Shown here one piece after another: positions 1 through 20,703 of a stretch of 20,703 bases of DNA (the first letter of the stretch is position 1; the number at the start of each line of letters is the position of its first letter). Source of the stretch: Promethearchaeota archaeon (lineage in GTDB: Archaea > Asgardarchaeota > Lokiarchaeia > Sigyniarchaeales > SOKP01); assembly GCA_016926735.1 (NCBI GenBank), contig JAFGOA010000092.1, forward strand, positions 1 through 20,703, written 5' to 3'. Under the pieces are notes generated by a model. That model made no database searches. It was not told the origin of the DNA and saw only the letters and a program-made list of their open reading frames with translations. A program made the position numbers and the translations under genes.

Positions 1-130
1 ATCAACCCTCTGTGAACGAGGAATCCTTTCTGGATCAATGGAAGGGTTTTCTACGATATACAGACCAATCCGTAGTAAAAGTGATTGTGTACTCGTAGGA
101 AGCTACGTCATTTCGGACGTGGTAGTTCAC
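1..130 (+). mobile_element. Right end of an IS200/IS605-family element (TnpB omegaRNA/reRNA scaffold region), truncated by the window start
   Basis: GC-richer than flanks. Subterminal hairpin GCTACGTC-atttcg-GACGTGGT (102-123) is preceded by GAAG (99-102) and followed by AGTTCAC, ending in TCAC (127-130), the usual guide/cleavage-site layout of IS200/IS605 right ends. GTGAAC (12-17) is complementary to GTTCAC (125-130). Composition switches abruptly to AT-rich after 130. Confidence 0.8.
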
Positions 131-300
131 TTAAAATATAAAAGAAATAATAATTTTCTTTTATAATCTTATTAATAAATATTGAAAAAGATTAAAATTA
201 TTCACAATCAAATCTAAATACTGGAAGATTATCATACTTAATGTATAAAAATTTTAGAAAATCAGATTATTTTTTTTTTATTATTATATTTATAGTAAAT

Positions 301-1155
301 ATGAGATTAGGAACACATGTAAGTATTACCGGAGGAAAATATAAAGCTCTAGAAAGAGGTAAAGAAATAGGATGTGAATCAATTCAAATATTTACAAGAA
401 GCGCTCGATCATGGTCTGCTAAACCTTTAGAACAAGAGGAGATTATTAAATTTAGAAAAATAAGAAAGCAACATAGTAATATTTGGCCGTTGATGTCTCA
501 TAATAGTTATTTAATTAACTTAGCTACAGAAGATAAGGATAAATTAGAAAAGTCATACAATGCCATGCTGGATGAACTTATCAAGGCAGATCAATTAAAC
601 CTAGATTATGTAAACATCCATCCAGGAAGCAAAAATCCAGAAGAAAGTGATATAATCGCTTTAAAAAGAATAGCTTTTCAAATAAATTCATTATTAGGAG
701 CTACTAATGAATCCAAAGTAATAATCTTATTAGAAACTACATCAGGACAAGGAAATTATCTAGGAAATAAATTTGAGCATCTTATAAATATAATTGACCA
801 TATTGAGAATAAAAAAAGAATAGGAATTACTTTTGATACATGTCATTCTTATACAGCTGGATATGATTTTACTACTTTTGAGACATATAATGAAATGTGG
901 GACACTTTCAATGAATTAATTGGATTTAATTATTTAAAAGCATTTCATCTCAATGATTCTATTGGAGAATTTAAATCCAATATTGATCGACATACTCATA
1001 TCGGAGAAGGACAAATAGGATTAGAAGCGTTTAAATATTTGATTAATGATAATAGATTTAAAGATTTGCCTGGAATATTAGAAACACCTAAGGGAAATGA
1101 TTTTTCTGATGATATTAAAAATTTAAATACTTTAAAATCTCTTAAAACTCATTAA
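301..1155 (+). CDS. nfo: Endonuclease IV (AP endonuclease family 2, deoxyribonuclease IV)
   Basis: MRLGTHVSI N-terminus, QIFTRSARSW, HNSYLINLA, HPG, LETTSGQG, DTCH, HLND, DRHTHIGEG and LETP metal-binding motifs. The start is placed at ATG 301 rather than 241. Confidence 0.95.
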   Translation: MRLGTHVSITGGKYKALERGKEIGCESIQIFTRSARSWSAKPLEQEEIIKFRKIRKQHSNIWPLMSHNSYLINLATEDKDKLEKSYNAMLDELIKADQLNLDYVNIHPGSKNPEESDIIALKRIAFQINSLLGATNESKVIILLETTSGQGNYLGNKFEHLINIIDHIENKKRIGITFDTCHSYTAGYDFTTFETYNEMWDTFNELIGFNYLKAFHLNDSIGEFKSNIDRHTHIGEGQIGLEAFKYLINDNRFKDLPGILETPKGNDFSDDIKNLNTLKSLKTH

Positions 1156-1160
1156 ATTTC

Positions 1161-2408
1161 TTATTCTTTTTCATTATATTTTTCTGGATTGACACATCGT
1201 TTCCAGGCATCGACAGTTTCTCTTGGACCTAAACCTATTATTAAATCTCCTTCTTGAAATGTAAAATCAGGTTTAAAACTATATATCCATAAATTCTCTC
1301 TTTTTAGAGCAATTATATGGAAACCTCGTTTATATCTCTTATCTTGTAATTTCTTATAGGTTTTATCCTTAAAAAAAGAATCACTTGATAAAGTTTCTCT
1401 TACTACGATTTCAGATGTTTCGGCGATAGCTTCTTGGAGTATCTTATGAGGTTCAAATCCTTTAACTATGCTTTCTGCTATATTTTGAGCTGCATCTGCA
1501 ATTTGTTCACAAGAAAATACAATTCTTAGAATACCTGTTAAATCTTTTGGATTATCAATATATCCTGCTAATTCTAGTAAATCTTTTTCGAAATTGATAT
1601 TAAGACCGTCTAACAATTCCTCCATTTCCAATACATCTTCAGCAACTTCATAATTTTTGAAAAAAAGAGATGCTAATGCCAATTCCGTCATAGTCTCTGA
1701 AATATCTGTTATCTTGACATAATTCATTTTTATATTTTTAAACATTTCTTGAATTTCTGGATTTGATAAATCAAAAACAGAATCTTTTTTTTCCCTTCCT
1801 AAATTAAATGAAATAGGTTCATAATCATGACAAACAGATTTTAATTCCATTAATGGCTCTAATTCTCCTTTAACTATGAGGCGGTCTTTATCTAAAATAA
1901 TATCATTATTTTCAAATGACCATTTATCTTTTCTTCTTATAGCTATTAGATCTACTCCATAATGAGAGCGAAAATGTATATTTTTTCTTTGTGCATTTAT
2001 AAAAGTACAACCTTCATTTACTTTAATTTTAACAATAGGTTCTGGTACGAAATCCCACATTAATTGTGTGAAATCAGCTATATCACTATTTATAAAAATA
2101 ACTCGTGCAATATCTGATAATGCATCTGAGATTTTATCGATTGAATATCCCATAACAACAATAGGTTCTAGTTCCTTTGCCTTTTCAAGACCGCCAGCTT
2201 GAGTTTGGATAATCTGAAAATTTAACAGGAAAGTTAACTCATGTATTTTCTGCTCTATTTTATATACTTCATTAGCTAATTCTTTACTACCAAATTTAAT
2301 AGCACTATAAGCTAGATCAATCATAAGATCTATATTTTGCTTCATTTGCTTTAAGATTTCTTTTAAGGATATCGGTTGGTATTTAAATTTCTTTTTAATT
2401 GGTGTCAT
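1161..2408 (-). CDS. PhoU-like helical bundle + TrkA-C (RCK_C) protein, internally duplicated; putative regulatory subunit of the adjacent cation transporter
   Basis: Two homologous halves (MKQNIDLMIDLAYSAI...EVYKIE / ITDISETMTELALASL...DVLEME), each followed by an RCK_C-like segment (GVDLIAIRRKDKW...DRLIVKG / GFHIIALKRENLW...GDLIIGLG). Lies downstream of MgtE-like genes, a known archaeal arrangement. Confidence 0.85.
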   Translation of the reverse strand: MTPIKKKFKYQPISLKEILKQMKQNIDLMIDLAYSAIKFGSKELANEVYKIEQKIHELTFLLNFQIIQTQAGGLEKAKELEPIVVMGYSIDKISDALSDIARVIFINSDIADFTQLMWDFVPEPIVKIKVNEGCTFINAQRKNIHFRSHYGVDLIAIRRKDKWSFENNDIILDKDRLIVKGELEPLMELKSVCHDYEPISFNLGREKKDSVFDLSNPEIQEMFKNIKMNYVKITDISETMTELALASLFFKNYEVAEDVLEMEELLDGLNINFEKDLLELAGYIDNPKDLTGILRIVFSCEQIADAAQNIAESIVKGFEPHKILQEAIAETSEIVVRETLSSDSFFKDKTYKKLQDKRYKRGFHIIALKRENLWIYSFKPDFTFQEGDLIIGLGPRETVDAWKRCVNPEKYNEKE

Positions 2409-2445
2409 ATTGTTTTTTTCTCTAATATTTTACTATTTTTTAATT

Positions 2446-2997
2446 TTATATAAATATTATGATAAATAATATAATCAGAAATGGACTTAAAAAATCAATA
2501 AGAGATGTGATAAATGGTATTAAAAAATTATTTGGATCTTTTCCTTTTTTAAATAACAAAATTGAAATCATAAACATCACGAGAAAAATAATTACAAACA
2601 TCACTACAACTGTTAAAATAATTATAATTAAAACTTCAATTAAATTCATAAGTTTCAGTTCCATATAATATGCTATTATATAACCCGCAGCAAGTAAAAT
2701 AATTAAACTTAATATTATAGTTAAAAATAACCCTATGAAATCTTCAATTAATCTTTGAGTTTTTTTAATACGAGGAGGGATAGAACCAATTAATAATTGA
2801 GTTGTTAATCTTGAAATCATGATTGTTGATATATCTCCAATTAAAGAATTAATAGCAGGGAGTGTAAGAAGAATAAATGGAATTGTATTAAGAATTTCAT
2901 CATTTGAAGATAGAAACGTACCTGTGACTATTCCTATTAAAGAAGAGATGAATACTATTATTATAGATTCCTTAATTATTTTTATGAAGTATTCCAT
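2446..2997 (-). CDS. MgtE/SLC41-type divalent cation transporter, membrane subunit B (about 5 TM)
   Basis: Hydrophobic. Carries PAINSLIGD (PxxxxxxGN-like) and GKDPNNFLIPFITSLID (DPxN..P..T...D) MgtE membrane motifs. Confidence 0.85.
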   Translation of the reverse strand: MEYFIKIIKESIIIVFISSLIGIVTGTFLSSNDEILNTIPFILLTLPAINSLIGDISTIMISRLTTQLLIGSIPPRIKKTQRLIEDFIGLFLTIILSLIILLAAGYIIAYYMELKLMNLIEVLIIIILTVVVMFVIIFLVMFMISILLFKKGKDPNNFLIPFITSLIDFLSPFLIILFIIIFI

Positions 2998-2998
2998 T

Positions 2999-3553
2999 TT
3001 AAGGGACCCCTAAAATAATTAAAGTTAAATAAAAAAAAACAACATTAAAAAAATCACCAATTGCTGTCATTATTGGGGGTATCACATTATTTGGGTTTAG
3101 TCCGAATTTAAACACAAGAGAATTTAATACTATAGAAATAACAATTACAAGCGATAAAGTAAATAACATTGATATTAATGGAATTAATATAAAAAATTCA
3201 AATGAGAAATATTCTAATTTAAAAAAAAAAAAATTAACGATAAAGGTAAATAATCCAATTAAACATGCAGTTGCTATAGCTAAAAGATATGTAGACAATA
3301 TATTTTCAATTATATTTCTTTTATTAAAATCTCCAATAATTAAATCTTTAGCTGTTCGGGCTATAAAAGGACTGCTTATATTTCCTCTAAGTGATAAGAG
3401 CGCGGGTATTAATAATATGAGGATTGGAAAACTTTTAAATTGTAATAAAAGAAGTGATAAGATTATTCCAGCTGCTAGAGACCCAATGATGGAAAGTGTT
3501 TCTGAGGGTAAAATTTCCTTAATAAGCGTGAATCTGGAATCTTCTCTTTCCAT
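2999..3553 (-). CDS. MgtE/SLC41-type divalent cation transporter, membrane subunit A (about 5 TM)
   Basis: PALLSLRGN and GLNPNNVIPPIMTAIGD motifs. Its stop is 1 nt from the next start (TAAAATG), suggesting translational coupling. Confidence 0.85.
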   Translation of the reverse strand: MEREDSRFTLIKEILPSETLSIIGSLAAGIILSLLLLQFKSFPILILLIPALLSLRGNISSPFIARTAKDLIIGDFNKRNIIENILSTYLLAIATACLIGLFTFIVNFFFFKLEYFSFEFFILIPLISMLFTLSLVIVISIVLNSLVFKFGLNPNNVIPPIMTAIGDFFNVVFFYLTLIILGVP

Positions 3554-3799
3554 ATACTAGCCCCTGTCATTTTCTTTGAATTATAATAATAAATCTTATT
3601 AGTATTTTCTAATATATAAAATTATAAATAATATTTAAAAATTATCTAAAGTGTAGTAAAAATCTTACATCAAATTTTTTAAAAAATTATGTAAATTTAA
3701 ATTAAACCCAATTAATTTTAAACTAAGTAAAGAAATAAGAATGTTCATTAAATTATTTAATTATAATCAATATTTTATATACTATTTACCTATCTGAGA

Positions 3800-5476
3800 T
3801 TAAAGATTCTCAATCCAATTAATATCTATCTTATTTAGAGCATTCTCTGATTCTTTTTTTATTTTCCAATCTAAATCTGTTAAAAGTTCTGCTAAAGGTT
3901 TGATTGCTTTTATATCACCAAGTTGACCAAGAGTTTTTATTGCAATAATTTTAATTTTGGAATCACTGTCTTTTAATGAATCAATAAGTAAATCAATATT
4001 TTCCTTGTCTCCTAATCGTCCTATTGCTCTAATCGCCCATTTTCTAATATGAATATCTTTATCATGAATAGATGATATCACAGAATTTAAAGTTTCTTTA
4101 GTTCCAATTTTCATTAATAAAATAATAGAACATCTTCTTAAACGCCAATCAGAATCATTTAATTTATCTTTTGCAAATAATATTATTTTAGGATTATGAA
4201 TTCTGGCTAAAGTATTTGTAGCAGCTATTCTTACTCTATTATTTTTATCTTGCATAAGTGGAATAAGTGCATCAATAATTATATTTTCTTGAATATTCTT
4301 AATATTTCCTAATATTTTTGAGACTGCTTTCCTAATTTGCCAATGAGGAGATTTTAACGCCTCTAACAATGTATTATCAATTTGATCTTGAGAAATTTTA
4401 ATTATGGAACTGATAGCCTTTTTCCTAATTTTTGAATTTTTACTATTTAAAGCTTTGATTAAATGATCTAAAGATTCCTTATTATTTATTATCCCCATAA
4501 GGCTTATATACCCAGCTCTTATGTTTATATTCTTATGTTCTAAATATTGGTATTGTGATTTGGTCATTTTTAAGTCACTGAATAGATTACTCAATGCTTT
4601 TATTACTTTCTTTCTTATTTTGAGATCTGAAGTTTTTAAAAGATTAGTCAGGGGCTTTATGGCGACCTTATTTCTAAGCTTTCCAAGTATCTGAATTGCT
4701 AAATATTTTACTTTCAAATTTTTATAATTAAGTAATTCAATTATTTTCTCAATTACATCAGTAGGGATTTCTTTTTTCATTAATGAATGAATTGTTTTAA
4801 GAGAATTTATTTTTACTATATCATCTTTATTACTCAATAATTGATATATTATTTCAATAGAAGCTGTATTTTTTATTTTTCTTAAAATTAATGGAATTGA
4901 TCTCCTGATATATATATTTTCATTATCTATATATGGATATATTAGATTAATTCCTTTATTTTTAATAATTTTTGATATTGAATCTATTATATCATACTTT
5001 ATCTCGTTTTTTCCATATCTTAGAAGCTCTATTAAATATTTAAGAGCCTTTTCATTTCCAATTCTTCCTAATTGAGAAATAGATAATTTTTTAATATCAA
5101 TATTAGAATCTTTTAATGAGTTAATTATAAATTCTATATTGGAATCATCTGGATTAATTTCAATCGATTTTAAAATTTCCATTCTAACTTTCCAATCCTT
5201 TTCTTTTTTATAATGTTCTTCTAAAAATTTTTTTCCTTTAAGAGTATAGAATAAATTTAATAATTCGATTAATTTAATCTTAACATTTGAATTCGTCTCC
5301 TTATTATATATGTATTTGATTTCATTAAAATGCGAATTATCATGAAATAAAATCAATTTTTCAATACATTTTATATTTCTTTCCCAAGAATTTGATGATT
5401 TTAAAAGGGAGTGTAGTTCAATGATTGCTTCTGAAGGTCCCATTTCATCAAATTTCTTAAAAATTAGATCATCCAT
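3800..5476 (-). CDS. HEAT-repeat (PBS lyase HEAT-like) alpha-solenoid protein
   Basis: Many ~31-aa repeats of the type L...L.D.D..(I/V)R..A...LG.(I/L)G...A(I/L)..L across nearly the whole 558 aa. Confidence 0.9.
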   Translation of the reverse strand: MDDLIFKKFDEMGPSEAIIELHSLLKSSNSWERNIKCIEKLILFHDNSHFNEIKYIYNKETNSNVKIKLIELLNLFYTLKGKKFLEEHYKKEKDWKVRMEILKSIEINPDDSNIEFIINSLKDSNIDIKKLSISQLGRIGNEKALKYLIELLRYGKNEIKYDIIDSISKIIKNKGINLIYPYIDNENIYIRRSIPLILRKIKNTASIEIIYQLLSNKDDIVKINSLKTIHSLMKKEIPTDVIEKIIELLNYKNLKVKYLAIQILGKLRNKVAIKPLTNLLKTSDLKIRKKVIKALSNLFSDLKMTKSQYQYLEHKNINIRAGYISLMGIINNKESLDHLIKALNSKNSKIRKKAISSIIKISQDQIDNTLLEALKSPHWQIRKAVSKILGNIKNIQENIIIDALIPLMQDKNNRVRIAATNTLARIHNPKIILFAKDKLNDSDWRLRRCSIILLMKIGTKETLNSVISSIHDKDIHIRKWAIRAIGRLGDKENIDLLIDSLKDSDSKIKIIAIKTLGQLGDIKAIKPLAELLTDLDWKIKKESENALNKIDINWIENL

Positions 5477-5604
5477 ATACTTCAGTATTTTAGGTAAATT
5501 TTATTACTATAAATAAATACAAAATCTAAATATTGTCTATAAATTTATAATTTTGTAAATATAATTTTGTAGAACGAATGAATTAAAAAAAAAAGAAAAA
5601 AAAA

Positions 5605-6447
5605 CTATATTCTTATTTTAGTAGCTCTTTTCCTAACATATAGTATAATTCCTAACAATGAAATAGCACTTACTCCAATAAAAACAACTAATTCATAACC
5701 AGGGATTGCACCTTCTTCCATAGTTATTACTTTATTTCCTCCATAATTAACTGATATCTTTTGCATCCATCCATCATCAGCATAAGTCATAGAAATATCA
5801 AAAGCAGCTAAATTAAGGGTTACTGAAGAATTGTATGCGATTGAACAAGCAGGAATATTAATTGTTATACCGTTTGCAAGGGCACTAATTGTAAAAGGTG
5901 GTAACGTTATTGGGTCTTCTGGGCCTGGTATAGATATTAGAGAATTGATATCCTCCACAATATCTGTCCAATTTGCTCCAACTGGCATAATAATACCAGG
6001 AGGAATTGGTTTAGGTTCAATTAAAAATGTATTATTAAAATAATTTCTTTCTTCAGGATCAAAAACAACAGTTTCTATTTCTTCTGATTCCAATGGCATA
6101 CCCATATATTCCATTGTGGCATTTAATCCGACCACATGATATCCAATTGAACCAATAGTAGTATAGTTTTCTGGACTAACTGAAATAACTTCAAGATTAA
6201 ATCCAAACGCTTGATCACCTGCTGCGAATATATCTTCATATCCTTCTGGGAGATCCGGTATTATCTCCGAAAGATCTGATATTAAATTTAGAAGTCCTGT
6301 ACTATGGATTGTAACGGTATAGGATCTTTTATCCCCTACTGAAACACCGCAATAACCGCTCGATTGAGCAATCGTATAATTGGGAATAATACCTAAAATT
6401 AAAAAAGAAGTTAGGATAAAAATTGATATTATTTTAGATTTCTTCAT
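5605..6447 (-). CDS. Secreted/cell-surface glycoprotein with C-terminal Loki-CTERM/PGF-CTERM-like sorting signal
   Basis: Signal peptide MKKSKIISIFILTSFLILGII. C-terminal IPGY + TM helix + basic tail RKRATK. N-x-S/T sequons NYT (x2), NAT, NNT, NWT, NSS. Confidence 0.8.
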   Translation of the reverse strand: MKKSKIISIFILTSFLILGIIPNYTIAQSSGYCGVSVGDKRSYTVTIHSTGLLNLISDLSEIIPDLPEGYEDIFAAGDQAFGFNLEVISVSPENYTTIGSIGYHVVGLNATMEYMGMPLESEEIETVVFDPEERNYFNNTFLIEPKPIPPGIIMPVGANWTDIVEDINSLISIPGPEDPITLPPFTISALANGITINIPACSIAYNSSVTLNLAAFDISMTYADDGWMQKISVNYGGNKVITMEEGAIPGYELVVFIGVSAISLLGIILYVRKRATKIRI

Positions 6448-6746
6448 GGATTATTCATTTAATTTTAAGGATTAACAAAATAATGAGTATTTAGATATAT
6501 AAATTTTTACCATTTTTGAAGAAAAAAAATTTTGATAATTTTCATTCTTATTTCTATTATTATATTTAAGCCTAGATATTTATATCTTCTATATTTCTGG
6601 ATGATCTTAATTTATATTGTTTATATAAATAGAAAAAATAAATCTGTATTGGAATGAGATTATCTAAATAATATAATTCAATAAATTCTTGAATTCTTCA
6701 ATATGATTTATTTAAAATAAAAATGTAAAAAAAAGAATTTTTTTAT

Positions 6747-7013
6747 CTAAACGCTTTCTAATTTAAATAATATTGTAGAATGTGGTATATAAAATTCATC
6801 CTCTTTCTTTAATATAACGCTATGAAAATACTCCGCTAATCCTAAAAATCCACGTATAACAGATTCATCTTCTTCAAATTTAAAAACAACGACAGCTATC
6901 GCATTTTTTCCACTAATTAATGTTTTATCATATACTCTTTCATCAATGAGAGGAATTTTTAATTCGTTAACAATTTCATATACTCTTTTTACAAAAAGTT
7001 CAGCTTTTCCTAT
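6747..7013 (-). CDS. Small hypothetical protein (88 aa) missing from the ORF track; probable non-canonical ATA start
   Basis: Hand translation: (M)GKAELFVKRVYEIVNELKIPLIDERVYDKTLISGKNAIAVVVFKFEEDESVIRGFLGLAEYFHSVILKKEDEFYIPHSTILFKLESV*. Stop-free for 88 codons with globular composition. SD AGGTGA lies 6 nt upstream of ATA. No in-frame ATG/GTG/TTG, and an in-frame TGA sits just upstream. Confidence 0.75.
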   Translation of the reverse strand: MGKAELFVKRVYEIVNELKIPLIDERVYDKTLISGKNAIAVVVFKFEEDESVIRGFLGLAEYFHSVILKKEDEFYIPHSTILFKLESV

Positions 7014-7019
7014 AATATA

Positions 7020-7025
7020 TCACCT
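7020..7025 (-). promoter_or_regulatory. Shine-Dalgarno-like site (AGGTGA) of the 88-aa gene
   Basis: Plus-strand tcacct reads AGGTGA on the minus strand, a match to the archaeal SD consensus GGAGGTGA, at canonical spacing from ATA 7013. Confidence 0.65.
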
Positions 7026-7344
7026 TTTCTAAAAATATACTAATATAAATTTATCTTGATTTTTTAATTAAATGAAAGTTATCTTGCTTTATTAATAAGT
7101 ACAATTTTTTCTTATTAATATTATGTTTAAGACATGAAGAATTATATATTTTGTTAAAAATAAATTAAACTAATTACCATATTAAATCTTTTAAATAATT
7201 CGAAAATGTGAAATAAAGATAAAAATAAATTTATAAAATTTTTATTCTTAATATATATAAATTTATATTTAAGGATTATATATTCTTTATAACATTAATT
7301 ATTAATAATTCAACTTTCTAAAATATTGAGGATTTGATAAAACC

Positions 7345-7983
7345 GTGGTTTCGGAAAAAAAGAAATTGAATCGTGTTATTAGTTTTTTAAAAAAAGGATT
7401 AGTAGGGTTAACTGATGATTTAGAAGAGACTGTTAAAAATATTAAAGCATTTATTGAGTCTTTAAATAAAGCAGAGAAAGACCTAAAAGAAGTAACCATT
7501 AAAGAAGAGGTTCAAACTGTTAGTACTTCATCTGCTCAAGTTGTTGCCCCGAGTACTACTGTAAAAACAGCAGCAGCCAGTACATTATTTAGTCTTTTAA
7601 GTGGTTCACAAGTAAGTCCTTTACCTGCGCCACCAGGTTCTATTTCAGCATCCGCAGCTCCAAGACCTCCATCCTCAGGTCCTCCTAGCGCACCATCTGG
7701 AGGAGGTCCACCTAGAGCACCGCCTGGAGGAGGTCCACCTAGAGCACCACCTGGAGGTGGCCCGCCTAGTGCACCACCAAGAGCACCAAATCTGCCTCCT
7801 GCACCAACCTTACCTGGAGGAGGTCCACCTAGAGCACCACCTGGAGGTGGCCCGCCTAGTGCACCACAAATGAGTCCTCAAGCACCACCTATGGCAGCTA
7901 AACCAGGAGGAGGGTTAAGCTCATTAAGAGATGAAATGTTGGATGAATTGAATAGACTAAAGAAAATAATGCGTGGAGAATAA
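7345..7983 (+). CDS. Coiled-coil / proline-rich protein with C-terminal WH2-like helix-LKK motif (WASP/VASP-like architecture; putative actin regulator)
   Basis: GTG start. Residues ~5-52 are an amphipathic heptad helix, followed by a S/T/A-rich linker, a Pro/Gly-rich region with GGGPP(R/S)APP repeats, and the C-terminus GGGLSSLRDEMLDELNRLKKIMRGE. The CDS is well supported; the function is inferred. Confidence 0.7.
   Translation: MVSEKKKLNRVISFLKKGLVGLTDDLEETVKNIKAFIESLNKAEKDLKEVTIKEEVQTVSTSSAQVVAPSTTVKTAAASTLFSLLSGSQVSPLPAPPGSISASAAPRPPSSGPPSAPSGGGPPRAPPGGGPPRAPPGGGPPSAPPRAPNLPPAPTLPGGGPPRAPPGGGPPSAPQMSPQAPPMAAKPGGGLSSLRDEMLDELNRLKKIMRGE
7697..7867 (+). repeat. Intragenic 27-bp coding repeat (GGGPPxAPP), including an exact 55-bp duplication
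   Basis: cctggaggaggtccacctagagcaccacctggaggtggcccgcctagtgcaccac occurs at 7723-7777 and 7813-7867. An additional unit starts at 7697. Confidence 0.95.
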
Positions 7984-8162
7984 GGATTAACTTATAAATT
8001 CCTTATAACTATATTATCCTCTCTTTTTTATTATTTCTATAATTTGAACATCATCTGTATATCAATTTTTCTGTTATTTTTCCTTGATAAATTAATATTA
8101 ATTATAAATATAAAATAAAAATAACATCATTTATTGGAAAATAAATAGAAAGTAATAGTATT

Positions 8163-8909
8163 ATGAATAAAAAATGCATTATGATAGATGATGAGTTTAA
8201 TATATTTTTAATTCCAAGACGTATAATGGTTTTTGCGGGTCATCCTGATGATGAAATAATATCTTGTGGTGGAACTTTACTAAAATATCAATCATTAGGA
8301 TCTGAAATTATTATTGTTACTGGATCTTATGGAATAGGAGGATATTCAGAGAATTCTAAGTATAAAGAAATAGAAAATCAGAGAATAGAAGAATTAAAAA
8401 ATATATCTGAATCATTAAATTGGAAATATATAAATCTAGGATATAATGATTTAGAAATCGAGAGAGAAAAAATAGCAAACATTTCAAAATTAATAATAAA
8501 TAACAAACCTCATATAATATTAGCACCTCATTATAAAGATCTTCATAGAATACATCGTAATTTTTCATTTATAATTAGAGAGAGTATATTTCATTGTTCT
8601 TTAGGAAATGCTTATGGATTAGAAAATAGACAATGGATTCCTTATGGATTTTATTACTATGAAACAATTTCATGCAAATTACAAGATATATCTAAATCTT
8701 CTTATATCATTGTTGATATCAGTGATTATTATAAGCGAAAGATAGAAATACTTTCTAAATTTTATAAATCACAAAAAAGTTTAATAGATAATTTCTCGGA
8801 TTGGATTATGAATACAGCTTCTTTAAGAGGATATGATATAAATAACCAATTTGGAGAAGCATTTATACCAGATACATCATATACTCCTTTAAAGCTAGTG
8901 TTAATTTAA
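8163..8909 (+). CDS. PIG-L / LmbE family N-acetylglucosaminyl deacetylase
   Basis: AGHPDDE..CGGTL metal-binding motif, R..E helix, PH..D.H..H, YKSQ and C-terminal GEAF. Confidence 0.9.
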   Translation: MNKKCIMIDDEFNIFLIPRRIMVFAGHPDDEIISCGGTLLKYQSLGSEIIIVTGSYGIGGYSENSKYKEIENQRIEELKNISESLNWKYINLGYNDLEIEREKIANISKLIINNKPHIILAPHYKDLHRIHRNFSFIIRESIFHCSLGNAYGLENRQWIPYGFYYYETISCKLQDISKSSYIIVDISDYYKRKIEILSKFYKSQKSLIDNFSDWIMNTASLRGYDINNQFGEAFIPDTSYTPLKLVLI

Positions 8910-8986
8910 AATGAAATGTTAATAAAATAGGTTTTTAATTAATATTATTTTATTATTATAATCAGAGATATAATGAATTATAAATT

Positions 8987-10102
8987 ATGCCAAATTTAAC
9001 AATTGTTCTTGATATTGGTCAATTTAGTAGTAAATGTGGATTTTCAGGAGAAGATAATCCTTCGATGATATTTTTCACTATGGTTGGGACTCCAAAATAT
9101 CATGGATTTGCGGGTAAATTTACTAAACAGGAACAAGATTTATATGTTGGAGATGAAATTCAATCATTAGGACTTTACAAAATTGAGTATCCAATTCAAG
9201 AGGGAAAAATAACAGATTGGAAATTTTTCGAGAGAATTATTGATTATATATTTTATAACTTAAGAGTAGATCCAACACTTGTAAACGTACTTTTTGCAAT
9301 TCATCCATTATTCCCTAAACAAGATATTGAGAGACTATTTCATCTCTTTTTAGAACACTATCAATGTATGGCATTTTATCCTGTTTTAGATTCTATGTTA
9401 ACATTATATTCTGGAGGATTCCAAACAGGATTAGTAGTTGAAATAGGAGATAGTAGTACCAGAATAATTCCGATCTATGAGGGATATAAACTGAGCCATG
9501 CTATAAAAATTGTTAATATTGGAGGTCGAACCTTAACAAAATATATGGGAGATATTTTAAAGGATTCAATTGGATTCAATGTTGAATCATCAATTAGGAA
9601 AGAACTTGTAAGAGCTATTAAAGAAAAAGCTTGTTTTCTATCTTTAGACTATAATGAAGATCTAAAGAGAAGTGAACAATATAAAAAACAATATTCATTA
9701 CCAGATGGAGCAACAATAAATCTAAGTAAGGAGAGATTTATTGTACCAGAATTATTATTTAATCCCTCTTCTGAATTAGAATCTGATCCTTTACATAAAA
9801 TAATTTTAGATGTAATTGAAGAATGTGATTTGGATATTAGACCAAAACTTTTAAACAATATATTTCTTTCAGGAGGATCATCAATGTTCCCAAATATGAA
9901 GGCGAGATTATATCAAGAATTAGAATTAGAATTAACTAGAAGAAAAAAACAATATCAATCTATTCGAATAATGGCTCCTCGGGAAAGAATATATTCAGTA
10001 TGGACAGGTGGATCTATTTTAGCTATGATCCCAGAATTTTCAAATACTTGGGTAACGAGAGCAAAATATTTTGATCAAGGTATTCCAGAAGAATTATTAT
10101 AA
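8987..10102 (+). CDS. Actin-family protein (Asgard actin-related protein, divergent)
   Basis: Colinear with eukaryotic actin: VLDIGQFSSKCGFSGEDNP, YVGDE, YPIQEGKITDW, LRVDP, TGLVVEIGD, PIYEGYKLSHAI, GGRTLTKYM, VRAIKEKACF, YSLPDG, ERFIVPELLFNP, CDLDIRPKLLNNIFLSGGSSMFP, APRERIYSVWTGGSILA. Confidence 0.95.
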   Translation: MPNLTIVLDIGQFSSKCGFSGEDNPSMIFFTMVGTPKYHGFAGKFTKQEQDLYVGDEIQSLGLYKIEYPIQEGKITDWKFFERIIDYIFYNLRVDPTLVNVLFAIHPLFPKQDIERLFHLFLEHYQCMAFYPVLDSMLTLYSGGFQTGLVVEIGDSSTRIIPIYEGYKLSHAIKIVNIGGRTLTKYMGDILKDSIGFNVESSIRKELVRAIKEKACFLSLDYNEDLKRSEQYKKQYSLPDGATINLSKERFIVPELLFNPSSELESDPLHKIILDVIEECDLDIRPKLLNNIFLSGGSSMFPNMKARLYQELELELTRRKKQYQSIRIMAPRERIYSVWTGGSILAMIPEFSNTWVTRAKYFDQGIPEELL

Positions 10103-10229
10103 ATAATATTATTTCCAGACAAGCATTTAACCAAATATAGAAAAAGTAGGTAATATACCAATATTACATCTAATTTTATATATTTATTAAATATATCTTC
10201 ATAACACAATAATTTATTTTATAGGTAAA

Positions 10230-10610
10230 ATGAATATGGAAAACGTATCAAATTCAGAAATAAATTCAGATCAATTGATAAAACAATTTTATAAACCTGA
10301 TTATGATATATTATTCAATAAAATTAAAAGTATTAAAACTCCAATAAAGACAGATTTATTAAAAGCTCTCTTAGATGGTTCATGGCATTCAGAATTGGAA
10401 TTAATTAGAATTGCAAAAAAGCAAGAAAAATATGTAGGTACTGTAACTTTAGGTACAATTGTTCGTTCATTAAACCATGTTCTTACTAATGATTACGTTG
10501 AAAAAAAAATAATAAATGAAAAATTATTTTATAAATTATCTGATAATTATGTAGGATTGACAAGAGCAGCATATACCAAATATCAATATGTTAATCATAA
10601 ATTGGAATAA
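10230..10610 (+). CDS. Small winged helix-turn-helix protein, function unknown
   Basis: LLKALLDGSWHSELELIRIA (helix 1/2), GTVTLGTIVRSL (recognition helix) and YVEKKIINEKLFYKLS (beta wing). Confidence 0.65.
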   Translation: MNMENVSNSEINSDQLIKQFYKPDYDILFNKIKSIKTPIKTDLLKALLDGSWHSELELIRIAKKQEKYVGTVTLGTIVRSLNHVLTNDYVEKKIINEKLFYKLSDNYVGLTRAAYTKYQYVNHKLE

Positions 10611-10653
10611 AAATTCTTTTTCAATAATTTCATTCAATCTTTTTTTAGCAATT

Positions 10654-11142
10654 TTATAAATAATCACTTTTTTTAAAAAAATGTAATGATAAAATGTTAA
10701 GTAAAAGTATGACTAAAATAAGATAATAACCTAATCCTAAAATTGAAAAAATAAATAAGAAATCATTCCAATCCAATAGAGTAAAAACAATAATTGTATA
10801 AACTGTAATCAAAAAAGTAGATATTAGAATATTTAATGAGTATAATTTAAATATGTTATTGGATTTAGTATTTGATAACGCTGTTATAATTGAAGATATT
10901 CCAATAAAAATTATTAATATCCAAAGAAAAATTGCCATTAAATTTTCTGGAAAGTTCATATTCATTGAATTTAAAGAAGATATTCCATTTTCTATAGTAC
11001 CCCATATATAATATTCTGAATTATCTATAGAAAAAATATTAAAACTAATTTTTAAATTATTTTCCGGAGAAATAGGTATAATACTTATTAATGCAATTAA
11101 AAATGCTAAGATACTAGATATATATCCAATTTTTCTATTCAT
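10654..11142 (-). CDS. Four-TM membrane protein (paralog B of tandem pair)
   Basis: Four hydrophobic segments. The loop after TM1 contains YYIWGTI, and LGLGYYLIL leads into TM4. Confidence 0.8.
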   Translation of the reverse strand: MNRKIGYISSILAFLIALISIIPISPENNLKISFNIFSIDNSEYYIWGTIENGISSLNSMNMNFPENLMAIFLWILIIFIGISSIITALSNTKSNNIFKLYSLNILISTFLITVYTIIVFTLLDWNDFLFIFSILGLGYYLILVILLLNILSLHFFKKSDYL

Positions 11143-11157
11143 AATTTATTCACATTA

Positions 11158-11679
11158 TTATATTAATGGATGTTTTATAAATGCTATAAATGATAATATG
11201 AGGTTTAATAATATAATATAAAAACCATAATCTAAATATGAAAACACTTCTAATAATCCAAATTTAACTCCAAATATTTCTTCACTGTATATTGTAAATC
11301 CTAAGATAGAGTACAGTATTATAAAAAACAGTGAAAGAAAATTATAACTCATTAGTCTCTTTCCTAGAGAATCTTTCTTTGTTGAGCCTACTAGTGAAAA
11401 TATAATCGCTAATAATCCTAAGATTGAAAGGAAAATAAAACTGATGATAAAGGGCATTGAACTACTATTGACCCAAAAATTAAAACCATCTTGATTTAGA
11501 GTACCCCATAAAAAATATTGATTGTTATTAAAATTAACAAGAGAAACAGGTAATTTTATAAATGAATCAACTTCCACTGTAGAACTTACCTCATTCCAAA
11601 AATAAATTCCTATAGGAATAAATGGTAAAAACAATGTTAAGAGGGTTATAATAGCAGATATTAATCCTAATCGATTCAT
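11158..11679 (-). CDS. Four-TM membrane protein (paralog A of tandem pair)
   Basis: Four hydrophobic segments. The loop after TM1 contains YFLWGTL, and LDYGFYIIL leads into TM4. The MNR..G.IS start is shared with the downstream paralog. Confidence 0.8.
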   Translation of the reverse strand: MNRLGLISAIITLLTLFLPFIPIGIYFWNEVSSTVEVDSFIKLPVSLVNFNNNQYFLWGTLNQDGFNFWVNSSSMPFIISFIFLSILGLLAIIFSLVGSTKKDSLGKRLMSYNFLSLFFIILYSILGFTIYSEEIFGVKFGLLEVFSYLDYGFYIILLNLILSFIAFIKHPLI

Positions 11680-11773
11680 TTTAATCTATTTTTTAAAAAT
11701 CCTATAATAACATATTATTATTTCTACTGGTTAAAAAATTTTTATAATTACTGATAAGGATAAGTGAAAAATA

Positions 11774-13963
11774 TTATAATTTTTTTTCCACACACATATT
11801 TTTTTCAATTTTATAAGTCTCGCAATTAGAGCAAAATCCCTTTCCTGATATTTTTGATTTTAGTCCAATATTCCAACAATAAGGACACAAATAATAATGT
11901 AATAGCTTATTATTTTTTCTATAATTTATTCTAAAAATATTGAATCCACACAACTTACACGAAGAATTTTTTAATATGTATATACTTCCTTTATTTGGGA
12001 GAGATAAATATTTTTCTTTACAATTATCATTCAAACAAATTAAAAATTTCCTTTTATTTCTCGGTTCTATTAATTTCATATGATTTTGATTACAGAAAGG
12101 ACATTTACACGATGTAATATTTTCTAATGAGGATCTAGAGTTCTTTTCAGAAATATTTGTTATTTTATAATTTGAAATATCAGTTAATATCTTTTCTTGA
12201 TTATTTTTCAACTTATCAAAAAGTTCCAAAAATAACTTTTTAAAAATTTCTAAAACTTCTTCTTTTTGTTTTTTTCCTATTTTAATTTCTTCTAATAATT
12301 GTTCAATCATTCGCGTAAATTCAGGTTTTAAAAAAGGTAACCATATTTTTTCTAACATCTTAATGATAAAAATTCCTAATTCTGTGATTTTGTATTTTTT
12401 TTTAAAGTAATGAATTAGAGCTCTTTTTTCAAGGATATGTATTATTATTGGTCTTGTTGATTTAGTTCCTAAATTATTTTTTTCCATCAACTTTAATAAA
12501 GTGGTGTCGTTATATTCTGGATTAGGTTTTGTTTCCTTTTTATTTAATGTAATTTTATCAACAGGAAAAATATCATGAGTTATTCTGATTAATGAATCAT
12601 ATTTTCTTTTTAAAAAAGGAGCAATTTCTAAAAATCCTTCTGTTAATAAAGTTGCTAATTGAGAATTGAAAATTTCTTCTTTTATAGATAATTTGAGATA
12701 CACTCTTGATTCAATAGCTCTCTCTCCAAATAAAGCTAAATAATGTCTTGCTAATATATTATATACTTTTGAATGTAATTTAGTTTTAAATTTATTATTT
12801 TCTAATTCCAAAGATTCTATTGGAGTTATTGGTGGGTGATCACCAGCATCTTTCTTTCCTTTTGTAGGGTAAATTAGTTGATTAGCTATTAATTTTTTAG
12901 AAAATAAAGCATAAAGCGAATGATTATTAAATTTTAAAATATGACTTTTATGATCAAAATTCGTTTTGTAGATATCACTATCAGTTCTAGGATAAGTTAT
13001 TATTTTATCTAAATACAGATCATTCATTATTTTTAAAGCTAAATTTGCACTGATGTGAAGAGTTTTTGTTATTAATATCAATGCTTTTGATGTATTTAAC
13101 GGACTAGGGGGATTCAAAAAGATTTGTTTTGACGAGTTATCAATAACTTTCGCTGTTTTTTCATCTTTTATTTTGTTATAAATCATCTCAGCATTTAGAA
13201 ATTGATCTTTATTAAAGGGATTTAATTGATGGAATGCTTTAAATTTATTATTTTCATAATTTAGATTTGCTTCTATAGTTAGAAAAGGTTCCGGAATAAA
13301 GTCTTTAATTTCCTTATCTCTTAAATAGATAAGATAAAGTAAACAGGTTTGTACTCTTCCTATAGACGTAAATTTATGATTAAATTTTTCTAAAAGGGGT
13401 TTAAGAATGAAAGTAACTTGTCTTGAGCTTGAAAAACCTATAATAGCATCAATTATTGCCCTTGATTCTCCAGACTCTGCCCAAGTGTATTTTGGAGCTA
13501 TAGGATTGTTATATTTATCTAAGATTTCTTTTTTATCTAAAGAACTTAACCAAAGTTGTTTTACATTAATAGTATTATTCTCTTGTTTTACAAATGGTAA
13601 TGCATCTAATAATCCAATATTACAACCCTCAATATCTGCATCTGTTCCAATCAGACATAAATCACATTGTGGTGCATATTTTTTTAATACTTTAATAAAG
13701 GGAAAAGCATATGATTTGGGAGCTTTCTCAATTGCATATTTATTTGTTATAATTTCTCTTGGATTTGAATTCTTCCAGCTTTTATATTTTTCAGAGTTTT
13801 TATATTCTAAAATATGACCTCTTAATGGAATAATGATTATATTTTTTAATAAAACTTTATAAACTTTTACCGTTTTATTGGATTCGATAATCTTAACGCT
13901 ACCTAATGCTTCAGCTATGGCTTCTGCTGCCTTATTTTTCTCAGCAATTATTAATGTTTTCAT
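11774..13963 (-). CDS. topA: Type IA DNA topoisomerase (archaeal TopA / topoisomerase III-like) with C-terminal Zn ribbons
   Basis: Toprim LIIAEK and DADIEG motifs, GH, SIGRVQT, catalytic Tyr in ITYPRTD, DHPPITP, LGTKSTR, and C-terminal Cys clusters CPFC, CLNDNC, CKLC, CPYC, CSNC. Confidence 0.95.
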   Translation of the reverse strand: MKTLIIAEKNKAAEAIAEALGSVKIIESNKTVKVYKVLLKNIIIIPLRGHILEYKNSEKYKSWKNSNPREIITNKYAIEKAPKSYAFPFIKVLKKYAPQCDLCLIGTDADIEGCNIGLLDALPFVKQENNTINVKQLWLSSLDKKEILDKYNNPIAPKYTWAESGESRAIIDAIIGFSSSRQVTFILKPLLEKFNHKFTSIGRVQTCLLYLIYLRDKEIKDFIPEPFLTIEANLNYENNKFKAFHQLNPFNKDQFLNAEMIYNKIKDEKTAKVIDNSSKQIFLNPPSPLNTSKALILITKTLHISANLALKIMNDLYLDKIITYPRTDSDIYKTNFDHKSHILKFNNHSLYALFSKKLIANQLIYPTKGKKDAGDHPPITPIESLELENNKFKTKLHSKVYNILARHYLALFGERAIESRVYLKLSIKEEIFNSQLATLLTEGFLEIAPFLKRKYDSLIRITHDIFPVDKITLNKKETKPNPEYNDTTLLKLMEKNNLGTKSTRPIIIHILEKRALIHYFKKKYKITELGIFIIKMLEKIWLPFLKPEFTRMIEQLLEEIKIGKKQKEEVLEIFKKLFLELFDKLKNNQEKILTDISNYKITNISEKNSRSSLENITSCKCPFCNQNHMKLIEPRNKRKFLICLNDNCKEKYLSLPNKGSIYILKNSSCKLCGFNIFRINYRKNNKLLHYYLCPYCWNIGLKSKISGKGFCSNCETYKIEKNMCVEKKL

Positions 13964-14099
13964 AATTTAAATACAATTGATTAATCTAATCGTTCATTTT
14001 AATTTAAAATTATATATTGATTTTTAAAGGAAAATAGTGTGTAAAATCATCATTATTATTTATATAAGAAGTAATTTTAAGAAATAACTTTTTTAAAAT

Positions 14100-17000
14100 T
14101 TAAAGTGGGAGACTAAAAAGAAAAGTTGATCCTTTATTTTTACCCACAGATTCTACCCATATTTTACCACCATGTCCTTCGATAATCCCTTTTGAGATAT
14201 AGAGTCCTAAACCACTTCCCTTCGAAAAATATTCAATATTACTATCCAGCATTATAAATTTTCCAAATAATTTCTTTATTTCCTTTTCAGTAAGACCTAT
14301 ACCGTTATCCTTTATTTTATATATAATTTTATTATCGATCTTTTCATCAGTGATTTGAATTGTACAATTAGATGGAGTAAATTTTAAAGCATTTGAGATT
14401 AAATTCGAAAATACTTGAGTTATTCTCAATGAGTCCACATTTAATTCTATAGTATTATCAATTTCAAGTTTTATTTCAATATTTTTCTTTTTAATATGAT
14501 AATTCAAATCCAAAATGCATTTATTGAGTATTTTTGAAATGGAAACTTTTTGTATCTCAAAATCCATTTTTTTAGCATCTATTTTTAAAGCATCCAATAA
14601 TTGATTTACATAAGACTCTAATCTTCTTGAATTATTAAGAATAATTTTTAATTCCTCTTTGATTTCACTCTTCAAATCTAGCTCTCTTAACATAATAAGA
14701 TCTATATACCCCGAAATACAATATAAAGGAGTTTTTAATTCATGGGCTGCCATAGTTATAAAATCTGTTTTTAATTTATCCAATTTCATTAATTCTCGAT
14801 TTTGTTCTTTAAGTTTTCTTTCTGATTCTATTAATTGTAATTCAGTTTGTTTTTTAACTGTAATATCGACAGCAGAAAATAATATAGCAGAACTACCTTC
14901 ATATGGAATTCTTCTTAGAAATATTACTAAATATTTATCCTTCTTATCTTTTGTTAAAATTCTTAAGGTGTATTCTAATGTTTTTCCAATCTCCAAATTT
15001 TCAATTTCTTTGATCATAATAGGAATAGTTTTAATATCGGGTGGATTAAAACATTTTATCAAATCTTTCACTTCCCATAATTTTAATTCTTCTTCTGCAT
15101 AACCAATCATCTGTGATAACGCTTTATTTGCATATAAAACTTTATAGTCTTGTAAAATTGCAACACCGAGTAAAGATTGTTCTGTGATTGTTCTAAACTT
15201 TTCTTCAGATACTCTTAATTCATGAGTTCTCTCTAATATTTTCTTTTCTAGTAATTTATTTAGTCTTAAAAGTTTCTCTTCGGAATATTTAAGTTGTTCT
15301 TCTGTCTTTTTTCTTTCACTTATATCACGGGCTAATAAAATTCCTTTTATTTTATTATCTCTGTCTAAAAATGGTGTTCCTTTAACATCAAGCCATACCC
15401 AATGATTATCCTTATGTTTAAATCTTATTTCTCCAGAACCCGCTTCTTTGTTTAAAAATCCTTTACTTATTGCTTTTATGGACCTATTAATATCATCAGG
15501 ATGCAAAAATTCTGTACATTTTCGCCCAATCATTTCCTCTTTTGTATAACCTAATCCTTTTAAATGAGGTTCTTCATTAATATATTCATATTCAAATTTT
15601 TCATTTATAATATTAATAAAATCATTTGCATTTTCAGAAATTAATCGATATTTATTTTCTGACTCTTTTAACCTTTCTTGAAGGTTGTATTTTTCTGTAA
15701 TTATTCTCAATAATCCTGCGTAACCAATTTTTTCACCTTCAGTATTTTTTCTTAGATATACTGAACTTTCGACCACATCTTCTTTATTATTTTTAAAATG
15801 ACCCTTATATTGTAAATCTCTTAATCCTTTTTCTTTTTTATATACTTTTTTAAATGCCTTTTGTAATTTTGTATTATTTTTTAGGTCACAAAAATCTGAA
15901 AAATTCATTTTTTTTAATTCTTCTTTGGAGTATCCAGTAGCTTCGGAAAATGGATCATTAAAAAAGGTGAGATTTCCTTTTAAATCAGTTTCAAAATAAG
16001 ATTCTTTTATATTTTCTAAAATACTACGATATTTTTCTTCAGATGCTTTAAGTTGTTCTTCTGAAATTTTTCTCTGGGTTATATCTTCATAAGTAGATAA
16101 AATTCCAACAACATTATTTTTATCATCACTTATTGGGATTCTATTTATATTGAAAATAACTTTTTTACCATTTTCAAATATTTCTGTTTCAATACTATTT
16201 AATTGGGGAATATTACTTTCTAAAACAATTCTTTCAAGGTTTTCTACATTATATAAATTCTTTTTAAAAAAAGAAATTTTTTTATTAGTCATTCCACTTA
16301 ATTTATCACAACTATCTAACTCAATTAGGTTTACGAAATTATAATTACATCCCAGATATTTAAGATCTTTATCCTTCCAAAAGATATATTGAGGGATATT
16401 ATCAATTACTTTCTCCAACATTTCTTGGGATTTCTGAACTGCTGTTATTGCTTTTTTCGGTACTAATAACTTCCAATATCGAATTTCTGGAACCTCATGA
16501 TATAACCAGTCCAGTCTTTCTTGATTCTCTGCTATTTCTTGTTGGAGAAGTTTATTTTTAGATATATTCTTTAATAAAATCGAAATAACTTCTGCTCCTT
16601 TATAGTATATCTTTTCTAAATTGATAATTTTAAACCATTTATAGCCCTTTTTCTTACTTTTAATTCTTATTTCTTTGGAAAAATCATCTGAAATTTTTAT
16701 ATTGCTTAAATATTGAGAAATATTTAATTTGTCTTCATTATGTACAAAATCAATAATATTTTTGTCTAAAAGATCTATAGATGTAAATCCAAGTTGGTGA
16801 AAAAATTGGTTTTTATTAATATATTTAATTGAATAATCTTCATTTGGATTAATTACTAAAATTAAATTATTAGTATGTTTAAAAACAATATCTTGAATAT
16901 TGTCTTCATTTTGAGTATAATTTTGTTCTTGAATTTCCTTATTTATTCTGTTGATGCAATAAATCCCTTTATTTTTTCCATTCTTATTAAAATAGGGGAT

Positions 17001-17309
17001 TAAATGCATTATTACATCAACAGGTATACCATCATTATCAATTAATTGAACTTTGATAATTTTTATGTATTTATTTTGATTAATTTTAAATTTATCAAAA
17101 TCATCATAGAAATCTTTACTACAAAAATAATTTTTTATTGGTTTGCCAATAATTTCATTTTCAGAATAATTCAGATATTTTTGTACCTCTGGGCTACAAA
17201 ATCGAATAATTCCTTTTTGATCAACATACCATACCCAATCTCCTACTGAAGAAATGAAATTAAAGAAATATTCCTCATTATCAGATGGCTCATTTATAAT
17301 AGATTCCAC
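14100..17309 (-). CDS. Cytoplasmic multi-PAS sensor histidine kinase
   Basis: About six PAS/PAC domains ending in DIT/DIS-type linkers. H-box AAHELKTPL, N-box QVFSNLISNALKF, G1 DNGIG, G2 GSGLGL, GSTF. No TM segments. GTG start with GGTGA upstream. Confidence 0.95.
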   Translation of the reverse strand: MESIINEPSDNEEYFFNFISSVGDWVWYVDQKGIIRFCSPEVQKYLNYSENEIIGKPIKNYFCSKDFYDDFDKFKINQNKYIKIIKVQLIDNDGIPVDVIMHLIPYFNKNGKNKGIYCINRINKEIQEQNYTQNEDNIQDIVFKHTNNLILVINPNEDYSIKYINKNQFFHQLGFTSIDLLDKNIIDFVHNEDKLNISQYLSNIKISDDFSKEIRIKSKKKGYKWFKIINLEKIYYKGAEVISILLKNISKNKLLQQEIAENQERLDWLYHEVPEIRYWKLLVPKKAITAVQKSQEMLEKVIDNIPQYIFWKDKDLKYLGCNYNFVNLIELDSCDKLSGMTNKKISFFKKNLYNVENLERIVLESNIPQLNSIETEIFENGKKVIFNINRIPISDDKNNVVGILSTYEDITQRKISEEQLKASEEKYRSILENIKESYFETDLKGNLTFFNDPFSEATGYSKEELKKMNFSDFCDLKNNTKLQKAFKKVYKKEKGLRDLQYKGHFKNNKEDVVESSVYLRKNTEGEKIGYAGLLRIITEKYNLQERLKESENKYRLISENANDFINIINEKFEYEYINEEPHLKGLGYTKEEMIGRKCTEFLHPDDINRSIKAISKGFLNKEAGSGEIRFKHKDNHWVWLDVKGTPFLDRDNKIKGILLARDISERKKTEEQLKYSEEKLLRLNKLLEKKILERTHELRVSEEKFRTITEQSLLGVAILQDYKVLYANKALSQMIGYAEEELKLWEVKDLIKCFNPPDIKTIPIMIKEIENLEIGKTLEYTLRILTKDKKDKYLVIFLRRIPYEGSSAILFSAVDITVKKQTELQLIESERKLKEQNRELMKLDKLKTDFITMAAHELKTPLYCISGYIDLIMLRELDLKSEIKEELKIILNNSRRLESYVNQLLDALKIDAKKMDFEIQKVSISKILNKCILDLNYHIKKKNIEIKLEIDNTIELNVDSLRITQVFSNLISNALKFTPSNCTIQITDEKIDNKIIYKIKDNGIGLTEKEIKKLFGKFIMLDSNIEYFSKGSGLGLYISKGIIEGHGGKIWVESVGKNKGSTFLFSLPL

Positions 17310-17509
17310 AGAATCACCATGTAATATGGAGAGACGCTTATTTTTTCATTATGGATATGTTAATTTTTTCTTGTTTTTCCCCATAAATGATATTATTTAA
17401 TAATAATATTCAGATCTATTAAAATCAATTGTGTAATTTAAATGATTTCTATTTATTATTGTTATGAATATTATTAAAATATGATTTTTTTAAATCAATT
17501 TTAAAGAAA

Positions 17510-19042
17510 TTAAAAAAATTTAATTTCGCTTGGCATCTTATCAAGATAATTCCTAAATTTTTCTGGCCAATCTTCTATATTAAATCCATGTTGGGCTAAA
17601 AAGACAGCAACCCATCGTTCTAATCCAATTCCTGTACAACCACTCCAAATAATTTTCTTTTTTTGATTTTTTAAGTTAAATGCTTTGATATATTTATCAC
17701 CAACAATAGAAAAATTCTGAAATTCTAACCATTCACTTTCTTCTCTGCTTCCCCTATAAGGCAACCATGCTTCATAATCAATAGTTCCTAATTGTCCTTC
17801 TATTGTCTCTTCTTTAAAAAGATCACCTGCTTGTTGCATATAGAAAGGAGTTACACTAGCCATTCTCCATTCAATTTCAAGAATATCATTAAAAATTTTC
17901 TTATATTTATCCATAAATTTCTTTTGAATATCGATTAAATTATTTGGTTCTCCAATAAAAACAACTTCTATACGATGAAATTCATCTACCCGTTCTATTC
18001 CATGTCTACCACCCGATTCATAACGAAACGAATTTGTTGTTTTTTCGAAGAGTAATATTGGAAATGATTCATCTGAAATTGTTTTACCTTTAAACGCCCA
18101 ATATATTGAAGGACATTGAGCATATACAAGTCCTTTTAATGGTTCTAATTGTATCATATTTTTAAGTTCATCATAAGGAATTTCTTGGGTAATTTTAATT
18201 AAATCAATAAAATATTCCCATTCTTTTGTGTTTCGAGTTCTTGGTTCTGCTACATAATAAATTTCCATAGGCATACCTTCAAGATGACCTGTTTTTATCC
18301 ACACATCTTCTCCTGATACAATGTTTGAATTCTTAATTTCGTTAAATCCCAATGGTTTTAATAATTCCTCTAAAACAATTTTTTCCAAAGTATTAAAAAT
18401 ATTTGTTGCTGGGGGCCAATAAATCCATTTTCCTTTGGTCGATGCTGGAGCTATCCAATTCTTCTTTACCATCTCGATAGTTGGATCATCTTTTATTTTT
18501 ATTTCCTTTCTTGGACTTTCATAAAGAATTTTGTGATATTCTGCCTTTCCTTCATAATATGATCTATCAATTTTTTCTTTAATTCTCTTAATAATCCTTT
18601 CTACGTTTCCTTTTGTGATAAAATTTTTATCTACTTTATTAATCTCAATTGAACATGTCTTGTTATTATTATTAATATTGATTTTATCAATGAAAGGAAT
18701 AGAGATTTCTTCTTGAGGTAATTTTTCTAAAGGAAAATTTATATTCAACAGTTCAATTTCAAGTGAACTGATACCTATATGTAATTCTTTGCCTATATGT
18801 TCAGCGAGAGTCTTTCGTATACGATAAAATATTATATGCGCGGATTTATTTTCTGTATTTATTTCTCCTTTGATCGACTTATCATCTGATATTTCATATT
18901 TAGATTTATAGTTTATTTCATCCAAATTCTTAAATCCTTTTAATATTTCATTTTCAGCTTTCTTAAGAAACTCAAAAACCTTCTCTTTATATTGAGAAAT
19001 ATCCTTATTAAATACAATTTTTCCTATTAGTTTATATTTCAT
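17510..19042 (-). CDS. serS: Serine--tRNA ligase, methanogen-type (SerRS2, Zn-dependent)
   Basis: Long alpha/beta N-terminal domain. AQCP (Zn-binding Cys), motif 2 FRYESGGRHGIERVDEFHRIE, WLEFQN, and motif 3 WSGCTGIGLERW. Confidence 0.95.
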   Translation of the reverse strand: MKYKLIGKIVFNKDISQYKEKVFEFLKKAENEILKGFKNLDEINYKSKYEISDDKSIKGEINTENKSAHIIFYRIRKTLAEHIGKELHIGISSLEIELLNINFPLEKLPQEEISIPFIDKININNNNKTCSIEINKVDKNFITKGNVERIIKRIKEKIDRSYYEGKAEYHKILYESPRKEIKIKDDPTIEMVKKNWIAPASTKGKWIYWPPATNIFNTLEKIVLEELLKPLGFNEIKNSNIVSGEDVWIKTGHLEGMPMEIYYVAEPRTRNTKEWEYFIDLIKITQEIPYDELKNMIQLEPLKGLVYAQCPSIYWAFKGKTISDESFPILLFEKTTNSFRYESGGRHGIERVDEFHRIEVVFIGEPNNLIDIQKKFMDKYKKIFNDILEIEWRMASVTPFYMQQAGDLFKEETIEGQLGTIDYEAWLPYRGSREESEWLEFQNFSIVGDKYIKAFNLKNQKKKIIWSGCTGIGLERWVAVFLAQHGFNIEDWPEKFRNYLDKMPSEIKFF

Positions 19043-19409
19043 TCTTCATCCTTTTGTTTTCCTAACTTAAAAGTTATAATATAACCAATATTATATTTTT
19101 TTCTTAAAATTAGATAATTGATATATTATAGTTTTTACTATAGAGTTAAAGTTTGATAAAATGTTAAAATAAAAGTAAAATTTTTACAGAATTTCTTAAA
19201 CTATATGTTTTTTAACATTTTAATATTCGAGAATTGTTTTATATTATAAATAAGAATTTTTTAGGTTCAATATAATATGAAAGATTACATAATTCTTCGT
19301 GAAAGGTGCGTTTGCCGTTGAAAGATATATATTGACATAATATCTTATTATTATAATTAATGGAAGTTCAATATAAAACAATAAAATAGGACAATAGTAA
19401 TAATATCGT

Positions 19410-19430
19410 AAAATAACTGTTTTGCAAAAC
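19410..19430. repeat. Direct repeat copy 1: AAAATAACTGTTTTGCAAAAC (12-bp palindromic core)
   Basis: Identical to 20420-20440. GTTTTGCAAAAC is its own reverse complement. Confidence 0.9.
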
Positions 19431-19849
19431 ACATTTTTATAAACAATAATCTCTATTTTATTAAGAATTAAGACGATCAAGAGAGAAAATATACTTCTCC
19501 AATAAGATAATAAATCTTTCAATAGAAAATTAATTAATATAACAACAATTGAGCATGATTTTTAAGATTCATAGATAGTATTCTTTATTTCAAAATTCTA
19601 TTTTGATAGAGAGAGGAAAGAATATTGAAAAATTTTTCAAAAATAAATATTATGTGTGGATAAAGTTGGTGTAATATTAATATAAATTACTCAAAAAAAC
19701 TAAGATAAATTGAGAGTATATTGGTGAATATCAATTTATAGTTTCCATAAAGTTTCTGGAAGATCTTTCAGTAGATTATCTGTAATAAATGATAATAAGA
19801 CACAAAAAGAAGCAAGATAGAAAACAAATAAAGTAAAAAATTTTGAAAA

Positions 19850-20278
19850 TTATTCCCTTATCTTTTTTCTGATAGGAGGTGCTGAAGATTCTTGATAGTT
19901 AATTACTTTCCATGTATTATTAATTTTTTTAAATAAGAATGTTGCTCCTGCACTATCTAAAATATCTTGTTCACCCGACTTTAAAGTAGCTCTTACTCTA
20001 TAAATCCATGAATATATAACAAGATCACTAGATAATATTTTTAAATCTCTTTTAATTGTTGAAAGTTCAAATTTTGATAAAATACCAAAATAATTTTTAT
20101 TATTATTAAAAAATGTTTGATAATCATAATAGTAACCATCACCCGCAATCATAAAAAAATCTTTAGATTTTGAATATACTTTAAATGCTTTCTCTAAATT
20201 AAGTTCTTCACATCCAATGATTAAATTATCTATCTCATATTCTATTTCTTTTCTTATTTTTTCTTGATCAAATTTCAT
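19850..20278 (-). CDS. NTF2-like / SnoaL-like (DUF4440-type) protein
   Basis: N-terminal helix, FFMIAGDG, ILSSDLVI strand and C-terminal ATFLFKKINNTWKVINYQES signature. Confidence 0.85.
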   Translation of the reverse strand: MKFDQEKIRKEIEYEIDNLIIGCEELNLEKAFKVYSKSKDFFMIAGDGYYYDYQTFFNNNKNYFGILSKFELSTIKRDLKILSSDLVIYSWIYRVRATLKSGEQDILDSAGATFLFKKINNTWKVINYQESSAPPIRKKIRE

Positions 20279-20419
20279 AAGTATGTCCTCAAATTTATAT
20301 TAAGTAATCAAAATTATTAGTTAAATGTTCCCTCTCTATTGATTTTTTAAGATAAGGAATTAATAATAAAAAAACTGTTTTCCATGGAAAAAACGTCAAT
20401 TTTAATGGAAAATGGATAC

Positions 20420-20440
20420 AAAATAACTGTTTTGCAAAAC
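20420..20440. repeat. Direct repeat copy 2: AAAATAACTGTTTTGCAAAAC
   Basis: Identical to 19410-19430, 1010 bp apart. Confidence 0.9.
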
Positions 20441-20618
20441 TCAATTTAATGAATGATATCAACCATATATTTAATCTTTTAGGATATTATTATAAAAAAG
20501 ATAAATATTTAAGAGAATATTGGATTTTTAAGAGGGTATTAAAAAATATTGAAGATATTAGCTTTAATTTTTAAGATTTATAAAAATTATGATTTTTATA
20601 TAGGAAAAAATCATTTTA

Positions 20619-20703
20619 CAGTTACTTAAAATCTGGACATCTGCAGACATCCTCTTTTTGGCCTGTAACTGACGGCCGTGACCCCTCCCTATAGAAGAGG
20701 TCA
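20619..20703 (-). ncRNA. Structured, pseudoknot-capable RNA 3' part (candidate IS607-type TnpB omegaRNA / element right end), truncated by the window end
   Basis: GC-rich island. The minus strand forms UGACCUCUUC-uauag-GGAGGGGUCA, GGCC-gucaguuaca-GGCC and GGAUGUC-ugca-GAUGUCC stems. Two of these need G-U wobbles that exist only on the minus strand. Loop CAGUUAC pairs with terminal GUAACUG. Confidence 0.5.

Follow-up and report, generated by a model that had tools for sequence, protein, structure and literature searches.

The gene at 7345..7983 (+ strand) of the window, which is the whole stretch of 20,703 nucleotides analysed here, encodes a real and previously uncharacterised Asgard-archaeal protein of 212 amino acids. 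The family to which it belongs is previously undescribed and, as far as the sources are labelled, confined to Asgard archaea (Promethearchaeota). Its members combine an N-terminal coiled coil, a proline-rich arm and an almost invariant C-terminal helix, and this helix is a portable module that recurs in other Asgard proteins. On balance, the protein is probably a cytosolic, largely disordered, oligomeric adaptor that tethers by displaying its terminal helix to a conserved partner. An earlier sequence-only reading had taken it for a WASP- or Ena/VASP-like protein with a C-terminal WH2-like motif; the architecture, the heptad helix, the LKK signature of close homologues and the actin-family neighbour all stand, while the WH2 identity is not supported.

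The gene and the layout of its product

The open reading frame begins with GTG and ends with TAA. Among 75 family ORFs the start codon is GTG in 36, TTG in 33 and ATG in 6, and an SD-like GAGG is found 5–20 nt 5′ of the start in 71, as it also is here. The frame is regarded as a real gene because of its homologues, the confirmed genome matches, the synonymous variation and this GAGG. Since the residues are fixed while the synonymous sites are free to vary, both a low-complexity artefact and an RNA element or overlapping gene are ruled out; the invariant Leu and Arg of the last 25 residues, for instance, are written with up to six synonymous codons each. An antisense ORF of 65 aa (7302..7499) is unsupported and lies across the stretch that codes for the strongly conserved N-terminal region.

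The family includes 227 proteins at E≤0.01 (among 8000 scored candidates). In GTDB species genomes, tblastn confirmed 111 of 151 pattern matches, so that no fewer than 111 genomes of Promethearchaeota type carry the family. When 1.84 billion representatives were searched with a profile, 58 matches reached E≤0.001, which include divergent full-length relatives and other architectures. The whole protein matches no Pfam or NCBIfam family, and the ESM Atlas offers only its own unnamed cluster (357 members, no Pfam family). A profile search of the PDB with the family alignment gave no credible match (best E=1.4); of its two matches, Mediator Med7 (E=1.4) falls on the N-terminal helix and the other is a Fab chain, and both were judged to be chance. 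A search for longer proteins that share the C-terminal region gave seven word-sharing candidates, none of which reached E≤10, and thus no fused form; the other architectures came from the profile search. The motif strings of the family were not found in the literature text searched, nor was a description of the family found in the available portions of the literature on Asgard actin and actin regulators.

The product runs from a heptad helix through a short amphipathic motif and a 99-aa Pro/Gly/Ala-rich stretch to the terminal segment GGGLSSLRDEMLDELNRLKKIMRGE. A residue-level check of the translation recovered every sequence element listed in the sequence-only reading, and the succession of coil, proline-rich region and end helix is conserved across the family. 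The AF2 model, built on a 32-sequence alignment, predicts one helix at residues 4–48, another at 191–209 and disorder elsewhere (pTM 0.22).

The N-terminal helix (residues 4–50; 7354..7494, + strand), presumed to be the oligomerisation element on the strength of its heptad, the AF2 model and alignment A1, carries an unbroken heptad in which L, I, V, M or F occupy 11 of 14 a/d positions versus 15% of the remaining ones, a contrast equalled in 0 of 5000 shuffles. The segment thus has what generically marks a coiled coil, namely four or more uninterrupted heptads whose a/d positions are hydrophobic, and AF2 draws residues 4–48 as a single helix (pLDDT about 88–92). Invariant columns of the coil in alignment A1 include K6, K7, R10, G18, D24, S39, K42 and D46. 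The heptad helix noticed earlier is therefore a true coiled-coil heptad, which makes it plausible that the protein forms oligomers through its N-terminus. Weak Pfam matches on this helix (DUF948, Flagellin_C, EzrA, Nuf2 and others; E 0.004–0.5, sub-gathering) were set aside as generic coiled-coil similarity.

Two short motifs follow the coil. TVSTSS (residues 58–63; 7516..7533, + strand) fits the pattern T[VE]S[TS]SS found in 73 of 75 family ORFs, and its T58, S60, S62 and S63 are invariant in alignment A1. The second, KTAAASTLFSLLSG (residues 74–87; 7564..7605, + strand), is a short amphipathic motif of LxxLL type, with ASTLFSLLSG at residues 78–87; it appears as AA.TLF.LLS in 74 of 75 ORFs and is retained as AA..L..LL.G in divergent representatives. 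AF2 suggests a helix at residues 73–85 of low confidence (pLDDT about 55).

The arm proper (residues 89–187; 7609..7905, + strand) contains 38 Pro, 17 Gly and 15 Ala in 99 residues, and its composition, its repeats and the AF2 model (pLDDT 43–58) indicate that it is disordered. All five of the GGGPP[RS]AP units that had been reported are there, at residues 119, 128, 137, 158 and 167. The underlying DNA is a degenerate tandem array with a period of 27 nt (6.7 copies, 7677–7867) and also one of 90 nt (2.1 copies); family proteins range from 204 to 257 aa. Within the arm, the proline motif NLPPAPTLP (residues 149–157; 7789..7815, + strand) reads NLPPAPKLPP in most relatives, follows LPP[AP]P[KTR][LP] in 72 of 75 ORFs and has L150, P151, P152, A153, P154 and P157 nearly invariant in alignment A1. 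The motif FAKR is present in 68 of 75 ORFs and FAKRP in most relatives, but FAKRP is absent from the 212-aa protein. As had been cautioned, proline runs go no further than PP here, and a PPP run occurs in 8 of the 75 family ORFs.

A conserved terminal helix shared with a second family

Residues 188–212, spanned by GGGLSSLRDEMLDELNRLKKIMRGE (7906..7980, + strand), consist of GGG and the amphipathic helix LSSLRDEMLDELNRLKKIMRGE, the 'LRDEML' module. This 25-mer is found in 75 of 75 locus ORFs and varies only at S/G192, D/E200, N/T203 and E/D212, a constancy that is partly circular for these loci, given that all 80 were found through patterns of the C-terminal peptide. The independent evidence for the helix comes from the whole-protein profile matches. 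For comparison, the topoisomerases encoded at the same loci share 47–94% identity (median 56%), and the helix is, at the level of sequence comparison, under purifying selection. AF2 draws residues 191–209 as one continuous helix (pLDDT 82–93), a prediction that may mirror the conservation in the alignment rather than the bound state, as can happen in short conserved segments. The distinguishing mark of the helix is its conservation and not its amphipathicity: its moment (muH 0.45) is unremarkable, being equalled in 378 of 5000 shuffles. Its net charge is about 0, with five acidic residues and no aromatics, on which grounds a membrane-targeting amphipathic helix was rejected by inference.

The same helix occurs in a second family of Asgard proteins, in two strict copies with a weaker third in some members, separated by Pro-rich linkers. 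One of these proteins begins with a Ras-family domain (Pfam, 5.5e-10), and the remaining ones end in a Cys4 zinc ribbon and a longin domain. The longin-like domain was modelled by AF2 with pLDDT 83–92 over about residues 230–363, and Foldseek relates the model to the longin domains of Ykt6, Sec22b and VAMP7 (E 5e-4, TM to target 0.63–0.76). Since one member is labelled Sigynarchaeota, the second family is Asgard too. In these proteins the helix is internal, so that a free C-terminus is not required. Its presence in other architectures marks it as a portable module, which we infer to serve as a ligand, and its company of longin, zinc-ribbon and Ras-like domains points to a ligand helix of more general use.

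Gene neighbourhood and candidate partners of the helix

The conserved downstream neighbour (8987..10102, + strand) encodes an actin-family paralogue of 371 aa (Pfam Actin, 282.5 bits), which confirms the actin-like gene pointed out in the sequence-only reading. Against the PDB its best match is 'HC1 actin' (292 bits), and eukaryotic actins score 266–281 bits with a collinear alignment; identity among loci is 69–98%. Among the sources with at least 2.5 kb of downstream sequence, 77 of 78 have a same-strand actin-family gene no more than 6 kb downstream; at one locus (L032) it is absent from the 4.2 kb of downstream sequence. Directly after the paralogue lies a gene for a putative winged-helix protein of 126 aa (10230..10610, + strand), whose cluster is found in 74 of 81 sources. 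This protein has no Pfam or NCBIfam match; its nearest Atlas clusters include 'putative HTH arsR-type' (0.97) and it weakly matches AspA in the PDB (E=0.11). Between adaptor and actin paralogue, a PIG-L family deacetylase gene (8163..8909, + strand; Pfam PF02585, 6.7e-19) is a facultative insert, present in 52 of 81 sources and probably unrelated to the adaptor. Intergenic gaps are at least 125 bp. An operon with the actin gene was rejected, given gaps of 125–4933 bp where PIG-L does not intervene and the insertion of PIG-L in those 52 sources. Upstream of the adaptor the neighbour varies (cluster 7 in 40 cases, cluster 6 in 11, others in 22). The link to actin is weak because this neighbourhood lies in a larger syntenic block that also keeps a topoisomerase (74 of 81 sources) and a PAS kinase, a histidine kinase (64 of 81); the co-location of adaptor and actin genes may thus reflect inherited gene order rather than functional linkage.

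A WH2 domain comprises an amphipathic helix of two to three turns, a linker of 4–5 residues and an extended LKK[TV]. If the terminal helix were a WH2-like element that binds G-actin, the arm would recruit profilin-actin and the coiled-coil oligomer would act like WASP or Ena/VASP, nucleating or elongating Lokiactin filaments or activating the neighbouring actin paralogue, and this combination is unlikely. The layout is analogous, with an oligomerising coil, a Pro-rich arm and then, as in WASP, WAVE, WIP and thymosin-β4, a short amphipathic helix running into L-K-K-[IV]; all of the 75 close homologues keep LKKI unchanged, 77 of 78 loci have the actin-family gene downstream, and the tandem helices with Pro-rich linkers of the second family recall tandem-WH2 nucleators such as Spire and Cobl. 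However, hmmscan against Pfam-A with the whole protein, residues 1–95, the last 40 aa and three relatives gave no WH2 (PF02205) at E≤10, a negative that carries the limits of a short motif and of HMMER filters that let few matches above about 0.1 through, and the PDB profile search gave no WH2-bearing chain at E≤10. In the AF2 model of the free protein, the 19-residue helix 191–209 continues unbroken through LKKIM, with L205, I208 and M209 in helical hydrophobic spacing. Only two residues (N203 and R204) separate L202 from L205, which leaves the linker about 3 residues short of the consensus, as had been cautioned. The second Lys of the signature is less well kept in distant sequences: K206 is Lys in 22 of 23 divergent family representatives and in 11 of 19 second-family instances (Q, E, R or N in the other 8), while position 207 is Lys in 14 of the 23 and in none of the 19, where it is Arg in 10. 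The protein ends 3 residues past the helix (RGE) and Trp is found in 0 of 75 ORFs, so the lack of a VCA-type central/acidic Trp tail, also anticipated, extends to the whole set. The longin and Ras-like partner domains of the second family are atypical of actin regulators. Judged from profiles and models, the C-terminal helix does not qualify as a genuine WH2 domain. A complex prediction of the actin paralogue (A2, 34 rows) with adaptor residues 173–212 (A1) gave ipSAE 0.00 in both runs and speaks neither for nor against binding. The Ena/VASP proteins, built of EVH1, a Pro-rich region and an EVH2 with a tetramerising coiled coil, resemble the adaptor in overall design, namely an oligomerising coil, a Pro-rich region and short actin-type motifs, but their coil is C-terminal instead of N-terminal, and the adaptor has neither EVH1 or another Pfam domain nor a PPP run. 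Asgard biology supplies arguments on both sides. In the available parts of the sources, the actin regulators so far described are profilins and gelsolins, with no mention of a nucleator or elongation factor, and the only WH2-like element is the LKKT-type motif that two-domain gelsolins carry as LRRV, LKHV, LVDV or LKDV (PMC9433394; bioRxiv 10.1101/2025.11.30.690169). That Asgard gelsolins apply such motifs to actin, according to the portion available (Akil 2022, PMC9433394), favours a WH2-like role, and the four-residue signature (L-basic-basic-V/T) is indeed alike; unlike the adaptor, which has no gelsolin domain and whose LKKI falls inside a predicted helix, the gelsolins carry it as an extended linker between two gelsolin domains. 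As for profilins, the available text reports that those of Heimdall and Thor bind polyproline weakly, which favours the WASP- or VASP-like reading, and that those of Loki, for which poor binding had been cautioned, and of Odin do not bind VASP polyproline, which tells against it (Survery 2021, PMC8410842).

The company that the helix keeps in the second family could point to a partner in trafficking. It could be the ligand of a trafficking or GTPase-regulatory hub (a longin- or roadblock-type groove, or a small GTPase), with the proline motifs linking the hub to other factors and the actin adjacency as inherited synteny, which taken together is a minority possibility, though one to be taken seriously. 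The strict copies and weaker third of the helix in Cys4-ribbon and longin proteins, the member with a Ras-family domain and the Sigynarchaeota label, hence Asgard, all argue for it, and so do the functionally unrelated genes of the syntenic block. Helical peptides are known ligands, both in cis and in trans, of the VAMP7 and Ykt6 longin domains, and complexes of this sort (4afi, 2vx8) are among the PDB matches of the longin domain. Nevertheless, sharing one polypeptide does not show binding, and AF2 gave no confident placement of the motif helices against the longin domain (helix pLDDT 41–59). If the helix were a short zipper, homotypic or heterotypic, by which motif-bearing proteins pair with one another or it packs against the N-terminal coil, a separate receptor would be unnecessary. 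Such a zipper would fit the 3–4 hydrophobic spacing of L191, L194, M198, L202, L205 and M209, the conserved flanking charges E197, E201, R204 and K206, which resemble a coiled-coil pairing code, and the tandem repetition in the second family; yet a coiled coil of three heptads on its own would be only marginally stable, the AF2 monomer does not pack the C-terminal helix compactly against the N-terminal one (pTM 0.22), and the near-total invariance of 22 positions, solvent face included, exceeds what a zipper needs, all of which makes it improbable. Still further from expectation is a MIM1-like role, in which the helix would bring in Vps4 or another MIT protein through the MIT domain. In ESCRT-III proteins, MIM1 follows (D/E)xxLxxRLxxL(K/R) at the C-terminus of the core. 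The helix resembles it as a portable, amphipathic ligand rich in Leu, Arg and Lys, placed C-terminally after a flexible Pro-rich linker and ending R-L-K-K-I-M-R, but no register of residues 191–212 fits the three Leu and both basic positions when compared by eye, the adaptor has no ESCRT-III core or Snf7/ESCRT-III Pfam match, neither the window nor the clustered ORFs of the loci include an ESCRT gene, and the PDB profile search gave no ESCRT-III or MIT-complex chain at E≤10. Asgard Vps2/24/46 do bear Leu/Ile-rich C-terminal helices of MIM1-like type, as stated in the available part of the source (Lu 2020, PMC7240154), and a MIM1 role for the adaptor is nonetheless very improbable.

Proposed mechanism and significance

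In the preferred reading, that of an oligomeric tethering adaptor, the 45-residue N-terminal coiled coil would assemble the chains into an oligomer, as its heptad pattern suggests. Each chain would extend a Pro/Gly/Ala-rich arm of 100–130 residues furnished with TVSTSS, AAxTLFxLLSG, NLPPAPKLPP and, mostly but not here, FAKRP. At the end of the arm, an almost invariant amphipathic helix of 20 residues (core L-R-[DNQE]-E-M-L-x-E-L-x-R-L-K-x-[IV]-[ML]) would dock, as a helix, onto the conserved partner in the manner of a portable ligand module, and the oligomer, by presenting several copies of it on long flexible arms, would act as an avidity tether. Tethered C-terminal ligand peptides of this kind are known from FtsZ, with its linker and conserved C-terminal peptide, and from the ribosomal stalk proteins P1/P2. 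By analogy, the adaptor would have in common with these an anchor that is oligomeric or polymeric and, at the end of a long disordered linker whose length varies, a highly conserved peptide for recruiting partners; but it has no sequence relation to either, would be anchored by a simple coiled coil and has an arm with further conserved motifs. Tentatively, the first candidate for the partner has an actin fold and would be Lokiactin or the paralogue whose gene lies 0.15–5 kb downstream; the chances of a longin, a GTPase or a trafficking partner are about equal to this.

A bolder proposal, which must be considered quite unlikely, is that the family represents the first archaeal nucleation-promoting or elongation factor, in which the terminal helix, perhaps together with AAxTLFxLLSG, would engage Lokiactin or the paralogue at the barbed-end cleft while the proline motifs bind further regulators. 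If this were true, actin assembly would be tied, through the copies of the helix in the longin and Ras-like proteins, to membrane trafficking under GTPase control, a pre-eukaryotic version of WASP/WAVE-GTPase logic that makes use of a helix without homology to WH2.

The family represents a conserved scaffold of eukaryotic style, in which a coiled coil is combined with a disordered arm and with short linear motifs, and which is encoded beside an actin paralogue. Its terminal helix offers a precise bait, 22 residues long, with which a conserved hub protein could be sought in cultured Lokiarchaea. Should the partner be actin, the family would bear directly on the origin of regulated actin assembly before eukaryotes. 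Whatever the partner, Asgard archaea would be seen to rely on short linear motifs for their interaction networks, which is usually deemed a eukaryotic design.

Architecture and conservation of the putative adaptor

The putative adaptor is the product of a real gene, an open reading frame at 7345..7983 on the forward strand of the window (GTG start, 212 residues). Every element listed by the sequence-only reading is found in it: a heptad helix with an unbroken register (residues 4-50), the short motif ASTLFSLLSG (residues 78-87), a Pro/Gly/Ala-rich arm (residues 89-187, window 7609..7905; 38 Pro, 17 Gly and 15 Ala in 99), five GGGPP[RS]AP units at residues 119, 128, 137, 158, and 167, and the C-terminal GGGLSSLRDEMLDELNRLKKIMRGE (residues 188-212). 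Leu, Ile, Val, Met, or Phe occupy 11 of the 14 a/d positions of the heptad helix versus 15% of its other positions, a contrast matched by none of 5000 shuffles. The window adaptor contains no PPP run. The arm is encoded by degenerate tandem repeats (periods of 27 nt and 90 nt), in a window with a G+C content of about 19-36%.

A word-indexed search, in which 8000 candidates were scored, returned 227 proteins at E ≤ 0.01. Among the matches listed (120 of 227), the lengths range from 176 to 267 aa and the named records are annotated as "hypothetical protein" from Promethearchaeota, Lokiarchaeota, and Thor-, Odin-, Hermod-, and Hodarchaeota MAGs. These organism labels are the depositors' own; since the records labeled Thor-, Odin-, Hermod-, and Hodarchaeota have the same gene order as those labeled Promethearchaeota, they may overstate the taxonomic breadth of the close family. 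A scan of GTDB (one genome per species) gave 151 pattern matches; tblastn confirmed 111 of them, of which the best 80 constitute the loci L001-L080, which together with the window make 81 sources. The loci were retrieved through C-terminal peptide patterns, so that the sample is biased towards an intact helix. By ORF calling and clustering the family ORF was recovered in 75 of the 81 sources; a strict search for the motif in all six reading frames detected a single copy per source (81/81). The 75 ORFs start with GTG (36), TTG (33), or ATG (6), and in 71 of them an SD-like GAGG lies 5-20 nt 5′ of the start; this consistency in the use of weak, non-ATG starts across the family (window 7345, L001-L080) is unusual. 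The record of one locus, L027 (DATKTW010000083.1), bears the actinobacterial title "Candidatus Nanopelagicaceae bacterium" and carries a full Asgard-type locus in the usual gene order; this contig is probably mis-binned or mislabeled.

The 32-sequence family alignment (A1) shows little or no variation in the N-terminal helix, in TVSTSS, AASTLFSLLSG, and NLPPAPKLPP, and at the C-terminus, and the Pro-rich parts differ in both length and sequence; family members measure 204-257 aa. Among the 75 locus ORFs, TVSTSS-like motifs are present in 73, AA.TLF.LLS in 74, LPPAPKLP-like motifs in 72, and the full C-terminal pattern in all 75; a PPP run occurs in eight and Trp in none. FAKR is present in 68 and missing in the window adaptor and six others; the FAKR(P) segment is missing from the sublineage of the window (window, L001, L002, and L011, plus L012, L041, and L059). 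Only four positions of the 25-residue C-terminus vary (S/G192, D/E200, N/T203, and E/D212), and up to six synonymous codons are in use at its invariant Leu and Arg residues. With the residues fixed and the codons free, strong purifying selection acts on the peptide and not on the DNA. As a yardstick, the type IA topoisomerases of these loci share 47-94% identity with the window copy (median 56%).

The AF2 model, built with A1, predicts helices at residues 4-48 (pLDDT ~90), 73-85 (~55), and 191-209 (82-93), the last unbroken through LKKIM; outside these three helices the pLDDT is below 60, and the pTM is 0.22. According to this model the adaptor would consist of a long coiled-coil-type helix, a disordered motif-bearing arm, and a terminal helix. 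On a wheel drawn by hand, L191, L194, M198, L202, L205, and M209 share one face of the terminal helix, flanked by E197, E201, R204, and K206. Its amphipathicity by itself is unremarkable, because the hydrophobic moment of 0.45 is equaled by 378 of 5000 shuffles.

The adaptor has no match in Pfam at E ≤ 0.01 or in NCBIfam. Relaxing the Pfam threshold to E ≤ 10 brings sub-threshold matches on the N-terminal helix, rejected as coiled-coil noise, and nothing on the last 40 residues. In a PDB profile search the best match is Med7 (E = 1.4), covering the N-terminal helix, and the ESM Atlas returns only the adaptor's own unnamed cluster (357 members, 99% Archaea, with Promethearchaeota as the commonest phylum).

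Gene neighborhood

In the window, the adaptor gene (+) is preceded by genes for a HEAT-repeat protein (-) and a secreted or membrane protein (-) and followed by those for a PIG-L deacetylase (8163..8909, +), an actin-family protein (8987..10102, +), a 126-aa protein (10230..10610, +), two small membrane proteins (-), a topoisomerase (-), and a PAS histidine kinase (-). The corresponding clusters occur in 78 (actin family), 74 (126-aa protein), 74 (topoisomerase), 64 (histidine kinase), and 52 (PIG-L) of the 81 sources. The PIG-L gene is thus a facultative insert between adaptor and actin paralogue in an otherwise fixed order. Sequence extends at least 2.5 kb past the motif in 78 sources, and 77 of these have a downstream actin-family gene on the same strand no farther than 6 kb away, at a distance of 147-4955 nt (median 928). 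The sole exception is L032, in which adaptor and PIG-L are followed by four unclustered ORFs and the 4.2 kb downstream contain no actin paralogue; it may represent a rearrangement or an assembly join. The upstream neighbor is variable (cluster 7 in 40 sources, a phosphoribosyltransferase-like gene in 11, others in 22), which against the kept downstream genes defines a stable core of adaptor, (PIG-L), actin paralogue, 126-aa protein, and topoisomerase. The gap to the next gene is at least 71 nt, and at least 125 nt where that gene is the actin gene. Given these gaps and the obviously unrelated genes in the core, inherited synteny with separate transcription would fit the observed adjacency.

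The actin paralogue scores 282.5 bits against Pfam Actin, 292 bits against "HC1 actin" in the PDB, and 266-281 bits against eukaryotic actins, in alignments collinear over residues 5-365; its identity across the loci is 69-98% (median 72%). Lokiactin is reported to be 58% identical to rabbit actin (PMC12050087), and one Lokiactin plus three paralogues grouping with ARPs are described in Lokiarchaeum ossiferum (PMC9834061). The modest bit scores suggest that the neighbor encoded in the window belongs to the ARP-like paralogues rather than being Lokiactin itself. The 126-aa protein, encoded directly 3′ of the actin paralogue in 74/81 sources, has no match in Pfam or NCBIfam and no clear one in the PDB (the partition protein AspA is a weak match at E = 0.11); an adjoining Atlas cluster is auto-named "putative HTH arsR-type." By analogy only, an actin-fold ATPase followed by a putative small DNA-binding protein resembles ParM/ParR-type cassettes.

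Two further genes of the window deserve mention. The HEAT-repeat gene (3800..5476, -), two genes upstream of the adaptor, encodes 558 aa made up almost entirely of HEAT repeats (HEAT_2, 1e-63), with a weak Adaptin_N similarity (7e-11, above the gathering score at 37), and its cluster is present in 18/81 sources. At 17510..19042 (-) lies a 510-aa class II aminoacyl-tRNA synthetase (Pfam tRNA_bind_4 and tRNA-synt_2b), whose best match, the methanogen-type serine--tRNA ligase NF002120, reaches 463 bits, below the cut-off of 611 bits.

The terminal helix in other proteins

The terminal helix is portable across architectures. An exhaustive search with the A1 profile in 1.84 billion representatives gave 58 matches at E ≤ 0.001, many of them divergent full-length relatives with coil, AA..L..LL.G, Pro-rich arm, and terminal helix. 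Other representatives, designated here by P-numbers, combine the helix differently. P0154, P0160, and P0165 (354-366 aa) and P0156 (158 aa) contain two strict copies each with Pro-rich linkers between them, and a weaker third copy is present in P0154 and P0165. The three longer proteins continue after the copies with a Cys4 ribbon (CPxCG...CCxCF) and then a C-terminal domain; P0156, which has no such ribbon, is possibly fragmentary. In P0151 (349 aa), a Ras-family domain (Pfam 5.5e-10) precedes two helix copies, after which comes the ribbon. The helix also follows a Cys-rich N-terminus and a Pro-rich region in P0169, and a transmembrane segment, coil, and Pro-rich region in P0164. P0122 (549 aa) joins a transmembrane segment, a whole family protein whose helix is slightly altered, and a TIR_2 domain (6.3e-18); it is a genuine fusion or else a gene call that reads through.

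A search with P0165 returned nine proteins, one with a Sigynarchaeota label. P0151, P0154, P0156, P0160, P0165, and P0176-P0181 form a second, presumably Asgard family with a repeated helix. AF2 models of P0165-type proteins (11-row alignment) reach pLDDT 83-92 over about residues 230-363, a region whose Foldseek matches are longin domains (Ykt6, Sec22b, VAMP7) and longin subunits of TRAPP and GATOR1 (E from 4.8e-4, TM to target 0.63-0.76). Most members have a Cys4 zinc ribbon and a predicted C-terminal longin domain after the helices; P0151 has its Ras-family domain in front instead. The motif core shared by 23 family representatives and 19 second-family instances is L-R-[DNQE]-E-M-L-x-E-L-x-R-L-K-x-[IV]-[ML].

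Candidate partners and proposed role

The sequence-only reading had taken the terminal helix for a WH2-like motif and the adaptor for an actin monomer-delivery or nucleation factor. The overall design of the protein fits, an actin-family gene is its neighbor, and the tandem helices with Pro-rich linkers of the second family resemble tandem-WH2 nucleators, which are built likewise from repeated motifs with Pro-rich linkers. The LKK[IV] ending is invariant among close relatives; in distant ones the second basic residue is lost, Lys207 being kept in 14/23 family representatives and 0/19 second-family instances (Arg in 10), versus 22/23 and 11/19 for Lys206. Further results speak against a WH2 identity. 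No WH2 profile matches the adaptor in Pfam even at E ≤ 10; the model predicts a continuous helix instead of a helix followed by an extended LKKV; and the spacer is about three residues shorter than in the WH2 consensus. The acidic-Trp tail is absent, and the arm offers only PP dipeptides, whereas profilin ligands carry longer Pro runs. The companion domains, longin and Ras-like, are those of trafficking and of GTPase regulation. What has been published as an Asgard "WH2-like" motif differs from this helix, being a four-residue LKKT-type linker between gelsolin domains (PMC9433394; 10.1101/2025.11.30.690169). Because of these points the helix is not classed as a WH2 domain, and the nucleation-promoting role appears unlikely.

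A helix outside the WH2 family may still bind an actin fold, and an actin-fold partner in any binding mode, the WH2-like one included, is the leading though tentative candidate. A longin, GTPase, or trafficking hub, to which the companion domains of the second family would point, is ranked only slightly below it. Homotypic pairing, in which the helices would bind one another, appears improbable, and a MIT domain as the partner very improbable.

In the available portions of the literature on Asgard actin and its regulators, no description of the adaptor family was found, and a text search did not find its motif strings. These sources, as far as available, deal only with profilins, gelsolins, and actin paralogues (PMC9433394, PMC8410842, PMC9834061, PMC12962969, PMC12050087, PMC12993045, PMC7240154, and two preprints, among them 10.1101/2025.11.30.690169), and polyproline motifs are reported to be widespread among Asgard proteins (Survery 2021, PMC8410842). 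The sequence family is new; an oligomeric disordered scaffold with short linear motifs is an already known design. What the data show is the architecture and how it is conserved, the selection acting on the terminal helix, the portability of that helix, and the gene neighborhood; oligomerization, a function as ligand, and the partner are inferred. In the explanation favored here, the coiled coil would make the adaptor an oligomer. Its Pro-rich arms, long, disordered, and studded with further short motifs, would present the invariant ligand helix in several copies, and the protein may act as a multivalent tether or adaptor.

Follow-up and report, generated by a model that had tools for sequence, protein, structure and literature searches.

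Class I nucleation-promoting factors (NPFs) engage Arp2/3 through a central (C) and an acidic, Trp-containing (A) region that follow the WH2 motif, whose own pattern includes a spacing between the helix hydrophobics and LKK. Short docking motifs are also known elsewhere: MIM1 follows the consensus (D/E)xxLxxRLxxL(K/R), and the C-terminal peptide of FtsZ is a linker-plus-peptide tether of a cytoskeletal protein. In Asgard archaea, profilins and gelsolins are, to our knowledge, the only established actin regulators, and we know of no function for any Asgard actin-related protein (ARP).

The LKKT-type motif and the WH2-like motifs of Asgard gelsolins have been described (PMC9433394), 'Ca. Lokiarchaeum ossiferum' has three ARPs beside Lokiactin (PMC9834061), and Asgard Vps2/24/46 are reported to have MIM1-like C-terminal helices, with ITC showing their binding to the Vps4 MIT domain (PMC7240154).

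Here we analyse a 20,703-nt stretch of DNA from a Promethearchaeota archaeon, referred to as the window, in which four neighbouring genes had been read as a primitive NPF + Arp system analogous to WASP and Arp2/3. We favour, at slightly better than even confidence, a different reading: the island is a real gene set, but a mosaic in which two older units stand side by side, not one dedicated actin-nucleation system.

Gene content of the island

As originally predicted, four genes, named P, D, A and W, follow each other on the plus strand with gaps of 179, 77 and 127 nt (ORF listing). They form an island between minus-strand genes, with 5605-6447 and an 88-aa ORF (s88) to its left and 10654-11142 and 11158-11679 to its right. 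The spacing of about 1 kb to the divergent actin is likewise correct (1004 nt from the stop of P to the start of A), as is the T-rich stretch 3' of the P stop, in which a T6 run can be read. P, D, A and W are real genes; orthologues with open frames are present in most of 40 related genomes. The features are as follows.

6747-7013, minus strand: s88, a stand-alone alpha/beta protein of 88 aa, starting at a non-canonical ATA
7345-7983, plus strand: P, a proline-rich, probably scaffolding protein of 212 aa, with a GTG start and a GAGGA motif upstream
7669-7870, plus strand: 27-nt coding repeats (9 aa, GGGPPRAPP-type; repeat families D1 and D2) in the Pro-rich linker of P
7789-7815, plus strand: NLPPAP(K/T)LP motif in the P linker, conserved in alignment A1
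7906-7980, plus strand: candidate docking helix at the C-terminus of P, GGLSSLRDEMLDELNRLKKIMRGE, proposed from its conservation and from the tail shared with other proteins
8163-8909, plus strand: D, a PIG-L/LmbE-family deacetylase with an HPDDE motif (PF02585, E 6.7e-19)
8987-10102, plus strand: A, a divergent actin paralogue (Asgard ARP; PF00022, E 5.8e-84, residues 5-365 of 371)
10230-10610, plus strand: W, probably a winged-helix protein of 126 aa (alignment A6), which follows A in most family genomes
10654-11142 and 11158-11679, minus strand: two paralogous 4-TM ORFs, variable neighbours outside the core

A Pfam search of the locus ORFs (E <= 0.01) found no family for P, W, the 88-aa ORF or either 4-TM ORF. 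The 4-TM pair, which had tentatively been tied to the cluster, proves to be a loose neighbour: of 11 family loci mapped, 8 have it next to W and three (L031, L032, L040) lack it. A sigma-70 promoter and terminator scan of bacterial design, unsuited to archaea, returned 35 promoter-like sites against 34.5 expected from shuffles, and 1 terminator-like site against 1.0 expected. Two metatranscriptomes from the source study contained nothing across 6700-10700. A third RNA library gave only two contigs of 151 nt each, both inside P and covering 7397-7669 at 100% identity; being assembled contigs, they carry no strand, transcript-end or operon information. A mobile-element reading was rejected, with no integrase or repeat signs.

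s88 is the constant neighbour of P across Asgard families

P begins with a helical part, which is followed by a conserved AASTLFxLLSG motif and a Pro-rich linker, and it closes with a C-terminal helix (alignments A1, with 22 sequences, and A5, with 28); that the N-terminal part is helical and the linker disordered is judged from sequence. Its orthologues measure 204-259 aa. The linker varies in length, and within it L150, P151, P152, P154 and P157 are invariant or nearly so (A1). P is found in 38 of the 41 genomes of the order and, phylum-wide, in 115 of 301; matching entries are 83 'hypothetical proteins' from Promethearchaeota MAGs and an atlas cluster of 357 members. Pfam scans of the tails, the membrane-type tail proteins and the distant forms of P had no match that passed the cut-off; a CCDC53 row below threshold (E 0.012) was disregarded. 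Neither the P family nor s88 is described in the literature searched, and supplementary tables, such as the Lokiactin co-immunoprecipitation list of PMC13716822, might name an orthologue.

The 88-aa gene of the original prediction is conserved, but ATG, GTG and TTG are all missing from its stop-to-stop ORF (6747-7019, minus strand); alignment to orthologues places the start at ATA (7013-7011; alignment A2, 23 orthologues). Its AlphaFold model reaches a pLDDT of 92.6. No convincing fold match was found in the PDB (Foldseek best E 0.084, VIA best Z 4.5), the scattered low-score rows to glyoxalase halves, clamp-loader lids, histidine-kinase CA domains and G-domains being unconvincing. No Pfam or NCBIfam family covers s88. 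Among 1.84 billion proteins it forms 27 representative clusters, all of at most 115 aa and none of them a fusion.

s88 is present in 104 of the 301 phylum genomes, and the lists of families with s88 and with full-length P are identical: f1 (the window's own family), f2 (its sister family), f5, f6, f7, f16 and f25. Outside f1 and f2, in five other Asgard families, the two genes lie at most 2 kb apart on one contig in 24 of the 25 genomes that have both; within f1 this holds for 54 of 61 genomes, and a local HMM search detected the pair in f23 as well. Their relative orientation varies between divergent, tandem and convergent. Across Asgard families, then, s88 is the constant neighbour of P, and the short N-terminal part of P, which travels with s88, may bind it. 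Distant P genes adjoin housekeeping genes with no actin or ESCRT theme, s88 being an exception.

D, A and W

The PIG-L identity of D is confirmed: its PF02585 match, at 69.1 bits, exceeds the cut-off of 28.2, and HPDDE is present in the translation. Scores against the BshB1 and MshB models fall below their cut-offs.

The genome encodes four actin-fold genes, one highly conserved and three divergent. A belongs to the divergent ones and is 41% identical to the conserved actin of the same genome. Compared with its own Lokiactin, the loop DNGTG reads DIGQF (alignment A3 and PDB alignment) and the second loop, DIGDG, reads EIGDS, EMGAS or DMGAA/DMGAS (A3). The equivalent of the catalytic Gln is Asp, or Gly in two genera (A3), and that of the catalytic His is Arg in all 10 orthologues aligned; we take these residues to be Gln137 and His161 in muscle actin numbering. 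A is an actin-family member with altered nucleotide-hydrolysis residues, and all 10 of the aligned orthologues share the residue changes. Among the 301 phylum genomes, A orthologues occur only in f1 (60/68) and f2 (7/7), both in the window's order; three f29 matches are borderline, at 44% identity. 'Ca. Lokiarchaeum ossiferum' similarly has Lokiactin and three ARPs; the changed phosphate-loop and catalytic residues of A and its neighbours (D, W and, in f2, small GTPases) are described here.

For W, the originally guessed wHTH identity is plausible, as all Foldseek rows listed are winged-helix regulators (E 6e-3 to 3e-2), but the model is weak (pLDDT 58). It shows a helix-helix-helix-strand-strand pattern. 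The best match in a PDB profile search is AspA (E 0.034), and neither Pfam nor NCBIfam gives any match.

Linkage across genomes suggests two units

The expected linkage of P and A is found in f1, where they lie within 7.5 kb on one contig in 20 of the 22 genomes that have both, but in none of 10 genomes of the sister family (within 10 kb), where they are 44-100 kb apart or on separate contigs. Their co-occurrence is also partial. The block is missing together in some f1 genomes (of the eight family genomes without P, six lack A as well), but P and s88 occur in at least five Asgard families without an A orthologue. For this reason P did not evolve as a factor for A.

The D-A and A-W links are tighter. 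D adjoins A in f1 and in genus g17 of f2, with a gap of 2-20 nt in the latter; W lies within 1.5 kb after A in 16 family genomes, and three genomes of the sister family have W-like domains at a distance of 4-6 kb from A. P is adjacent to D in f3, and directly beside A in four genomes without D (G007, G018, G019, G024).

In the mosaic that we favour, s88 and P would form the first unit, an old, Asgard-wide pair. P would serve as a scaffold, with its N-terminal helical part on s88, a disordered Pro-rich linker and a C-terminal helix whose docking site would be a hub shared by Asgard archaea and not A. The second, order-specific unit would comprise the deacetylase D, the fast-evolving actin paralogue A and possibly W, a small, probably winged-helix protein. 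Both would have been juxtaposed in the ancestor of the order; in f1 they stay together.

It is unlikely that s88, P, D, A and W are instead one order-specific system that has partly dispersed in sister families, such as an ARP filament that P and s88 would tether, with the deacetylase and the DNA-binding protein as regulators. Same-order pieces do recur, namely s88-P-D in f3 (locus L034), D-A in g17 and s88-P-D-A-W in f1, and one genome (G004) has kept s88 and the left flank with P, D, A and W all absent. This joint loss is nevertheless explicable by a single rearrangement, because the right flank is not joined there either. In f2, moreover, A sits beside a Ras-family GTPase or within a GTPase-led gene row, without P. 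That P-(D)-A-W stays together within f1, even where D was lost, is a point for a possible functional coupling of P and A; the f1 synteny of P and A favours neither side, because the whole 15-kb neighbourhood, including topoisomerase and histidine kinase, is equally syntenic.

The C-terminal tail of P and its candidate hub

In the tail of P, 13 of 16 core positions are invariant across 22 sequences, with Leu encoded by 4-6 codons and Arg by 4-6 codons. Invariant despite saturating synonymous change, the tail is under purifying selection. Following the Pro-rich linker, it makes up the final 25 residues of 28/28 sequences of A5 and of the membrane forms: P-type tails also end single-pass and multi-pass membrane proteins of other Asgard families. 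In other families, three protein architectures end in a Pro-rich linker and a helix tail (16/16 distant loci inspected). Families with membrane forms only gave no s88 match (f26 0/21, f20 0/5, f31 0/11, f17 0/3). The presence of the tail on membrane proteins of s88-less families argues for a hub that would be Asgard-wide, not the lineage-specific A. A ribose-5-phosphate isomerase gene recurs beside the membrane forms.

The helicity of the tail is deduced from its heptad pattern. We rejected a membrane-binding helix, given the acidic character of the tail and its presence on proteins that already have a membrane anchor. With a tail that is invariant, common to membrane proteins and reminiscent of ESCRT-III, P probably serves as a scaffold that docks on a shared hub. 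As with the FtsZ C-terminal peptide, a variable disordered linker (predicted in the case of P) leads to an extremely conserved C-terminal peptide shared by different proteins; the two peptides are unrelated in sequence, and the parallel is an analogy only.

The ESCRT-III protein of the same genome ends in IDELEKELNRLKSKD, and P in DEMLDELNRLKK. They share E-L-N-R-L-K and D-E-(L/M) as well as the pattern E-hydrophobic-x-x-E-L-x-R-L-K, and across 8 lineages the pattern E-hydrophobic-x-x-E/Q/D-hydrophobic-x-R/K/E-hydrophobic-K/R holds. In both proteins a flexible linker precedes an amphipathic helix (a putative one in P) at the extreme C-terminus, and a Pro-rich L-P-x-hydrophobic-P motif upstream of the P helix is reminiscent of the Vps20/32/60 class. 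Unlike ESCRT-III, P has no Snf7 core (Pfam) and its helix has the extra hydrophobics Leu199, Ile208 and Met209; it is also out of register with the MIM1 consensus, the Leu-to-Arg spacing being one residue shorter. When the 8,510 ORFs of the genome were scanned with a tail HMM, the ESCRT-III tail ranked 5th, with an independent E of 3.9 that is not significant. P-type genes show no consistent proximity to ESCRT genes. The genome has one clear MIT protein, which adjoins that ESCRT-III gene.

The likeness of P to ESCRT-III rests on a Glu/Lys/Leu-rich helix pattern that is itself common. A MIM2 reading of NLPPAPKLPP was rejected: only the loose core pattern of PMC8970359 is present, and its full pattern is not; the loose match is discounted because it is expected by chance in a Pro-rich region.

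Since the P tail resembles the MIM1-like C-terminal helix of its own ESCRT-III, the Vps4 MIT domain is the hub that we prefer, tentatively and as a candidate with well under an even chance. Conserved Lokiactin comes second, as a rather improbable one. Otherwise the tail may dock on some other hub, or the helix may self-associate.

An unlikely alternative: P as a nucleation-promoting factor

We consider it doubtful that P is a WH2-like, Pro-rich nucleation-promoting or elongation factor, whose helix would bind a monomer of A or Lokiactin and whose Pro-rich region would recruit profilin-actin. Its Pro-rich region followed by a short C-terminal helix containing L-K-K-I does recall PRD + WH2 proteins and, with an actin-family gene nearby, WASP/WAVE and Arp2/3; two profilins are encoded in the genome, and the proximity of P to A in f1 fits as well. 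A near-invariant tail would also suit a very conserved partner, and Lokiactin is 96-100% identical in the family and 69-80% across the phylum.

The details of the tail speak against it. Pfam WH2 (PF02205) matched none of ten 45-aa tails from ten lineages at E <= 10, a weak miss given the shortness of the motif. Compared with the WH2 pattern, the helix hydrophobics and LKK stand about 3 residues closer together, and the position after LKK is a bulky Ile, Leu, Tyr or Phe, against WH2. P has no central or acidic region, as the chain ends 3 residues past the ...KKIM core, and it has no Trp; both hold for 22/22 sequences of A1. In addition, Loki profilins are reported not to have bound VASP polyproline (PMC8410842). 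P shows no linkage to A in the sister family and, together with s88, is present in five or more families without A.

Nor does A look like an Arp2/3-type protein. Its best 60 PDB rows (E 5.5e-86 to 5.5e-78) consist entirely of conventional or Asgard actins, with no Arp2/3 among them, which places A nearer to actin. ARPC2 (PF04045) and ARPC4 (PF05856) had no match in this 99.3%-complete genome or in 14 control genomes, a search without positive control. With P lacking the NPF regions and far more widespread than a conventional-actin-like A, the NPF + Arp system is not upheld.

Finally, a segregation-type cassette of A and W (filament NTPase and DNA-binding adaptor, cf. ParM/ParR and TubZ/TubR), with P and D as bystanders, is very improbable: W does follow A closely and its weak matches include the centromere-binding proteins AspA and TubR, but ordinary PadR, MarR and ArsR regulators dominate the match lists at equal scores, its model is of low confidence, and intergenic DNA has no centromere-like iterated repeats, the 27-nt coding repeats of P being the sole repeats found.

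Implications for Asgard cell biology

In its broadest form, the proposal is that P and its membrane-anchored cousins are undescribed Asgard-wide adaptors with an ESCRT-III-like, Vps4-docking tail, or else an actin-docking one, and a long Pro-rich tether, the soluble form acting with the new small fold s88 and being coupled to a catalytically altered actin in one order. We hold this to be improbable; if true, membrane remodelling and actin would be directly linked at the genetic level in the closest archaeal relatives of eukaryotes. Should the tail bind nothing of the kind, the locus would amount to some conserved genes for hypothetical proteins next to an actin paralogue.

Three testable objects emerge from the locus: an invariant candidate docking peptide common to soluble and membrane proteins across the phylum; s88, a putative partner of 88 aa with a confidently predicted fold and no convincing PDB match; and an ARP in which ATPase residues have changed and which has as neighbours a deacetylase, a probable winged-helix protein and, in relatives, small GTPases. 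Knowing which receptor the tail has, be it the Vps4 MIT domain, Lokiactin or another protein, would show how these cells tether their cytoskeletal or membrane-remodelling machines.

Gene content of the island

The four co-oriented genes of the original prediction are confirmed in the ORF table: a proline-rich gene (P), a PIG-L deacetylase (D), a divergent actin (A) and a winged-helix-like gene (W), with gaps of 179, 77 and 127 nt, flanked on both sides by minus-strand genes.

Genes of the island (ORF table) and flanking genes (Pfam)
7345-7983, plus strand: P, 212 aa, GTG start
8163-8909, plus strand: D, 248 aa
8987-10102, plus strand: A, 371 aa
10230-10610, plus strand: W, 126 aa
3800-5476, minus strand: HEAT-repeat protein, 558 aa
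11774-13963, minus strand: topoisomerase IA with Cys-rich tail
14100-17309, minus strand: multi-PAS histidine kinase, 1,069 aa
17510-19042, minus strand: class II aminoacyl-tRNA synthetase with tRNA_bind_4 domain

The genome is 3.88 Mb long, 99% complete and has about 25% G+C. Pfam bears out the assignments of D to the PIG-L family (PF02585, E 6.7e-19) and of A to the actin family (PF00022, E 5.8e-84). At E <= 0.01 it gives no family for P, W, the 88-aa minus-strand neighbour of P (s88) or the two 4-TM ORFs. D carries an HPDDE motif, and its matches to BshB1/MshB-type models are all sub-threshold. Farther left, at 5605-6447 (minus strand), lies a 280-aa secreted-type protein, whose C-terminus matches the Loki-CTERM sorting domain weakly, below the cut-off.

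The designation of W as a wHTH protein is plausible. Its model is weak (pLDDT 58), but the order of the secondary-structure elements fits a winged helix. Every Foldseek match listed is a wHTH protein (LmrR/PadR, MarR, SmtB, AspA, TubR; E 6e-3 to 3e-2), and a PDB profile search returned AspA at E 0.034. The intergenic DNA contains no centromere-like repeats.

Two 151-nt contigs in one metatranscriptome library are identical to 7397-7669, within P, and show neither strand nor transcript ends; two libraries of the probable source study contain no match to the locus.

Conservation of gene order

Of 24 related genomes of the window's own family (f1), P and an A orthologue are both present in 22. 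In 20 of them a single contig carries both genes, no more than 7.5 kb apart, with the order unchanged and the two on the same strand. A contig break falls inside D in genome G014, and in G011 P and A are on different contigs. D stands between P and A in 15 f1 genomes; it is missing in four (G007, G018, G019, G024), where P is directly beside A. In 16, W comes after A at a distance of up to 1.5 kb. G004 and G008 are without P, D and the A orthologue; G004 keeps s88 and the left flank, with other genes, including one for a TIR-domain protein, in P's place. Across 301 sampled genomes of the phylum, eight f1 genomes have no P, and A is also missing in six of them.

Such synteny and joint losses look like those of a module, but two points weaken this view. 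The surroundings over 15 kb, from the histidine kinase, topoisomerase and 4-TM pair through W, A, D, P and s88 to the HEAT-repeat protein, are just as syntenic across f1, and a single event suffices for the joint loss of adjacent genes.

The P-A linkage does not extend to the sister family f2. None of the ten f2 genomes with both P and an A orthologue has them within 10 kb, and only three have them on one contig, 70, 44 and 100 kb apart. The surroundings of A in f2 were seen at L025:10791-11378, L026:7283-7864, L027 and L042. In L025 and L026, and by position also in L041, a small GTPase of the Ras family is encoded immediately upstream of A. In the f2 genus g17, a same-strand row of seven genes consists of a Roc/Arf-like GTPase, four genes of no known family, D and, last, A, with D-A gaps of 2-20 nt. 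A third family, f3, shows the order s88-P-D with no A adjoining, and no A orthologue was found in f4. The ancestral arrangement at the level of the order was probably s88-P-D-A. Of the links, those of A with D and with W are the tighter, and that of P with A is looser.

The 88-residue neighbour of P

The probable real partner of P is s88. This ORF has no ATG, GTG or TTG start; alignment of its orthologues places the start at an ATA codon (7011-7013, minus strand). The same position is Ile (ATA or ATT) in 5 of 23 aligned sequences, namely the window and loci L008, L013, L015 and L020, and ATG, GTG or TTG stands there in the others. Standard gene callers are likely to overlook s88 or to call it too short.

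In a local iterative search, P-like genes of distant genomes proved to have an s88 homologue as neighbour. Profiles of P and s88 match 115 and 104 of the 301 phylum genomes, respectively, and the full-length proteins have an identical family list (f1, f2, f5, f6, f7, f16, f25). Outside f1 and f2, 25 genomes have both, and in all of these but G147 (24) a single contig carries the two, no more than 2 kb apart; in f1 the figure, read from match position tables, is 54 of 61. A local HMM search found a further pair, 376 nt apart, in f23. Their orientation is divergent in f1, tandem in f3 and f6, and convergent in f7, f16, f25 and f23; the two genes have therefore stayed adjacent despite rearrangements. 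Otherwise, the distant P genes are flanked by unrelated housekeeping genes.

The predicted structure of s88 (pLDDT 92.6) is a helix-strand-strand-helix-three-strand domain, with no convincing fold match in the PDB (best Foldseek E 0.084, best VIA-align Z 4.5). A profile search of 1.84 billion representative proteins gave 27 clusters, all of stand-alone proteins of at most 115 aa.

The window's genome encodes two more s88 paralogues (contig C141:11830-12087 and C222:10797-11036), neither beside a P-like gene. One is upstream of a protein of 250 aa whose start resembles Sybindin (longin) below threshold, the second downstream of a PadR-family regulator. At loci L062 and L066 (family f11, genus g63), s88 adjoins, in divergent orientation, the gene of a ~525-aa coiled-coil protein with a weak MarR-like end, and no P-type gene. 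In one complete genome (G075:C1, 2271544-2287494), an s88/P-like pair lies about 10 kb from two ESCRT-III genes, a proximity not seen in the other genomes checked.

The actin paralogue

The genome has four actin-fold genes: A, a gene on contig C4 that is 41% identical to A, and two more distant ones (33% and 28%). Of the four, the one on C4 is the conserved actin (Lokiactin), with 96-100% identity within the family and 69-80% across the phylum. This set mirrors that of 'Ca. Lokiarchaeum ossiferum', whose four homologues are described as one Lokiactin and three actin-related proteins (ARPs) (PMC9834061).

An Arp2/3-like identity for A is not borne out: its 60 best matches in the PDB (E 5.5e-86 to 5.5e-78) consist of actins throughout, with neither Arp2 nor Arp3 among them. 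Profiles of ARPC4 and ARPC2 have no match in the genome, in a search run without a positive control.

We compared the residues of A and nine orthologues with those of the genome's own Lokiactin, using muscle actin numbering for Gln137 and His161. In the alignment, from Lokiactin to A and its orthologues, the first phosphate loop changes from DNGTG to DIGQF, and the second from DIGDG to EIGDS, EMGAS or DMGAA/DMGAS. The Gln137 equivalent is Asp in these sequences, or Gly in two genera, and the His161 equivalent is Arg in all ten. A is therefore an actin paralogue that evolves fast and whose hydrolysis site is altered.

In the 301-genome sample, A orthologues are confined to f1 (60 of 68 genomes) and f2 (7 of 7), with three borderline matches, at 44% identity, in f29. 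A single in-frame stop (TAG and TAA) interrupts each of two orthologues, G268:C142:30075-31187 and G242:C137:1813-2919, through either pseudogene formation or sequencing error, it may be.

Architecture of P and its C-terminal tail

P orthologues occur in 38 of the 41 genomes of the order. In an alignment of 22 sequences, some 50 residues at the N-terminus are conserved and show a helical pattern; the alignment also has an AASTLFxLLSG motif and a conserved NLPPAPKLPP motif. The proline-rich linker varies in length, and its GGPP(K/R)AP-type repeats are 27-nt repeats in the DNA. The most conserved part is the C-terminal stretch GLSSLRDEMLxELxRLKKIMRG, the putative helix that we call the tail. Thirteen of the 16 positions of its core are invariant, and this despite the use of 4-6 codons for Leu and 4-6 for Arg, which indicates strong purifying selection on the peptide.

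Neither Pfam nor NCBIfam has a family for P. None of its 83 homologues in the databases has a name beyond 'hypothetical protein', and their source names label them Promethearchaeota (Asgard) MAGs. A literature search, leaving supplements aside, found no published description of P, s88 or the shared tail.

At all 16 distant loci compared, the best P-profile match ends in the tail motif L-(R/K/Q)-x-E-M-(L/M)-x-E-(L/I/M)-x-(R/K)-(L/I)-(K/R)-x-hydrophobic-(M/F/I), always after a Pro-rich linker. Three architectures end in this way; their transmembrane character was judged by eye from the sequence.

Architectures of tail-bearing proteins
Soluble P-type: 200-260 aa
N-terminal hydrophobic segment and coiled-coil-like region: 270-350 aa, seven loci
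Multi-pass membrane proteins: about 560 aa, tandem pairs, two loci

The s88 profile has no match in the families with membrane forms alone (f26, 0 of 21; f20, 0 of 5; f31, 0 of 11; f17, 0 of 3), so s88 goes with the N-terminal part of P. The tail must have a partner common to all these lineages; A is ruled out, since its orthologues occur only in f1 and f2.

Ribose-5-phosphate isomerase A adjoins the membrane tail proteins at all five loci scanned (L050, L052, L055, L057, L059), spanning four families (f11, f26, f20, f17); the f26 tail proteins are in tandem pairs. The window's genome also has, at C228:29163-29654 (minus strand), a 164-aa ORF in which the tail motif occurs internally (SLREEMLTELDYLKDLI), with a Cys-rich end after it.

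Candidate receptors of the tail

The linker and C-terminal helix of P recall the MIM1 element of ESCRT-III: the Vps2/24/46-like protein of the genome ends in ...IDELEKELNRLKSKD, and P in ...RDEMLDELNRLKKIMRGE. In each of the eight lineages inspected, the ESCRT-III tails show the pattern E-hydrophobic-x-x-E/Q/D-hydrophobic-x-R/K/E-hydrophobic-K/R. In Vps20/32/60-like proteins, a terminal helix comes after an LPxVP-type motif, a loose parallel to NLPPAPKLPP and the tail in P. The likeness is one of a common charged amphipathic pattern, and the P helix has extra hydrophobic positions; its register is one residue off the MIM1 consensus. When a tail HMM was run over every ORF of the genome that has 60 aa or more (8,510 ORFs), P scored 2.5e-13, the unrelated 164-aa C228 ORF was the only other match below E 0.05 (0.011), and the Vps2/24/46-like ESCRT-III terminus came fifth, where its independent E of 3.9 is not significant. 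Genes of the P type show no regular proximity to ESCRT genes. The genome has one clear MIT-domain protein, encoded divergently beside the Vps2/24/46-like gene. Asgard Vps2/24/46 proteins are reported to have MIM1-like C-terminal helices and to bind the Vps4 MIT domain by ITC (PMC7240154), and a second study places MIM1 at the ends of most Asgard ESCRT-III homologues (PMC8970359, which also defines the MIM2 patterns applied here). Altogether, the MIM1-like reading of the P tail is suggestive only.

The WH2 reading of the original prediction finds no positive evidence: even at E <= 10, none of ten tails, each from a different lineage, matched WH2. P is devoid of Trp, and no segment fit for a central/acidic region of an NPF comes after its helix. 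Known Asgard WH2-like motifs sit inside gelsolins (PMC9433394 and bioRxiv 10.1101/2025.11.30.690169), and Loki profilins are reported not to bind VASP polyproline (PMC8410842).

Discussion

The genes and their arrangement are real, and within one family they have stayed linked. By phyletic distribution and synteny, however, the island falls into two units: s88+P, which is an ancient pair, and D+A(+W), which is specific to the order. As for the proposed NPF/Arp2/3 system, P and A lack those of its defining features that were open to testing; P and A may be coupled in this one family, f1. P is best read as a putative scaffold bearing a docking peptide for a hub common to Asgard archaea. A Vps4/MIT-type interaction would be our first guess for this hub, and Lokiactin the second.
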